Shown: positions 1 through 64,000 of the stretch, piece by piece
Position numbering within the stretch: the first letter of the stretch is position 1
Layout of the letters: the number at the start of each line of letters is the position of its first letter
Notes under the pieces: model-generated
Databases searched by the model: none
What the model saw: the letters and a program-made list of their open reading frames with translations, nothing else
What the model was told of the DNA's origin: nothing
Sequence record: OY726582
Length of the DNA: 64,000 bases
Source of the DNA: Escherichia phage vB_Eco_NicPhage
Reading direction: 5' to 3' (one strand)
Program-made: the position numbers and the translations under genes

Positions 1-2112
1 AAAACTAGTAATGCCCCTATTGATTCAGACCCGTTATCTCCGACATATTCCGAACGTTTGTTTGAACAAGAAACATTTAACATCACAGGTAACCCTAAGG
101 CAGTTTGCTATAAAATGGATTCTGTTGGCGGTAAAATATTTGCACTGATTATCGGCGAAGTTGTTAATCTTAATGACGACCCGAGGACCACTCCTATTGT
201 TGATTCTGCTGATAAGGGCGTTTACGTTCTAGACCATGATGCTGGCACATTTAAACGTGTGTTTGGTAATACTGAAGAAGAACGCCGTCGTATTGAACCT
301 GGGTACACCAGTATGTCTACTGATGGTGTTGAGTTATCTATTTCATCTAGTAATTTTAAATTTCTAGAATCGGATATTGTTGATGACCCAAAAACACAAA
401 TCAAGTACGGTTTAATCGGTGCTGTTAAATATGAGTATCCTCGCGAATGGTTGGCTGATAAACATTATCATATGATGGCATTTATTTCAACTGAAGACTC
501 TCAATGGGAATCGTTCACTCCTCAACCGATGGAATACTATGCTGAGCCATTCTTTAGTTATTCTAGAAAGTCCGGTACTCGATGTTGGATTAATAACTCA
601 GACAAGGCTGTTGTAATTTATTCTGATTTACTTTACACTAAGGTTATTGAGAATCATCCACTTAGTTCTTCAGACCGTGAAGTTCATGAATATTGGAAGG
701 ACGGTGACTGTACAATAGTGATGCCTAACGTAGATTTCACCGGATTTAAAAAATATGCATCCGGCATGATTTTCTATAAATCATCAGGTGAGATTATTTC
801 TTATTATGATTTTAGTTATCGTGTTAGAGATAATGTTTCTATAATTTGGAAGCCTACTAATATATTCTTAACAGCATCGTTACAAAACCAAGAAAAAGAT
901 ACCACATGGACTCCTGTAGAAGAGAACGGTATTGCAGACCCAGATTTACGACCATTGCTCACTACAATGATGCCGGAGTCTTATCTTTTAGATAATACAA
1001 ACTTCGAAGCATTCTGCGAGGCTTATATTCAGTATCTTTCTGATGGTTATGGGACCCATTATAACAACCTTTTAAATCTTATTAAAAATCAATATCCGCG
1101 CGAAGAACATGCGTGGGAATATTTATGGTCTGAGATTTATAAACGAAACATTTACTTAAACGCCGAAAAACGCGATTTAGTGTCTCGTTTCTTTGAATCA
1201 AGAAGTTATGACTTCTATTCAACTAAAGGAACTGAAGCGTCATATAAATTCTTGTTTAAAGTGCTTTATAACGAAGATGTTGAAATTGAAATTGAATCTA
1301 GTTCCGGGACCGAATATGATATCATCATTGAATCTGATTCGTTGACAGAAGATTTGGTCGGACAAACCATATACACCGCTACAGGACGTTGTAATGTGAC
1401 GTATATCGAGAGAAGTTACTCTAAAGGTAAATTACAATGGACTGTAACAATTCACAACCTCTTAGGTCGTTTAATCCAAGGACAGGAAGTTAAAGCTGAA
1501 AGACTCCCTGGTTTTGAAGGTGAAATTGTTCGTGGTATTAAAGGTAAAGAGCTTTCTCAGAACAACATCGATTACATAAATCGTGGTAGAGCATACTACG
1601 TAATGAAGATTAAATCTAAACTTCCATCATCTCGTTGGAAATCAGACGTATTACGTTTTGTTCATCCGGTTGGATTTGGATTTATCGCAATTACCCTTCT
1701 CACAATGTTTATTAACACCGGATTAACACTTAAACATGTTGAAACCATTATTAATAAATACAAAAACTATAAGTGGGATTCTGGATTACCGACTAAATAT
1801 GCAGACCGAGTGGCTAAATTAGACCCACAAGGAAATGTTGAGTTTGACCCTATTACAGGTAAAGCGATATATGAAATAGGCCCTATGGCTGGTCAAGATT
1901 ATCCATTACCTGAAGATTATAACGCTGAAAACAATAACTCCATATTTCAAGGTCAACTTCCATCGGAACGACGTAAACTGATGAGCCCATTATTTGATGC
2001 GTCCGGAACAACATTCTCTAGATTTAGAGATTTGGTTGAACAACGGTTAATCGATACTGTAGGAAATCCAAGAGACCCCGTGAATCCACCACAGGTTAAA
2101 TTAGATGAATGA
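1..2112 (+). CDS. 7: Baseplate wedge protein gp7, C-terminal part (5' end lies outside the window)
   Basis: Reading frame is open from position 1 (no stop upstream of the first Met at 58) to the stop at 2112; followed by gp8-gp12 in canonical T4 order; T4 gp7 is about 1030 aa so a truncated product is expected. Confidence 0.75.
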   Translation, partial: KTSNAPIDSDPLSPTYSERLFEQETFNITGNPKAVCYKMDSVGGKIFALIIGEVVNLNDDPRTTPIVDSADKGVYVLDHDAGTFKRVFGNTEEERRRIEPGYTSMSTDGVELSISSSNFKFLESDIVDDPKTQIKYGLIGAVKYEYPREWLADKHYHMMAFISTEDSQWESFTPQPMEYYAEPFFSYSRKSGTRCWINNSDKAVVIYSDLLYTKVIENHPLSSSDREVHEYWKDGDCTIVMPNVDFTGFKKYASGMIFYKSSGEIISYYDFSYRVRDNVSIIWKPTNIFLTASLQNQEKDTTWTPVEENGIADPDLRPLLTTMMPESYLLDNTNFEAFCEAYIQYLSDGYGTHYNNLLNLIKNQYPREEHAWEYLWSEIYKRNIYLNAEKRDLVSRFFESRSYDFYSTKGTEASYKFLFKVLYNEDVEIEIESSSGTEYDIIIESDSLTEDLVGQTIYTATGRCNVTYIERSYSKGKLQWTVTIHNLLGRLIQGQEVKAERLPGFEGEIVRGIKGKELSQNNIDYINRGRAYYVMKIKSKLPSSRWKSDVLRFVHPVGFGFIAITLLTMFINTGLTLKHVETIINKYKNYKWDSGLPTKYADRVAKLDPQGNVEFDPITGKAIYEIGPMAGQDYPLPEDYNAENNNSIFQGQLPSERRKLMSPLFDASGTTFSRFRDLVEQRLIDTVGNPRDPVNPPQVKLDE

Positions 2113-3109
2113 TTCAAGTGTTATCTATCGTGCAATAGTTACATCAAAATTTAGAACAGAGAAAATGCTGAATTTTTATAATTCAGTTGGGGATGGAGAC
2201 GATAAGAACTCCATTTATATTACGTTTGGACGTTCAGAGCCTTGGGCGTCAAATGAAAATGAGGTGGGCTTCGCCCCACCTTATCCTACAGATTCTGTTC
2301 TTGGTGTTACTGATATGTGGACCCATATGATGGGTACCGTTAAAGTTTTACCTTCAATGTTAGATTCTGTTATTCCTAGGCGTGATTGGGGAGATGTGCG
2401 ATATCCAGACCCTTACACGTTTAGAATTAACGATATAGTCGCATGTAATACTGCTCCGTACAACGCGACAGAAGTTGGAGCCGGTTGGTTAATTTACCGT
2501 TGTTTAGACGTCCCTGACGTAGGGCTCTGTTCAATAGAATCTTTAGATAATAAAGATGAATGTCTTAAATTAGGTGGTAAATGGACCCCGTCTGTTCGTT
2601 CTATGTCTCCTCCTGAAGGCAGAGGCGATGCTAATGGGGTTATCGAAACCGGTGATGGATATATTTGGGAATACCTTTATGAGATTCCTGCCGATGTGTC
2701 AATTAACCGTTGCACTAACGAATATCTTGTAGTTCCATGGCCGGAAGAAATTAAAGAAGACCCCACCCGTTGGGGATATGAAAATAACTTAACTTGGCAA
2801 CAAGATGACTACGGCTTGATTTACCGTGTTAAAGCTAATACGATGCGCTTTAAAGCATATTTTGATTCGGTTTATTTCCCTGAGGCAGCTTTGCCTGGTA
2901 ACAAGGGGTTTAGACAGATATCAATTATCGCAAACCCATTAGAAGCTAAGAAAAATCCAAATGACCCTAATGTTAAAGCAGAAAAGGATTATTACGACCC
3001 TAGAGACCTACAACGTCATTCTGGTGAAATGATTTATATGGAAAACCGCCCACCTGTTATTATGGCAATGGACCAAACAGAAGAAATTAACATTTTGTTT
3101 ATGTTTTAA
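2105..3109 (+). CDS. 8: Baseplate wedge protein gp8
   Basis: 334-aa ORF, same length as T4 gp8, in syntenic position between gp7 and gp9; overlaps gp7 stop. Confidence 0.85.
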   Translation: MNDSSVIYRAIVTSKFRTEKMLNFYNSVGDGDDKNSIYITFGRSEPWASNENEVGFAPPYPTDSVLGVTDMWTHMMGTVKVLPSMLDSVIPRRDWGDVRYPDPYTFRINDIVACNTAPYNATEVGAGWLIYRCLDVPDVGLCSIESLDNKDECLKLGGKWTPSVRSMSPPEGRGDANGVIETGDGYIWEYLYEIPADVSINRCTNEYLVVPWPEEIKEDPTRWGYENNLTWQQDDYGLIYRVKANTMRFKAYFDSVYFPEAALPGNKGFRQISIIANPLEAKKNPNDPNVKAEKDYYDPRDLQRHSGEMIYMENRPPVIMAMDQTEEINILFMF

Positions 3110-3112
3110 TTA

Positions 3113-3136
3113 GGGAGCCTTCGGGCTCCCATTTTT
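3113..3136 (+). terminator. Intrinsic terminator after gene 8 (GGGAGCC-UUCG-GGCUCCC + U-tract)
   Basis: 7-bp GC-rich stem, UUCG tetraloop, followed by ATTTTT. Confidence 0.7.
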
Positions 3137-3141
3137 GTATC

Positions 3142-3149
3142 TATAAATA
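3142..3149 (+). promoter_or_regulatory. Late promoter TATAAATA upstream of gene 9
   Basis: Exact TATAAATA 33 nt upstream of the gp9 ATG, just after the gp8 terminator. Confidence 0.6.
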
Positions 3150-3181
3150 GAATATAATATCGGACAACAAAAGGCAGAATT

Positions 3182-4054
3182 ATGGCATTTTTTAAGCAAA
3201 CTCCTAAACAATTAATCGATACCGGCGAAATTGGTAATGCCTCAACAGGTGATATCTTATTCGACGGTGGTAATAAAATAAATGACGATATCAACGCTAT
3301 TTACAATGCATTTGGCGATCAACGTAAAATGGCCGTAGCAGATGGAACCGGACCTACAGGTCAAACTATTCATGCCACAGGTTATTATCAAAAAGGAAAG
3401 GCGATCGATTATCAAACTCCTATTAAACCCGGCACCATGCATGATATTGATGCTTCTGATGGCGGTGTGATTGTTATTATTGACCGTCCTGAATTAGGTG
3501 ATTCTGTAGAATTCATAAACTCTAATGGGTCTATTTCTGTTAACAATCCTTTAAGTATCCAAGTAACCGATGGTTCAATTAAAGGTGTTCTTAATAATCT
3601 TGTTATTTCCACCCCTTATACCCATGTTGTTCTTCGTTGTGTTGAACTTAACGGGCCAACTTCAGTATGGAATTATTCTACTGATAGCATGTTTGGGCAG
3701 AAAGAATCTCCTGTCGATGGGACTTGGAGTCTTACAGGAAACTCAGTTTCTATTCCTCTGTTTTATCGCACAGATTATAATATGGCTAAATTGCTTGTTA
3801 CATGCCAATCCGCCGACGGTAGAAAAATAAAAACATGCGAAATAAATATTCTAATAGATACAATTAACTCAGAAGTTCTTTCTACTGAATTTGCAGTAAT
3901 GCGAGTTGGTAATGTAGATGAAACCGACGAGATTGCTAATATTAGCTTTAGTATTATTAACAACTTTGCTACTATGACGATTACATCCGATATTATTGGA
4001 TTACGTTCAGCAGTTAAAATTATCTCAACTCAGAAAATTGGGGTCGCTCAATAA
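3182..4054 (+). CDS. 9: Baseplate wedge protein gp9 (long tail fiber socket)
   Basis: 290 aa; N-terminal LIDTGEIGNASTGDILFDGGNKIN and C-terminal KIGVAQ recognised as T4 gp9-like; late promoter TATAAATA 33 nt upstream. Confidence 0.9.
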   Translation: MAFFKQTPKQLIDTGEIGNASTGDILFDGGNKINDDINAIYNAFGDQRKMAVADGTGPTGQTIHATGYYQKGKAIDYQTPIKPGTMHDIDASDGGVIVIIDRPELGDSVEFINSNGSISVNNPLSIQVTDGSIKGVLNNLVISTPYTHVVLRCVELNGPTSVWNYSTDSMFGQKESPVDGTWSLTGNSVSIPLFYRTDYNMAKLLVTCQSADGRKIKTCEINILIDTINSEVLSTEFAVMRVGNVDETDEIANISFSIINNFATMTITSDIIGLRSAVKIISTQKIGVAQ

Positions 4055-5859
4055 TGAAACAAAATATTAAAATTGGTAACGTCGTTGATGACGGACAAGG
4101 CGATTACCTTCGTCGAGGTGGTGAAAAAATAAATGAGAACTTTGACGAAATCTATTATGAATTAGGTGATGGTGAAGTTCCTTATGCCGCTGGCGCATGG
4201 AAGACTTATGATGCGGCTGATGGTCTTAATCTTAAGGCCGCTTGGGGTAAATCTTATGCAATTAATACTACTTCTGGGCGAGTTTCGGTAAATCTTCCTA
4301 AAGGTACAATTGCAGACTATAATAAAGTTATTCGTGCTCGTGACGTATTTGCAACTTGGAACATTAACCCTGTTACTTTAATTCCGGCAAACGGAGACAC
4401 GATTAAAGGTTCTTCATCTCCAGTAGAAATTAACGTTCAGTTCTCTGATTTAGAATTAGTTTATTGTGCTCCTGGACGTTGGGAATACATCAAGAACAAA
4501 CAAATTGATAAAATAGTTAGCTCTGACATTAGTAATGTTGCTCGTAGAGAATATCTGGTTGAAACCCAAGGTCAGACCGATTTCATGGATGTTTTTAACG
4601 GGACCTCTTATAACGTTAACAACATTCGCGTAAAACATCGTGGCAACGAATTATATTATGGTGATGTGTTCAGTGATAATAGTGATTTTGGTTCTCCTGG
4701 TGCTAATCCTGGTGAACTGGTTGCACTTGATGGATTTAATATTAGATTACGCCAACCATGTAATGTTGGGGACACTGTACAAATTGAGACATTCCTAGAT
4801 GGTGTTTCTCAGTGGCGTAGTTCATATACTCGTCGCCAAGTTCGCATTTTAGATAGTAAATTGACTGCTAAAAAGTCTATTGACGGAAGTATTTACGTCA
4901 CTGATTTGAGTACGTTCCGGTCTATTCCATTTACAGCATTTGGTATTAATCCTACAGAACCACCTAACCCGAATTCATTAGAAGTTCGCTTCAATGGTAT
5001 TCTCCAAGAATTAGCTGGTACTGTTGGAACTCCTATTTTCCGTTGTGAAGGTGTGGATGCTGATTCTGAAGAGTCATGCGCTAATCTCGGTGGGACATGG
5101 ACTCAATCGTATACAGATTATGCGATTGAATATACTGATAATATCCCTAGCGCAATTCTGTTTGACCGTCAATTTGAAGACCAAGACATTATTACCATCA
5201 CATGGTTTAATAACGATTTAGGAACTCTTCTTGAAATGGAAGAAATTCTTGATGTCGCTGATGAGAAATATGTTTCTCAAGGGTCTAACATTGAAATTAC
5301 TGGTGACGTTGCATTAACCGATTTCGATAAAATTGGATGGCCTAATGTAGAACCTGTTCCTAAGTATGAACGTGAATTCTCGACTATCTCAGCAATATTT
5401 GATACAATTTATCCTGTCGGGACTATTTACGAAAATGCGGTTAACCCTAATAATCCGGCCACTTATTTAGGTTTTGGTTCATGGAAAATTTGGGGACAAG
5501 GCAAAGTATTAGCAGGTTGGAATGACGACGCGTCGGATCCTAATTTTGCATTAAATAATAATGACCTTGACGTCAATGGTAACCCTACTCATACTGCAGG
5601 TGGTACCGTTGGTGTAACAACCATCACATTAGAAAATGCTGATTTACCAGCTACACAAACCGATGAAAAGGTTCTTATTTCTGATGATAATGGTACAGTA
5701 ATTATAGGCGGTTGCCAATACGACCCGGATGAAGAAGGTCCTATTTACACTAAATATCGTGAAGACCATGCAAAGACTAATGAATCTCATGTTCCAGCGC
5801 GTTCTATAACTAATATTCAGCCATCTATAACTGTATACCGTTGGGTAAGGATTGCATAA
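4054..5859 (+). CDS. 10: Baseplate wedge protein gp10
   Basis: 601 aa (T4 602); start overlaps gp9 stop; sequence colinear with remembered T4 gp10 ([13 protein letters not shown]...YRWVRIA). Confidence 0.9.
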
Positions 5860-6518
5860 TGACTGTACTTAATACAAAGGCGGGAGTTATTTCCCGCCAT
5901 GCTGATTTTTTGAATTACAGAAAAAATCCAGCTCAAATTGATGTTTTAAACAACCAAGCTGTAGGTTCCGTGACTATTTCTCAGTTAGCTCGCGGTTTTT
6001 ATGACGCTAACGTAGAATCTGCAATAAATGATGTCCATAATATGGCACGAGCTGATATTGGTACTGTTGTCACAAACACTTCAGGCATATCGCCTGAAGG
6101 TACAGCACAAGTTGATTATTGGACTTTTTCTGGTGATGTTCTCGACGATACTTTGGCCCCTGGAACGCCGGTCGTTATTAACGTATTTGGACTTGCTGTT
6201 AAAGCAACAATTGGTATGACTGATAACGAATTAACGGCACAAGTTCGTATAGCTTTACAAGAAGCCATTGCTAATCAAATCGCTATTTCTTCTTATAAAG
6301 ACCATCCGTCTGAAGGTAATAAACTTCAGGTGACATATTTAGATAACCAACGTCATGTGTTGCCAACATATGCTTCGTTTGGTGTAACAATTTCGCAAGA
6401 AATTTTGTCTGAAGCAAAATCCGGATACGGAACATGGAATTTATTGGGTGCCCAAACGGTTACTCTTGATAACCATGATACTCCTACCGTTTTCTACCAC
6501 TTTGTGAGAGCCTCATGA
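5859..6518 (+). CDS. 11: Baseplate wedge protein gp11 (short tail fiber attachment)
   Basis: 219 aa from the in-frame Met that overlaps the gp10 stop (TAATG); the ORF-track start at 5841 is probably a 6-codon over-extension; T4 gp11 is 219 aa. Confidence 0.85.
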
Positions 6519-8098
6519 GTAATAACAATACATACCAACACGTTTCAAACGAATCCATTTACGTTGAATTCGACCCTACGGGGTCGAATTTTCCAGACAC
6601 AGTCACTAATGTCCAAGCCGCATTAGCTGCCATTTCTCCTTCAGGTGTTAATGGTGTACCTGAAGCAACAACTACTACACCAGGAATTATTCAAATAGCT
6701 ACTCCACAAGAAGTTATTGATGGATTAGATAATAGTAAAGCTGTTACTCCGGCAACACTGAATGCTCGTCTACAATATCCTAATGCAACTGAAACTCAAT
6801 ATGGCTTAACTCGTTATGCTACTGAAGATGAAGCAGTAACCGGAACTATTGACGATGCATCAATTACTCCGCTTAAATTGAATCAAAAAATAGACAATGT
6901 ATTTCAGACAAAAGTGTCAACAGAAGCAACAAATGGTGTAATTAAAATTTCAACTTCTGCTGCGGCATTAGCTGGTTCTGACGATACAACGGCAATGACC
7001 CCGTTAAAAACACAACAATTAGCAATTAAACTTATTTCACAAATTGCTCCAAATAATAGTGACGCCACCGAATCTATTAGCGGTGTTGTTCGTTTGGCTA
7101 CAGTTGCTCAAGCGCAACAAGGCACCCTTCGTGAAGGCTATGCAATTTCACCTTATACCTTTATGAATTCAGTAGCATCAGAAACTAATAAAGGTGTCGT
7201 TAAACTAGGGACACAGACCGAAGTAAATAGTAACAACTCTTCAGTTGTAGTGACCGGCGCAACATTAAACGGGCGTGGGGCTACAACTTCTTTACGTGGA
7301 GTTGTTCGTTTAACTACACAAGCGGGTAGCCAATCAGGTGGTGATGGTTCTTCTGCCCTTGCTTGGAATGCTGATGTTATCCACCAACGAGGCGGACAAA
7401 CTATTAATGGCACGCTTCGCATTAATAATACGTTGACGGTTGGTTCTGGTGGCGCTAATATAACGGGTAATGTCAATATGACCGGCGGTTATATTCAAGG
7501 CAATCGTATTGTGACTCAAAATGAATTAGACCGAATTCTTCCAGTTGGCGCTATTACAATGTGGGCTGCAGATAGTTTACCGAGTTCTGACTGGCGCTTC
7601 TGTCACGGTGGGACCGTTTCTGCTTCAGAATGTCCGGTATATGCTTCTAGAATTGGGACACGATATGGTGGTAGTTCTTCTAACCCAGGCTTGCCTGATA
7701 TGCGTGGATTATTTGTTCGCGGCTCAGGTCGTGGTAACCATTTAACTAACCCTAATGTTAATGGTAATGACCAATTCGGTAAGCCTCGTCTGGCGGTAGG
7801 TTGTACCGGTGGATATGTCGGTGAAGTGCAAAAACAACAGATGTCGTATCATAAGCATGCTGGTGGTTTTGGCGAACATGACGATTCCGGTGCATTTGGT
7901 AATACTCGTCGTTCAAACTTTGTTGGTACTCGTAAAGGACTTGACTGGGATAACCGTTCATATTTTACTAACGAAGGATATGAAATTGATCCAGCGTCTC
8001 AGCGTAACTCTAAATATACCATGAATCGTCCAGAATTAATTGGAAATGAAACTCGTCCATGGAATATTTCTTTAAACTATATCATTAAGGTAAAATAA
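6515..8098 (+). CDS. 12: Short tail fiber protein gp12
   Basis: 527 aa, identical length to T4 gp12; Thr/Ser/Gly-rich repetitive fibrous middle region; syntenic. Confidence 0.9.
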
Positions 8099-9546
8099 TG
8101 ACTGATATAACTCTGGTAGATTTACCATATGTTGACGGCCCGCCAGACGCGGGTCAGAGTCGTATTGAATGGATTAAAAACGATGAAGAAATAACAGGTG
8201 CTGACACAAAATACGGTTCTGAAGGTGTAATGAACCGCCCTATTGTTGAAGTTCAACGTAACGTAGAAGCGTTAGATGTTAATATTAAAACTATAGCATC
8301 TTCTTTGAATACGGCCAATGAAGATATCAAAGTTATTCAAGGTATTTTAGATGTTTCTGGGGATGTTGATGCTCTTGCACAGATAGGCCAGAACACCCAA
8401 GATATTGATGTCATTAAAGTCACAGTTCAAACCCATGCTAATGAATTGAATGATTTGAATGAACATATTGATGCGAATACTGATGATATTGGTGTTTATA
8501 ATCAGGAAACAGATTCAGTTTATAGAACGGTTCGTAATGACCTGCTTTGGATTAAAAATGAATTAGGACAATATACTGGTCAAGATATTAATGGGGTTCC
8601 TACTCCAGGAAATGATAGCACTGGTATGAAACGCCGTATTATGACTAATAGCTCCGTAATTGTTGACCACGGTGTTCGATTAACTGATTTAGAAACTAAA
8701 TTTGCTGATTCTGACGTCGGCTCTTTAACTATTGAAGTCGAACACTTGCGCGAAGAAATGGGCCCTCGTACTTCTTTCACTACTCCAGTGTTTAGTCGTC
8801 TTTCCGGTATTGATTTAACTTTGTCGCGTCAAAATGCTGACTTGGATGGCATTAAACAGTCTATTGGGTATCCTAATACGACTTCTATTATTACTACAAC
8901 TAATGCGAATAGTTCAGCAATAAACGACATTAATCTTGAGCTCAATCAATCAGGTGGTATTAAACCTCGTTTGACTACGGTAGAAACTGCCATTGGCGCT
9001 GATGATTTGCCTACTACAATCCAAGGACGTATTAAACTCAATACTGATGCTATCGGAGCATTGAACACTGTTGTCGGCTCTGATTCTTCGTCAGGACTGC
9101 GTTTTAATGTGTCATGGTTAAATAACGTAGTTGGTGTTGACGCTTCAGGTGGGAAACCGGAACCAGACGGCTCTTTGCTTTATCGTACTCGAGAGCTTGA
9201 AGGAACTATCAGTGGGATGAGTAATGACATTCAGAACATTCAAACTGATGTTGGGACTAATAGCACAGGAATTAAGGGTTCTGTAAACACATTAAATACT
9301 CTTATAAATGGCACCAACCCAAATGGTTCGACTGTTGAAGAACGCGGTATATTGCCTACAGTTAAAAGTCATGATATGACAATTAATGGTTTAACTTCTA
9401 GAATTGCTACTCTTGAAACTGATTTGGCCGCTGCAGAAGCTGAAATCCAAACTCTTAAGGACGCTGGATATATTGAAGATGCTCCTTCAGACGGTAAATT
9501 CTATGTTCGCAAAGATGGCGCATGGGTTGAACTTCCTACAGCTTAA
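8098..9546 (+). CDS. wac: Fibritin (whisker antigen control protein) with C-terminal foldon
   Basis: 482 aa; coiled-coil-like heptad-rich body; C-terminal GYIEDAPSDGKFYVRKDGAWVEL matches the fibritin foldon motif. Confidence 0.9.
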   Translation: MTDITLVDLPYVDGPPDAGQSRIEWIKNDEEITGADTKYGSEGVMNRPIVEVQRNVEALDVNIKTIASSLNTANEDIKVIQGILDVSGDVDALAQIGQNTQDIDVIKVTVQTHANELNDLNEHIDANTDDIGVYNQETDSVYRTVRNDLLWIKNELGQYTGQDINGVPTPGNDSTGMKRRIMTNSSVIVDHGVRLTDLETKFADSDVGSLTIEVEHLREEMGPRTSFTTPVFSRLSGIDLTLSRQNADLDGIKQSIGYPNTTSIITTTNANSSAINDINLELNQSGGIKPRLTTVETAIGADDLPTTIQGRIKLNTDAIGALNTVVGSDSSSGLRFNVSWLNNVVGVDASGGKPEPDGSLLYRTRELEGTISGMSNDIQNIQTDVGTNSTGIKGSVNTLNTLINGTNPNGSTVEERGILPTVKSHDMTINGLTSRIATLETDLAAAEAEIQTLKDAGYIEDAPSDGKFYVRKDGAWVELPTA

Positions 9547-9552
9547 TGAAAA

Positions 9553-9566
9553 GGGCCTTCGGGCCC
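9553..9566 (+). other. RNA hairpin GGGCC-UUCG-GGCCC after wac (no U-tract)
   Basis: GC stem with UUCG tetraloop 7 nt after the fibritin stop, followed by the gp13 ribosome-binding region. Confidence 0.45.
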
Positions 9567-9578
9567 TAAAGGATTTAT

Positions 9579-10505
9579 ATGTCAGGTTATAATGCACAAA
9601 ACCCTAAAGAATTAAAGGATGTAATATTACGTCGTTTAGGCGCTCCTATTGTAAATGTTGAATTAACTACGGACCAAATTTATGATTGTATTTCACGAGC
9701 GTTAGAACTTTATGGCGAATACCATTTTGACGGGTTGAATAAAGGTTTCCATGTATTTTTTGTTGATGACGAAGAAAAATACCGTCACGGCGTATTTGAT
9801 ATGCGTGGTTCTAACGTATTTGCCGTAACAAGAATTATAAGAACAAATGTTGGCTCTATTACTTCAATGGATGGTAATGCAACTTATCCATGGTTCACCG
9901 ATTTCCTTTTAGGAATGGCTGGTGTTTCAGGTGGTATGGGTAGTAATTGTGGTAAATTCTACGGCCCAAACGCTTTTGGCGCTGACCTCGGGTATTATTC
10001 TCAATTAGTATCTTATATGGGTATGCTTCAAGATATGATTGCTCCTCTTCCAGATTTTTGGTTTAACTCTGCAAACGAGCAATTAAAAGTAATGGGTAAC
10101 TTTAGACAGAAAGATGTCATTATCGTTGAATCGTATGTTCGCTCTTATATCGAGACCCATAAGATGGTAGGAAATACAGTAGGGTACGGTCAGGTTGGTC
10201 CTCGTGATTCATGGTCTATTTCTGAACGTTATGATAATCCAGACCATAATTTGGTAGGACGTCGAGTTGGTGAAGATCCTGCAACTAAACAAGGCGCATA
10301 TAACAACCGCTGGGTTAAAGATTATGCAACTGCATTAGCTAAAGAGCTTAATGGACAAATTCTTGCTAAACATCAAGGTATGATGTTACCTGGTGGCGTC
10401 ACTGTTGATGGTGTTCGATTAATTGAAGAAGCTCGTTTAGAGAAAGAAGCTTTACGAGAAGAGTTATATTTACTGGACCCTCCTGCAGGTATTTTGGTAG
10501 GTTAA
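9579..10505 (+). CDS. 13: Neck protein gp13
   Basis: 308 aa (T4 309) in syntenic position after wac. Confidence 0.85.
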
Positions 10506-10506
10506 T

Positions 10507-11142
10507 ATGGCAACATACTACAGATTGTATATTACAACATTTGAAACATCCACCGGTATAAAGATTTATGGTGGTAAACACAAATCAGTTTACGAAGACC
10601 CTTCAAAAGACCCTTATACTGGGTCTGGTACCTTTATACGAAGGGCCAAAAGAAAATACGGTCCGTCTTGTATAAAAGAAATTATATGGTCTAAGCCATT
10701 TGAATCTAAAGCTCTAATGGACGAAGCTGAAGAGTTACTGGTAGATGAATTATCCATTTTAGAAAATTGCGCAAATCTTGTTAAAGGTGGTGCAGGCGGA
10801 AGGTCGTATATTAACCCAGAAGATAATCCATCTATAGGACAAAAACGTTCAGCCCAATCTAAAAAGAAAATGTCTGACGCCGCAAAATCAAGAAAATGGA
10901 CTGAAGAAGGGTTAAGAAAACGTAAAGAATCTACAGCAAGAATGTGGAAAGATTTCAAACATAGACATCCTGATTTTTCTGGTTCAAAAAATCCGGCAGC
11001 TCGAAAAGTTAGTGTAAATGGTAAAATATTTAACACCTGCAAAGAATGTGGTGAAGAATTTAATATCACATCAAGCGCGGTTATAGGCCGATGCAAAAAC
11101 AACAAACCTAAATGGGCAGGATGGAATTATGTCGACGTATAA
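10507..11142 (+). CDS. GIY-YIG family homing-endonuclease-like protein (Seg-like), inserted between genes 13 and 14
   Basis: N-terminal YRLYITTF...GIKIYGGKH...YTGSG resembles the GIY-YIG catalytic module; basic Lys/Arg-rich central region (NUMOD-like) and C-terminal Cys-containing segment (CKECGEE...GRCKN); no gene at this position in T4; 3' end overlaps gp14 start by 14 nt. Confidence 0.65.
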
Positions 11143-11893
11143 TTCAAATTTATTTGCAAAGTTAGAAAACCGAGAAGGCTATTCTAAAACTAATGAAACC
11201 GAGATTTTAAACAAATACGTGAACTTCAACAAATACGAAAATAGTCAAACCCTAGCTGATGTGTTAGTAGCAGAAAGCATACAGATGCGCGGTATTGAAT
11301 GTTTTTATGTTCCACGTGAATATGTTGCCGTGGACCTTATCTTTGGTGAGGACCTTAAAAATAAATTTACTAAAGCATGGAAATTTGCTGCATATCTGAA
11401 CTCTTTTGAAGGTTATGAAGGAGCGAAATCGTTCTTCAGCAACTTCGGAATGCAAGTTCAAGACGAAGTTACATTATCTATTAACCCAGGTCTTTTCAAA
11501 CACCAGGTCAACAATCAGGAGCCTAAGGAAGGTGATTTAATATACTTCCCAATGGACAACAGTTTGTTTGAGATTAACTGGGTTGAACCATATGACCCAT
11601 TCTATCAAGTAGGTAAAAATGCGATTCGTAAAATTACTGCAGGCAAGTTTATTTACTCTGGCGAAGAAATCAATCCGGTGCTTCAGAAAAATGAAGGTAT
11701 CAATATACCTGAATTTAGTGACTTGGAACTTAACCCTGTTAGAAATCTTGACGGTATCCATGACATTAATATCGATGAATATTCTGAAGTTGAGCAAATC
11801 AATTCAGAGGCAAGTGAATACGTTGAGCCGTATGTAGTAGTTAACAACCGTGGTAGACAAAATTCACCATTTGACGATGGGTTTATGAATTAA
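11129..11893 (+). CDS. 14: Neck protein gp14
   Basis: 254 aa (T4 256), syntenic, N-terminus ..NLFAKLEN.. recognised. Confidence 0.85.
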
Positions 11894-11945
11894 TAAATAG
11901 ATAAGATAAAGCAAACACCGGTCGAAAGGCCGGTTAGGAGAAATG

Positions 11946-12894
11946 ATGTTTGGTTATTTTTACAACTCGTCGTTCAGGCGATATATCACAATGATGGGCG
12001 ATTTGTTTTCAAATATCCAAGTTAACCGTCAATTGTCTACAGGCAATAAATTAATTAGAGTTCCTATTACGTATGCATCTAAAGAGCACTTTATGATGAA
12101 ACTTAATAAATGGACCTCTATAAACTCACAAGAAGATGTGGCTAAAGTCGAAACTATTCTACCACGTATAAATCTCCAAATGGTGGATTTCGTTTATAAC
12201 CCAACGTTTAAAACGAATATATTGAATAACTCTCTTTTGAGTAAATCGACTAAGGATATTGTAGACCAATACAACCCATCACCAATTAAAATGATTTTTG
12301 AACTGAGCATCTTTACTCGTTATGAAGATGATATGTTCCAAATCGTTGAGCAAATTATTCCATATTTTCAGCCGCATTTTAATACGACTATGATTGAGCA
12401 ATATGGGCAGGATATTCCATTTGAAAGGGATATTAAAGTCGTATGGATGGCAGCAGCAATGGATGAACAAATAGACGGTGATAATTTATCTCGTCGACGT
12501 TTAGAGTGGTCATTAACATTTGAAGTAAATGGATGGATGTATCCTCCGGTAGGCGCAGCTGAAGGCCTTATTAAAACGACTTATCTTGATTTTCATGCTA
12601 AACGGTGATAATTTATCTCGTCGACGTTTAGAGTGGTCATTAACATTTGAAGTAAATGGATGGATGTATCCTCCGGTAGGCGCAGCTGAAGGCCTTATTA
12701 AAACGACTTATCTTGATTTTCATGCTAATGAACGAGACCTTCAAACAGCCGCCAGTGTTTTTGAATCAGTTGATACAGAAATTAAACCGAGAGACGTTGA
12801 AGCACAAGATTGGAATGGTGAAGTTGAACAAACTTATACTCATGATATTCCAATCCCGTCTCCACCAACCCCTCCTGGTCCTAGAAAACAATAA
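11946..12894 (+). pseudogene. 15: Gene 15 (tail sheath stabiliser / tail completion protein) interrupted by a 127-bp tandem duplication; split into ORFs 11943..12608 and 12586..12894
   Basis: The two ORFs share the identical peptide DNLSRRRLEWSLTFEVNGWMYPPVGAAEGLIKTTYLDFHA; removing one 127-nt copy restores a single ORF of about 272 aa, the T4 gp15 length; the first ORF ends HAKR-stop two codons into the second copy. Confidence 0.75.
12475..12728 (+). repeat. Perfect direct tandem duplication, 2 x 127 bp (copy 1 12475-12601, copy 2 12602-12728), inside gene 15
   Basis: Read directly: acggtgataatttatctcgtcgacgtttagagtgg...cttgattttcatgctaa occurs twice back to back; 127 is not a multiple of 3. 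Confidence 0.9.
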
Positions 12895-12903
12895 GAGGTA
12901 AAT

Positions 12904-15220
<2,317 letters not shown>

Positions 15221-15247
15221 AAATAAAGCAAATTAAGAGGAATTAAA

Positions 15248-17230
15248 ATGTCACTTCTCTCTCCGGGCGTTGAGCTCAAAGAAACTACCGTACAGAGTAC
15301 TGTAGTTAATAACTCCACTGGTACTGCTGCCCTGGCTGGAAAATTCCAATGGGGACCTGCATTCCAGATTAAACAAATCACTGATGAAGTTGCATTAGTT
15401 GATATGTTTGGTACTCCTAATACGGATACAGCAGATTATTTCATGTCTGCTATGAACTTCCTTCAATATGGTAATGACCTTCGTGTTGTACGCGCAGTTG
15501 ACCGTGATACTGCTAAGAACTCATCTCCTGTAGCGGGCAATATTGAATTCACAATCTCTGCTGCTGGTAGTAACTATGCAGTTGGTGATAAAATTATCGT
15601 TAAGTATTTGACCGAAACTGTTGAAGCAGATGGTTATGTCACTTCAGTTGATGTCGATGGTAAAATTCTTAACATTTATATCCCAACCGGTAAAATTATT
15701 GCTCGTGCAAAAGAAATTAATGAATATCCGGCATTGGGTTCTAACTGGACCGCCGAAGTTGCCAGTTCTTCTTCTGGACTCTCTGGCGTTATTACAATTG
15801 GTTCTATCGTAACCGATTCGGGTATTCTGTTAACTGAAGTTGAAACTTCTGAAGAAGCTATTACTTCTCTAACTTTCCAAGAATCTATTAAAAAATATGG
15901 TGTCCCAGGCGTAGTTGCTCTTTATCCTGGTGAACTTGGCGACCAGCTCGAAATTGAAATCGTATCTAAAGCAGACTACGACAAAGGTGCTTCAGCCCAG
16001 TTAAAAATTTATCCTGATGGTGGTACTCGTGCATCTACTGCTAAAGCAATCTTTGGGTATGGCCCACAAACTGATGACCAATATGCAATTATCGTTCGTC
16101 GTAACGATGCTGTAGTTCAGAGCGTAGTTCTTTCTACTAAACGTGGTGAACGCGATATTTATGGTAGTAATATCTTTATTGATGATTTCTTTGCTAAAGG
16201 CGCAAGCAATTATATTTTCGCTACTGCACAAGGTTGGCCAAAAGGTTTCTCTGGCGTAATCAAACTGGGCGGTGGTTTATCATCTAATGAAACGGTTGAC
16301 GCTGGTGATTTAATGGAAGCTTGGGATTTGTTTGCTGACCGCGAATCTGTTAATGCGCAGTTGTTTATTGCCGGTTCTTGTGCAGGTGAATCTTTAGAAG
16401 TTGCTTCTACAGTTCAGAAACATGTTGTAGCAATTGGTGATTCTCGCCAAGATTGCTTGGTTCTTTGCTCACCGCCACGTGCAACTATAGTCGGTATTCC
16501 TGTTAATCGTGCAGTTGATAATCTGGTTGATTGGCGTACTGCATCAGGATCTTACACTGATAATAACTTTAATGTAAGTTCTACTTATGCTGCTATTGAC
16601 GGTAACTATAAATATCAATACGACAAATATAACGATGTGAATCGTTGGGTTCCGTTAGCTGCTGATATTGCCGGTCTTTGTGCTCGCACAGACAATATTT
16701 CTCAGCCTTGGATGTCTCCGGCCGGTTATAACCGTGGACAAATTCTTAACGTTATTAAGCTTGCAATTGAAACTCGTCAACCACAACGTGATCGTTTGTA
16801 TCAGGAAGCTATTAACCCTGTTACTGGTACCGGTGGTGATGGATATGTTCTGTATGGTGATAAAACTGCCACTTCCGTTCCTTCACCATTTGACCGTATT
16901 AACGTTCGTCGTTTGTTCAATATGGTTAAAACGAACATTGGTTCAGCATCTAAATATCGCCTGTTTGAATTGAACAACGCATTTACCCGTTCTTCTTTCC
17001 GTACAGAGACTTCTCAATATCTACAGGGTATTAAAGCTCTCGGTGGTGTATATAACTTTAAAGTTGTTTGTGATACTACCAATAACACCCCAGCAGTTAT
17101 CGACCGTAATGAATTTGTAGCTACTTTCTACTTACAACCTGCCCGCTCGATAAATTATATTACGTTGAACTTTGTAGCAACAGCAACTGGTGCCGATTTC
17201 GACGAACTAATTGGTGCTGTAGGTGGCTAA
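15248..17230 (+). CDS. 18: Tail sheath protein gp18
   Basis: 660 aa (T4 659); late promoter TATAAATA at 15213-15220; syntenic. Confidence 0.95.
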   Translation: MSLLSPGVELKETTVQSTVVNNSTGTAALAGKFQWGPAFQIKQITDEVALVDMFGTPNTDTADYFMSAMNFLQYGNDLRVVRAVDRDTAKNSSPVAGNIEFTISAAGSNYAVGDKIIVKYLTETVEADGYVTSVDVDGKILNIYIPTGKIIARAKEINEYPALGSNWTAEVASSSSGLSGVITIGSIVTDSGILLTEVETSEEAITSLTFQESIKKYGVPGVVALYPGELGDQLEIEIVSKADYDKGASAQLKIYPDGGTRASTAKAIFGYGPQTDDQYAIIVRRNDAVVQSVVLSTKRGERDIYGSNIFIDDFFAKGASNYIFATAQGWPKGFSGVIKLGGGLSSNETVDAGDLMEAWDLFADRESVNAQLFIAGSCAGESLEVASTVQKHVVAIGDSRQDCLVLCSPPRATIVGIPVNRAVDNLVDWRTASGSYTDNNFNVSSTYAAIDGNYKYQYDKYNDVNRWVPLAADIAGLCARTDNISQPWMSPAGYNRGQILNVIKLAIETRQPQRDRLYQEAINPVTGTGGDGYVLYGDKTATSVPSPFDRINVRRLFNMVKTNIGSASKYRLFELNNAFTRSSFRTETSQYLQGIKALGGVYNFKVVCDTTNNTPAVIDRNEFVATFYLQPARSINYITLNFVATATGADFDELIGAVGG

Positions 17231-17241
17231 TAAGACGCCTG

Positions 17242-17263
17242 ATGGGCTATTTCGGTAGCCCAT
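17242..17263 (+). other. RNA hairpin ATGGGCTA-TTTCGG-TAGCCCAT abutting the gene 19 late promoter
   Basis: 8-bp inverted repeat 12 nt after the gp18 stop; no U-tract; its 3' arm overlaps the first base of the TATAAATA at 17263. Confidence 0.5.
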
Positions 17264-17270
17264 ATAAATA
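17263..17270 (+). promoter_or_regulatory. Late promoter TATAAATA upstream of gene 19
   Basis: Exact TATAAATA in the gp18-gp19 intergenic region, adjacent to a hairpin. Confidence 0.6.
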
Positions 17271-17342
17271 TACTATATCGTTTAAAAATTAATTCTATGG
17301 GCATCAGGTTAATCCTAAGCCCATATTACTACAGAGGCTAAT

Positions 17343-17834
17343 ATGTTTGTAGATGACGTAACTCGTGCCTTCGAATCAGGTGATTTCGCTCGCCCTAACC
17401 TGTTCGAAGTAGAAATCTCTTATCTTGGGCAAAACTTTAGCTTCCAGTGTCGTGCTACGGCTCTTCCTGCTGCGATTGTTGAAAAGGTTCCTGTTTCTTA
17501 TATGAACCGTAAAATTAACGTGGCCGGTGATCGTACATTCGATGATTGGACTATTACAGTAATGAACGATGATGCTCATAGCATTCGTCAGAAATTTGTT
17601 GATTGGCAAGGTATTGCAGCAGGACAAGGTAATGAAATTACCGGTGGTAAACCTGCTGAATATAAAAAGTCTGCTATCGTTCGTCAATTTGCCCGTGATG
17701 CTAAAACGGTCACTAAAGAAGTTGAAATTGTCGGCTTGTGGCCTACTAACGTTGGCGAAGTATCTCTTGACTGGGACAGCAATAACGAGATTGAAACGTT
17801 CGAAGTAACTCTTGCTCTTGATTGGTGGGAATAA
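17343..17834 (+). CDS. 19: Tail tube protein gp19
   Basis: 163 aa, identical to T4 gp19 length; late promoter at 17263-17270. Confidence 0.9.
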   Translation: MFVDDVTRAFESGDFARPNLFEVEISYLGQNFSFQCRATALPAAIVEKVPVSYMNRKINVAGDRTFDDWTITVMNDDAHSIRQKFVDWQGIAAGQGNEITGGKPAEYKKSAIVRQFARDAKTVTKEVEIVGLWPTNVGEVSLDWDSNNEIETFEVTLALDWWE

Positions 17835-17882
17835 TCTGGTTGGGGAGAAATCCCCAGCTTCCCGTGATGACGGAGAAGTCCA

Positions 17883-17890
17883 TATAAATA
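17883..17890 (+). promoter_or_regulatory. Late promoter TATAAATA upstream of gene 20
   Basis: Exact TATAAATA 29 nt upstream of the gp20 ATG; same CATATAAATATA context as the gene 19 promoter. Confidence 0.6.
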
Positions 17891-17918
17891 TAACTATAAT
17901 TCCCATTCGGAGAATACA

Positions 17919-19490
17919 ATGAAATTTAATATCTTAAGTTTGTTTGCTCCATGGGCAAAAATGGACGAACGTGATTACAAAGACCAAGAAAAAGAAAATT
18001 TAGAATCTATCACCGCACCAAAATTAGACGACGGCGCTAAAGAATACGAAGTATCTGAAAATGAAGCACAGCAAACATATAATGCTATGTTTCAGAGAAT
18101 GTTCGGTAGTCAAGAACCAGGGCTCAAATCAACCCGTGAATTAATCGATACGTATCGAAATTTGATGACGAACTATGAAGTGGATAATGCAGTCTCTGAA
18201 ATAGTTTCCGATGCTATCGTGTATGAAGATGATACAGAAGTCGTTTCTATAAATTTAGACAACACAAAATTTAGTCCAAATATCAAATCAATGATGTTGG
18301 ATGAATTTAACGAAGTGTTAAATCATTTATCTTTCCAACGTAAAGGTTCAGATCATTTTAGACGTTGGTATGTAGATTCTCGAATTTTCTTCCATAAAAT
18401 TATTGACCCTAAACGCCCTAAAGAAGGTATTAAAGAGCTTCGTCGTTTAGATCCACGTCAAGTTCAATATGTCCGTGAAGTTATTACAACCACTGAAGCC
18501 GGTGTTAAAATAGTCAAGGGTTATAAAGAATATTTCATTTATGACACATCACACGAATCTTACGCTTGTGATGGTCGCATATATGAAGCTGGCACAAAAA
18601 TAAAAATCCCTAAAGCCGCGATTGTTTATGCCCATTCTGGTTTAGTTGATTGTTGTGGTAAAAATATCATTGGTTATTTGCATCGGGCTATTAAGCCGGC
18701 GAACCAATTAAAACTTCTTGAAGATGCCGTCGTAATTTATCGTATTACTCGTGCTCCTGATCGTCGTGTATGGTACGTTGATACAGGTAATATGCCTTCA
18801 AGAAAAGCAGCAGAACATATGCAACATGTTATGAATACGATGAAAAACCGTATTGCATATGATGCTACTACAGGCAAGATTAAAAACCAGCAGCATATTA
18901 TGTCGATGACCGAAGATTATTGGTTACAACGACGTGATGGTAAAGCAGTAACAGAAGTTGATACATTACCAGGTGCAGATAATACCGGAAATATGGAAGA
19001 TGTACGTTGGTTCCGTAATGCGCTTTATATGGCTTTACGTATTCCTATTACCCGTATTCCAAGTGACCAAGGTGGTATACAGTTTGATGCTGGTACTTCT
19101 ATTACACGAGATGAATTATCATTTGGTAAATTTATTCGTGAGCTGCAACATAAATTTGAAGAGATATTCCTAGACCCGCTTAAAACTAATTTAATTCTTA
19201 AAGGAATTATTACAGAAGATGAGTGGAATGATGAAATAAATAATATTAAGATAAAATTTCATCGGGATAGTTATTTCTCGGAATTAAAGGATGCTGAGAT
19301 TCTGGAGCGTCGCATTAATATGCTTCAGATGGCCGAACCATTTATTGGTAAATATATTTCTCACAGAACAGCTATGAAAGATATTCTTCAGATGTCTGAC
19401 GAGGAAATTGAACAAGAGGCTAAGCAAATTGAAGAAGAGTCGAAAGAGGCTCGTTTCCAAGACCCCGACCAAGAACAAGAGGATTTTTAA
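17919..19490 (+). CDS. 20: Portal vertex protein gp20
   Basis: 523 aa (T4 524); late promoter at 17883-17890; syntenic. Confidence 0.9.
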
Positions 19491-19723
19491 TGGACGATTT
19501 AATTCAAGCTATTAAATCAAACGACCTCGTTGCTACTCGAAAGTTTTTTGAAAGTGCAATGGCAGAAAAAACGGTTCGTTTGATTGAAGCACGCAAAGCA
19601 GAAATCGCGTCTCAATTTTTGATTGAAGGCGAAGAACCTGAAGAAGAAGAAAAGAAAGCTTCGGAAGACGACGCTGATGAAGGCGATGACGACGAAGACG
19701 AAGATGATGAGGACGATGAATAA
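19490..19723 (+). CDS. 67: Prohead core protein gp67 with poly-acidic C-terminal tail
   Basis: 77 aa; C-terminus [27 protein letters not shown]; start overlaps gp20 stop; syntenic with T4 gene 67. Confidence 0.75.
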
Positions 19724-20148
19724 TGTATCTTATCCCTGAATCTTATGAATTGGTACTCGAAAATGTCGAAGCACTTATTCCTGAAGCACAGGGCCGAATC
19801 GATGCATTGTCTTCTGCTCTCGATATTGACGATATAAATACTATTATCGAGAACATGCTTGAAACTGAAACGGATTTAGCTGTTGCAATGGCTTCCATTA
19901 TTAATGAAGAACAGTTAAATGAGTTTATCGTTAAACATGTTTCTTCTCGTGGTGAAGTCACCCGCACTAAAGACCGTAAAACTCGTGAACGTAACGCGTT
20001 CCAAACAACCGGACTTTCTAAAGCAAAACGTAGACAAATCGCTCGTAAGGTCGTTAAAGCTAAAAAAGCTAACCCTTCAGGCCAAGTTAAAGGCTTGCGT
20101 AGGCGTAAAAAGGCTCTTAAACGTCGTAAAGCATTAGGATTAAGCTAA
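19723..20148 (+). CDS. 68: Prohead core protein gp68
   Basis: 141 aa, same as T4 gp68; very basic C-terminus; translationally coupled to gp67 and gp21. Confidence 0.75.
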
Positions 20149-20789
20149 TGAATAAACCCGAGTTACTTATTGAAACTTGGGGTCAACCCGGTGAGATTAT
20201 TGATGGCGTTCCAATGTTGGAATCTCATGATGGAAAAGATTCTGGCTTAAAACCAGGGCTTTATATAGAAGGTATTTTTCTTCAGGCAGAGGTTGTTAAC
20301 CGAAATAAACGTTTATATCCTAAACGCGTTTTGGAAAAAGCAGTAAGTGACTATATTAAAGAACAAGTCGCAACCAAACAAGCCCTTGGAGAATTAAACC
20401 ATCCACCTCGTGCAAATGTTGACCCTATGCAAGCCGCTATCATTATTGAAGATATGTGGTGGAAAGGAAACGATGTATATGGACGTGCTAGAATTATTGA
20501 AGGCGACCATGGTCCCGGCGATAAATTAGCTGCTAATATACGAGCTGGTTGGATTCCAGGTGTTTCCTCTCGTGGTCTTGGTTCTTTAACCGACACCAAT
20601 AAAGGGTACCGTATCGTGAACGAAGGATTTAAATTAACCGTCGGTGTAGATGCCGTATGGGGTCCTTCTGCTCCAGATGCTTGGGTTACTCCTAAACAAA
20701 TATCAGAATCAGAAAATTCGGTGGAAATCACCAAAAACAGTGCTGATGAAGCATTTAAAGCTCTCGCAGAGAGTTTAAAAGCATTATAA
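20148..20789 (+). CDS. 21: Prohead core scaffold and protease gp21
   Basis: 213 aa (T4 212); syntenic upstream of scaffold gp22. Confidence 0.85.
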   Translation: MNKPELLIETWGQPGEIIDGVPMLESHDGKDSGLKPGLYIEGIFLQAEVVNRNKRLYPKRVLEKAVSDYIKEQVATKQALGELNHPPRANVDPMQAAIIIEDMWWKGNDVYGRARIIEGDHGPGDKLAANIRAGWIPGVSSRGLGSLTDTNKGYRIVNEGFKLTVGVDAVWGPSAPDAWVTPKQISESENSVEITKNSADEAFKALAESLKAL

Positions 20790-20792
20790 ATA
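20785..20792 (+). promoter_or_regulatory. Late promoter TATAAATA upstream of gene 22
   Basis: Exact TATAAATA overlapping the gp21 stop, 31 nt before the gp22 ATG. Confidence 0.55.
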
Positions 20793-20822
20793 ATAATGTA
20801 ATCTAAACCACAGGACACTAAA

Positions 20823-21635
20823 ATGATCAAAGAACAACTTTTGAAAGAAGCTCAGAATATCGAGACTTCAGTTGCTCTTAATAGTGTTTTCGAATCAGTA
20901 GAACTGTCTCCGGACGTTAAAGCTAATTTCAGCACTGTATTCGAAGCCACCGTTAAGCAGGAAGCAGTCAAACTAGCTGAATCTCATATCAAAGCTATCG
21001 CCGAAAAAGCCGAAGAAGAAGTTGAAAAGGCTAAAGAAGATGCTGAAGAGAAAGCTGATAAAAAATTGGCTGAACAAGCTTCTAAATTCCTGGACCATCT
21101 TGCAAAAGAATGGCTCGCAGAAAACCAAATCGCAGTTGATAAAGGCATTAAAGCTGATTTGTTCGAATCCATGCTTGGTGGTCTGAAAGAACTGTTTGTT
21201 GAACATAACGTTGTTGTTCCAGAAGAATCTGTAGATGTTGTAGCAGAAATGGAAGAAGAGCTGGCCGAACATAAAGAAGAAACCGCTCGTTTGTTCGAAG
21301 AAGTTACCAAACGTGATGCATATATCAATTACGTTCAGCGTGAAACCGCTATTAATGAAAGCGTAAAAGACCTGACTGAATCTCAGAAAGAAAAAGTTAT
21401 TGGCCTGGTTGAAGGTATGGATTATTCTGACGCATTTGGTACTAAGTTAACTGCTATTGTAGAAATGGTTAAAGGTTCTACTAAAGAAGAAGCCGCTATT
21501 ACCGAAAGTATAAATACAGTTGACAATGACGCTGCCGGTCTTAATTTTGTTGCCGAAGCAGTTGACACTACCACAACTCAGGTAGAACAGAATTCTAATG
21601 TAAGTTTATATGCGAAAGTCGCATCTCGTTTCTAA
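20823..21635 (+). CDS. 22: Prohead core scaffold protein gp22
   Basis: 270 aa (T4 269); Glu/Ala/Lys-rich helical sequence; late promoter at 20785-20792. Confidence 0.85.
   Translation: MIKEQLLKEAQNIETSVALNSVFESVELSPDVKANFSTVFEATVKQEAVKLAESHIKAIAEKAEEEVEKAKEDAEEKADKKLAEQASKFLDHLAKEWLAENQIAVDKGIKADLFESMLGGLKELFVEHNVVVPEESVDVVAEMEEELAEHKEETARLFEEVTKRDAYINYVQRETAINESVKDLTESQKEKVIGLVEGMDYSDAFGTKLTAIVEMVKGSTKEEAAITESINTVDNDAAGLNFVAEAVDTTTTQVEQNSNVSLYAKVASRF
21509..21516 (+). promoter_or_regulatory. Late promoter TATAAATA for gene 23, inside the 3' end of gene 22
   Basis: Exact TATAAATA about 137 nt upstream of the gp23 ATG; T4 gene 23 is known to be driven by a late promoter within gene 22. Confidence 0.55.
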
Positions 21636-21652
21636 TTTAAAGGTTAACACAA

Positions 21653-23221
21653 ATGACTACTATCAAAACTAAAGCTCAGCTCGTAGACAAATGGAAAGAA
21701 CTGCTGGAAGGTGAAGGCCTGCCGGAAATCGCTAATAGCAAGCAGGCTATTATCGCTAAAATCTTCGAAAACCAGGAAAAAGATTTCGAAGTATCCCCTG
21801 AATATAAAGACGAGAAAATCGCTCAGGCATTTGGTTCTTTCTTGACCGAAGCTGAAATTGGTGGTGACCATGGTTATAATGCTCAGAACATCGCAGCAGG
21901 TCAAACCTCTGGTGCAGTAACCCAAATTGGGCCGGCAGTTATGGGTATGGTTCGTCGTGCTATTCCTAATCTAATCGCTTTTGATATTTGTGGTGTTCAG
22001 CCTATGAACAGCCCGACCGGTCAGGTATTTGCTCTCCGTGCAGTATATGGTAAAGACCCTATCGCTGCTGGCGCTAAAGAAGCTTTCCATCCGATGTATG
22101 CCCCAGACGCGATGTTCTCTGGTCAGGGTGCTGCTAAGAAATTCCCAGCTCTGGCTGCTGACACTACTACTGTTGTAGGTGATATCTATACTCACTTCTT
22201 CCAAGAAACTGGTACTGTATATCTGCAAGCTTCTGCTGTCGTAACACTTGATTCTGGTGCAACTGATGCAGCTAAATTAGATGCAGAAGTTAAGAAACAA
22301 ATGGAAGCTGGTGCACTGGTAGAAATCGCTGAAGGTATGGCTACTTCTATCGCTGAACTCCAGGAAGGTTTCAACGGTTCTACCGATAACCCATGGAATG
22401 AAATGGGCTTCCGTATCGATAAACAAGTTATCGAAGCTAAATCTCGCCAGCTGAAAGCTGCTTACTCTATCGAATTAGCACAAGACCTCCGTGCAGTACA
22501 CGGTATGGATGCTGATGCTGAACTGAGCGGTATTCTGGCTACAGAAATTATGCTAGAAATCAACCGTGAAGTTGTTGATTGGATTAACTACTCAGCACAG
22601 GTTGGTAAATCTGGTATGACCCTGACTCCGGGTTCTAAAGCTGGTGTATTTGACTTCCAGGACCCGATTGATATCCGTGGTGCTCGTTGGGCCGGTGAAA
22701 GCTTTAAATCTCTGTTGTTCCAGATTGATAAAGAAGCAGTTGAAATTGCTCGTCAAACCGGTCGTGGTGAAGGTAACTTCATTATCGCTTCCCGTAACGT
22801 AGTTAACGTACTGGCTTCAGTTGATACTGGTATTTCTTACGCTGCACAGGGCCTGGCTTCTGGTTTTAATACCGACACTACTAAGTCTGTATTTGCCGGT
22901 GTACTTGGTGGTAAATACCGCGTATACATCGACCAGTATGCTAAACAGGATTACTTCACCGTTGGTTACAAAGGCGCTAACGAAATGGATGCAGGTATTT
23001 ACTATGCTCCTTACGTTGCACTTACCCCGCTGCGTGGTTCCGATCCTAAGAACTTCCAGCCGGTAATGGGCTTTAAAACTCGTTACGGTATCGGTGTTAA
23101 CCCGTTTGCTGAAAGTTCCCTGCAGGCTCCAGGTGCTCGCATCCAGTCCGGTATGCCATCTATCCTGAACAGCCTTGGTAAGAACGCTTACTTCCGCCGT
23201 GTATATGTAAAAGGCATCTAA
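21653..23221 (+). CDS. 23: Major capsid protein gp23
   Basis: 522 aa; near-identical over long stretches to remembered T4 gp23 (e.g. GDHGYNA.NIAAGQTSGAVTQIGPAVMGMVRRAIPNLIAFDICGVQPMNSPTGQVFALRAVYGKDP); late promoter inside gene 22 at 21509-21516; strong terminator downstream. Confidence 0.97.
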   Translation: MTTIKTKAQLVDKWKELLEGEGLPEIANSKQAIIAKIFENQEKDFEVSPEYKDEKIAQAFGSFLTEAEIGGDHGYNAQNIAAGQTSGAVTQIGPAVMGMVRRAIPNLIAFDICGVQPMNSPTGQVFALRAVYGKDPIAAGAKEAFHPMYAPDAMFSGQGAAKKFPALAADTTTVVGDIYTHFFQETGTVYLQASAVVTLDSGATDAAKLDAEVKKQMEAGALVEIAEGMATSIAELQEGFNGSTDNPWNEMGFRIDKQVIEAKSRQLKAAYSIELAQDLRAVHGMDADAELSGILATEIMLEINREVVDWINYSAQVGKSGMTLTPGSKAGVFDFQDPIDIRGARWAGESFKSLLFQIDKEAVEIARQTGRGEGNFIIASRNVVNVLASVDTGISYAAQGLASGFNTDTTKSVFAGVLGGKYRVYIDQYAKQDYFTVGYKGANEMDAGIYYAPYVALTPLRGSDPKNFQPVMGFKTRYGIGVNPFAESSLQAPGARIQSGMPSILNSLGKNAYFRRVYVKGI

Positions 23222-23245
23222 TCTTAATTGATTAAATCTTATTTT

Positions 23246-23270
23246 GGGAGACTTCGGTCTCCCATTTTTG
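23246..23270 (+). terminator. Intrinsic terminator after gene 23 (GGGAGAC-UUCG-GUCUCCC + AUUUUUGG)
   Basis: Perfect 7-bp stem with UUCG tetraloop followed by U-tract, 25 nt after the gp23 stop. Confidence 0.8.
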
Positions 23271-23273
23271 GTT

Positions 23274-23543
23274 TTATTTCTGTGCAATTTCGATGTAAGT
23301 TTTCAAAATATTTTGCCAATTAGGCATACCTTCTTGGACATATGCCGGAGAACCATCTTTGTTTTTGAATGATGCAAGTTTATCAGTGGCCCAATAACCT
23401 TTAGCTCGAGCTTCAGAATCAACTTTCATCCATACTTTGTTGAAGGCATTACCATTAACTTTTGCACCATATTTTTCTACTAACTTAACTGCTTCAGCTT
23501 CCAGAACTTTTAAAGTATCTCGTAAGAAACGTGCTTTAGTCAT
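23274..23543 (-). CDS. Hypothetical early protein (89 aa) between gp23 and gp24, opposite strand
   Basis: ORF preceded on the minus strand by TTTACA-N17-TACTAT early-promoter-like element (23574-23602); no recognisable motif; occupies the position where T4 carries a seg endonuclease gene. Confidence 0.5.
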   Translation of the reverse strand: MTKARFLRDTLKVLEAEAVKLVEKYGAKVNGNAFNKVWMKVDSEARAKGYWATDKLASFKNKDGSPAYVQEGMPNWQNILKTYIEIAQK

Positions 23544-23573
23544 TTTGTTTACTCCTCTGTAGTTGATAAGTCT

Positions 23574-23602
23574 ATAGTATCACATACTAAATACGTTGTA
23601 AA
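23574..23602 (-). promoter_or_regulatory. Early (sigma70-type) promoter TTTACA-N17-TACTAT for the 89-aa ORF
   Basis: Minus strand reads gattgTTTACA-17 nt-TACTAT; divergent from the gene 24 late promoter. Confidence 0.5.
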
Positions 23603-23609
23603 CAATCTT

Positions 23610-23617
23610 TATAAATA
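23610..23617 (+). promoter_or_regulatory. Late promoter TATAAATA upstream of gene 24
   Basis: Exact TATAAATA 28 nt upstream of the gp24 ATG. Confidence 0.6.
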
Positions 23618-23644
23618 ATCTATATCACATAAGGAAAAAATGCA

Positions 23645-24928
23645 ATGAGTAAAATCCAAAAATTATTGCGTGAATCTACAACGTCTACTAGCAACTCAAT
23701 TGGTCGCCCAAATCTCGTTGCTTTGACTCGCGCTACGACTAAATTAGTATATTCTGACATTGTAGCAACACAAAGAACTAATCAACCTGTTGCTGCTTTT
23801 TATGGTATCAAATATCTTAACCCAGATAATGAATTTACATTTAAAACTGGTGCTACTTATGCTGGCGAAGTTGGATATGTAGACCGAGAAAAAATTACTG
23901 AACTCACAGAAGAATCAAAAGTCACACTAAATAAAGGTGATTTTTTCAAATATAATAATATCGTCTATAAAGTGTTAGAAGATACACCATTTGCAGATAT
24001 TCAAGAAAGTGATCTAGAATTAGCTCTTCAGATTGCAGTCGTTCATTTAAAGGTACGGTTATTTTCAGATGCAGCGGTAACAAGCAAATTTGAAAGCTCT
24101 GATAGCGAAATTTCTGATGCAAGATTCCAGATTAATAAATGGCAAACTTCAGTCAAATCTCGTAAACTTAAAACTGGCCTCACGGTTGAATTAGCGCAAG
24201 ATTTGGAAGCGAATGGATTTGATGCCCCTAACTTCTTAGAAGATTTGCTTGCTACTGAAATGGCTGATGAAATTAATAAAGATATTCTTCAGTCTTTAAT
24301 TACTGTATCGAAACGTTATAAAGTTACTGGAATTACTGACACCGGATTTATTGACTTGAGCTATGCATCCGCTCCAGAAGCAGGTCGTTCATTATATCGA
24401 ATGGTGTGTGAAATGGTATCACACATTCAAAAAGAGACAACTTATACTGCAACGTTTTGTGTAGCCTCAGCTCGTGCAGCTGCTATTCTTGCTGCTTCTG
24501 GTTGGTTAAAACATAAGCCAGAAGATGACAAGTATCTTTCACAAAATGCTTATGGATTCTTGGCAAATGGATTACCTCTTTACTGCGATACCAACAGTCC
24601 GTTAGATTATGTTATTGTGGGTGTTGTAGAAAATATCGGCGAAAAAGAAATTGTAGGGTCCATCTTTTATGCTCCATACACTGAAGGAGTAGATTTAGAT
24701 GACCCGGAACATGTCGGTGCATTTAAAGTTGTAGTTGATCCGGAAAGTTTGCAACCGTCTATCGGATTATTGGTTAGATATGCTTTATCAGCAAATCCTT
24801 ACACAGTAGCAAAAGACGAAAAAGAAGCGAGAATAATTGATGGTGGGGACATGGATAAAATGGCAGGACGTTCAGACTTGTCTGTTTTACTCGGTGTTAA
24901 ATTGCCTAAAATTATTATAGATGAATAA
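23645..24928 (+). CDS. 24: Capsid vertex protein gp24
   Basis: 427 aa, identical to T4 gp24 length; colinear with remembered T4 gp24; late promoter at 23610-23617. Confidence 0.95.
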   Translation: MSKIQKLLRESTTSTSNSIGRPNLVALTRATTKLVYSDIVATQRTNQPVAAFYGIKYLNPDNEFTFKTGATYAGEVGYVDREKITELTEESKVTLNKGDFFKYNNIVYKVLEDTPFADIQESDLELALQIAVVHLKVRLFSDAAVTSKFESSDSEISDARFQINKWQTSVKSRKLKTGLTVELAQDLEANGFDAPNFLEDLLATEMADEINKDILQSLITVSKRYKVTGITDTGFIDLSYASAPEAGRSLYRMVCEMVSHIQKETTYTATFCVASARAAAILAASGWLKHKPEDDKYLSQNAYGFLANGLPLYCDTNSPLDYVIVGVVENIGEKEIVGSIFYAPYTEGVDLDDPEHVGAFKVVVDPESLQPSIGLLVRYALSANPYTVAKDEKEARIIDGGDMDKMAGRSDLSVLLGVKLPKIIIDE

Positions 24929-24937
24929 ACAAAAAAA

Positions 24938-24959
24938 GGGACCTTACGGTCCCTTTTTT
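24938..24959. terminator. Bidirectional intrinsic terminator between convergent gene 24 and rnlB
   Basis: AAAAAAA-GGGACC-TTAC-GGTCCC-TTTTTT: hairpin flanked by an A-tract and a T-tract. Confidence 0.8.
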
Positions 24960-24961
24960 CG

Positions 24962-25960
24962 TTATGATACTAATTCAATCCATGCAGGACGCAGAACATC
25001 TTGCACCATTCGGACTAATTCTTTCTTAACAAGATTCGGATTATCAGATGATGTTAATACAATACCTTCACGAGAAGTTTCTTCCAGAATATCTTGAACA
25101 GTCAATCCCATCACTTTGCCAAAATCTTTTGGCGTTACAGTCCCAATCTTAGAAATAACATTATTAACACGATTTAATGTAACATAACAAGCTAGAACAT
25201 CAAGCAAGTTTTTGTCAATTTCGGTTAATGGAACCTGAGTTTTAATAGGCTTATCAGACTTTTTCTTTTCACTGAATTTAGAGTTCTTGCACTTAATAGC
25301 TACACGAGTACCGTTTGGCAGCCATTTAGGAAAACAAGGCTTCAGAACATAACCTTCTGCTGTATTATCGCCAATAACATTAGCATCAAATACACAATTA
25401 TTTGCTTCTACAAGGTCTTCTGACGCAGTAGCATTATAAGCGGCTAAGACAGAATCAAGGTCGTTTGGAATCATGATAAGAGCATCAAATGTGCCACGTC
25501 CAAGCATTGGTGCCATTTTAAAACCGAATTCATTACAGAAATCTTGCATTTCGTAATCGGTCAAATACGTATTATCACCACTTTCTGTATTGATAAGGAT
25601 ATCGAACACATAAAAATCTTTTTCACCGTAGTCAACACCTTTCTGGATTCCACCACCAGCGAATTCACCAAAGACCTGATATGATACAGCTCGAGAACTA
25701 CCCATTACTTCTTGAACGTTTTTAATAGCCTTATCATACTTCTTGAGTACAATTTCATAACCATAAAAATCTTCTGCTGGAAGAATAGGGCCTGTGCGCT
25801 TGGCGCATGTGACGTTGTCACGTTCAATTATTAACGAGAAGTTAGTCCCATGGATTTTCTCACGTGCTACCCAAACACCAGTAGTCAAACCATTAGTGTA
25901 GAGTTTTTCAATAAACTTAGAGTTGTAGTGGTTTTCAAGACTGCTGTATTTCTTAAACAT
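24962..25960 (-). CDS. rnlB: RNA ligase 2 (Rnl2)
   Basis: 332 aa (T4 334); nucleotidyltransferase motif I KIHGTN (lysine adenylylation site KxHG); syntenic after gene 24. Confidence 0.85.
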
Positions 25961-26079
25961 AAATCACCATTATAAATAATAATATCAAAATAATTAGCAG
26001 AGACTCTATCTCTGACCGGATGTTTAATTTGAATGGATAGAACCTAGATTCATTATACCATCAAAAATTGTAAAGCATA

Positions 26080-26331
26080 TTAGAACTTGATTTCTATCCA
26101 ATGACCATCACGCTGGTCGTGATTAATTTTGTACTGAAAGCCGTTATCACGAAGCCATTGACCGACTTGTTCAGTTATAGTTAAATCATTCTTTGACGGA
26201 TAGTACGTGAATTGTGTCTGGCCTTTATCAGCGGCTTTCTCTGCCATCACAGAGAAGTTAGTAATAAAATCACTCAACAAATTAGCTTTAGTGGCCAGCG
26301 CCCTTTCTCTTAATTCCTGTGCAAAACTCAT
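26080..26331 (-). CDS. Hypothetical protein (83 aa), T4 24.2/24.3-position
   Basis: ORF tightly packed between rnlB and hoc; overlaps next ORF by 4 nt; no motif recognised. Confidence 0.5.
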   Translation of the reverse strand: MSFAQELRERALATKANLLSDFITNFSVMAEKAADKGQTQFTYYPSKNDLTITEQVGQWLRDNGFQYKINHDQRDGHWIEIKF

Positions 26332-26528
26332 TTCTTCACCTTTTTGTTAATCAAACGTTTACGGTATACAACTTTTTCTTTTGCTTTAAACTTTGACCGA
26401 GCTGTCTCGGCTTTAGTCCATAGTAATCCAACTTCTTTAGGTTGTAAACCAATTTTTTGAGCAATTTCTACGAATGAAAATCCCGCCTCATGTAATGTAT
26501 AAACTTCAACTTCAGCTCTCATAATCAA
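26328..26528 (-). CDS. Small helix-turn-helix-like protein (66 aa) with basic C-terminus
   Basis: Segment SFVEIAQKIGLQPKEVGLLWTKA resembles an HTH DNA-binding motif; C-terminal KFKAKEKVVYRKRLINKKVKK is strongly basic. Confidence 0.5.
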   Translation of the reverse strand: MIMRAEVEVYTLHEAGFSFVEIAQKIGLQPKEVGLLWTKAETARSKFKAKEKVVYRKRLINKKVKK

Positions 26529-26602
26529 TCCCGTATTATTTGGTTTGTGCCATTATATACATAAATCTCAAGTTGTGTTTTGTATGCTTTAAAAACGAAG
26601 AA

Positions 26603-26618
26603 AGGGGCCGAAGCCCCT
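26603..26618 (-). terminator. Minus-strand terminator hairpin downstream of hoc
   Basis: On the minus strand AGGGGC-UUCG-GCCCCU followed by a U-rich stretch. Confidence 0.55.
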
Positions 26619-26623
26619 TACGA

Positions 26624-27754
26624 TTATGGATACGTATAGATGATACCAGTTTCCAAAGCAGTTTTATGGATGATGTATCCATTACGTGATTCTTGAACAT
26701 CAACTTCCGGATAGTCTTTCATCATCTTCTGAAGAGTGTAACGATGCAGGTAGTATTTACTATCTGGATCTTCAGTTTTCCAATCTTTACCTTCTTCAGT
26801 CATTTTTTGGATTTCATCCATAACCCACCAACCGCACCAGATGTAAGCTGAAGTACGATGTGGAAGAGGATGAACATAAGGTAGTTCACCTTCTGGTTCT
26901 GGAGCAACTTTATCAGTTACCTGAACTTGACCTTCTGCTGTAATAGTTTTGCTATCGTAATCAGTTGCAGTAATAGTTGCAGTAACTTCAATAGTTTGAC
27001 TTCCAATAGACGAGGTATCAACGGTATATACATTAGTTGACCCTTCTACAGGAGAAGAATCTTTCTTCCATGAATACGCAATTTGCGCTTCTTCTGGAGC
27101 ATCCGTAACATTAGCCGTAAATGTAGCCGAAGCATCTTGTTGAACATTAATAGAAGGAGGAGTCAATGTAACCTGTGGATTCATTGTCTTCTTATTAACC
27201 GTTAATGATACTTCATTCGAAGTAACTTCCTTTGCATCATAATCTGTCGCAGTTACTTGGGCTACACATTTAATTCTTTTTACTCCACTTGTAGTTGGAG
27301 TATAGCTAAATGTAGAGTTAGTTTCTCCACCAACCTGTGAATCATCTACATACCACTGATACGTAGCAGACGCTCCAGCTGGTTGAGAAGCTAAGGCAGC
27401 AGTAAATTGAACTGGGGTTCCAATTACTCCAGCTGAAGGACTATTGGGAGTTACAGCTAAGGTAGTCGTTTGTGTCTTGTTTTGAACTGTGATGGTTGTA
27501 GAAGCTTCTGCTGTTTCAGCTTCAGCTTCTGGAACTGTATTTGTTGCAACTACTTTAATAGTCTTTTGACCGGCAGGTCCTTTTAGTACATAACTAAAAG
27601 TTGCTTCAGCTCCATCTTGCGGAACATCATCTACAGACCAAGCATATGTAATAGTTCCACCTCCAGTTTCACCACTGGGAGTAGCAGTAAACTGCTTAGT
27701 CTCATCTATAACTCCAGTAGGTGTTTTAGGAGTTATATCAACTGTAAAAGCCAT
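26624..27754 (-). CDS. hoc: Highly immunogenic outer capsid protein Hoc (Ig-like domains)
   Basis: 376 aa, identical to T4 Hoc length; near-identical N-terminus MAFTVDITPKTPTGVIDETKQFTATPSG and C-terminal capsid-binding region; Thr-rich repeated Ig-like modules. Confidence 0.9.
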   Translation of the reverse strand: MAFTVDITPKTPTGVIDETKQFTATPSGETGGGTITYAWSVDDVPQDGAEATFSYVLKGPAGQKTIKVVATNTVPEAEAETAEASTTITVQNKTQTTTLAVTPNSPSAGVIGTPVQFTAALASQPAGASATYQWYVDDSQVGGETNSTFSYTPTTSGVKRIKCVAQVTATDYDAKEVTSNEVSLTVNKKTMNPQVTLTPPSINVQQDASATFTANVTDAPEEAQIAYSWKKDSSPVEGSTNVYTVDTSSIGSQTIEVTATITATDYDSKTITAEGQVQVTDKVAPEPEGELPYVHPLPHRTSAYIWCGWWVMDEIQKMTEEGKDWKTEDPDSKYYLHRYTLQKMMKDYPEVDVQESRNGYIIHKTALETGIIYTYP

Positions 27755-27763
27755 AAGTTATCC

Positions 27764-28432
27764 TTATTTTAATGTTACGAAAGAAGAATTACGAGTTTCA
27801 CGAATTAGAACTGATCCATCGCGATTAATATAATAAATTAAGCTAAATAATGTTTGGTGAGCAGAAGCATGCACAAAACTAGTTGGGCGAGATTTCCAAT
27901 CTGGGGTTTCGGCTATCCATTGATAAATCCACCAAGGAACAGTAACATATCCTGGGCCTTTGCCTAATTTAATGAGTGTAGGACTAAAATTTTCAGGCAG
28001 AACAAATTTTACTTCTTTATTTACCTCTGGCTCCGGCTCTTTTTCAGATTCAACAACCTGAGTAATTGCTTCTTCGAATTTATCATGGTCGAATTCTTTT
28101 TCTTGTTCGACAACTTCTAATACTTCAACTTGTTCTGTTGGAGAATCAAACAACAGAATAGCTTCTTCTTTAACTTCTTCGTTGGTGAAATTAACACCGT
28201 CCACATCATCTGCGGCAGTAATTAAATCGGTGATAGATAATCCATCGGTTTCAGGTAATGGTTCATCAGCCAGTGCGTTAAGAGCTTCTTCGATATCAAT
28301 AACAATATTATCGAATGATTTTGTTTTCTTAACACTAATGCCAAATTGTTCCGCATATTCAAACAGTTTAGCTTTGGCTTCCTTTTTATCAGAAAGAGCA
28401 CGTAACTCTTCAATATAGTCTTTATCGATCAT
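27764..28432 (-). CDS. inh: Inhibitor of prohead protease (Inh)-like acidic protein
   Basis: 222 aa (T4 Inh about 226), acidic, directly downstream of hoc as in T4; assignment is by position and length. Confidence 0.65.
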   Translation of the reverse strand: MIDKDYIEELRALSDKKEAKAKLFEYAEQFGISVKKTKSFDNIVIDIEEALNALADEPLPETDGLSITDLITAADDVDGVNFTNEEVKEEAILLFDSPTEQVEVLEVVEQEKEFDHDKFEEAITQVVESEKEPEPEVNKEVKFVLPENFSPTLIKLGKGPGYVTVPWWIYQWIAETPDWKSRPTSFVHASAHQTLFSLIYYINRDGSVLIRETRNSSFVTLK

Positions 28433-28445
28433 GGTATTTCCTCAT

Positions 28446-28453
28446 TATAAATA
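28446..28453 (+). promoter_or_regulatory. Late promoter TATAAATA upstream of the SegE-like gene
   Basis: Exact TATAAATA 17 nt upstream of the Met at 28470. Confidence 0.45.
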
Positions 28454-28469
28454 TAACTATATTTATTAC

Positions 28470-29213
28470 ATGGAAAAGAGTATGTATCACTTTGTTTATG
28501 AGACCGTAAATTTAATTAATGGTAAAAAGTACATTGGCAAACATTCTACAGAAAATTTAAATGATTCGTATCTAGGGTCAGGTGTTGCCTTAAATCGCGC
28601 TATCAAAAAATACGGAGAAGAATCATTTAAACGTTCAATAATTAAACAATTTGAAACTTCCGCTGAAGCTTTAGAATACGAAGCTCAGTTAGTAACAGAG
28701 GATTTGGTCAAATCTAACGAGTATTATAATATGCGCCAAGGCGGTGAAGGTGGAAGGTATAAGTACACCGAAGCTGATAAGACTAAAATGTCTAATAGTG
28801 CTAAAGAACGAATAAAGAGGCTTGGTCATAATCTTTTAGGAAAACACAGATCGGAAGAAACAAAAAGAAAACTATCTGAAACAAATAAACGTCGATACTC
28901 TGAAGACCCAACATGCCACGGGCGGTATGGTACAGGAAAGCCAAAGATTGATAAAATTAAAGGTCCTAAAAATCCTACAACTCTAAATAAAATTTGTGTT
29001 AACAACGGTAAAGAAAACAGATTTATATCAGCCGAGGACCCGATGCCTGAAGGATTTGTAAAAGGAATGGTCCAACTTAATAGAAAATCTAGAAAGGGCT
29101 GTGAAGTAAAACCTACGACCACCGGCAGAATATGGGTAAATAACGGGGCTATAAATAAATTAGTAAATCCGTTATCCATCCCAGATGGATATGTTAAAGG
29201 CCGTTTAAGGTAA
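28470..29213 (+). CDS. GIY-YIG homing endonuclease with NUMOD3-like repeats (SegE-like by position)
   Basis: YHFVYETVNLINGKKYIGKHS...YLGSG is a canonical GIY-YIG N-terminus; repeated GxxxSEETKxK modules (NUMOD3-like); start moved from ORF-track 28431 to in-frame Met at 28470 because a TATAAATA late promoter (28446-28453) lies inside the longer ORF. Confidence 0.8.
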   Translation: MEKSMYHFVYETVNLINGKKYIGKHSTENLNDSYLGSGVALNRAIKKYGEESFKRSIIKQFETSAEALEYEAQLVTEDLVKSNEYYNMRQGGEGGRYKYTEADKTKMSNSAKERIKRLGHNLLGKHRSEETKRKLSETNKRRYSEDPTCHGRYGTGKPKIDKIKGPKNPTTLNKICVNNGKENRFISAEDPMPEGFVKGMVQLNRKSRKGCEVKPTTTGRIWVNNGAINKLVNPLSIPDGYVKGRLR

Positions 29214-29218
29214 TTATT

Positions 29219-30733
29219 ATGACAGATATTAAAGTACATTTTCACGATTTTAGCCATGTAAGAATTGAATGCGACGAAAGCGTGTTCTATGAATTACGCG
29301 ACTTTTTTAGCTTTGAAGCCGATGGGTACAAATTCAACCCGCGTTACAAATATGGGAACTGGGATGGTAGAATTCGACTTTTAGATTACAACCGTTTGTT
29401 ACCATATGGACTTGTAGGACAAATAAAAAAGTTCTGTAGCAATATGAGTTATTCTGTATGGGTTGACCCTAAAATCTTTGAGACCGAAGACCTTACCAGA
29501 GAAGATTTTGACGCATGGCTTTCTAAACAAGAAATTTATTCGGGCAACGCCAAAATCGAACCACATTGGTATCAAAAAGATGCAGTATATGAAGGACTAG
29601 TTAATCGTCGTCGAATTTTAAACCTTCCGACATCAGCAGGTAAATCACTAATCCAAGCACTTTTAGCTCGATATTATCTAGAGAACTATGAAGGTAAAAT
29701 TCTCATTATCGTCCCTACAACAGCATTGACAACCCAGATGGCTAATGATTTTGTTGATTATCGCTTGTTTAGTCATTCGATGATTAAGAAAATTGGCGGT
29801 GGTGCTGATAAAGCAGACAAATCTAAAAACGACGCTCCAATTATTGTTGGCACATGGCAAACAGTAGTTAAGCAGCCTAAAGAATGGTTCTCTCAGTTCG
29901 GTATGATGATGAACGATGAATGCCACTTAGCAACAGGCAAAAGTATTTCTTCAATCATCGCAGGATTAAATAATTGTATGTTTAAATTCGGTTTATCTGG
30001 CTCATTAAGAGACGGAAAGGCCAATGTAATGCAGTACGTAGGTATGTTCGGCGAAATCTTCCGTCCTGTTAGCACGTCTAAATTAATGGAAGATGGACAG
30101 GTAACTGAGCTTAAGATTAATAGTATTTTCCTTCGTTATCCAGACGAATTCGCCACCAAATTAAAAGGTAAAACATACCAAGAAGAAGTTAAAATTATTA
30201 CCGGACTAAAACGACGTACAAAGTGGATTGCTCAACTTTCAGTCAAATTGGCTAAGAAAGACGAGAACGCTTTTGTAATGTTTAAACACGTTACACACGG
30301 TAAAGAAATATTTGAAGCTATTAAAGAGCTTGGATACGAAAAAGTTTATTACGTATCAGGTGAAGTTGATACTGAAACACGTAACGCGCTTAAAGTCATG
30401 GCAGAAAATGGTAAAGGCATTATTATTGTCGCATCATATGGAGTATTCTCTACTGGTATTTCAGTCAAGAATCTTCATCATGTTATTTTTGCCCATGGTG
30501 TTAAATCAAAAATTATCGTACTTCAAACCGTAGGTCGCGTGCTTCGTAAGCATGGTTCTAAATCTGTTGCTACAGTTTGGGATCTCATCGACGATGCAGG
30601 TGTAAAACCTAAATCATTAAATACTAAAAAGAAGTATACTCATCTTAATTACTTGTTAAAACACGGTATTGATCGTATCCAACGTTACGCTGATGAGAAA
30701 TTTAACTATGTAATGAAAACAATTAATTTATAA
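29219..30733 (+). CDS. uvsW: DNA/RNA helicase UvsW (SF2)
   Basis: 504 aa; Walker A LNLPTSAGKS, DEAH-like NDECH; syntenic. Confidence 0.85.
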   Translation: MTDIKVHFHDFSHVRIECDESVFYELRDFFSFEADGYKFNPRYKYGNWDGRIRLLDYNRLLPYGLVGQIKKFCSNMSYSVWVDPKIFETEDLTREDFDAWLSKQEIYSGNAKIEPHWYQKDAVYEGLVNRRRILNLPTSAGKSLIQALLARYYLENYEGKILIIVPTTALTTQMANDFVDYRLFSHSMIKKIGGGADKADKSKNDAPIIVGTWQTVVKQPKEWFSQFGMMMNDECHLATGKSISSIIAGLNNCMFKFGLSGSLRDGKANVMQYVGMFGEIFRPVSTSKLMEDGQVTELKINSIFLRYPDEFATKLKGKTYQEEVKIITGLKRRTKWIAQLSVKLAKKDENAFVMFKHVTHGKEIFEAIKELGYEKVYYVSGEVDTETRNALKVMAENGKGIIIVASYGVFSTGISVKNLHHVIFAHGVKSKIIVLQTVGRVLRKHGSKSVATVWDLIDDAGVKPKSLNTKKKYTHLNYLLKHGIDRIQRYADEKFNYVMKTINL

Positions 30734-30746
30734 GGGCTTCGGCCCT
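30733..30746 (+). other. RNA hairpin AGGGC-UUCG-GCCCU between uvsW and uvsW.1
   Basis: GC stem with UUCG tetraloop immediately followed by the AGGAG Shine-Dalgarno of uvsW.1. Confidence 0.45.
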
Positions 30747-30758
30747 TAGGAGATAAAA

Positions 30759-30989
30759 ATGGTACTTGAATTTAAACAATTTTTATACGAAGCATCTATT
30801 GACGAATTCATGGGTAAAATTGCTAGTTGTCATACCCTAGAAGGGCTTGAAGAATTGGAAGCTTATTATAAGAAACGTATAAAAGAAACGGAATTAAAAG
30901 ATACAGATGATATTTCTGTCAGGGATGCCTTAGCAGGTAAGCGTGCCGAACTTGAAGGCGATGATGAGGATGTGGAAGAAGACTTCTAA
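30759..30989 (+). CDS. UvsW.1-like small acidic protein
   Basis: 76 aa, same length as T4 UvsW.1, Shine-Dalgarno AGGAG 7 nt upstream, directly downstream of uvsW. Confidence 0.6.
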   Translation: MVLEFKQFLYEASIDEFMGKIASCHTLEGLEELEAYYKKRIKETELKDTDDISVRDALAGKRAELEGDDEDVEEDF

Positions 30990-31070
30990 TTAAAAAAAGG
31001 CCCGACCTTTTTGGAAGGGCCAAAAACCATAGGCAAAAAAGGTAACACTATAGTAAAAGTTGGGTTTCAT

Positions 31071-31214
31071 TCAATTGCTCTTCTGAACTTTCTGAAACCG
31101 GCAATTGTTGGACATAATTATAACAAGGACCAGGATGTGCTGGACCTTTGTCTGTTTCAACAACCAATGCAGAATCGATTGGAGTTTTACAGACAACACA
31201 AATCTTATCTGACA
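31071..31214 (-). CDS. Small hypothetical protein (47 aa), candidate late gene downstream of uvsY
   Basis: Minus-strand ATG at 31214 preceded by AGGAGG (5-nt spacing) and by a minus-strand TATAAATA at 31244-31251; not in the ORF track (below 60 aa); competes with overlapping plus-strand ORF 31011..31217. Confidence 0.3.
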   Translation of the reverse strand, partial: CQIRFVLSVKLQSILHWLLKQTKVQHILVLVIIMSNNCRFQKVQKSN

Positions 31215-31243
31215 TGATTGCCTCCTAAGTTGAAATTACATAT

Positions 31244-31251
31244 CTATTTAT
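31244..31251 (-). promoter_or_regulatory. Minus-strand late promoter TATAAATA upstream of the small ORF at 31071..31214
   Basis: Reverse complement of plus-strand tatttata; 30 nt upstream of a minus-strand AGGAGG-ATG. Confidence 0.4.
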
Positions 31252-31472
31252 ACCACTCGCATGCACATATCGATACCCATATCTTTTGTATAAAAATACT
31301 CGTCGATGTACCCAGCAAACTTCCCTTTAATATAAAGGACGTCTTCGCCACAAGGGTGGTCTGCCAGGATACGAATATCCTGACGACGTAGACGATACTT
31401 TTCCATTAAGAATTTAATTTCAGTTTCAAATTCTTCGTCATTATTAAAGGCATCTTCAATTGAATAACGCAT
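31248..31472 (-). CDS. Hypothetical protein (74 aa), uvsY-downstream small gene
   Basis: Start codon overlaps uvsY stop (ATGA-type coupling); T4 has small uvsY.-1/-2 genes here. Confidence 0.5.
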   Translation of the reverse strand: MRYSIEDAFNNDEEFETEIKFLMEKYRLRRQDIRILADHPCGEDVLYIKGKFAGYIDEYFYTKDMGIDMCMRVV

Positions 31473-31885
31473 TATTGCCCCGCTTCAAATTCTCGCATAT
31501 CCTGGATATGTTTAAGTGCAAAACTACGAGACTTAACTGCGTCAAGTGCACCACTACAGAACTCAAGTAAAATTCCCCAGTATTGTAAAGTAGTCTCTAT
31601 TTTAAGCACATCTTTATCTGCAGCCAGGACAGTTTTCATTTCAGATTTCTCGTATCGGTCCATACTGAATTCATCACCGTCACCTCGTCCCGAGTAGTAG
31701 TCTAATCTTGCTTTTAGAGCAGTTTTCTTCTGAGTCTCTATACGCAACATTTCTTTACGAATAAATGAGTGCTTACGTAGCCATTTGCTGTATAACTTAA
31801 CATTATTCGCCGTCTCATATTGCAACTTTGTCATATCAATAGCTAAGTCTGCGTCTAACTCTTCCTGTAAATCTTCCAGCTTCAT
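31472..31885 (-). CDS. uvsY: Recombination mediator protein UvsY
   Basis: 137 aa, identical to T4 UvsY length; syntenic between uvsW and gene 25. Confidence 0.8.
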   Translation of the reverse strand: MKLEDLQEELDADLAIDMTKLQYETANNVKLYSKWLRKHSFIRKEMLRIETQKKTALKARLDYYSGRGDGDEFSMDRYEKSEMKTVLAADKDVLKIETTLQYWGILLEFCSGALDAVKSRSFALKHIQDMREFEAGQ

Positions 31886-31964
31886 AATATTCTCTCTTTA
31901 ACTAATAATCTCCCGGCTGTATCGGAAGGACCTAAAACCATTATACATAGGTTGCCTTGAAGCA

Positions 31965-32363
31965 TTACACTCTATTGCTTGACGCTAACTGAAGTTTAAT
32001 TTGTTCAATATCGTCAGGGTTGTCTACGACCGAAAATCTAATCTCTACTATAACCGTATAGTCATCATATACTGGCGTTACACTTACAGAAAGTTTGTCG
32101 ATGCGTGGCTCATAGTTACGAACAGCTGCCTGGATATTACGCTCAATCGTATCGGCTGTAAGTGGTGTCATGTTCTCGAAAAGTTCATCAACCAAATCGC
32201 ATCCAAATTCAGGGTCGAAGGGGCGTGAGCCTTTTCTAGTTGTCACTATACCAAGAAGACTATTTTTAATAGAACGAAGTCCTACAGAACGAGCAACGTC
32301 CTTGTTCCAATCCATACGCATTTCTGGATCGATATCTGAATAAAGTTTATTGATATTAGACAT
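31965..32363 (-). CDS. 25: Baseplate wedge protein gp25
   Basis: 132 aa, identical to T4 gp25 length; syntenic. Confidence 0.85.
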   Translation of the reverse strand: MSNINKLYSDIDPEMRMDWNKDVARSVGLRSIKNSLLGIVTTRKGSRPFDPEFGCDLVDELFENMTPLTADTIERNIQAAVRNYEPRIDKLSVSVTPVYDDYTVIVEIRFSVVDNPDDIEQIKLQLASSNRV

Positions 32364-32989
32364 TATAGTAACTCAAAGAATTCTTTGAGGCCTCGTATTG
32401 TGTGAACGTGTGACGCCCCACATTTGGGACATTTAATAGGGGTTGCCAGATAAATTGATGGCGACACCAAAAGATTTTTAATATTGATCATATCATCTTC
32501 TGTTATAAGGCCGTAAAGGTCGTTTATTTCTGCTTCAGTTAAATCTTCAACAGGGATGGACTCTCCATTGACAAAAACGGCCTCAATACATGAAGCAATC
32601 ATTAATGCGATATTTTTATCGTCAAATAATTTAGGTTGACGGAACTTAATTTTAATACCACTGAACGAATACCAGGGATCGGCCTGTTCATCTAATTGAG
32701 TGTGCAATAAATTCATATAGACTTGAAATGAATGCCCACAGGAACAATTCCAGGTGTGTTCTTGATTCACTTCACCTAATGAATGGGCCCACAGATTTAC
32801 CAACAATAACTCGGCTTCTTGTTTAGTCAAGTTTTTAGCGTTAGAGCAATTAGTGATAATATTGTTCACTGCTGATTCAATAGTACCGGTAGCCCGTGCA
32901 CCTATGAGTCCTAAATATTCTTTTAAAGTAAAGGCTCTACAATTCACTTCTTTATCGCCTAAACGTACGGTAAACGTATATTTGTACAT
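32363..32989 (-). CDS. 26: Baseplate hub protein gp26
   Basis: 208 aa, identical to T4 gp26 length; divergent from gene 51 with overlapping late promoters. Confidence 0.8.
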   Translation of the reverse strand: MYKYTFTVRLGDKEVNCRAFTLKEYLGLIGARATGTIESAVNNIITNCSNAKNLTKQEAELLLVNLWAHSLGEVNQEHTWNCSCGHSFQVYMNLLHTQLDEQADPWYSFSGIKIKFRQPKLFDDKNIALMIASCIEAVFVNGESIPVEDLTEAEINDLYGLITEDDMINIKNLLVSPSIYLATPIKCPKCGASHVHTIRGLKEFFELL

Positions 32990-33007
32990 GTTAACTCCTT
33001 TATTGTG

Positions 33008-33019
33008 TATTTATAAATA
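33008..33019. promoter_or_regulatory. Overlapping divergent late promoters (TATTTATAAATA) for gene 26 (minus) and gene 51 (plus)
   Basis: 12-nt sequence tatttataaata contains TATAAATA on the plus strand (33012-33019) and its reverse complement on the minus strand (33008-33015), between the divergent gp26 and gp51 start codons. Confidence 0.55.
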
Positions 33020-33036
33020 ATAGAAAAGGAGTAATT

Positions 33037-33789
33037 ATGGCTAATATAATTCGTTGTAAATTACCGGATGGTGTTCATCGTTTTAAGCCGTTCACCGTAG
33101 CGGATTATAGAGACTTTTTACTAGTTAGAAATGATATCGAACATCGTTCGCCGCAAGAACAAAAAGAAATAATTGCCGATCTGATTGATGATTATTTTGG
33201 CGAGTACCCTAAAACATGGCAACCATTTATATTCCTGCAAGTTTTTGCAGGCTCTATAGGCAAAACAAAAGTTCCCGTTATTTTCACTTGCCCTAAATGC
33301 TCTAAAGAAAAAACTGCACCATTTGAGATATATCAAAAAGAACTAGTCGAACCTGAACTTGATGTTGCTGGTATAAAAATACGTTTTTCTTTCCCTGAAA
33401 AGTTTTATGACAACAAAGCATTAATGATAAGTGAAAACATAAAAGAAATATATTATAATGACGAATGGTACCCATGGAATGATTTGACTGAAGAGAACCA
33501 AATCCAAGTAATAGAAGCAATAGACATTGACTCGCTCGAGAAGGTTATTGCTTCTATGAATCCTATTAATTTGACCCTTAGATTAGGATGTTGTGAACGA
33601 CATGTTAAAACATATACTGATATCTTAGAGGTTTTTAAATTGTTAGTTAACCCTGATGAGATTTTTACATTCTATCAGATAAACCATTCACTGGTAAAGA
33701 GTCAATACACATTGGATTCTATTATGCAAATGATTCCTGTTGAACGTGGTATTGCTTTAACATTAGTAGAAAAGGACCATAAAAAATGA
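33037..33789 (+). CDS. 51: Baseplate hub assembly protein gp51
   Basis: 250 aa (T4 249); late promoter at 33012-33019; syntenic. Confidence 0.8.
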
Positions 33790-34958
33790 AAGTATTCCAA
33801 CGTCCAGGATATCCTAACTTAAGCGTTAAATTATACCAAGATTATTCGGCTTGGCAAGAAAATAGATACGTTGAACTCGCGGCAACAATAACAACTTTAA
33901 CCATGCGAGATTCGCTATATGGAAGAAATGAAGGGATTCTTCAATTTTATGACACTAAAAACATCCACACTAAAATGGACGGTAGACAGATAGTTCAAAT
34001 CTCTGTTTCAAATTCAAACACACCTCTCCAAGTTAGAACTCGAATTTACGGATGCAGACATTATTCTGTGTCTGTGGACTCAAAAGGTGACAATATTATT
34101 GCAATTGAGCTTGGAACAATACATTCTATAGAGAACCTTAAATTTGGGCGTCCATTCTTCCCGGATGCAGGCGAATCTATACGTGAAATGTTAGGTGTCA
34201 TATACAAAGACCGTGCGTTAATTACTCCGCCAATAAACACTATTAATGCTTATGTTCCTGATATCCCTTGGACAAGCACATTTGATGATTATTTGGCATA
34301 TGTCAGAGAATTAGGACTTGCTACAGCGAGTGATAAGTTCGTATTCGTATGGCAAGATATTTTAGGCGTAAACATGATTGACTACGATACTCTTATTGGT
34401 CAGGAAGGCATTAAGATGATTGTAGGTGAGCCAAATACTGTAGGTCAGTATATTCAAGAGCTTGAGTATCCATTAGTATGGGATTTTACCTGGATGACTA
34501 AAGCCAACCAATTTACAAGAGACCCTATTAAAAACGCCACGATATTCGCTCATTCATTTTTAGATACATCTATTCCGGTTATTGTTACAGGCGATGGTGA
34601 TAATGCTATTCTTGTGTCAAGATCCGGTGGATATTCCGAAATGACCTATCGTAATGGATTTGAAGAAGCAAGTCGTCTTCAGACAATGGCTCAATATGAC
34701 GGATATGCTAAATGCACTACTACAGGTAATTTTAACATAACGCCTGCTACTAAAATTATATTTGTTGACCAAAAGAACCAATTCAAATCCGAATTTTACG
34801 TCGATGAAGTTATTCATGAGTTATCAAATAACAACTCACAAACTCATCTGTACATGTTTACCAACTCAATGGTGTTAGAACCTGTTAACCCAGTTAAGGT
34901 TAAAAATGAACTTAAATCTGATTCTACCTCTAAAGAAAATAATTCTACCACAGTCTAA
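33786..34958 (+). CDS. 27: Baseplate hub protein gp27
   Basis: 390 aa (T4 391); syntenic. Confidence 0.85.
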
Positions 34959-35439
34959 TAAAAAGGTAATGATTCCCAAATTAGGGCTCAAACATTATAA
35001 TCTTTTAAAGGACGTTAAAGGCCCTGATGAAAACATGAAAATCTTAGCTGATTCTATTTGTAAAAATATGAGTCCCGCAGATTTTGATTTTGCATGTCTA
35101 CACATATTGGAATTTAATAACAAACTTAAGTCTGAAGTTGAAAAAGATGGATTCACTTATAAACTAGATGACGTCTATGTATGCCAACGAACAGAATTCC
35201 AATTTCAAGGTAATACTTTTTATTTTAGACCCCCAGGCAAATTTGAACAATTCGCTACAATCAGTGAAATGCTATCAAATTGCTTAATAAAAGTTAATGA
35301 CGAAGAGAAAGAAATTTCTTTCCTTGAGATGCCTGCTTTTGTAATCAAATGGGCAGAAGACCTTTCGACAACTATTGCTATTCCAGGCCCTAATGGTCCT
35401 ATTAAGGGTATAGCAGAAATTATTGGATTGCTTGAATGA
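34906..35439 (+). CDS. 28: Baseplate hub protein gp28
   Basis: 177 aa as T4 gp28; 53-nt overlap with gp27 so the true start may be a downstream in-frame Met. Confidence 0.7.
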
Positions 35440-37208
35440 AACCTGAAGAAATGAAATCCATGCGTAGAAATAAGGTCATTGCCGATAATAAACCACAAAA
35501 AGTAGCTGCAACAGCAGCTACCGATTCATTAGAAGCATTGAATGACATTTCATCAAAACTAGACGATGTCCAAGCCGCGTCTGAACTCACATCACAAAGT
35601 GTAGAAGATAAAGGCAATGGAATTATTGAATCAATTGGAGACTTAAAGAATTCGACAGATAATACTGCTGAAGGCACAGAGCTTATCGCAGAAGTTATTG
35701 AAAAACAAACTGAAGTCACTAAAAGTATAAACGAAGTTTCTAGTGCAATAAGCTCTAAGTTAGACCGATTAGCTACATTATTAGAGCAAAAATTACAAAC
35801 ATCTACCGCTATTCAAAATACAGGAGGCACCTCTCTTGAAGTAATTGAGAACGCAATACCTGTTAAAGTTGTTGAGAATGAAACTTCTGATGAGCTGTTT
35901 AAAGCATTCCCTACACCTGAAAAGATTGATAATAAGCCGGACGAAGATTTCTTCCCGGCTCCGGTTCAAGAAAGTGCTAATTCTACTTCTGATTCTAAAG
36001 GCGGAATTAGCTTTAAATTGAGCGATAAAATTGCAATGCTCACCAAAACAGTTCAAACCGGGTTTAATAAATCAATATCAATTTCAGACAGAATTGCTGG
36101 AATGCTTTTCAAATACACTATAACAGCTGCTATTGAAGCAGCAAAAATGGCCGCACTTATTCTTGGTATTGTTATCGGTATTGATTTATTGATAGTCCAT
36201 TTCAAATATTGGACAGACAAGTTCACTTCTGCCTGGGATTTATTTGATGAAAACTTTACTAAATTCTCCGATGAAGCTAAAGAGTGGGGTAAATTCTTAA
36301 GTGATATATTCACTTCTATTGACTCTATAAAACAATTGTGGGAAGCTGGAGACTGGGGTGGTTTAACCGTTGCTATTGTCAAAGGTGTAGGAACAGCATT
36401 AATGAACTTAGGTGAACTAATTCAATTAGGAATGGCTAAACTCTCTGCGTCTATATTGCGTGCTATAGGTTTTGGCGATACCGCGGACGAAATAGAAGGA
36501 CGTGCTTTAGAAGGATTCCAAGAAACTACTGGGAACAAATTAAAGAAAGAAGACCAAGAGAAAGTCGCTAAATATCAAATGAAACGTGACGATGGGGAAT
36601 TAGGAACCGTTTCTAAAGGTCTTGATATGTTACAACGCGGCAAAACATTCGTTACTAACTGGGTTCGTGGTAATGACAATAAAGAAGAGTTTAGTACAAG
36701 CGATGAGCGTGCTGCGGAATCAGCAAAATTAAAAGAGTTACCTGAAGAGGAGCGTAAAGAGGCGTATATAAAAGCTAATGAAACTCGTGCGGCACTAGTT
36801 AGATTTGAGGATTATATCGATAAAATCGATATGACTAATCCGGAAAATGCTAAAAACGTCGAGAAGTCTTATGCTGATTTAAGTAAACTTATTAAAGACC
36901 CTGAACTTAATAAAACTCCTGTTATTAAAAAGGAATTAGATGCTAGATTTGAAAAGCTAAATAATAAAATGACTGAAGCCAAAAAGGCTCAGACAACAGT
37001 TAAGCCTGAATCTTCGTCTAAATCTCCAGAAGCAAAACAAGTTCAGTCAATAGAGAAAGGACGTGCTTCTGAATCTAAACAACAGCAACCGGTAGCGGCG
37101 ATTAGTAACACAAATAATGTCGTCAAAAAGAATACCGTAGTCCAGAATATGACCCCTGTAACAAGTACAACGGCTCCTGGAATTTTCCATGCCACCGGTG
37201 TTAATTAA
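35436..37208 (+). CDS. 29: Baseplate hub / tail length determinator gp29
   Basis: 590 aa, identical to T4 gp29 length; syntenic. Confidence 0.8.
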   Translation: MKPEEMKSMRRNKVIADNKPQKVAATAATDSLEALNDISSKLDDVQAASELTSQSVEDKGNGIIESIGDLKNSTDNTAEGTELIAEVIEKQTEVTKSINEVSSAISSKLDRLATLLEQKLQTSTAIQNTGGTSLEVIENAIPVKVVENETSDELFKAFPTPEKIDNKPDEDFFPAPVQESANSTSDSKGGISFKLSDKIAMLTKTVQTGFNKSISISDRIAGMLFKYTITAAIEAAKMAALILGIVIGIDLLIVHFKYWTDKFTSAWDLFDENFTKFSDEAKEWGKFLSDIFTSIDSIKQLWEAGDWGGLTVAIVKGVGTALMNLGELIQLGMAKLSASILRAIGFGDTADEIEGRALEGFQETTGNKLKKEDQEKVAKYQMKRDDGELGTVSKGLDMLQRGKTFVTNWVRGNDNKEEFSTSDERAAESAKLKELPEEERKEAYIKANETRAALVRFEDYIDKIDMTNPENAKNVEKSYADLSKLIKDPELNKTPVIKKELDARFEKLNNKMTEAKKAQTTVKPESSSKSPEAKQVQSIEKGRASESKQQQPVAAISNTNNVVKKNTVVQNMTPVTSTTAPGIFHATGVN

Positions 37209-37216
37209 GGATTATT

Positions 37217-38326
37217 ATGATTAGTGTAAAAGAAATAGTAGTAGATGCAAAGGATTTAAATAAAGCAATCCCAGTCTCAGAAAGTGCTGGGCAAAGCACT
37301 AAAACCGAAACAACTACTAAAACTTATGTTGCTCAATTTCCTACAGGAAGAGCAGCCGGAAATGACTCCACAGGAGACTTCCAGGTAACAGACCTTTATA
37401 AGAATGGATTATTATTTACCGCGTACAATATGTCTGCACGCGATTCAGGATCCCTCAGGAATTTACGTCCGGCATATGCCGGTACTTCATCTAATGGTAT
37501 CATATCAGATTTAACTGATAATGTTAAAGATGCAGTGACTAAATTCTCTAATGGATTGCTTCCTGCCGGGGCTAATAAATCTACTATAAATAAAACTCCT
37601 GTTGCTAATATACTTTTGCCACGTTCCAAATCTGACGTCGATACAACTTCACATCGTTTTAATGATATCGGTGATAGCCTTATTACTAAAGGTGGAGGTA
37701 CTGCTACGGGTGTTTTAAGTAACATTGCTTCTACTGCAGTCTTTGGTGCATTAGATTCTATTACTCAAGGGCTTATGGCTGATAATAACGAACAGATTTA
37801 TACGACTTCTCGTAGTATGTACGGTGGTGCTGAGAACCGTACCAAAGTCTTTACATGGGATTTAACTCCGCGTTCAACTGAAGACCTTATGGCTATTATA
37901 AACATTTACCAGTATTTTAACTATTTCTCATATGGTGAGACCGGTAAATCACAGTACGCCCAAGAGATTAAAAGTTATTTAGACGAATGGTACCGTTCAA
38001 CGTTTATTGAGCCTATGACACCGGACGATGCAGTAAAAAATAAGACATTGTTTGAAAAGATTACTGCGTCATTAACAAATGTATTAGTTGTAAGCAACCC
38101 TACAATTTGGATGGTTAAAAACTTTGGTTATACGTCTAAATTTGATGGATTAACTGACGTATTTGGTCCATGTCAAATTCAAAGCGTACGTTTTGATAAA
38201 ACTCCAAATGGACAATTTAATGGTCTCGCTGTTGCTCCTAACTTACCATCAACATTTACGTTAGAGATAACAATGCGAGAAATTATTACATTAAACCGTT
38301 CTTCACTTTATGCGGGGACTTTCTAA
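37217..38326 (+). CDS. 48: Baseplate tail tube junction protein gp48
   Basis: 369 aa (T4 364); syntenic. Confidence 0.8.
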   Translation: MISVKEIVVDAKDLNKAIPVSESAGQSTKTETTTKTYVAQFPTGRAAGNDSTGDFQVTDLYKNGLLFTAYNMSARDSGSLRNLRPAYAGTSSNGIISDLTDNVKDAVTKFSNGLLPAGANKSTINKTPVANILLPRSKSDVDTTSHRFNDIGDSLITKGGGTATGVLSNIASTAVFGALDSITQGLMADNNEQIYTTSRSMYGGAENRTKVFTWDLTPRSTEDLMAIINIYQYFNYFSYGETGKSQYAQEIKSYLDEWYRSTFIEPMTPDDAVKNKTLFEKITASLTNVLVVSNPTIWMVKNFGYTSKFDGLTDVFGPCQIQSVRFDKTPNGQFNGLAVAPNLPSTFTLEITMREIITLNRSSLYAGTF

Positions 38327-39288
38327 TGTATTCTTTAGAAGAATTTAATAACCAAGCTATAAATGCAGATTTCCAACGAAACAATATGTTTAGTTGTGTA
38401 TTTGCTACTACACCATCGACCAAATCATCTTCACTAATTTCGTCAATTGGTAGTTTTGCTTATAATAACTTAGGGTTGGATTCAGATTGGCTAGGATTGT
38501 CTCAAGGTGATATCAATCAGGGCGTAACAACCCTGATTACAGCAGGAACACAGAAATTAATTCGAAAATCAGGTATAAGTAAATATCTGATTGGAGCAAT
38601 GAGTCAACGTACGGTACAAAGCTTGTTAGGTGAGTTCACAGTAGGAGCTTATCTGATAGACTTCTTCAATATGGCATATAATAATACAGGTTTAATGATT
38701 TATTCTGTAAAAATGCCTGAGAACCGATTATCTTATGAAACGGATTTCAACTATAACTCCCCGAACATCCGAATTACAGGCCGTGAAATGGACCCGTTAG
38801 TAATAAGCTTTAGAATGGATTCTGAAGCATCTAACTTTAGAGCAATGCAAGACTGGGTAAACTCGGTCCAAGACCCTGTAACAGGTCTTCGCGCTTTACC
38901 ACAAGATGTCGAAGCAGATATTCAGGTTAATTTACACGCACGAAATGGTTTACCACATACCGCTGTCATGTTCACAGGATGTATTCCTGTTAGTGTCTCT
39001 TCTCCTGAATTAACGTATGATGGTGATAATCAGATAACAGTTTTTGATGTAACATTTGCTTATCGCGTTATGCAATCAGGTGCTGTAAATAGACAGGCTG
39101 CTTTAGAATGGCTGGAATCAGGACTTATTAGTAGTGTTTCAGGAATGTTTGGAAATAATCAGAATGATTCTGGACTAGGAAGTGCAGTATCAAGACTTTC
39201 TAGATTAGGTGGGACTGCCGGTGGTGTGTCTAATATAAACACATTGACAGGTGTTGTGAATTCTGCGTCAAGAGTTTTAGGACTATAA
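38326..39288 (+). CDS. 54: Baseplate tail tube initiator gp54
   Basis: 320 aa, identical to T4 gp54 length; syntenic; followed by bidirectional terminator. Confidence 0.8.
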   Translation: MYSLEEFNNQAINADFQRNNMFSCVFATTPSTKSSSLISSIGSFAYNNLGLDSDWLGLSQGDINQGVTTLITAGTQKLIRKSGISKYLIGAMSQRTVQSLLGEFTVGAYLIDFFNMAYNNTGLMIYSVKMPENRLSYETDFNYNSPNIRITGREMDPLVISFRMDSEASNFRAMQDWVNSVQDPVTGLRALPQDVEADIQVNLHARNGLPHTAVMFTGCIPVSVSSPELTYDGDNQITVFDVTFAYRVMQSGAVNRQAALEWLESGLISSVSGMFGNNQNDSGLGSAVSRLSRLGGTAGGVSNINTLTGVVNSASRVLGL

Positions 39289-39314
39289 GAAAAAGGGAGA
39301 CGTTGTCTCCCTTT
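39286..39314. terminator. Bidirectional terminator between convergent gene 54 and the alt operon
   Basis: GGGAGA-cgttg-TCTCCC hairpin with AAAAA on the left and TTT on the right; the minus strand has the better U-tract. Confidence 0.65.
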
Positions 39315-39320
39315 AGTGGT

Positions 39321-39614
39321 TTATTTACGGAATGAAAGGAATGCTGGTGCTCGGAATGGAGTATCATCTTTAGAGTATTTAACTAATACGACCATTGGTA
39401 CCTCTGTTTCTAAATGACCTGTCACTACACCGATAAAAATTTGATCAGTGTGCTCAGGGTCACGAAAGTTTTTAAGAGGTTCCATAGCAATATGGAATGC
39501 ACCTGGGAATACTCGATTCAATTCGTCAATCACAGCTTCGTTAAAAACATCATCCGCTGGGATAGCATCTTCAACTACTAGTTCTTGACCATTAAAGCGA
39601 AGCATAGATTTCAT
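39321..39614 (-). CDS. Hypothetical early protein (97 aa), alt-downstream
   Basis: Start moved from ORF-track 39686 to Met at 39614: a TTTACA-N17-TACTAT promoter at 39644-39672 and GAGGAA Shine-Dalgarno precede this Met, so the longer ORF would begin upstream of its own promoter. Confidence 0.5.
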   Translation of the reverse strand: MKSMLRFNGQELVVEDAIPADDVFNEAVIDELNRVFPGAFHIAMEPLKNFRDPEHTDQIFIGVVTGHLETEVPMVVLVKYSKDDTPFRAPAFLSFRK

Positions 39615-39643
39615 AACGTTTTCCTCATGTTGTTGATGGGATG

Positions 39644-39672
39644 ATAGTATCACACATCCGTGTGTTTGTAAA
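39644..39672 (-). promoter_or_regulatory. Early promoter TTTACA-N17-TACTAT upstream of the alt-downstream small gene
   Basis: Minus strand reads TTTACA-aacacacggatgtgtga-TACTAT; spacer contains inverted repeat ACACA...TGTGT. Confidence 0.5.
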
Positions 39673-41760
39673 CTATCCTTGGACAAATTTAAACGGAACT
39701 GATTCTAAATCCATTAAAGATGCTAACAATTTCAAACCTTTAGGTGCACTAGTTTTTTCTACAAATGAGGCAAAAGATACCGGCTCATCTGATTCGATTT
39801 CACCCGTCATAGCAACTACCTCGCCTGTTTCCATGAGAACATCACCATCGTAAATGACAGCTTCGTCCAACTGGTCCGAGGACATGACTTCAGCTTGAAT
39901 AAATTTAAGGTTGGATTCTAAACCTGCACCAGTGTCAGATGACGCATCTGTAATTTTATTTATCTGCAAGAGAATGCCTCTAGGCAAAATAATTTCTTGC
40001 TCATTAGGGTGATTACTCAACTGTCCGGGATAAATCACGTTAACTTTATGAGCGCCATCAATAGCCCATCCAACATTAACACGAATTTGTTCTGGCGCAT
40101 GCATAGCGGTACGTGCCAGGCTAGGAGAAATAGTAACACCTTCGTCATTATTGTCAATGTTAAGCTCTTTGCGAACTTCTTCAGGAGCAAGTCCAAGGGC
40201 AACGTTCTCTTTAAACCCACCAAAAATAATAGGAGCTAATGAAGTAGAAACATAGTTTCTGAAGTAGAATACCTTATTTTTAACCATTGCTTCGTAAATA
40301 GGCATTCTGATAGACTGGGCTCTATACAACGTTAGTCCTTCAGGTAAACGGTCTCCATTTAAAAACGCCGAATCAAGACCATCAATAGCGCGTTTAACTT
40401 CATCTTCATCTGCAACATCATAAAAATCCGGTTTATAACGGCCTAACAACATATTATTGATATCGGTATACGCAGAAGAGGCATATTCGCGAATAGCTCG
40501 TTTTTCAGCAACAGAGTATTGTTTAGGGTCCCGATTCATTGTTATATTAAAGGTGCCTCTAGCCGATTCTCGTGCATAAGTATACATCACATTAGACAAG
40601 AACGCTGATTTACGTTGTTTCCAAGTTTTTTCAGATACTTCAGCTAAAACATCGTCGGCCAGTTGGAAATTATCACGTCTAAAATCTTCAAACCATTCGT
40701 CTTTAATAGAGTCCGCAATTTCGTTTGCAGCTTCAACAAAAGCAGCTAATGCTTTAACAGATGTTGTTTTTTCAGTTTTAATTTTCTTAGCAAACTTTTC
40801 TAAAGTTGGCTTAATAACACTACCATAAGAAACTTCATCAGCAAATCTAAAGGATTCATCAATACGATTATAAATCTTATTTTCGATATCAGCAACTAAA
40901 GTGCCTTTTGCTGTGGATGATGCTTGGGCTAGTACGATTTCATATGCTTCAGGAAGTAATTCGGCTGTAGCCGGGCCACTAACTTCTTTAGCAGAATTTT
41001 CGTATTTCTGGAATAACTCACCTTCTTGGCGGTCAGCTTCTAAAGATTGGCTTGCGGCAATAGCACGACGAGAAATTTTAGTACGAGCAATAACAGGCTT
41101 ATCTTTACGTTTTTCTTCTACAGCAGCAATAGAACCAGCGATAGCCGTTTCTTTGGTGACTTTTTCGCCGGTCTTTTTACTCACATAAACTTCGCCAACA
41201 TCAGAATCTACTTTCGTGTACAACTCTGTGTTAATGTTAGGGATGCCTTTAATATCTTCAATGTTGGCATTTTTACGAACCATCATCACATAGGTGTGTT
41301 TACCTGTGAATTGATACATTGCCGACAATACTTTAAAACGACCACCGGTTTTAGTAGAAACTAAACGAGCAAGAAGAGTTTGAAGCTGTTGTCCACGTCC
41401 TTTCAATTTCTTGGTAGGGAATCGGAACAGAACTGCATCCATACGAAGAGCTTTAACCTGTTCATATACCGTATTGAAAATGGTGTTGATTGCATCAATA
41501 GGAGCAGGACCAAGGCCATTTTTCAATTCAGCGAGATTACCCTTTTCAGACAGACTCATAATAACAACATGAGCGTATTTGTCGCCAAGTTTAACTTGTT
41601 TTACAGCATCGCCTTCAGAAAGGTAAGAGAATAAGCGAACTACGATGTTTGTATCGATATCACCAATTTTCCAGACTTGTGGAACTTTAGCTTTAGGGTT
41701 CAAATTGACGACAGGAAGACTGCCTTCAGATTCAAACACTTCATTTAATTGTTCAGACAT
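39673..41760 (-). CDS. alt: ADP-ribosyltransferase Alt (virion-packaged, modifies host RNA polymerase)
   Basis: 695 aa (T4 682); position between gene 54 and DNA ligase gene 30 as in T4. Confidence 0.8.
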   Translation of the reverse strand: MSEQLNEVFESEGSLPVVNLNPKAKVPQVWKIGDIDTNIVVRLFSYLSEGDAVKQVKLGDKYAHVVIMSLSEKGNLAELKNGLGPAPIDAINTIFNTVYEQVKALRMDAVLFRFPTKKLKGRGQQLQTLLARLVSTKTGGRFKVLSAMYQFTGKHTYVMMVRKNANIEDIKGIPNINTELYTKVDSDVGEVYVSKKTGEKVTKETAIAGSIAAVEEKRKDKPVIARTKISRRAIAASQSLEADRQEGELFQKYENSAKEVSGPATAELLPEAYEIVLAQASSTAKGTLVADIENKIYNRIDESFRFADEVSYGSVIKPTLEKFAKKIKTEKTTSVKALAAFVEAANEIADSIKDEWFEDFRRDNFQLADDVLAEVSEKTWKQRKSAFLSNVMYTYARESARGTFNITMNRDPKQYSVAEKRAIREYASSAYTDINNMLLGRYKPDFYDVADEDEVKRAIDGLDSAFLNGDRLPEGLTLYRAQSIRMPIYEAMVKNKVFYFRNYVSTSLAPIIFGGFKENVALGLAPEEVRKELNIDNNDEGVTISPSLARTAMHAPEQIRVNVGWAIDGAHKVNVIYPGQLSNHPNEQEIILPRGILLQINKITDASSDTGAGLESNLKFIQAEVMSSDQLDEAVIYDGDVLMETGEVVAMTGEIESDEPVSFASFVEKTSAPKGLKLLASLMDLESVPFKFVQG

Positions 41761-41800
41761 AGTGTTTTCCTTTTAGTAATAATTTATATTTATGCCAAAA

Positions 41801-41816
41801 AGAGCCCGAAGGCTCT
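41801..41816 (-). terminator. Minus-strand hairpin (AGAGCC-UUCG-GGCUCU + U-tract) just upstream of alt
   Basis: Hairpin overlapping the stop of ORF 41816..42004, followed on the minus strand by TTTTTGG. Confidence 0.55.
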
Positions 41817-42004
41817 TAATCCACAATCGGGAGCAAAGTACGATAAACTTCAAAATTAGGACCTTTTTCGTACTTATCGAAATTGTCCATAAAAATATGA
41901 TAGGAATCGTTATTAGGAAAATCTAATATAATCTGAGAGCAAGAGGTGGAAACATCTCCACCATCCTTCTTAGCTACAATAACTGTTTCTAAATAAGCTT
42001 TCAT
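41816..42004 (-). CDS. Hypothetical protein (62 aa) between gene 30 and alt
   Basis: Start taken at the Met overlapping the gp30 stop (ATGA-type coupling) rather than ORF-track 42025. Confidence 0.45.
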   Translation of the reverse strand: MKAYLETVIVAKKDGGDVSTSCSQIILDFPNNDSYHIFMDNFDKYEKGPNFEVYRTLLPIVD

Positions 42005-43497
42005 TATAAACCTGTCTGGGACCACGGTCCAAATACGTCTTCAAACGAATCCGCTTCTGTTTTATCAAAACGGAACCCTTTAATAATTGGGAGGAAAATA
42101 CCTACAGTGCCTTCACGTCCTTTAGAATGAACCCAACCATTACATTCACAATCAGCAATACGTCCAATCAATTTACCTTCACGAGCTTCGGCCATTAATC
42201 GTTCACGGTCCAAATCATGTCGCTCATCTAAAGGAATAAGAACCTTTACACCATCAACTGTTTTATGAGTTGTATCTTTAAACCCTGAACCACAATCGGT
42301 TGTAATACGACGACAACGTGATACGAGTTCGACACCACCTAATTTGTTAGGGTCTTTAGAGTGTTCATAGTATCCTACAACTTCTAAAGCGATATCAATA
42401 ACTTCTTTAAATTTAATTAGGTTCTTAGAACGTTTGTTTTCCCAATATGAATCACGGTTTTTAAGGATAATACCTTCAAGACCTTGGTCAACATATTTTT
42501 TATAAACCACTTTAGCTTCGTCAAGATTACGAACTAACTGATTTTCAATTGGCTCAATTCGTTTAAAGCCTTCAGCCATATTTTCAAGAGCAGCAAAACG
42601 AACATCGTATTTCTGACCTTTAATTTTGCCATCAGAATAGACTTCATCTAAAGGAACATAGTCCCAGGCTTGAAGAACCATACCTTCAGCTTCTTTAGGA
42701 GAAATAGTCCCTTGAAGAGATTTATTTGCTAAACCGTTTGAAGTGCTACGGTCCGCAACTTGTACTTCTTCGGATTCTTCATTATCACCAAATAAGAACG
42801 ACAGGTCATTTCCTGAGCTCACAGCCTTTTTAATATCAAATGAATGGTAAACTAATTCACCGTCGATTAAAACCCCATTATGGTGTCTTTCACGAGCTTC
42901 TTTAGTCATTTCCATTAGTTCATCCGCTAATAGAGTAAGACCATGATATTCGTTGCCGGCACGAGAAAAGAATTGAACACCATCATCGCGAACTTCAGCG
43001 AAACAACGAGCACCATCTGCTTTTAATTGGGCAAATGCGGGCCATTTAATATTTTTAGTAATCAATTTCTCGTCATATGCAGATGCTAACATCTGTGGTT
43101 GCAATTGAATAAGTCCAGGCCACACCTTATTCGCGATAGACACTGAAGCACCTACTTCAAGGTCGCGCATCATTACACGACGAAGGACTTCTACATCATC
43201 AGGTTTACCATCAGCGATATAACCCATGAGCTCTTTAATTGCAGCATTACCAGTGAGTTTACGAGTGGCTAATGTGAACTCAATAAAATCCAACATGTCA
43301 TCTAATTCAAGAAGACCATACGCTTGAGACCTTTCACCTGGTCCTGGCCATTTCTTAATATAATACTGGATACCACGTGCATATGTTAAACGATACACAC
43401 GTTCAAGTAATTTGTTGTCCTTATTTTTCTTAAGGATTTCCTGTTTTGTTTTAGTAGAACCGATCGCAGCTATTTGGTTTAAAATATCTAAAATCAT
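42004..43497 (-). CDS. 30: ATP-dependent DNA ligase gp30
   Basis: 497 aa; adenylation motif KADGARCF (KxDG); C-terminal CECNGW; colinear with remembered T4 ligase. Confidence 0.9.
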   Translation of the reverse strand: MILDILNQIAAIGSTKTKQEILKKNKDNKLLERVYRLTYARGIQYYIKKWPGPGERSQAYGLLELDDMLDFIEFTLATRKLTGNAAIKELMGYIADGKPDDVEVLRRVMMRDLEVGASVSIANKVWPGLIQLQPQMLASAYDEKLITKNIKWPAFAQLKADGARCFAEVRDDGVQFFSRAGNEYHGLTLLADELMEMTKEARERHHNGVLIDGELVYHSFDIKKAVSSGNDLSFLFGDNEESEEVQVADRSTSNGLANKSLQGTISPKEAEGMVLQAWDYVPLDEVYSDGKIKGQKYDVRFAALENMAEGFKRIEPIENQLVRNLDEAKVVYKKYVDQGLEGIILKNRDSYWENKRSKNLIKFKEVIDIALEVVGYYEHSKDPNKLGGVELVSRCRRITTDCGSGFKDTTHKTVDGVKVLIPLDERHDLDRERLMAEAREGKLIGRIADCECNGWVHSKGREGTVGIFLPIIKGFRFDKTEADSFEDVFGPWSQTGL

Positions 43498-43679
43498 TTG
43501 ATGTCCTCGATTTTGGTTACGGTTCTATTATAAGCCACTTCATCTAGAAGCGATTTCAGCGTTTTCTGATAAGTTGTAATCCATTTACCGAGTCCTTCAA
43601 CATAGTATTCTGAAATGTAGATGAACCCTTGTTCAACACACTCTTTAAATATTTCTGCGTCTTTTACTGAACGAAACAA
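43494..43679 (-). CDS. Hypothetical protein (61 aa), 30.1-position
   Basis: Small ORF translationally coupled (4-nt overlap) to gene 30. Confidence 0.45.
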   Translation of the reverse strand: MFRSVKDAEIFKECVEQGFIYISEYYVEGLGKWITTYQKTLKSLLDEVAYNRTVTKIEDIK

Positions 43680-43772
43680 TGGTCAGTCTCGAAAGAACAT
43701 GTTAACGTGACCGTAGTCACGTGTGGTATTTTTGCCATCTGTAATATCATGAACTACAAACATAATTAACCC

Positions 43773-44597
43773 TTAACAATTTATAGACCAAGTCCATTTA
43801 GACGAATCTAAAGGAAAGTTTTGAATCGTCCACCACGGCTGCATATCAGTTGGTCCTGGGGTTCGCCAGGTATATGGAGTACGTGTTGTCGAGGGGCCAC
43901 CAATTTGATTGGGCCATGCACCTGGACTTGTTGCACCAGATTCTTTAAGCAAATCCGCCAATCGTTTTAAAAGGTCTTCACGATCTGAATCTGAATTATT
44001 CTTAGGCAGAACCAAACGAGATTCAATATCATCCCACGTGTGTACACGTTGTGCAGTACGAGGAATGGCATCACGTTCACCACGAGCCAACCAATAAATC
44101 GGTACATTAAGAATTTCTGCCGCATGGTCACAATGATGAGCTAAATCGTCAACGTAACAAATTACGTTATATTTTGTTTTAGCTAGTTCGAATAATTGTT
44201 CCTTTGAAGAATCATGACCACACATCATTACTTCAGAGAAAGCGCCTGGGAACAAAGCATTCAAATTAAATTGTCTATTCAATCGAGCATCAATTGAATC
44301 ACCTAGCGCCGTCACGGCTACAAAATTATAGTCTTCTTTTAGTTTATTGATAACTCGAAGAGCATCAGAATAAGGCGCTAAGTAACGAATAAAATCAGAG
44401 CTATTATATTTTTCTATTAATTGTTTACCAAGGTTATCGTCGGTATTGAACAGTTTACCAGGAGAAATAAATTTTTCGTCCTGAATCATTTTTAAAATAT
44501 GTTCTAATGGAAGGTTATATTTTTGGGCAAAATAAGGAAGTCCAGATTGCCAGCTTAAACATACACCATCAATATCAGTCAAAATAGTAGGCTTCAT
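43773..44597 (-). CDS. HAD-superfamily-like hydrolase (nucleotidase-like), 30.2-position, with Pro/Trp/Thr-rich C-terminal tail
   Basis: N-terminal LTDIDGVCL fits HAD motif I (DxDxV); later YVDD fits motif IV; C-terminal about 50 aa is low complexity. Confidence 0.55.
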   Translation of the reverse strand: MKPTILTDIDGVCLSWQSGLPYFAQKYNLPLEHILKMIQDEKFISPGKLFNTDDNLGKQLIEKYNSSDFIRYLAPYSDALRVINKLKEDYNFVAVTALGDSIDARLNRQFNLNALFPGAFSEVMMCGHDSSKEQLFELAKTKYNVICYVDDLAHHCDHAAEILNVPIYWLARGERDAIPRTAQRVHTWDDIESRLVLPKNNSDSDREDLLKRLADLLKESGATSPGAWPNQIGGPSTTRTPYTWRTPGPTDMQPWWTIQNFPLDSSKWTWSINC

Positions 44598-45061
44598 AAA
44601 GAGTCTCTTAATAGGTTTAACACGTCAATAAATTCATCTTCAGTTAGTATTGTATCATCTTTTGTTAGGTGGCTGGCCATGCTGTGCTTCAAAATTTTTC
44701 CTTTAGAGGCTTGTAAGGCATCACGAAACCCCTTGTTTTGGATCGCGGCTTCAAAATATGCATTTGTGTATAATTCTTTCCACGCTTCGGAGTATCTTGA
44801 AAATGGAACTCCTAACCAGAAGAGAGTCCCACGGTCCTGAGCTCTTGCGTAAGACCTTCCAGCTTGCTGTGCGGCCAGTCCTGACAGCCCAAATATACGT
44901 CTTTGTTGTTCAACATTTTTCACCTTACATCCTTGGAGAAATCCTTCAAGACCTCCGAATTGAATACCATCCATAACAAAAGGCCATTGAGCAAAGTTAC
45001 TTAATGCACATGACGGCCATTTGAAATTACTTCTTATTTCTAATTCAGACATCTTTAACAC
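44594..45061 (-). CDS. NADAR-domain (YbiA-like) protein, 30.3-position
   Basis: 155 aa; SNF.QWPF..DG..F...E......K and FGLSGLAAQQAGRS segments resemble the NADAR/YbiA fold; T4 30.3 is a NADAR family member. Confidence 0.55.
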   Translation of the reverse strand: MLKMSELEIRSNFKWPSCALSNFAQWPFVMDGIQFGGLEGFLQGCKVKNVEQQRRIFGLSGLAAQQAGRSYARAQDRGTLFWLGVPFSRYSEAWKELYTNAYFEAAIQNKGFRDALQASKGKILKHSMASHLTKDDTILTEDEFIDVLNLLRDSL

Positions 45062-45263
45062 TTATAATTTCAACATCAGCCCAATGTCCGTATCCAGGTA
45101 TACGGTCTTCGATAGATAAATTTCTGTCATTTTTAGGCATTTTAATTGACGTAACGTATGGTTCTAAACGGTTTTCCGCGTAATATGGAAAAACGTCGGT
45201 TACACGATAAGTAACTTCAATCATTTCCGTACCAAACAATTTCTGGATTAATTTATTCAACAT
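45045..45263 (-). CDS. Hypothetical protein (72 aa)
   Basis: ORF in tightly packed minus-strand early cluster, overlaps both neighbours. Confidence 0.4.
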   Translation of the reverse strand: MLNKLIQKLFGTEMIEVTYRVTDVFPYYAENRLEPYVTSIKMPKNDRNLSIEDRIPGYGHWADVEIISVKDV

Positions 45264-45450
45264 GTTTCAACCCTTTAATAGGAGATAACTCTTTACCCAT
45301 ACGTATGTCAGAAGTCCCATCAACCCATTGAACAGCATACGCTTCATTGATAATTCCAACGGCAGTTTTAAATTCTTTGAGAACTTTAAAAATCATCCCA
45401 GGGATTCCAACACCTTTTAATTGGACTGTTTGTGCTATTAAAAATTTCAT
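45253..45450 (-). CDS. Hypothetical protein (65 aa)
   Basis: ORF in early cluster; possible sigma70-like promoter 45475-45504 upstream. Confidence 0.4.
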   Translation of the reverse strand: MKFLIAQTVQLKGVGIPGMIFKVLKEFKTAVGIINEAYAVQWVDGTSDIRMGKELSPIKGLKHVE

Positions 45451-45504
45451 ATTTTTCCACTTACTAAAGAAATCATTATACTCTAATCCGTCCTTGGATG
45501 TACA

Positions 45505-46119
45505 CTACTTAATGAAATTAATTTCTACCGGATGAACAACAGGTTGAGCAGTGATATATTGAGTAATTGCTTTCATGACTAGAGCTTCAGAACCAGGATT
45601 TTTCTCAACGAATTCACGTGCTAGGTTATGAGCTTCGAGTTCACTCAATAAACCGGAACGCTGGCATCGGCGGTCTTGAGTACCCTGTTCAGATAAAAGG
45701 ACTACTACATATTTTTCATCGTCGTAGGGCTTAGCCAGTTGAGCAAATGTTCCTTTACTTCCAAAAGGAGAGTTATGTCGCCACATCACGCCGTGAGGAG
45801 TTTCAACCTTCGTATATTCGTGCGGTCCATTTTTCTTAGTTTCTTGATGTGGAACTTCATAGACCTTAGGGTTAGGACATTCAATAAAATGCTCATCTAA
45901 ATCGGTCGAGAATATTAAAGTAAAACAATTACTGAATTTACCAACACCGGCCTGATAAATTTTACCTTCAGAAGTTCTAATTTCACAAACTGAGCCGGCA
46001 TCAGTAACTTCTAAAACTTCAAAAGGCTCAATAAGGTCATATGAGAACATGTTTTTAAGGCGTGGAGTAATATCCCCATTTTTAAAATTCATTTTATAAA
46101 AAGTATTAACTTTAAACAT
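45505..46119 (-). CDS. Hypothetical protein (204 aa)
   Basis: Start moved to Met at 46119 (MFKVNTFYK..., AGGAA Shine-Dalgarno) because the ORF-track start at 46149 lies inside the terminator hairpin 46132-46147. Confidence 0.5.
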   Translation of the reverse strand: MFKVNTFYKMNFKNGDITPRLKNMFSYDLIEPFEVLEVTDAGSVCEIRTSEGKIYQAGVGKFSNCFTLIFSTDLDEHFIECPNPKVYEVPHQETKKNGPHEYTKVETPHGVMWRHNSPFGSKGTFAQLAKPYDDEKYVVVLLSEQGTQDRRCQRSGLLSELEAHNLAREFVEKNPGSEALVMKAITQYITAQPVVHPVEINFIK

Positions 46120-46131
46120 AATTTCCTCAGT

Positions 46132-46147
46132 GGGAGCCGAAGCTCCC
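46132..46147 (-). terminator. Minus-strand hairpin GGGAGC-UUCG-GCUCCC between ORFs 46155..46520 and 45505..46119
   Basis: GC stem with UUCG loop; weak U-tract, so possibly an RNA-processing or stability element rather than a full terminator. Confidence 0.45.
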
Positions 46148-46154
46148 AATTAAT

Positions 46155-46520
46155 TTAGATATCAAATTCGTTAAGAACTACATCAAAGATTGCTTCGAGA
46201 TGTTCAGGTTTAGCTCGGTTGCTCAGGATATGACGAATCCAAGTTTTAACCAGAAGTTTACGATTAACACCATTCCAGCAAGGATGAATACCTAAATCAC
46301 GCTGACGGAAATCATCATCTAATGCAATTTTAAAATTTGAACCTTCCATCGTGATTGAAACCGTGATACCATTTTCAAATCGCATATAAACGTAATTAGG
46401 AGTCATGCACTGTTCGATTTCACAAACTGTACCGTTTTCGTGTTTCCATAAGCAAATAACTTCAGAAGAACCAGCAATACCGTTAGAAACATATTTACGT
46501 TCGAAGTTGGTGTAGTTCAT
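46155..46520 (-). CDS. Hypothetical protein (121 aa), possible paralog of the next gene
   Basis: Own early-promoter-like element (46561-46590); shares a G(S/T)VCEI / CMTP-containing segment with neighbouring ORFs. Confidence 0.55.
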   Translation of the reverse strand: MNYTNFERKYVSNGIAGSSEVICLWKHENGTVCEIEQCMTPNYVYMRFENGITVSITMEGSNFKIALDDDFRQRDLGIHPCWNGVNRKLLVKTWIRHILSNRAKPEHLEAIFDVVLNEFDI

Positions 46521-46560
46521 TTTATTCTCCAGATGTTTAAGTTGTTTGTTGGTACAGGTC

Positions 46561-46590
46561 TATAATAACATAACCTGTACCAAAGTAAAC
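46561..46590 (-). promoter_or_regulatory. Early promoter (GTTTAC-N17-TATTAT) for ORF 46155..46520
   Basis: Minus strand reads cagTTTACtttggtacaggttatgtTATTATagacc. Confidence 0.45.
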
Positions 46591-46594
46591 TGTT

Positions 46595-46963
46595 TTATGC
46601 AACTTTAATCCAATTGTCTAAATTTAAAACACCTTTGGCTTTCATTTTTTCGATCAGGTTATCTGCTGTAATGCGTCCATTTTGATACCATGTAACATCT
46701 TCAGAGTAACCAGTTTCTTCGTCAACATATGTTTCTGAACGAATTTTACCGGTAATAATAGTTTTTAATTCATATGTGTCACCTGTGAAAAAGTTTGCTA
46801 ACACAATTTTCCAAGAGAAATCATCTGAAGGACCTTCAGGGGTCATACAACCTACGAACTCAAATTGCTCTTTGTATAACATCCACTGGAATTCTTTAAT
46901 TTCGATAGCTTTATAACCGTCGTGGTCTTTACATTTGATGTATGAGTTCAGATTGATTTTCAT
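46595..46963 (-). CDS. Hypothetical protein (122 aa), possible paralog of the previous gene
   Basis: Own early-promoter-like element (47006-47034); FVGCMTPEG segment. Confidence 0.55.
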   Translation of the reverse strand: MKINLNSYIKCKDHDGYKAIEIKEFQWMLYKEQFEFVGCMTPEGPSDDFSWKIVLANFFTGDTYELKTIITGKIRSETYVDEETGYSEDVTWYQNGRITADNLIEKMKAKGVLNLDNWIKVA

Positions 46964-47005
46964 TTTGTTCTCCGGTTTGTTTTATCGATTAGGTGGTACA
47001 AGTCT

Positions 47006-47034
47006 ATAGTAACACATCCTACAGGAGAGTAAAC
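47006..47034 (-). promoter_or_regulatory. Early promoter (TTTACT-N16-TACTAT) for ORF 46595..46963
   Basis: Minus strand reads gTTTACTctcctgtaggatgtgtTACTATagac. Confidence 0.45.
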
Positions 47035-47071
47035 ATCTTTTTTAAACTTTTTCTGCCCTAAACGCACAAAA

Positions 47072-47089
47072 GGGAGACCGAAGTCTCCC
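47072..47089 (-). terminator. Minus-strand terminator GGGAGAC-UUCG-GUCUCCC + UUUUGUG downstream of the small basic ORF
   Basis: Identical stem-loop to the gene 23 and gene 32 terminators. Confidence 0.7.
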
Positions 47090-47094
47090 TAAAA

Positions 47095-47274
47095 TTATGC
47101 AACAACCTTTCCAAAACGAGAAGCATCATCTCGAAGAACTGCACGTGCTCTGCGCATGATCTTCTCAACTGTTTGATTAATACGAGAGTTCGACCCACGC
47201 TTGTATCCAGCGCGTTTAGAGGTACCATCAACTTTCTTTTCAACTGCTTTCTTTGCTTTAGCTTGTTTTGCCAT
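47095..47274 (-). CDS. Small highly basic protein (59 aa), not in the ORF track
   Basis: Hand translation of the minus strand: MAKQAKAKKAVEKKVDGTSKRAGYKRGSNSRINQTVEKIMRRARAVLRDDASRFGKVVA; followed by the terminator hairpin at 47072-47089; the ORF-track entry 47058..47243 is in another frame of the same region. Confidence 0.4.
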   Translation of the reverse strand: MAKQAKAKKAVEKKVDGTSKRAGYKRGSNSRINQTVEKIMRRARAVLRDDASRFGKVVA

Positions 47275-47569
47275 TATAAATTCTCTTTAAATGAAAATGC
47301 AGGACTTATTGACATTGCCTGCGCAAGCCCTCAAGGGGAACATAGGTTTTGGATATTTAACGACAGGATAACCATAAACCCGTCATCATACCAACCACGA
47401 CTTAGACAGATAACCTTTTTCTGACGCGTGATAGTACAAAATACATTCAAGAGGTACACCGTAAAACTGCCGGGGCCTTAAAACTATAATGATTCGCAAA
47501 TCATTAATCAGACAGTTCGACGGCTCCTCGATTTTCTAGCCGCACTTAAGGTAGCGAATCACCTAAAAC

Positions 47570-47818
47570 TTATTTAAGGGTAATAACAAAATGACGTACT
47601 GCTTTACGAGCTGCAGAAGCCAAAGGCTTAGCATATTTCAGTTCATCTTTTGCTTCCAGTTCAGAGGCCAAAGCTGCCTGTACCGGGTTCAGATGTTTGA
47701 AATAATGCAGGATTTCCAGTGCTTCGGCTTCAACATCAATCGACGCGCCGTAGTTTTCGTGACCGTTATTCCATGCGTTTCGTTGCAGTTCAAGAGCGTG
47801 TTGTAATTGTTTAATCAT
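47570..47818 (-). CDS. rIII: rIII lysis-inhibition accessory protein
   Basis: 82 aa, identical to T4 RIII length, immediately downstream of gene 31 as in T4. Confidence 0.75.
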   Translation of the reverse strand: MIKQLQHALELQRNAWNNGHENYGASIDVEAEALEILHYFKHLNPVQAALASELEAKDELKYAKPLASAARKAVRHFVITLK

Positions 47819-47923
47819 TTTAAATTCTCAATTCGAGATAATATTTAGTAGCCACGTTCGTCTGAATTTCACCTTCTTTCGACAAGTCTCTCAGTTGTAG
47901 GCTACCGCTTAGAAGAGTGTTCT

Positions 47924-47931
47924 CTTCATAT
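47924..47931 (-). promoter_or_regulatory. Minus-strand late promoter TATAAATA between gene 31 and rIII
   Basis: Reverse complement of plus-strand tatttata in the gp31-rIII intergenic region. Confidence 0.4.
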
Positions 47932-47942
47932 AGTTATTTATA

Positions 47943-48275
47943 TCACTTATAAAGACACGGAATAGCTTTATAGTGGCATGTTACGAATTTCTGTTTAATT
48001 TCTTTAGGTTGTTTAAGTCCCAAAGCCACAAATGGATGTGGAACATTTCGAATTTGTCCAACTGGTAGTGGAGTCAAATCACCGACTTCAACAAAACCTT
48101 CAGGAACATCAGGACCTACAGAATGAACTACACATAGTTCAGGAACTTCACCTTGAACACGTTTACCAATCACAAGTCCTGATTCGGTAACTTCTTCATC
48201 ACCTGCTTGAGCGGGTTCAGAAACCAGAATGACATATTCACCAACAGCACGAATTGGGAGTTGTACTTCAGACAT
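47943..48275 (-). CDS. 31: Co-chaperonin gp31 (GroES functional analogue)
   Basis: 110 aa (T4 111); near-identical to remembered T4 gp31 ([34 protein letters not shown]...). Confidence 0.9.
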
Positions 48276-48332
48276 CTTATTTCCTTGTTGTTTGACGATA
48301 GATTAATAATACCATACTATTCGTAAAGCATA

Positions 48333-48641
48333 TTACATAAGAAGCAAACGTTCTACCGGAGTACCATCAACCGAAATTACTTTATCAAGGCGGAAAGAAC
48401 GCCACTGACCTAACTTGGTATCGAATGCTCGAACTGATTCACGAGGTTCAGAACGAACTTCTGATGCCGGATTGTTATTTTCATATTTGACTTCAAGTTC
48501 ATCGCGAGAAGCAAACATAGTGCGTACCTCACCGTTAGCCTTTTCAAATACAACACAATGAACGCCTACAGACAGAATAGTTTTAATACGTTCACGAAGA
48601 ACCATAGTTTCTTGTTCAGTTAAAATCATATTATTCACCAC
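48333..48641 (-). CDS. Hypothetical protein (102 aa), 31.1-position
   Basis: ORF between cd and gene 31, overlapping the cd stop region. Confidence 0.5.
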   Translation of the reverse strand: MVNNMILTEQETMVLRERIKTILSVGVHCVVFEKANGEVRTMFASRDELEVKYENNNPASEVRSEPRESVRAFDTKLGQWRSFRLDKVISVDGTPVERLLLM

Positions 48642-49212
48642 AAAAGTTTCGGATTTGTTCCCAATTCAGAGAACGAAGATTATTACGAGAGTACTGAATT
48701 ACTTCAATACCGGCTTGTTTTAGAATGTCTGCCCAATTTTCAGGAGATCGGTCGTATAATTCTGCATATACAACCTTTTTAATACCTGACTGTGTAATAG
48801 CTTTAGTGCAATCAGGACACGGAGAAAGCGTCGTATATAACGTAGCACCTTCAATAGAATTACCTTTACGAGCTGCAAATAAAATTGCATTCAGTTCAGC
48901 ATGGATTTCATTATTAGCAGACCATGCACTATGAGCGGCCCGATGTTCTTTAGCCAAAACAAAATTATCCACCCGTCCAAATGCTGTAGTGCCTTCTTTA
49001 TGCCCAGCAACGATGACCGGGCTTGGTTTATTCTTCAACCAACCGTTTTCGGATGCATGTTCGCAACAGTTTGTACCACCTGAAGGAGAGCCATTATAAC
49101 CTGTAGAAATAATGCGTCCATCTTTTTCAATGACGGCACCAACTTTCCATGAACAACATTTTGATTCTTGAGAAATCAAATAAGCAATTTGAAGATATGT
49201 GCTAGCTTTCAT
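48631..49212 (-). CDS. cd: dCMP deaminase
   Basis: 193 aa, identical to T4 Cd length; zinc-binding motifs HAELNAI and PCPDC; N-terminus MKASTYLQIAYLISQESKCCSWKVGAVIEK. Confidence 0.9.
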   Translation of the reverse strand: MKASTYLQIAYLISQESKCCSWKVGAVIEKDGRIISTGYNGSPSGGTNCCEHASENGWLKNKPSPVIVAGHKEGTTAFGRVDNFVLAKEHRAAHSAWSANNEIHAELNAILFAARKGNSIEGATLYTTLSPCPDCTKAITQSGIKKVVYAELYDRSPENWADILKQAGIEVIQYSRNNLRSLNWEQIRNFCGE

Positions 49213-50204
49213 TATTGAACCTTATTAATATAAGTTAACAGCTCTTTAGTTTGTTCCCAACTGATGCACGCATCGGTAACGGAAACGCCATAGGACATAT
49301 TATCAGAAATTTTTTGATTTCCTTCATGTAGGAATGATTCTATCATAATTCCTTTGACCAAATCATTAGCTGCTAAATTTTTACCAATACCAATTTGATT
49401 GCTATAATGCCCAGCAGCGTTTGCATGGCTACAGTCAACCATTACATAATGATTCAGACCTACTGCACTTGCTTTGTTAGAAGCTTCTTGAATATCAGAA
49501 GAATGATAGTTCGGGCCGTTGGTCCCGCCACGCAATACGATATGCGTATTCTGATTACCTTCAGCTTCAACAATGCCTACAGTACCATCGACGTCCATAC
49601 CCATATACCGATGAGGCCTGGCGGCACTATACATCGCGTCTGTAGCTACTTTAATAGAACCATTGGTTGCGTTCTTGAAGCCTACGCACATCGGTAGACC
49701 TGAAGCAATTTCACGATGTGTCTGACTTTCAGTCGTACGGGCGCCAATAGCAACCCATGAGAAAATACCAGAAAGATACTTAATCGTGAATGGGTCTAAT
49801 ACTTCAGTTGCTAATGGAAGTCCCATACGTAGAAGTTTACGACACAATGTTCGTGCAACTATAAGACCGTGGTTCATATCAAAACTTCCGTCAAGATATG
49901 GATCATTTACAAGACCTTTCCAACCTACGGTAGTTCGAGGCTTTTCAAAATAAACGCGCATCACTAACAGAACATTAGGAAGACGAGTTTGAAGTTCAGC
50001 TAGACGTTTGCCGTATTCAACAGCAGCAATAGGGTCATGAATTGAACAAGGACCTACAACAATAAGTTTGCGTGGGTCTTCACCGTTCATAATCGAATTA
50101 ACTTGTTCGCGATGAGAAGCCACTTGTGATGCGTAAGCTTCCGACAAAGGAATAATCTCAGCCAGTTCTTTTGGAGAAATAAGTTTTCTGACGACAGGTA
50201 ACAT
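49212..50204 (-). CDS. 3-deoxy-D-arabino-heptulosonate-7-phosphate (DAHP) synthase, class I-alpha (AroF/AroG-like)
   Basis: 330 aa; full-length colinearity with E. coli AroF/AroG, including KLIVVGPCSIHD, VMRVYFEKPRTTVGWKGL, IGARTTESQTHRE, GFKN, ILRGG, VDCSHAN, ESFLHEGNQ, VTDACISWE; AAGGA Shine-Dalgarno 6 nt upstream; stop overlaps cd start (TAATG). Confidence 0.9.
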   Translation of the reverse strand: MLPVVRKLISPKELAEIIPLSEAYASQVASHREQVNSIMNGEDPRKLIVVGPCSIHDPIAAVEYGKRLAELQTRLPNVLLVMRVYFEKPRTTVGWKGLVNDPYLDGSFDMNHGLIVARTLCRKLLRMGLPLATEVLDPFTIKYLSGIFSWVAIGARTTESQTHREIASGLPMCVGFKNATNGSIKVATDAMYSAARPHRYMGMDVDGTVGIVEAEGNQNTHIVLRGGTNGPNYHSSDIQEASNKASAVGLNHYVMVDCSHANAAGHYSNQIGIGKNLAANDLVKGIMIESFLHEGNQKISDNMSYGVSVTDACISWEQTKELLTYINKVQ

Positions 50205-50324
50205 AACAATCCTTAGGAGATATAAACAGATTCTGATTCAACAATACCTTTAACCGGATTAGACAGGCTAAGTTGGTAGTGCTCAGATTTATGACCATTC
50301 TCGATAGTAATGAGATAGCTCTCA

Positions 50325-50561
50325 TTATAGTGTTCCATATACTCGAGTTGCTTCAACAAGACCATCACTGCCTAATTTAAGATTAGTAATTTGGTCACCA
50401 TCTTTAGGATTAACGATTATGAGAAAAGAACGTGGAGATTCTTGAATAACTCGTAATGTTGCATCTTGGAAACGTTCAGACACTTTATTGATGAGTGCTT
50501 GAGCAAATTCTTTTACTTTAATCTGAAATTCGTGTACTGTAATTGGGTTTTCACTTAGCAT
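50325..50561 (-). CDS. Hypothetical protein (78 aa)
   Basis: ORF with upstream TTTACA-N17-TACTAT element (50590-50618). Confidence 0.45.
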   Translation of the reverse strand: MLSENPITVHEFQIKVKEFAQALINKVSERFQDATLRVIQESPRSFLIIVNPKDGDQITNLKLGSDGLVEATRVYGTL

Positions 50562-50589
50562 TTCTATTTCCTCATTTGTTGGTAGAGTT

Positions 50590-50618
50590 ATAGTATCACA
50601 ACTCCACCACGTTGTAAA
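50590..50618 (-). promoter_or_regulatory. Early promoter TTTACA-N17-TACTAT for ORF 50325..50561
   Basis: Minus strand reads ggTTTACAacgtggtggagttgtgaTACTATaac. Confidence 0.5.
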
Positions 50619-50621
50619 CCA

Positions 50622-50897
50622 TTAAATTGCTTTGCATTCAATTTTTTGTGTACCGAAATTGATATCACATTGGATAACTAAATCGCCGTCAAGATCAAAT
50701 ACCACGATGACGTGTGCAGACCCAGGGAGAAGAGTAATAGCAATAGAATCTACTTGGTCTGGGAGCAAAGCATTGAGTACATGAGTTACTTGAGCATGAA
50801 CTCTGAGTTCGGCTGCATTATCAAGCACTTCAAACATATTATTAGCAATAATCTGACTGAAGACTACCTTTACAATTTCAGAATAAGTTGGGAACAT
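50622..50897 (-). CDS. Hypothetical protein (91 aa)
   Basis: ORF in minus-strand early cluster between pseT and the DAHP synthase gene. Confidence 0.45.
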   Translation of the reverse strand: MFPTYSEIVKVVFSQIIANNMFEVLDNAAELRVHAQVTHVLNALLPDQVDSIAITLLPGSAHVIVVFDLDGDLVIQCDINFGTQKIECKAI

Positions 50898-50904
50898 AAT
50901 TACC

Positions 50905-51129
50905 TCAGTGCACAGTATTTACTTTAACTCGAACAACAAATCGCTCGGTTGGATCACCTACAGGAACAAACTCTACATGATATTCACCTTTGTAACGAGT
51001 ATTCAGATCATTACGAATTCCTGCGAGTTTGTTGATTAATGTAGGACTCATATTAAGTCCCACTAGTTTACGAAGCATTTTGTATGCTTCATCTTCGATT
51101 TCATGATGTTTATCGTACATAGTTTTCAT
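50905..51129 (-). CDS. Hypothetical protein (74 aa)
   Basis: ORF in minus-strand early cluster. Confidence 0.45.
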   Translation of the reverse strand: MKTMYDKHHEIEDEAYKMLRKLVGLNMSPTLINKLAGIRNDLNTRYKGEYHVEFVPVGDPTERFVVRVKVNTVH

Positions 51130-51301
51130 TTAACCATTCAATTGCCTGGTCGACGTTATCAAATATCCCGCCGTCCAAACGTTCTTCATGCTCATAGTCC
51201 AGCACATCAATACCGAACTGTCCATTTACTAAAGGCCAGGCAACAAACAAATATTCTTTATGCTGTTCGATGGCCTCAATCACTTCATATAATCGTTTCA
51301 T
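51110..51301 (-). CDS. Hypothetical protein (63 aa)
   Basis: ORF immediately downstream of pseT, abutting its stop. Confidence 0.4.
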   Translation of the reverse strand: MKRLYEVIEAIEQHKEYLFVAWPLVNGQFGIDVLDYEHEERLDGGIFDNVDQAIEWLNENYVR

Positions 51302-52388
<1,087 letters not shown>

Positions 52389-52389
<1 letters not shown>

Positions 52390-52688
52390 TATTTTATTCC
52401 TAAGAAAATTTCAAGAATACGAATGTTATGCTCGCGCCGGTCTTTATTAATTTCAGCAACGTTTTTATTAATTGACGTACTTCTAACGTTTGAAGAAATA
52501 AATTTAATCATATGACTTTTGAGTTGTTGCAAATCCAACCCTTTTTCTTTAGCAGCTTTACGAAGAGCTTTACCTGCTTCATCTAGTGCCTTTGCTGCAT
52601 CTTTGTCATAATTGCCAAGTGACATTCCACGACAGATATCAATATACTCATCAGACCGTTTGATGTAATTCTCTAGTAATGTTTTCAT
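52389..52688 (-). CDS. Hypothetical protein (99 aa)
   Basis: ORF with upstream TTTACA-N17-TATAAT element (52717-52745). Confidence 0.45.
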
Positions 52689-52716
52689 TTAGATTTCCTC
52701 AATTATCCATAGGAGC

Positions 52717-52745
52717 ATTATACTCTGCTCCTGAGAGTTTGTAAA
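52717..52745 (-). promoter_or_regulatory. Early promoter TTTACA-N17-TATAAT for ORF 52389..52688
   Basis: Minus strand reads agTTTACAaactctcaggagcagagTATAATg. Confidence 0.5.
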
Positions 52746-52970
52746 CTATTTTACTAAAGATTCAATATACTCGTGAAGAGCTTTAGTCGCTACTGCCCAC
52801 TTATTCTGATATTCATTTTTCAGATTAGCACGAGACTGAACTAACAATCGGTCATTAGTCGGAGGCAAAGATTCTAATCGTTGAATCTGGCGCCCATAAA
52901 TCATAGCCGCCATTTCAGATTCATAGATAAGCCCTTTAATGTATTCATGCTGTTCTTTAGTCATTGGCAT
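52746..52970 (-). CDS. Hypothetical protein (74 aa)
   Basis: ORF overlapping the lipoprotein gene stop. Confidence 0.4.
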   Translation of the reverse strand: MPMTKEQHEYIKGLIYESEMAAMIYGRQIQRLESLPPTNDRLLVQSRANLKNEYQNKWAVATKALHEYIESLVK

Positions 52971-53251
52971 TTTTCCTCTTTTAAACCACTACGATAATAA
53001 CATAACATAGTCTTCTGGTCATGTATATATCTTTTTACGTCGTTTAACCAGATACGAAATTCTTGAGAGTCTTCAAATGGCATTCCAACCCACGGATTAC
53101 CATCAATAACCTTTACTTGCCATTTCTGGTTGTATTCGGAAATAGGCGTAGGCCATGAAGGATGTAAAGTTTCTTTAGGGCTTACTGGCACATCCTGAGT
53201 ACATCCAACTAGGAGACCAATAGATAATACAGCCACAGTTAATTTAATCAT
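52961..53251 (-). CDS. Outer-membrane lipoprotein, candidate o-spanin (Rz1-like)
   Basis: N-terminal signal peptide with lipobox LLVGC (MIKLTVAVLSIGLLVGCTQ); 96 aa; immediately downstream of and overlapping a membrane/coiled-coil protein gene; T4 spanins map to the pseT.2/pseT.3 position. Confidence 0.6.
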   Translation of the reverse strand: MIKLTVAVLSIGLLVGCTQDVPVSPKETLHPSWPTPISEYNQKWQVKVIDGNPWVGMPFEDSQEFRIWLNDVKRYIHDQKTMLCYYRSGLKEEKCQ

Positions 53252-53604
53252 TCTGAGAGCTTCCTGAGGTCTTCTGCAAAGGAATCGAAGGACCTGTTGA
53301 TTTGTTTTTCGACCAATCCTGGCTTACTTGCCACCACGTTCTTCTTCTTCGAATCCTTACGGAGCTTTTCATTTTCAGCCTTAAGTTGGTCAACTAAAAC
53401 ACGGTTCTTATAAGTCATTTCTTCGATTGACTGATATTGAATCTTGAAGTCGTCTAATACTTTAGCATTGTTTTTAGCAGTCTCTTTAACAGAAGCCAAT
53501 TCAGTATTCAGCGAATCGACTTTATGGTTCAGAAATGCTATTGTTACAGTAGCAACAACTGCAAAAGCTGCCACTACAATATATGATGCATTTACTTTAA
53601 GCAT
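53248..53604 (-). CDS. Inner-membrane coiled-coil protein, candidate i-spanin (Rz-like)
   Basis: N-terminal hydrophobic segment YIVVAAFAVVATVTIAF followed by charged helical coiled-coil-like sequence; 118 aa; overlaps the lipoprotein gene start. Confidence 0.6.
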   Translation of the reverse strand: MLKVNASYIVVAAFAVVATVTIAFLNHKVDSLNTELASVKETAKNNAKVLDDFKIQYQSIEEMTYKNRVLVDQLKAENEKLRKDSKKKNVVASKPGLVEKQINRSFDSFAEDLRKLSE

Positions 53605-54092
53605 GTTTGAATAATCTCAATGATTTCGTCTCGGGATAATCCATTGATAAGAACTGTTTTAGGCCCGTCAGTTTGGATTTTGTATGATTCAAACAATACA
53701 CACAACTCTTCTGCTGTATGATATGGGCTTGAGATTCCGAGACGGTTGAATTTGTCGGTAAGAGGGTCGCAAATAATATAGAATTTGATACCTGCGATAT
53801 GTACGTTTGGTTGACTAATATTAATGAACACATTAGCGTCATATTTAGTCAAATTGTTTTGAAGAAATTCTACCATAGAATTAACTGCTTCTGGCATCGC
53901 TTCGCGTTTCTCTTCAGCGTATCGGGTTGAATACTCTTTTTGTTTTACTTTCTTTTTAAGATTTTTGGCCAGTGTAACACGTAGGTCAGTAAGATAACCA
54001 ACTGGACGTCCTTTCTTAAAGACCCGGATTCCGTCAGTTGTGTCTCCAAAAGCGTTTACGATCATATCGTTAGTAATCAATTGCATATTCAT
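53592..54092 (-). CDS. alc: Alc-like protein (host transcription shutoff), by position
   Basis: 166 aa from the Met at 54092 (T4 Alc 167 aa); GAGGAG Shine-Dalgarno; the ORF-track start at 54134 lies upstream of the promoter at 54122-54150; position between spanins and rnlA as in T4. Confidence 0.55.
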   Translation of the reverse strand: MNMQLITNDMIVNAFGDTTDGIRVFKKGRPVGYLTDLRVTLAKNLKKKVKQKEYSTRYAEEKREAMPEAVNSMVEFLQNNLTKYDANVFINISQPNVHIAGIKFYIICDPLTDKFNRLGISSPYHTAEELCVLFESYKIQTDGPKTVLINGLSRDEIIEIIQTCLK

Positions 54093-54121
54093 AATTTTCT
54101 CCTCGTGTTGTTGATAAACCC

Positions 54122-54150
54122 ATAGTATCACCATCCTTGGTGTTTGTAAA
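54122..54150 (-). promoter_or_regulatory. Early promoter TTTACA-N17-TACTAT for the alc-like gene
   Basis: Minus strand reads ggTTTACAaacaccaaggatggtgaTACTATggg; spacer contains inverted repeat CACCA...TGGTG. Confidence 0.5.
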
Positions 54151-54153
54151 CCG

Positions 54154-55287
<1,134 letters not shown>

Positions 55288-55305
55288 TCAGTTAGTTTTT
55301 TTTAA

Positions 55306-55334
55306 ATTGTACCACAATCCTTGTGGTATGTAAA
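55306..55334 (-). promoter_or_regulatory. Early promoter TTTACA-N17-TACAAT for rnlA
   Basis: Minus strand reads agTTTACAtaccacaaggattgtggTACAAT; spacer contains inverted repeat CCACAA...TTGTGG. Confidence 0.5.
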
Positions 55335-55745
55335 CTACTTTTTCTTATGTTGGATATTCCAAGGCGGGTTGAACTTTTTGATAAAAAGTGGTTCTTCAAG
55401 GTCCATTGTTGCGATGGTCATTGAACCAAGTTCGTTGGTGACTGAAAGGTCAAAACATTGGCGGGCCCAGAATTCAACCTTTTTGCCTTGCATTAAGGCA
55501 TCCAAAATCATAAGTGATTTTCTTGAATCTGAAGTCTGGTCTTTTCGATTTATGGCTGTTCGATAATAGTTAATGCGTTTCTTTAAATTCTTGGTTTTAC
55601 CAATATACACGAGTTCGTCATCTATAGCAATAGCATATATGACATTTTTCTTATTAGGGACATCAACTGTTTTAATTGTTGCATCTTCTAATAGCTCCAA
55701 TTCTGTATATTTAATAAAGGAATATTCGGCGGCGATATCTTTCAT
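55335..55745 (-). CDS. denA: Endonuclease II
   Basis: 136 aa, identical to T4 DenA length; near-identical to remembered T4 sequence (..YSFIKYTELEL...VYIGKTKNL.KRINYYRTAINRKD...FNPPWNIQHKKK). Confidence 0.9.
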   Translation of the reverse strand: MKDIAAEYSFIKYTELELLEDATIKTVDVPNKKNVIYAIAIDDELVYIGKTKNLKKRINYYRTAINRKDQTSDSRKSLMILDALMQGKKVEFWARQCFDLSVTNELGSMTIATMDLEEPLFIKKFNPPWNIQHKKK

Positions 55746-55753
55746 AATAAAGT

Positions 55754-55767
55754 GGGACCGAAGTCCC
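55754..55767 (-). terminator. Minus-strand hairpin GGGAC-UUCG-GUCCC between nrdB and denA
   Basis: GC stem with UUCG loop followed by ACTTTATT on the minus strand. Confidence 0.5.
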
Positions 55768-55771
55768 GTCC

Positions 55772-56950
55772 TTAGAAATATTTTTTGTATGAATTGATTA
55801 CATTTTGGTCTACATCATTATCAATTTGTGCGACAAGATAAGAACTGATTTCAACTTCCTGAGGAGCTGCTTGAACTAAATCAGAGTTCAGATATTCACG
55901 AATCCAAGGATACGGATGCTTGGTCGGAGCATCCGTAATTGGACATGGCAAACCACACTGTTTCATACGAGACACAGTCAAGTAATCAACAAAAGCACAC
56001 ATACTCTGCGTATTGATACCTGGACATGTACCATCTTTAAAGAGGTGTGCAGCCCATTCCTTCTCTTGACTATTTACTTCCATAAAAATGTCAACTGCTT
56101 CTTGTTCACATTCTTTAGCAATTTGAACCCACTCATCACCGTCAGTACCAGATTGAAGTTGACGGATAATGTACTGAGTACCCTTGAGATGGAGTTGTTC
56201 GTCACGAGCAATGAACTTCATAATCTTTGCATTGCCTTCCATAATTTCCATATTTTTATGGAAGTTAAAGGTACATGCAAATGATACGTAAAAACGAATA
56301 GCTTCCAAGGCGTTAATTACATGAAGGCAAAGATAAAGAGATTTCATTAGCTCACGCTTCCAATATGTCTCATGCTCAATAGCATCTTCAATAACGTCTT
56401 CGTCTGCATTAATTTCTTTTTGGTATTCGATATCGGCTTTAGCGTTTTCCCAATAACGAGTTTTAACCAGAACATCATCGTAATATTTACCTATTGATTC
56501 AGCTCGTTTCATGATTGCTTCGTCTAATACAATCTCATCAAATACTTTGGATGGATCGGTATAAAGATTTCGCATAATATGAGTGTACGAACGAGAGTGA
56601 ATAGTTTCACTGAATGTCCATGTTGCAACCCACGTATCTAATGAAGGGTCGGAAATCAGTGCCATAAGTACCGCAGATGGGGCCCTGCCTTGGATAGAAT
56701 CTAATAATGATTGATACTTAAGATTGTTTGTAAAGATGTCCTGTTGGAACTGAGGAAGCTTATTGAACTGCGCAGAGTCCAACATCAAGTTTACCTCTTC
56801 TGGGCGCCAGAAAAATGACAATTGCTTTTCAATAAGTTCTTCAAAAACTTTATGTCGCTGAATATCATAACGTGCGAGGCCAAGACCAGAACCAAAGAAC
56901 ATTGGTTCATTCAAAACATCGACTTGTTGTGTGTTAAAAACTGTACTCAT
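55772..56950 (-). CDS. nrdB: Ribonucleotide reductase small subunit (class Ia), uninterrupted
   Basis: 392 aa contiguous ORF (T4 NrdB 388 aa, where the gene carries a group I intron); syntenic. Confidence 0.9.
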   Translation of the reverse strand: MSTVFNTQQVDVLNEPMFFGSGLGLARYDIQRHKVFEELIEKQLSFFWRPEEVNLMLDSAQFNKLPQFQQDIFTNNLKYQSLLDSIQGRAPSAVLMALISDPSLDTWVATWTFSETIHSRSYTHIMRNLYTDPSKVFDEIVLDEAIMKRAESIGKYYDDVLVKTRYWENAKADIEYQKEINADEDVIEDAIEHETYWKRELMKSLYLCLHVINALEAIRFYVSFACTFNFHKNMEIMEGNAKIMKFIARDEQLHLKGTQYIIRQLQSGTDGDEWVQIAKECEQEAVDIFMEVNSQEKEWAAHLFKDGTCPGINTQSMCAFVDYLTVSRMKQCGLPCPITDAPTKHPYPWIREYLNSDLVQAAPQEVEISSYLVAQIDNDVDQNVINSYKKYF

Positions 56951-57005
56951 TATATTTTCTCACTTAGTTATTAACTCATCCATGAGTAAATTATAATCAA
57001 AAGTC

Positions 57006-59261
57006 TTAAAGCTTACAAGCAGAACAATCTTCAGCTTTAGGTGTTTCTAATTCATAGTCATCTGTACCTGACCCATCACGAGTGTTATGATAGTAGAGGT
57101 TTTTTCCGCCAAAGTACCAGAAGTAAAGCAGATCGTCAAGCATTACCGACATTGGCACTTTACCTTTCTCAAATACTGCAGGGTCATAGTAAGTATTAGC
57201 AGAAGCAGATTGGCACACCCATTTCAACATGATAGCAACTTGGGTCAAATAAGGTTTATTACCTTTCTTAGCAAGTTTCCACGCGTAGTCGTAAAGACTC
57301 ATGTTATGTTCTATATTAGGAACAACCTGACGGAAGTTGCCTTCTTTAGATTCTTTAATACTCACTGGACCGCGTGGGGGCTCAATCCCGTTTGTAGAGT
57401 TCGATACTTGACTGCTTGACTCACAAGGCATGAGTGCAGACAACGTTGAGTTACGAATTCCATGTTCTTTGAGTTCAGCTCGAAGTTCTTCCCAATCACA
57501 TACGTAGTTCGGGGCTGCGATTTGGTCAATCTTTTTATTGTACCAGTCGATAGGTAATTCGCCTCTAGACCATTTAGTGTCTGAATAATACTCGCAACAT
57601 CCTTTTTCTTTGGCGAGTTTGATTGAAGCTTTGATAAGGCCATATTGCAATCTCTCAAACAATTCATGAGTCAAATCGTTAGCGTCTTCATATGAAGCGA
57701 AGTTAGAAGCTAACCATGCAGCATAGTTCGTAACACCAACACCAAGATTACGACGCTTTTTGGCTTTTAAAGCTTCTGGAACCGGATAATCTTGATAGTC
57801 TAACAGGTTATCAAGTGCACGTACTTGTACTTCAGCAAGTTCATTAATTTTATCTTGGTCTTGCCAATCAAATTTATCTAACACGAATGCAGATAACGTG
57901 CATAAACCAATTTCAGCATCAGGACCATTCACATCATTAGTTGGAATAGCGATTTCACAACATAAGTTACTCTGACGAATTGGAGCTTTTTCACGAATAA
58001 ACGGAGTGTAGTTATTCGTGTTATCAACAAACTGTGGATAAATTCGAGCAGTACCAGAGCGTTCAGTCATGAACAATTCAAAGAGTTCTAGTGCTTTGAT
58101 TCTTTTCTTTCTGATTGTTGGGTCTTTTTCAGCTTTCTCATAAAGCTCACGGAATTTATCTTGATCTTCAAAGAACGAGTAGTATAGTTCGCCTGACATT
58201 TCGTGAGGGCTAAATAAAGTAATATAATCATTTTTACCAAGGCGTTCCATCATAAGGTCATTAATCTGAATTCCGTAGTCCATATGTCGAATACGGTTTT
58301 CATCCACGCCTTTGTTATTTTTCAGAACTAATAGGTTCTCTACTTCTAAGTGCCACATCGGATAATACGCTGTAGCAGCACCACCACGAATACCACCTTG
58401 AGAACAAGATTTTACTGCAGTTTGGAAATGTTTCCAGAATGGAATAACACCCGTATGTCGAACTTCACCCATACCGATCTTAGAACCTTCTGCACGAAGC
58501 ATACCAACGTTTATACCAATACCAGCTCGTTTAGAAATATATTCAATAATTGATGCTGAAGTTTTGTTAATAGATTTTAACGAATCACCGGCTTCAATAA
58601 CTACACAACTAGAGAACTGGCGAGTTGGAGTACGAGCACCTGCCATAATTGGGGTTGGCAATGAAACTTGATGAGTAGAAACGGCATTATAAAAACGAAT
58701 AATATGTTTCAAACGGTCATGAGTTTCGTTTTGGTGTAAGGCCATGCCAATAGCCATGATAGCAAACTGGGGAGTTTCATAAATCTTCCCAGTTGTTTTA
58801 TCTTTAACTAGATATTTTTCTTTAAGCTGCATAGCACCAGCATAAGTCAGGTCAAAGTCTCGTTCATGTTTAATCTGTGAATCGAGATAAATGATTTCTT
58901 CTGCTGAATATTGAGACAACAGCTCAGGGTCATATTTGCCTTCATTAACACAATAAGAAATATGGTCGATAAAAGCAGGCGGTTCAAACTGCCCATATAC
59001 ATCTTTACGAAGTGCAAACATTAGCCCTTTGGCGGCGACATACTGATAATCAGGTTCTTCGACAGAAATCGAGTTAGCTGCAACTTTAATACAAATCTTC
59101 TGGATATCTTTGGTGCTCATCCCGTCGACAAGATGGGTCTTAATTTCTTCATACAATTCATATGGGTCAATTTGTGTTCCTTCACATTGCCAAGTTAAGA
59201 CTTGAATAATTTTCTGTGCATCAAAATTTTGTGATACACCACTGCTCTTAGTTACTTGCAT
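57006..59261 (-). CDS. nrdA: Ribonucleotide reductase large subunit (class Ia)
   Basis: 751 aa (T4 754); C-terminal CSACKL; syntenic. Confidence 0.95.
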   Translation of the reverse strand: MQVTKSSGVSQNFDAQKIIQVLTWQCEGTQIDPYELYEEIKTHLVDGMSTKDIQKICIKVAANSISVEEPDYQYVAAKGLMFALRKDVYGQFEPPAFIDHISYCVNEGKYDPELLSQYSAEEIIYLDSQIKHERDFDLTYAGAMQLKEKYLVKDKTTGKIYETPQFAIMAIGMALHQNETHDRLKHIIRFYNAVSTHQVSLPTPIMAGARTPTRQFSSCVVIEAGDSLKSINKTSASIIEYISKRAGIGINVGMLRAEGSKIGMGEVRHTGVIPFWKHFQTAVKSCSQGGIRGGAATAYYPMWHLEVENLLVLKNNKGVDENRIRHMDYGIQINDLMMERLGKNDYITLFSPHEMSGELYYSFFEDQDKFRELYEKAEKDPTIRKKRIKALELFELFMTERSGTARIYPQFVDNTNNYTPFIREKAPIRQSNLCCEIAIPTNDVNGPDAEIGLCTLSAFVLDKFDWQDQDKINELAEVQVRALDNLLDYQDYPVPEALKAKKRRNLGVGVTNYAAWLASNFASYEDANDLTHELFERLQYGLIKASIKLAKEKGCCEYYSDTKWSRGELPIDWYNKKIDQIAAPNYVCDWEELRAELKEHGIRNSTLSALMPCESSSQVSNSTNGIEPPRGPVSIKESKEGNFRQVVPNIEHNMSLYDYAWKLAKKGNKPYLTQVAIMLKWVCQSASANTYYDPAVFEKGKVPMSVMLDDLLYFWYFGGKNLYYHNTRDGSGTDDYELETPKAEDCSACKL

Positions 59262-59557
59262 ATGTCCTCTATATTAAATTCGTCTTTAAAAAGTTTATTA
59301 ACCACTAGAGCTATTATATCACCATGACAGGCTTTTGGTTTACATGTGCATCCCAGACGCATACCACGTAAAGGTTCTAGATGAGCTTTTGTGATTTCTC
59401 CACACTTAATTCTCTTAATAAAATCCTTTTTGAAAAGCTCAATAGCTTCTTCTCGGGAAGAGGCATCCTTGCCTACATAATTTCCCCAGAATGTGCCACG
59501 ATGAATATTAACATCAAAATCGGATTTATATTTATTCACAACGCGGCACATTTTCAT
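59252..59557 (-). CDS. Hypothetical Cys/His-motif protein (101 aa)
   Basis: Contains FWGN and LGCTCKPKACHGD segments suggestive of a small metal-binding domain; between td and nrdA. Confidence 0.5.
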   Translation of the reverse strand: MKMCRVVNKYKSDFDVNIHRGTFWGNYVGKDASSREEAIELFKKDFIKRIKCGEITKAHLEPLRGMRLGCTCKPKACHGDIIALVVNKLFKDEFNIEDICK

Positions 59558-59811
59558 TACATGTCCTCTGCAATAATTTCTTCGTATTCTTTAGGAGTCA
59601 AGACCGTGATATTAAAATAAACCAACGGTTCTTTTTCTATACCGAATCCACCACAGAATTCACGATATTCATAAATTCGTTCATGTGAATAACAAATGAA
59701 TCGTTCACCTTTAACTGTGATTTCACTATTTGGTGAAGGGATATCCAGTTCACTTGGATTTTTCATTTCAAAAATTGTGGTGCCATATGAATTAATAAAA
59801 CGTAAAATCAT
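59557..59811 (-). CDS. Hypothetical protein (84 aa)
   Basis: ORF translationally coupled to td (start adjacent to td stop). Confidence 0.45.
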   Translation of the reverse strand: MILRFINSYGTTIFEMKNPSELDIPSPNSEITVKGERFICYSHERIYEYREFCGGFGIEKEPLVYFNITVLTPKEYEEIIAEDM

Positions 59812-60672
59812 TTATACCGCCATTTTAGCTTTGATAGTTGGATGAGATTCGTAATTTTTAAGAACGAAATCAGAATGTGTCATCGTTCCAGTAACCCAGT
59901 CCATTTGGATTTTTGTAGGCCAATTCTCAAAATTACTAGGCCAATTAATTTCAAGAGAACATAACTCTTTAGGTTCACGACGAAGAACTTCTTTGCATTG
60001 TTCTACATGATTGCTGTAGATATGCGTGTTGCCGCCTGAGAACACTAAATCACCTGGGATAAGGTTACACATCTTCGCTACAATATGCGTCAAGGCAGCG
60101 TACGAGGCAATGTTGAACGGCAGGCCCAAGAAAACATCTACACTGCGTTGATACCATTGTAAATCAAGATGCCCATTACGCACATTAAATTGATAGAACA
60201 TATGACAAGGAGGAAGAGCCATTTGGTCAATTTCGGCTGGGTTCCATGCAGAAACTATTTGACGACGATCATTAGGAAGAGCTTTAATACGGTCGATAGT
60301 TTTGACCAATTGGTCTACACCACCAAAATCACGCCATTGCTTACCATAAATAGGACCAAGTTCGCCGCTATGATATCCAAGGTCTTTTGCCTGATTTTCA
60401 TAGTTGTCGTCCCAAATAGTTTTACCTTGAATAAGACTACCATGAGTACGAATACGCAAATCATTAACATTGGTAGAACCAGACATGAACCACAGTAACT
60501 CGGCAATACAAGCTTTCCATGCTAATTTCTTAGTTGTTACCGCAGGGAATCCTTTAGTCAGATCCCAACGTAATTTAGTTCCGAACAGGGCAATAGTGCC
60601 GGTACCTGTACGGTCGTCTGTTTCGTAGCCATTTTCTAGGATATCATTAATCAGGTATTGGTATTGTTTCAT
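59812..60672 (-). CDS. td: Thymidylate synthase, uninterrupted (no intron)
   Basis: 286 aa contiguous, identical to T4 Td mature length; active-site region LPPCH and conserved TS core visible. Confidence 0.95.
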   Translation of the reverse strand: MKQYQYLINDILENGYETDDRTGTGTIALFGTKLRWDLTKGFPAVTTKKLAWKACIAELLWFMSGSTNVNDLRIRTHGSLIQGKTIWDDNYENQAKDLGYHSGELGPIYGKQWRDFGGVDQLVKTIDRIKALPNDRRQIVSAWNPAEIDQMALPPCHMFYQFNVRNGHLDLQWYQRSVDVFLGLPFNIASYAALTHIVAKMCNLIPGDLVFSGGNTHIYSNHVEQCKEVLRREPKELCSLEINWPSNFENWPTKIQMDWVTGTMTHSDFVLKNYESHPTIKAKMAV

Positions 60673-61256
60673 TTATAAACGCTCTCAGTAATTTCGGTGA
60701 GTTCATCGATTCTGTAGTAATGAGATTCTACCATAGAACGTTGAAGCATAATATCTTGGACGAAATCTTTATCAAGTTGAACATCGGAATTAACACGACA
60801 TTTCTTAATGATTTTAGTCATCACGATTTCATCGGCATAAGGCAGTGCTTGTTTAAGTAGAGCAGGACCGCCGATAACAGATACATTAACATGTTCAGTA
60901 GAAAGTTTAAACGGTACATCAGTTGCAGGGCTAAACAGGTTAATTTCACCACCTGTTACCAAGGTAATAAATTCAGATTGGGTGATATAGAACCGTGCAA
61001 GTTCATCAGTTTTAGTCCTAGGCAGTTTTCTGGCCATATCAGTGACAACCACATGAGTACGATCTGGGAGTAGACGAGGTAATGATGCAAAAGTCTTAGC
61101 ACCCATAACCATTACAGTGTTTTTAGTGCGAGCAACAAAGTTACTCATATCTTGTTTGATATGCTTCCATGGAAGTCCATCACCTAATCCAAAAGCATAT
61201 TCCAGTTTATCATCAACTGTTTTAGATGGTGCGCATGCGAATACTAATTTAAGCAT
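60669..61256 (-). CDS. frd: Dihydrofolate reductase
   Basis: 195 aa (T4 193); overlaps td start by 4 nt as in T4. Confidence 0.85.
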   Translation of the reverse strand: MLKLVFACAPSKTVDDKLEYAFGLGDGLPWKHIKQDMSNFVARTKNTVMVMGAKTFASLPRLLPDRTHVVVTDMARKLPRTKTDELARFYITQSEFITLVTGGEINLFSPATDVPFKLSTEHVNVSVIGGPALLKQALPYADEIVMTKIIKKCRVNSDVQLDKDFVQDIMLQRSMVESHYYRIDELTEITESVYK

Positions 61257-61497
61257 TTTTAAGTCCTTTAATAACTTTTTGGATTTGTGATTTAGACGAA
61301 ACTAGTTCTGTCTGAATTTCCAAACCATCGGTTTGGTCAAATGTTGTAACACAAACACGGGGTTTTGTTGTGTATCGTCCAGACAAATCAAATGCATCAC
61401 CAATGAATTCGGCCAAATCCGGATGGTCTAAATTAACTGAAGTATAAACTTCATATCCGACATCAGCGCCTTGAGAGTATTCAACAACAACATTCAT
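61249..61497 (-). CDS. Hypothetical protein (82 aa)
   Basis: ORF overlapping frd start; frd.1-position. Confidence 0.45.
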   Translation of the reverse strand: MNVVVEYSQGADVGYEVYTSVNLDHPDLAEFIGDAFDLSGRYTTKPRVCVTTFDQTDGLEIQTELVSSKSQIQKVIKGLKNA

Positions 61498-61499
61498 AA

Positions 61500-61748
61500 T
61501 TATTTCCTCAGATTTTTCTTAACAACTTTCCAATCGGCTTTGAACATTTCAACATCAGAGTGGCAAATCCAGAATCCTGCACTTTCACCATCTTCGTAGA
61601 GTGGACATCCATCACATTCTTCGTTCCAACCCATTTCGCGTAAAGCTTCTTCAGCTTGTTCAAGGAGTTCAGCATCTTTACCAACGATGTTGAAGTACCA
61701 TTTACCTCTAACTTCCGAATCTTTGATGCTCTGGCGTTGCAATCTCAT
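61500..61748 (-). CDS. Hypothetical protein (82 aa)
   Basis: ORF adjacent to the previous one; contains CDGC...CH segment. Confidence 0.45.
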   Translation of the reverse strand: MRLQRQSIKDSEVRGKWYFNIVGKDAELLEQAEEALREMGWNEECDGCPLYEDGESAGFWICHSDVEMFKADWKVVKKNLRK

Positions 61749-61811
61749 TTTATTCTCCTCTTCACTTTTATTTTATAGGGCTACTATAACATAGCCCTAT
61801 CTTGTTATAAA

Positions 61812-62204
61812 CTACTTTTTAAAAGTTTTTTGCAAAAGTTTGATGATTTCGTCGACGTTAGTTTCATCTACGATACAATGGATTTTTGTTACACCTAAAG
61901 TTATACCTTCGTTAGTAGGTTGAGGCTTTACTAAATCTACCTCAGTAAAGTATTTGAACTCGTCAGGATAAATCTCAAAATAAGTTTCAATTTCATCACC
62001 GGCAGAACATACAGTACCATCTTCCATAGTTACACTTACTACGTTTGACGTATCGCTATCATAATCAGGTTCCATTCCGTTTACAACAAAACTAGGCCCG
62101 TGGAGTTCAATCAATTTTAACATCTTAGCGTTATTATGTGGTGCTTCTTGAACAAAGTCGTCTTTAAATAAAGGGTTAATGATATAAGATTTTCCGATTT
62201 CCAT
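61812..62204 (-). CDS. Hypothetical protein (130 aa)
   Basis: ORF with upstream TTTACT-N16-TAGTAT element (62232-62260). Confidence 0.5.
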   Translation of the reverse strand: MEIGKSYIINPLFKDDFVQEAPHNNAKMLKLIELHGPSFVVNGMEPDYDSDTSNVVSVTMEDGTVCSAGDEIETYFEIYPDEFKYFTEVDLVKPQPTNEGITLGVTKIHCIVDETNVDEIIKLLQKTFKK

Positions 62205-62231
62205 TTTGATTTCCTCATGTTGTTAATAGGT

Positions 62232-62260
62232 CTATACTAACACATCCAGGGAAGAAGTAA
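62232..62260 (-). promoter_or_regulatory. Early promoter (TTTACT-N16-TAGTAT) for ORF 61812..62204
   Basis: Minus strand reads gTTTACTtcttccctggatgtgtTAGTATagacc. Confidence 0.4.
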
Positions 62261-62293
62261 ACAACTTTTTCGGCAATTTACAGATACTCAAAA

Positions 62294-62311
62294 GGGAGAC
62301 CGAAGTCTCCC
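62294..62311 (-). terminator. Minus-strand terminator GGGAGAC-UUCG-GUCUCCC + UUUUGAG downstream of gene 32
   Basis: Perfect 7-bp stem, UUCG loop, U-tract; 7 nt after the gp32 stop. Confidence 0.75.
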
Positions 62312-62317
62312 AATTTA

Positions 62318-63220
62318 TTATAGACCGGCTAACAGGTCATCGAGGTCACCATCATCAGAGGACGAGGTAGAACTCATGAAGTCATCTTCAGTTTTTGCAG
62401 AACTAAAGGCTTCCATGTCTTTATCGAAATCGTCAAGGTCAGAAGCAACTTTATCTGCAACAGAAGCTGCTGCGGCTGCTGCACCACCAAGAGCGGCAGT
62501 ACCAAGAACCTTAGCGAAAGATTCATTTAATTTTTCAAAGGATTTGAACTGGTCTTTAGCCGTCAAAGTAGTAAGGTCTACCATCTGGTCATATAGTTCT
62601 TTCTGGAATGCTTCATCATTAATACGAGGAATTTCAGATTGACCCAAGAATTTAGATTCGTCATAGTTGCTAAAACCGGAAACCTGCTTAGCTTTCAGAA
62701 CGAAGTTGGCACCTTCAAACGGACAAGTAACATCAACTGGAGTTTCACCCATTTCGGTATCAACAGCAATCATTGCATTGATTTTGTCCCAAATCTTTTT
62801 ACCGAAACGATATTTAAATACTTTACCTTCGTTATCTGGAGCTTGAGGGTCTTTAACAACCAGAATATTAGCCCAATAAGAAGTTTTACGTTTCAGTTGA
62901 GAATATTCATTTTTGTTGGTATTGTACAGGTCATTTTTACTAATGTACTGACATACAGGACAAGAGTCATAATCACCATGTGTAGAAGAGCAATTTTCAA
63001 TATACCATTTACCATTTTTCTTGAAACCGTGGTTAACAAGAATTGCAAATGGTAGTGCATCATCAGTTTTTGCTGGCAAGAAACGAATTACCGCTTGACC
63101 ATTACCGGATGCATCTAGCTTCAGCTTCCATTCGCCTTTATCTTCTGAAGAGAAACCTTTGTTACCATTCAGTTTAGCCATTTGAGCAGCGAGGTCAGCA
63201 GTAGATTTACGTTTAAACAT
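62318..63220 (-). CDS. 32: Single-stranded DNA-binding protein gp32
   Basis: 300 aa (T4 301); N-terminus [35 protein letters not shown]; zinc-binding Cys/His region; acidic C-terminal tail. Confidence 0.95.
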
Positions 63221-63300
63221 GGATTATTACCTTTTATTTAGATTATTTAATTTATTTACAGTTGGTTGCTACGACACTTATACCTCGTAGCTGGTATGAT
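63221..63300 (-). promoter_or_regulatory. Gene 32 mRNA leader, candidate autoregulatory translational operator
   Basis: AU-rich, largely unstructured-looking 80-nt leader upstream of the gp32 start; T4 gp32 is known to autoregulate by binding its own leader; assignment by analogy only. Confidence 0.35.
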
Positions 63301-63301
63301 T

Positions 63302-63309
63302 TATTTATA
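63302..63309 (-). promoter_or_regulatory. Minus-strand late promoter TATAAATA upstream of gene 32
   Basis: Reverse complement of plus-strand tatttata about 80 nt upstream of the gp32 ATG. Confidence 0.45.
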
Positions 63310-63338
63310 AAGTAATTTTAACACACAAGAAATAAAGC

Positions 63339-63992
63339 TTAATACTTACATGATTTGATTGTTTCTATGAACAATTTCTTAGCAACATTTCCATCGATTT
63401 GAAGTATTTTTCGATATGCCTTTAATTTGGTAGAATAATTTTGCCAGACTAAGTTATCGGTGAGTTCGTCGTGCTTATCTATAATATTCAAAAACGAGTC
63501 CAACAATAAGAAAGTTTCAAATGAAATTATATTGCTTTGTAGCAATTTAAATATGTAGCTCGACTGAACGTTGTTATTATAATCAAATATCTCTTGAAGC
63601 GCACTAACTTCAACTTTCTTACTGAAATAGTAGATGTTACGTACGTCTTCAGCAAACGTCTCCTTGGCTTGTTTGAGACGTCCAATATATTCCCTATAGA
63701 AAACTAATGCATCAGCGTCTGATATCTCACCAATCCATGCGTCTTGGTTAGCAACTAAGTTGCTTATGAATATCAAGGTGAGTTCCTTCAATTTATATTT
63801 CTCTGCTAGTTTTTCAAAGAAATATTTATCTCGGCGTTTTTGATACGCATTATCCGAAACACGCATGCACCAGTTATATTTGATTACGTCATACCGACCA
63901 TTAAAATGTTGTTTGCACATCAAGTATAGTTTGTATACCGATTTTCCGTTAATATAACGTTCTCCATCAGGAGGCATGCGTATTTTAATCAT
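63339..63992 (-). CDS. 59: Helicase loader gp59
   Basis: 217 aa, identical to T4 gp59 length; near-identical to remembered T4 gp59. Confidence 0.9.
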   Translation of the reverse strand: MIKIRMPPDGERYINGKSVYKLYLMCKQHFNGRYDVIKYNWCMRVSDNAYQKRRDKYFFEKLAEKYKLKELTLIFISNLVANQDAWIGEISDADALVFYREYIGRLKQAKETFAEDVRNIYYFSKKVEVSALQEIFDYNNNVQSSYIFKLLQSNIISFETFLLLDSFLNIIDKHDELTDNLVWQNYSTKLKAYRKILQIDGNVAKKLFIETIKSCKY

Positions 63993-64000
63993 AATAAGAA

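Follow-up and report, generated by a model that had tools for sequence, protein, structure and literature searches.

The 64,000-nucleotide stretch of Escherichia phage vB_Eco_NicPhage (sequence record OY726582) that we analysed, here called the window, carries on its minus strand a 330-aa open reading frame encoding a class I-alpha, AroF-type DAHP synthase (DAHPS) (Table 1). The frame opens with ATG, and a longer in-frame start is impossible. Both translation signals reported in a preliminary description of this DNA are present: an AAGGA ribosome-binding site 5 nt before the ATG and, at 49212, a TAATG overlap between the DAHPS stop and the start of cd. The promoter-like site nearest upstream of the gene lies 5′ of the resident cd.2, in a region where the count of such sites is not above chance. 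The idea that the cassette described below has a promoter or terminator of its own was rejected, because none was found and promoter-like matches in the region stay at chance level; no minus-strand terminator was detected in 47800-53000. A MotA-box-like pattern is enriched across the window (22 found versus 11.3 expected), with no convincing site directly upstream of the DAHPS gene. Going by gene order in T4, transcription of the gene probably accompanies that of the neighbouring pre-late genes, and its translation is probably coupled to that of cd.

Table 1 Features of the DAHPS locus, in window coordinates
Feature	Position	Strand	Basis
cd (dCMP deaminase), probably translationally coupled downstream neighbour	48631..49212	(-)	ORF, profile
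Junction B, downstream copy of imperfect direct repeat (AATGAAAGCTAGCACA), at the cd start	49196..49217	(-)	RB69 junction
TAATG junction, cd start overlapped by DAHPS stop	49210..49214	(-)	sequence
CDS, 330-aa class I-alpha (AroF-type) DAHPS	49212..50204	(-)	profiles, AroF match, model
1,094-bp cassette (DAHPS gene and foreign cd.2 fragment)	49216..50309	(-)	RB69 comparison, empty-site genomes
A214 codon (AroG T223)	49563..49565	(-)	alignment, column scan
Y200 codon (AroG F209)	49605..49607	(-)	alignment; PMC9529685
P171 codon (AroG S180), effector main-chain contact	49692..49694	(-)	alignment; PMC9529685
G146 codon (AroG D155), site-stabilising aspartate lost	49767..49769	(-)	column scan; PMC9529685
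I141-K142 codons (AroG P150, Q151), effector main-chain contact	49779..49784	(-)	alignment; PMC9529685
AAGGA ribosome-binding site, 5 nt 5′ of DAHPS ATG	50210..50214	(-)	sequence CTCCTAAGGATTGTTATG
Remnant, 3′ half of foreign cd.2 (DUF7320 profile 43-76)	50219..50326	(-)	profile, similarity scores
Junction A, upstream copy of imperfect direct repeat (AATGAGAGCTATCTCA)	50309..50330	(-)	RB69 junction
Resident full-length cd.2 (DUF7320)	50325..50561	(-)	profile
Candidate sigma-70-type promoter TTTACA-17-TACTAT with TG, 5′ of cd.2	50590..50618	(-)	weak evidence

The assignment made by eye in the preliminary description is borne out by the ORF call, profile searches, alignment and predicted fold. 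The protein scores 253.5 bits against Pfam PF00793 (cutoff 25.5), 428.8 bits against the TIGR00034 aroFGH equivalog (cutoff 173.2) and 457.1 bits against NF009395 (cutoff 343). Among the isozyme-specific NCBIfam models, it stays under the cutoffs of the AroG equivalog (365.6 versus 568 bits) and the AroH subfamily (385.6 versus 463 bits), and the NCBIfam models that it passes are the generic and AroF-type ones only. It matches Escherichia coli AroF (PDB 6agm) with E = 4.8e-105, and its residues 1-330 cover positions 8-337 of the 341 in the phrog_5045 profile (602.6 bits). An AF2 model (pLDDT 94.4, pTM 0.92) predicts a (β/α)8 barrel with an N-terminal extension (helices H11-17 and H22-39) and a β6a/6b insertion (hairpin at E198-203/E209-214), and a Foldseek search with this model returned 4hso/1gg1 at a TM score of 0.96 and 1.3 Å rmsd.

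Alignment along the full length with AroF, AroG and AroH left every metal, phosphoenolpyruvate (PEP) and erythrose-4-phosphate (E4P) residue intact, including the KPR(T/S) motif. The metal-ligand motifs quoted previously were found at residues 51 (GPCSIHD), 256 (VDCSHAN), 289 (ESFLHEGNQ) and 309 (VTDACISWE), and further motifs at residues 83 (RVYFEKPRTT), 153 (IGARTTESQTHRE) and 175 (GFKN); the quoted ILRGG is not in the protein, which has VLRGG at residue 223. The ligands C53, H260, E289 and D311 (AroG Cys61, His268, Glu302 and Asp326) are invariant in 25/25 clusters of phage homologues as well as in AroF/G/H, and R83, K88, P89, R90, T91, G154, A155, R156, K177 and R225 are invariant in the same 25 clusters. 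The ORF thus encodes a full-length AroF-type class I-alpha DAHP synthase with intact catalytic residues, and this conservation suggests an active enzyme. KPRT versus KANRS is the motif that tells DAHP from KDO8P synthases. RB69 DNA bears arabinosyl-hmC, and the KDO8P synthases, which use arabinose-5-P, are relatives of the DAHPS family; we nevertheless discarded a link to the arabinosyl-hmC DNA modification of Mosigvirus, because RB69 lacks the gene and the KPRTT motif of the protein is of the DAHP type.

The preliminary description had left open whether homologues in related phages were annotated. They are, widely: 212 phage records carry the gene, which PHROGs classes as an auxiliary metabolic gene (AMG; phrog_5045). 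The phage proteins form a single clade in a neighbour-joining tree (200/200 bootstraps) that spans at least six phage genera in a syntenic slot and comprises 25 clusters reaching down to 56% identity. The gene is present in 139 of about 150 Mosigvirus-like records, and carriers also occur among relatives infecting Klebsiella, Enterobacter, Proteus, Serratia and Edwardsiella; vB_EcoM_G2285 and PTE-Eco05 encode a protein 100% identical to the one in the window. The nearest neighbours of the clade in the tree, P0109 and P0110, were rejected as donors or phage genes: P0110 lies in a bacterial uvrC/pgsA context and has a full N-terminus and a different pocket, and the placement of the two probably reflects long-branch attraction. 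The Mosigvirus gene appears in a list of proposed AMGs whose function is unknown (Olsen et al. 2020, bioRxiv 10.1101/2020.01.19.911818); in the searchable literature we found only passing mentions and no functional study of a phage DAHP synthase. The gene itself was already known; what is new here is the analysis of its regulatory site and the history of the cassette that carries it.

Codon usage backs the earlier view that the gene is phage-like and no fresh host capture. Its GC3 is 0.29 versus 0.50-0.57 in E. coli aroF/G/H, and its codon log-likelihood under window usage is -0.98, close to the remaining window ORFs (-0.96 +/- 0.09) and above E. coli aroF/G/H (-1.24 to -1.35). Together with 51% identity to AroF and the deep monophyletic phage clade, this led us to reject recent capture from the E. 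coli host. Comparison with RB69 delimits the segment that carries the gene. The two genomes match at 96.6% as far as 49215 and again, at 97.2%, from 50310 onwards, and the 1.1 kb between is missing from RB69 and from around 10 other close relatives. The RB69 junction corresponds to the left side of repeat copy A joined to the right side of copy B (Table 1). Upstream of the DAHPS gene, within a 51-aa ORF (50213..50368), the cassette carries a cd.2 remnant that scores 63 against Edwardsiella phage PEi26 and 62 against Klebsiella phage PhiKpNIH-6, versus 31 against the resident cd.2. Between genomes that differ by 2-30% in the flanks, identity across the cassette is 99.1-100%. The DAHPS gene therefore arrived on a mobile 1.1-kb cassette.

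The content of the cd-pseT interval bears on the functional context. In T2 the interval holds cd.1/cd.2/cd.3/cd.5, with cd.1 filling the slot between cd and cd.2; in RB69, cd.2 adjoins cd directly. The argument from a nucleotide-metabolism operon, by which a folate role had been proposed, is not supported here: the immediate neighbours of the DAHPS gene are small cd.x ORFs, gp31, rIII and pseT, and the locus is a variable region, not a functional operon. The supposed closeness to td (59812-60672) and frd (60669-61256) also falls away, as these genes, although on the same strand, lie 9.6-11 kb upstream, and the DAHPS slot is a known hypervariable interval occupied by a mobile cassette. RB69 has td, frd and cd though it lacks the DAHPS gene. 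Because RB69, T2 and T4 all grow without the gene, any benefit must be conditional. Its absence from RB69, T2 and around 10 close relatives might suggest a neutral passenger or a decaying gene with no role in infection. We regard this as extremely improbable, given catalytic residues that are invariant over 25 clusters, a slot that is syntenic in several genera, ameliorated codon usage, retention in 139 records and a dN/dS below 1 (0.15-0.30). RB69 entries for cd in the dN/dS comparison had wrong coordinates and were disregarded.

We then compared the allosteric site with that of the cellular enzymes. The canonical effector site (an N-terminal Asp/Asn pair, Pro150, Gln151, Ser180 and Phe209; AroG numbering) is not found in the phage DAHPS. 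Its N-terminus begins at about AroG residue 9 and is thus shorter, as described previously, by 8-9 residues, the low end of the 8-20 proposed. Equivalents of Asp6/Asp7/Leu8 are missing across the 25 clusters, with the exception of one Leu8-equivalent residue in P0022. An unbiased scan of all alignment columns for positions fixed in the phage clade and differing from a cellular consensus of at least 90% found only six: AroG P150I, Q151K, D155G, S180P, F209Y and T223A. Five of these fall in a predeclared list of pocket positions (hypergeometric p = 7e-6); the remaining one is likewise part of the effector site. I141, K142, P171 and Y200, together with the absent N-terminal pair, characterize 24-25/25 clade members, whereas P/Q/S/F at AroG 150/151/180/209 are retained in 89-96 of 98 cellular relatives. 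In the search for a cellular lineage bearing the six-residue signature, none (0/150) of the best representatives of 1.84 billion proteins had it, and the top partial match had 2/6; in more distant cellular DAHP synthases, non-canonical pockets are common.

Several of these positions have been studied in cellular enzymes. The effector main chain is bound by Q151/Q152 and S180/S181, D155 stabilises the effector site, and AroG P150L, S180F and F209A/S are feedback-resistant (PMC9529685). Asp6/Asp7 belong to the Phe site, and D6G-D7A and like variants are highly resistant and active (PMC6520568). Because the altered positions are known feedback-resistance positions, the phage DAHPS is likely to be a naturally deregulated enzyme. 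The feedback insensitivity that the preliminary description had suggested from the N-terminus alone is thus made probable, from sequence, by the loss of the Asp6/Asp7 contacts together with the clade-wide replacement of five pocket residues and Asp155. Equivalent single changes in Corynebacterium glutamicum AroF (Q159A, S188F) reduced activity or stability, which is why we treat the activity of the phage enzyme as an assumption from conservation.

Two other readings of the pocket were weighed. The protein could be an ordinary Tyr-sensitive AroF-like isozyme that adds dosage and is active only when aromatic amino acids are low. AroF and the AroF-type subfamily model match it best, and, as in AroF, the residue that sets Tyr/Phe specificity (AroG S211) is Gly. 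Tyr makes up 4.1% of residues in window ORFs, above the roughly 2.8% of E. coli. We nonetheless consider an ordinary isozyme quite improbable, as the Gln and Ser main-chain holders and the Asp/Asn N-terminal contacts are lost in 24-25/25 clade members, and single changes at these sites abolish inhibition in AroG and AroF (PMC9529685, PMC6520568).

Within the phage clade, pocket entropy is 0.39 versus 1.06 for the rest of the protein (p = 2.5e-4). A pocket that is more conserved than the remaining protein is under selection and not decaying, and the strongly conserved altered pocket also fits the binding of a different effector. The Ile-Lys/Gly/Pro/Tyr/Ala set might bind another small molecule, such as a nucleotide or other anionic phage-era metabolite drawn by the new Lys, and so tie shikimate entry to a phage-relevant signal. 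One fixed set of substitutions in place of scattered losses, and retention of the β6a/6b regulatory hairpin, would suit such repurposing. It appears unlikely, however, because the phage enzyme has lost the N-terminal lid with which the neighbouring subunit completes the site, the leftover N-terminal residues are variable, and structural and dimer-interface roles of the pocket segments could account for the conservation.

We consider it fairly probable that the phage gene encodes an active, metal-dependent, AroF-derived DAHP synthase whose allosteric off-switch has been dismantled and which lifts chorismate supply. The enzyme would condense PEP and E4P into DAHP. It lacks the N-terminal stretch that covers the amino acid once bound, and the effector main-chain holders (Gln, Ser) and pocket shapers (Pro, Phe, Thr, Asp) have become Ile, Lys, Gly, Pro, Tyr and Ala, so that the infected cell would have a DAHP synthase running whatever its Tyr/Phe/Trp pools are. 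An unregulated enzyme would matter because a host whose transcription is off has no means of derepressing aroF/aroG/aroH. Flux is controlled at the entry step, DAHP synthase, and the later shikimate enzymes are for the most part constitutive; this single gene would therefore lift chorismate supply, the same move that metabolic engineers make with aroG-fbr/aroF-fbr. In this account, enzymatic activity, loss of feedback inhibition, expression timing and benefit to the phage are inferred.

Candidates for the relevant chorismate product are aromatic amino acids, folate, quinones and siderophore. When the Phe/Tyr/Trp branches are feedback-closed, extra chorismate would go to the pABA, quinone and siderophore branches, and it is logical that a deregulated entry enzyme would be most useful with plentiful aromatic amino acids. 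A purpose specifically in supplying chorismate-derived pABA/folate for phage dTMP and hm-dCMP synthesis would fit this reasoning, the adjacent cd, and td and frd on the same strand. We assign it a low probability: besides the distance of td and frd, the hypervariable slot with its unrelated genes (gp31, rIII, pseT) and the arrival on a mobile cassette, folate use is catalytic, with recycling by phage Frd, and neither RB69 nor T4 needs the gene to make its modified DNA. Very improbable, in our view, is a substrate sink, in which consumption of E4P (and PEP) would shift the non-oxidative pentose-phosphate reactions in favour of pentose phosphates for nucleotides. This is compatible with a deregulated enzyme and T4-like nucleotide demand, with nothing direct in its favour, but it is pure inference, would waste PEP and carbon, and no partner gene was seen.

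Taking the regulatory site and the cassette together, we lean slightly towards a combined account in which the Straboviridae DAHPS represents a naturally evolved, clade-wide re-design of the allosteric site, either fully feedback-blind, so that phages could keep host shikimate entry open once the host is shut off, or responsive to a new ligand, carried between genera on a 1.1-kb cassette that recently swept through Mosigvirus. AMGs for amino-acid and cofactor biosynthesis are well documented in marine phages and little studied in classical coliphages. Here one gene, easy to assay and carried by most sequenced Mosigvirus isolates, targets the step that controls shikimate flux. Were its product feedback-blind, phages would have reached the metabolic engineers' solution, and the gene would offer a naturally optimised multi-site fbr template. 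Natural pairs of cassette-plus and empty-site phages (JK45 versus JK42/JK36 and RB69) make the fitness question directly testable. Many carrier phages are therapy candidates, so a gene that may rewire the host supply of aromatic, folate and siderophore precursors is worth knowing.

Among known systems, the genes annotated as phrog_5045 or, in GenBank, as 'phospho-2-dehydro-3-deoxyheptonate aldolase' in Mosigvirus and other Straboviridae are the window gene, with no difference. E. coli AroF (PDB 6agm/6agl) is 51% identical over the full length and shares the metal ligands, KPRTT E4P motif, PEP residues, (β/α)8 barrel, β6a/6b hairpin and Gly at the Tyr/Phe specificity position. By contrast with AroF, the phage enzyme lacks the first approximately 9 residues, including Asn7/Asn8 (aligned with AroG Asp6/Asp7), carries P151>I, Q152>K, D156>G, S181>P, F210>Y and T224>A, and has 5-aa and 3-aa internal deletions, a shorter C-terminus and phage-like codons. 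The DAHPS of the unrelated 79-kb Aeromonas phage HJ05 is likewise class I-alpha. Its catalytic residues are intact and its pocket, too, departs from the canonical one (Q151>H, S180>P, F209>V); over such a distance the alignment is less certain. It differs in being only 38% identical and 388 aa long, in keeping the N-terminal Asp/Asn pair and in falling outside the Straboviridae clade. Engineered aroG-fbr/aroF-fbr enzymes (AroG P150L, S180F and D6G-D7A; C. glutamicum AroF Q159A and S188F) are altered at the same positions as the phage DAHPS, which is altered at several of them at once (PMC9529685, PMC6520568). Its residues are natural and fixed in the clade, with Ile, Lys and Pro in place of the engineered Leu, Ala and Phe, and its resistance to feedback is predicted.

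The DAHP synthase (DAHPS) gene is a real and intact gene that has already been catalogued. The open reading frame is as the preliminary description had it, with an AAGGA Shine–Dalgarno sequence 5 nt 5′ of the ATG and a TAATG junction in which the last A of the DAHPS TAA is the first A of the cd ATG. Its product matches Pfam DAHP_synth_1 (253.5 bits). Among NCBIfam models it passes TIGR00034, the aroFGH equivalog (428.8 bits; cutoff 173.2), and NF009395, the AroF-type subfamily (457 bits; cutoff 343), and falls under the cutoffs of both the AroG- and the AroH-specific ones. The closest relative with a solved structure is E. coli AroF (6agm; 4.8e-105), and alignment gives identities of 51% to AroF, 47% to AroG and 44% to AroH. 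An AlphaFold2 model (pLDDT 94.4, pTM 0.92) superimposes on the N. meningitidis and E. coli DAHP synthase structures with a TM score of 0.96 and an rmsd of 1.3 Å. All four metal ligands (C53, H260, E289 and D311) and the PEP/E4P residues R83, K88, P89, R90, T91, G154, A155, R156, K177 and R225 are invariant in the alignment with relatives, bearing out the identity first proposed and, at the sequence level, catalytic integrity. The motifs quoted earlier are all present, with VLRGG in place of 'ILRGG'. GC3 is 0.29, against 0.15–0.35 in neighbouring genes and 0.50–0.57 in E. coli aroF, aroG and aroH, and the codon log-likelihood under the window's own usage (−0.98) lies within the range of other window ORFs (−0.96 ± 0.09; −1.24 to −1.35 for aroF/G/H). 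Codon usage is thus phage-like, as described, and a non-recent origin of the gene is supported.

Coordinates of features in and around the DAHPS locus (window positions)
Feature	Position	Strand	Remarks
MotA-box-like site	48306-48330	minus	good example; upstream of gene 31
cd (dCMP deaminase)	48631..49212	minus	downstream of DAHPS; TAATG junction
DAHPS ORF	49212..50204	minus	ATG start, 330 codons; no longer in-frame start possible
51-aa ORF	50213-50368	minus	5′ of DAHPS; residues 15-50 derive from the C-terminal part of a second, foreign cd.2 (DUF7320)

We aligned the window protein with AroF, AroG, AroH and 119 database relatives. The phage proteins form 25 clusters (319–343 aa, 56–99% identity) that are monophyletic in 200 of 200 neighbour-joining bootstraps. 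All columns were scanned for residues fixed in at least 24 of the 25 phage clusters and unlike a consensus of at least 90% among 96 cellular sequences, with P0109 and P0110, the nearest neighbours of the phage clade in the tree, set aside. Just six columns passed (AroG P150>I, Q151>K, D155>G, S180>P, F209>Y and T223>A), five of which belong to an effector-pocket list fixed beforehand (hypergeometric p = 7e-6); the sixth, D155, is a salt-bridge residue that stabilizes the same effector site (PMC9529685). The equivalents of AroG Asp6/Asp7 are absent from all 25 phage-clade members, which begin at about AroG residue 9–11; P0022 alone has a slightly longer, unrelated N-terminus reaching the Leu8 position. 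An exhaustive scan covered 1.84 billion proteins, and the six-column signature is absent from its 150 best representatives, where the closest partial match is two of six.

Published work bears out these positions as the determinants of inhibition. The main chain of bound Phe/Tyr is held by Q151/Q152 and S180/S181, AroG P150L and S180F are feedback-resistant, and F209A/S are resistant (PMC9529685). Asp6/Asp7 form part of the Phe site in 1KFL, and their replacement yields highly resistant, active enzymes (PMC6520568). The most economical reading is that the phage enzyme is naturally deregulated. The main alternative is that the effector pocket has been repurposed as a site for another ligand. 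Two points call for caution: distant cellular homologues often have non-canonical pockets, and in C. glutamicum AroF equivalent single substitutions lower activity or stability. The protein is under purifying selection, and within the phage clade the pocket columns vary less than the remainder of the protein (mean entropy 0.39 versus 1.06, p = 2.5e-4), indicating that the altered pocket is maintained rather than decaying. Feedback insensitivity, previously suggested from the short N-terminus alone, is supported as a sequence-based prediction on much stronger grounds, namely the pocket columns and the loss of Asp6/Asp7.

Comparison with RB69, the type Mosigvirus, delimits the insert. In RB69, cd is followed directly by cd.2 without a DAHP synthase, and in T2 the slot is occupied by cd.1. 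Window and RB69 are 96.6% identical up to 49215 and 97.2% identical from 50310 on, and the intervening 1,094 bp (49216–50309) is present in the window only. This segment holds the DAHPS gene and what is left of the 3′ half of another cd.2 (DUF7320 profile positions 43–76). Against the cd.2 of PEi26 and Klebsiella PhiKpNIH-6, which carry DAHPS but belong to other genera, this remnant scores 63 and 62, respectively, and against the resident cd.2 it scores 31, half as much. The 51-aa ORF is no independent gene family, though PHROGs keeps one for it (phrog_15876, 41 positions). An imperfect direct repeat has one copy at each cassette end (AATGAGAGCTATCTCA and AATGAAAGCTAGCACA), and the RB69 junction consists of the left part of one copy and the right part of the other. 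The cassette is 99.1–100% identical among three Mosigvirus genomes in which cd differs by 2.2–4.3%, cd.3 by up to 30% and pseT by 6–16% (Fisher p <= 1e-12), and synonymous divergence is 0.018–0.027 for DAHPS versus 0.10–0.18 for cd. The cassette is found in 139 records and the empty site in about 11 close ones (RB69, JK42, JK36, moha, ECO111 5-P and the vB_Eco_mar005P1 records). In Kanagawavirus and Klebsiella phages the gene occupies the same slot, flanked by cd.2 and cd; Bragavirus has two additional small ORFs there. Taken together, the RB69 comparison, repeats, cd.2 remnant, low cassette divergence and empty sites indicate that the cassette is accessory, was imported from another T4-like lineage and then spread recently within Mosigvirus. 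Import would have involved one illegitimate and one homologous crossover. Alternatively, RB69-like phages may have lost the cassette by precise deletion through the direct repeat at its ends. Hyperplastic regions concentrate such gene traffic in T4-like genomes (PMC4122927).

Mosaicism among Mosigvirus genomes is strong over 4.4 kb (47900–52300, compared with p000v and AV109): gp31 is 100% identical, cd.3 only about 70% between the window and the other two, and pseT 84–94%, indicating very different histories of adjacent genes. The vB_Eco_mar005P1 records LR027383–LR027391 have the empty cd.2/cd site, and in 'Mosigvirus mar005p1' (OZ035759) the cassette is present at 99.4% identity, reflecting either a polymorphic stock or different phages behind the records. 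The RB69 annotation gives cd (L005 7743–8252) a length of 510 nt (169 aa), against 582 nt (193 aa) in the window, JK45, p000v, AV109 and T2; a 582-nt stretch taken from RB69 lacks a terminal stop codon. RB69 may differ at the 3′ end of the gene or in its annotation, or cd may be frameshifted.

A tblastn search recovered DAHPS from 212 phage records: identity is ≥95% in 139 of them (Mosigvirus-like E. coli/Shigella phages), 60–80% in 47 and below 60% in 26. Their hosts include Enterobacter, Edwardsiella, Erwinia/Serratia, Klebsiella and Proteus. Many of these records already bear the annotation, and in PHROGs the family is phrog_5045, under the heading 'moron, auxiliary metabolic gene and host takeover'. 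Olsen et al. (2020; bioRxiv 10.1101/2020.01.19.911818) include the Mosigvirus gene with suggested auxiliary metabolic genes whose function is unknown, and the phiC120 genome paper names the domain in passing (PMC8022965). Full-text literature searches turned up no work on the function or biochemistry of any phage DAHP synthase. The gene is thus already known; what is added here is the testable claim that the allosteric site is rewired across the clade, on a cassette that has been spreading recently.

A folate role had been argued from gene neighbourhood. This is not borne out, because td and frd lie 9.6–11 kb upstream and the gene is a mobile insert; the genes directly around it are unrelated small ORFs, gp31, rIII and pseT, and RB69 and T2 both have cd, td and frd but no DAHPS. 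With plentiful aromatic amino acids, the enzymes of the Phe/Tyr/Trp branches are shut down, and surplus chorismate goes into making pABA, quinones and siderophores. Because a feedback-blind entry enzyme would be most useful under just these conditions, established pathway regulation favours, on logical grounds, some non-amino-acid chorismate product. We propose that DAHPS is co-transcribed with the surrounding pre-late genes, its translation being coupled to that of cd. No minus-strand terminator was found within 47800–53000, and the closest sigma-70-like site lies at 50618–50590, such sites occurring at chance frequency. A host that has been shut off could not induce its own DAHP synthase; the phage enzyme, presumably active and not switched off by Tyr/Phe/Trp, would supply the activity and raise flux into chorismate, to the probable benefit of the phage. 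We hold this mechanism as a whole to be somewhat better than an even bet.

Structural genes occupy the plus strand to about 39 kb, beyond which lie minus-strand early genes (alt, ligase, cd, pseT, rnlA, nrdB, nrdA, td, frd and gp32). MotA-box-like patterns (TGCTT N13–15 TANNNT) number 22 across the whole window against 11.3 ± 3.0 expected, most on the minus strand, an excess consistent with T4-type middle promoters. ARAGORN found no tRNA genes within the 64-kb window (1–64000).

Among the top representatives of the protein scan, P0121 (799 aa) and P0122 (730 aa) each contain two DAHP-synthase-like stretches and are thus tandem or fused DAHP synthases. P0109/P0110 (L011 6001–7083), a bacterial lineage with a uvrY-like/uvrC/pgsA neighbourhood, are full-length; their pocket is non-canonical in another way (D146>Q, P150>A, Q151>G, S180>P and F209>H), and they may represent a differently regulated cellular isozyme. 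Finally, Aeromonas phage HJ05, an unrelated 79-kb phage, encodes a 388-aa class I-alpha DAHP synthase annotated as 'hypothetical' (L010 4899–6062). Like the window's enzyme, it combines intact catalytic residues with a non-canonical pocket (Q151>H, S180>P and F209>V), a likeness that may reflect convergent loss of canonical regulation in phage-borne DAHP synthases.
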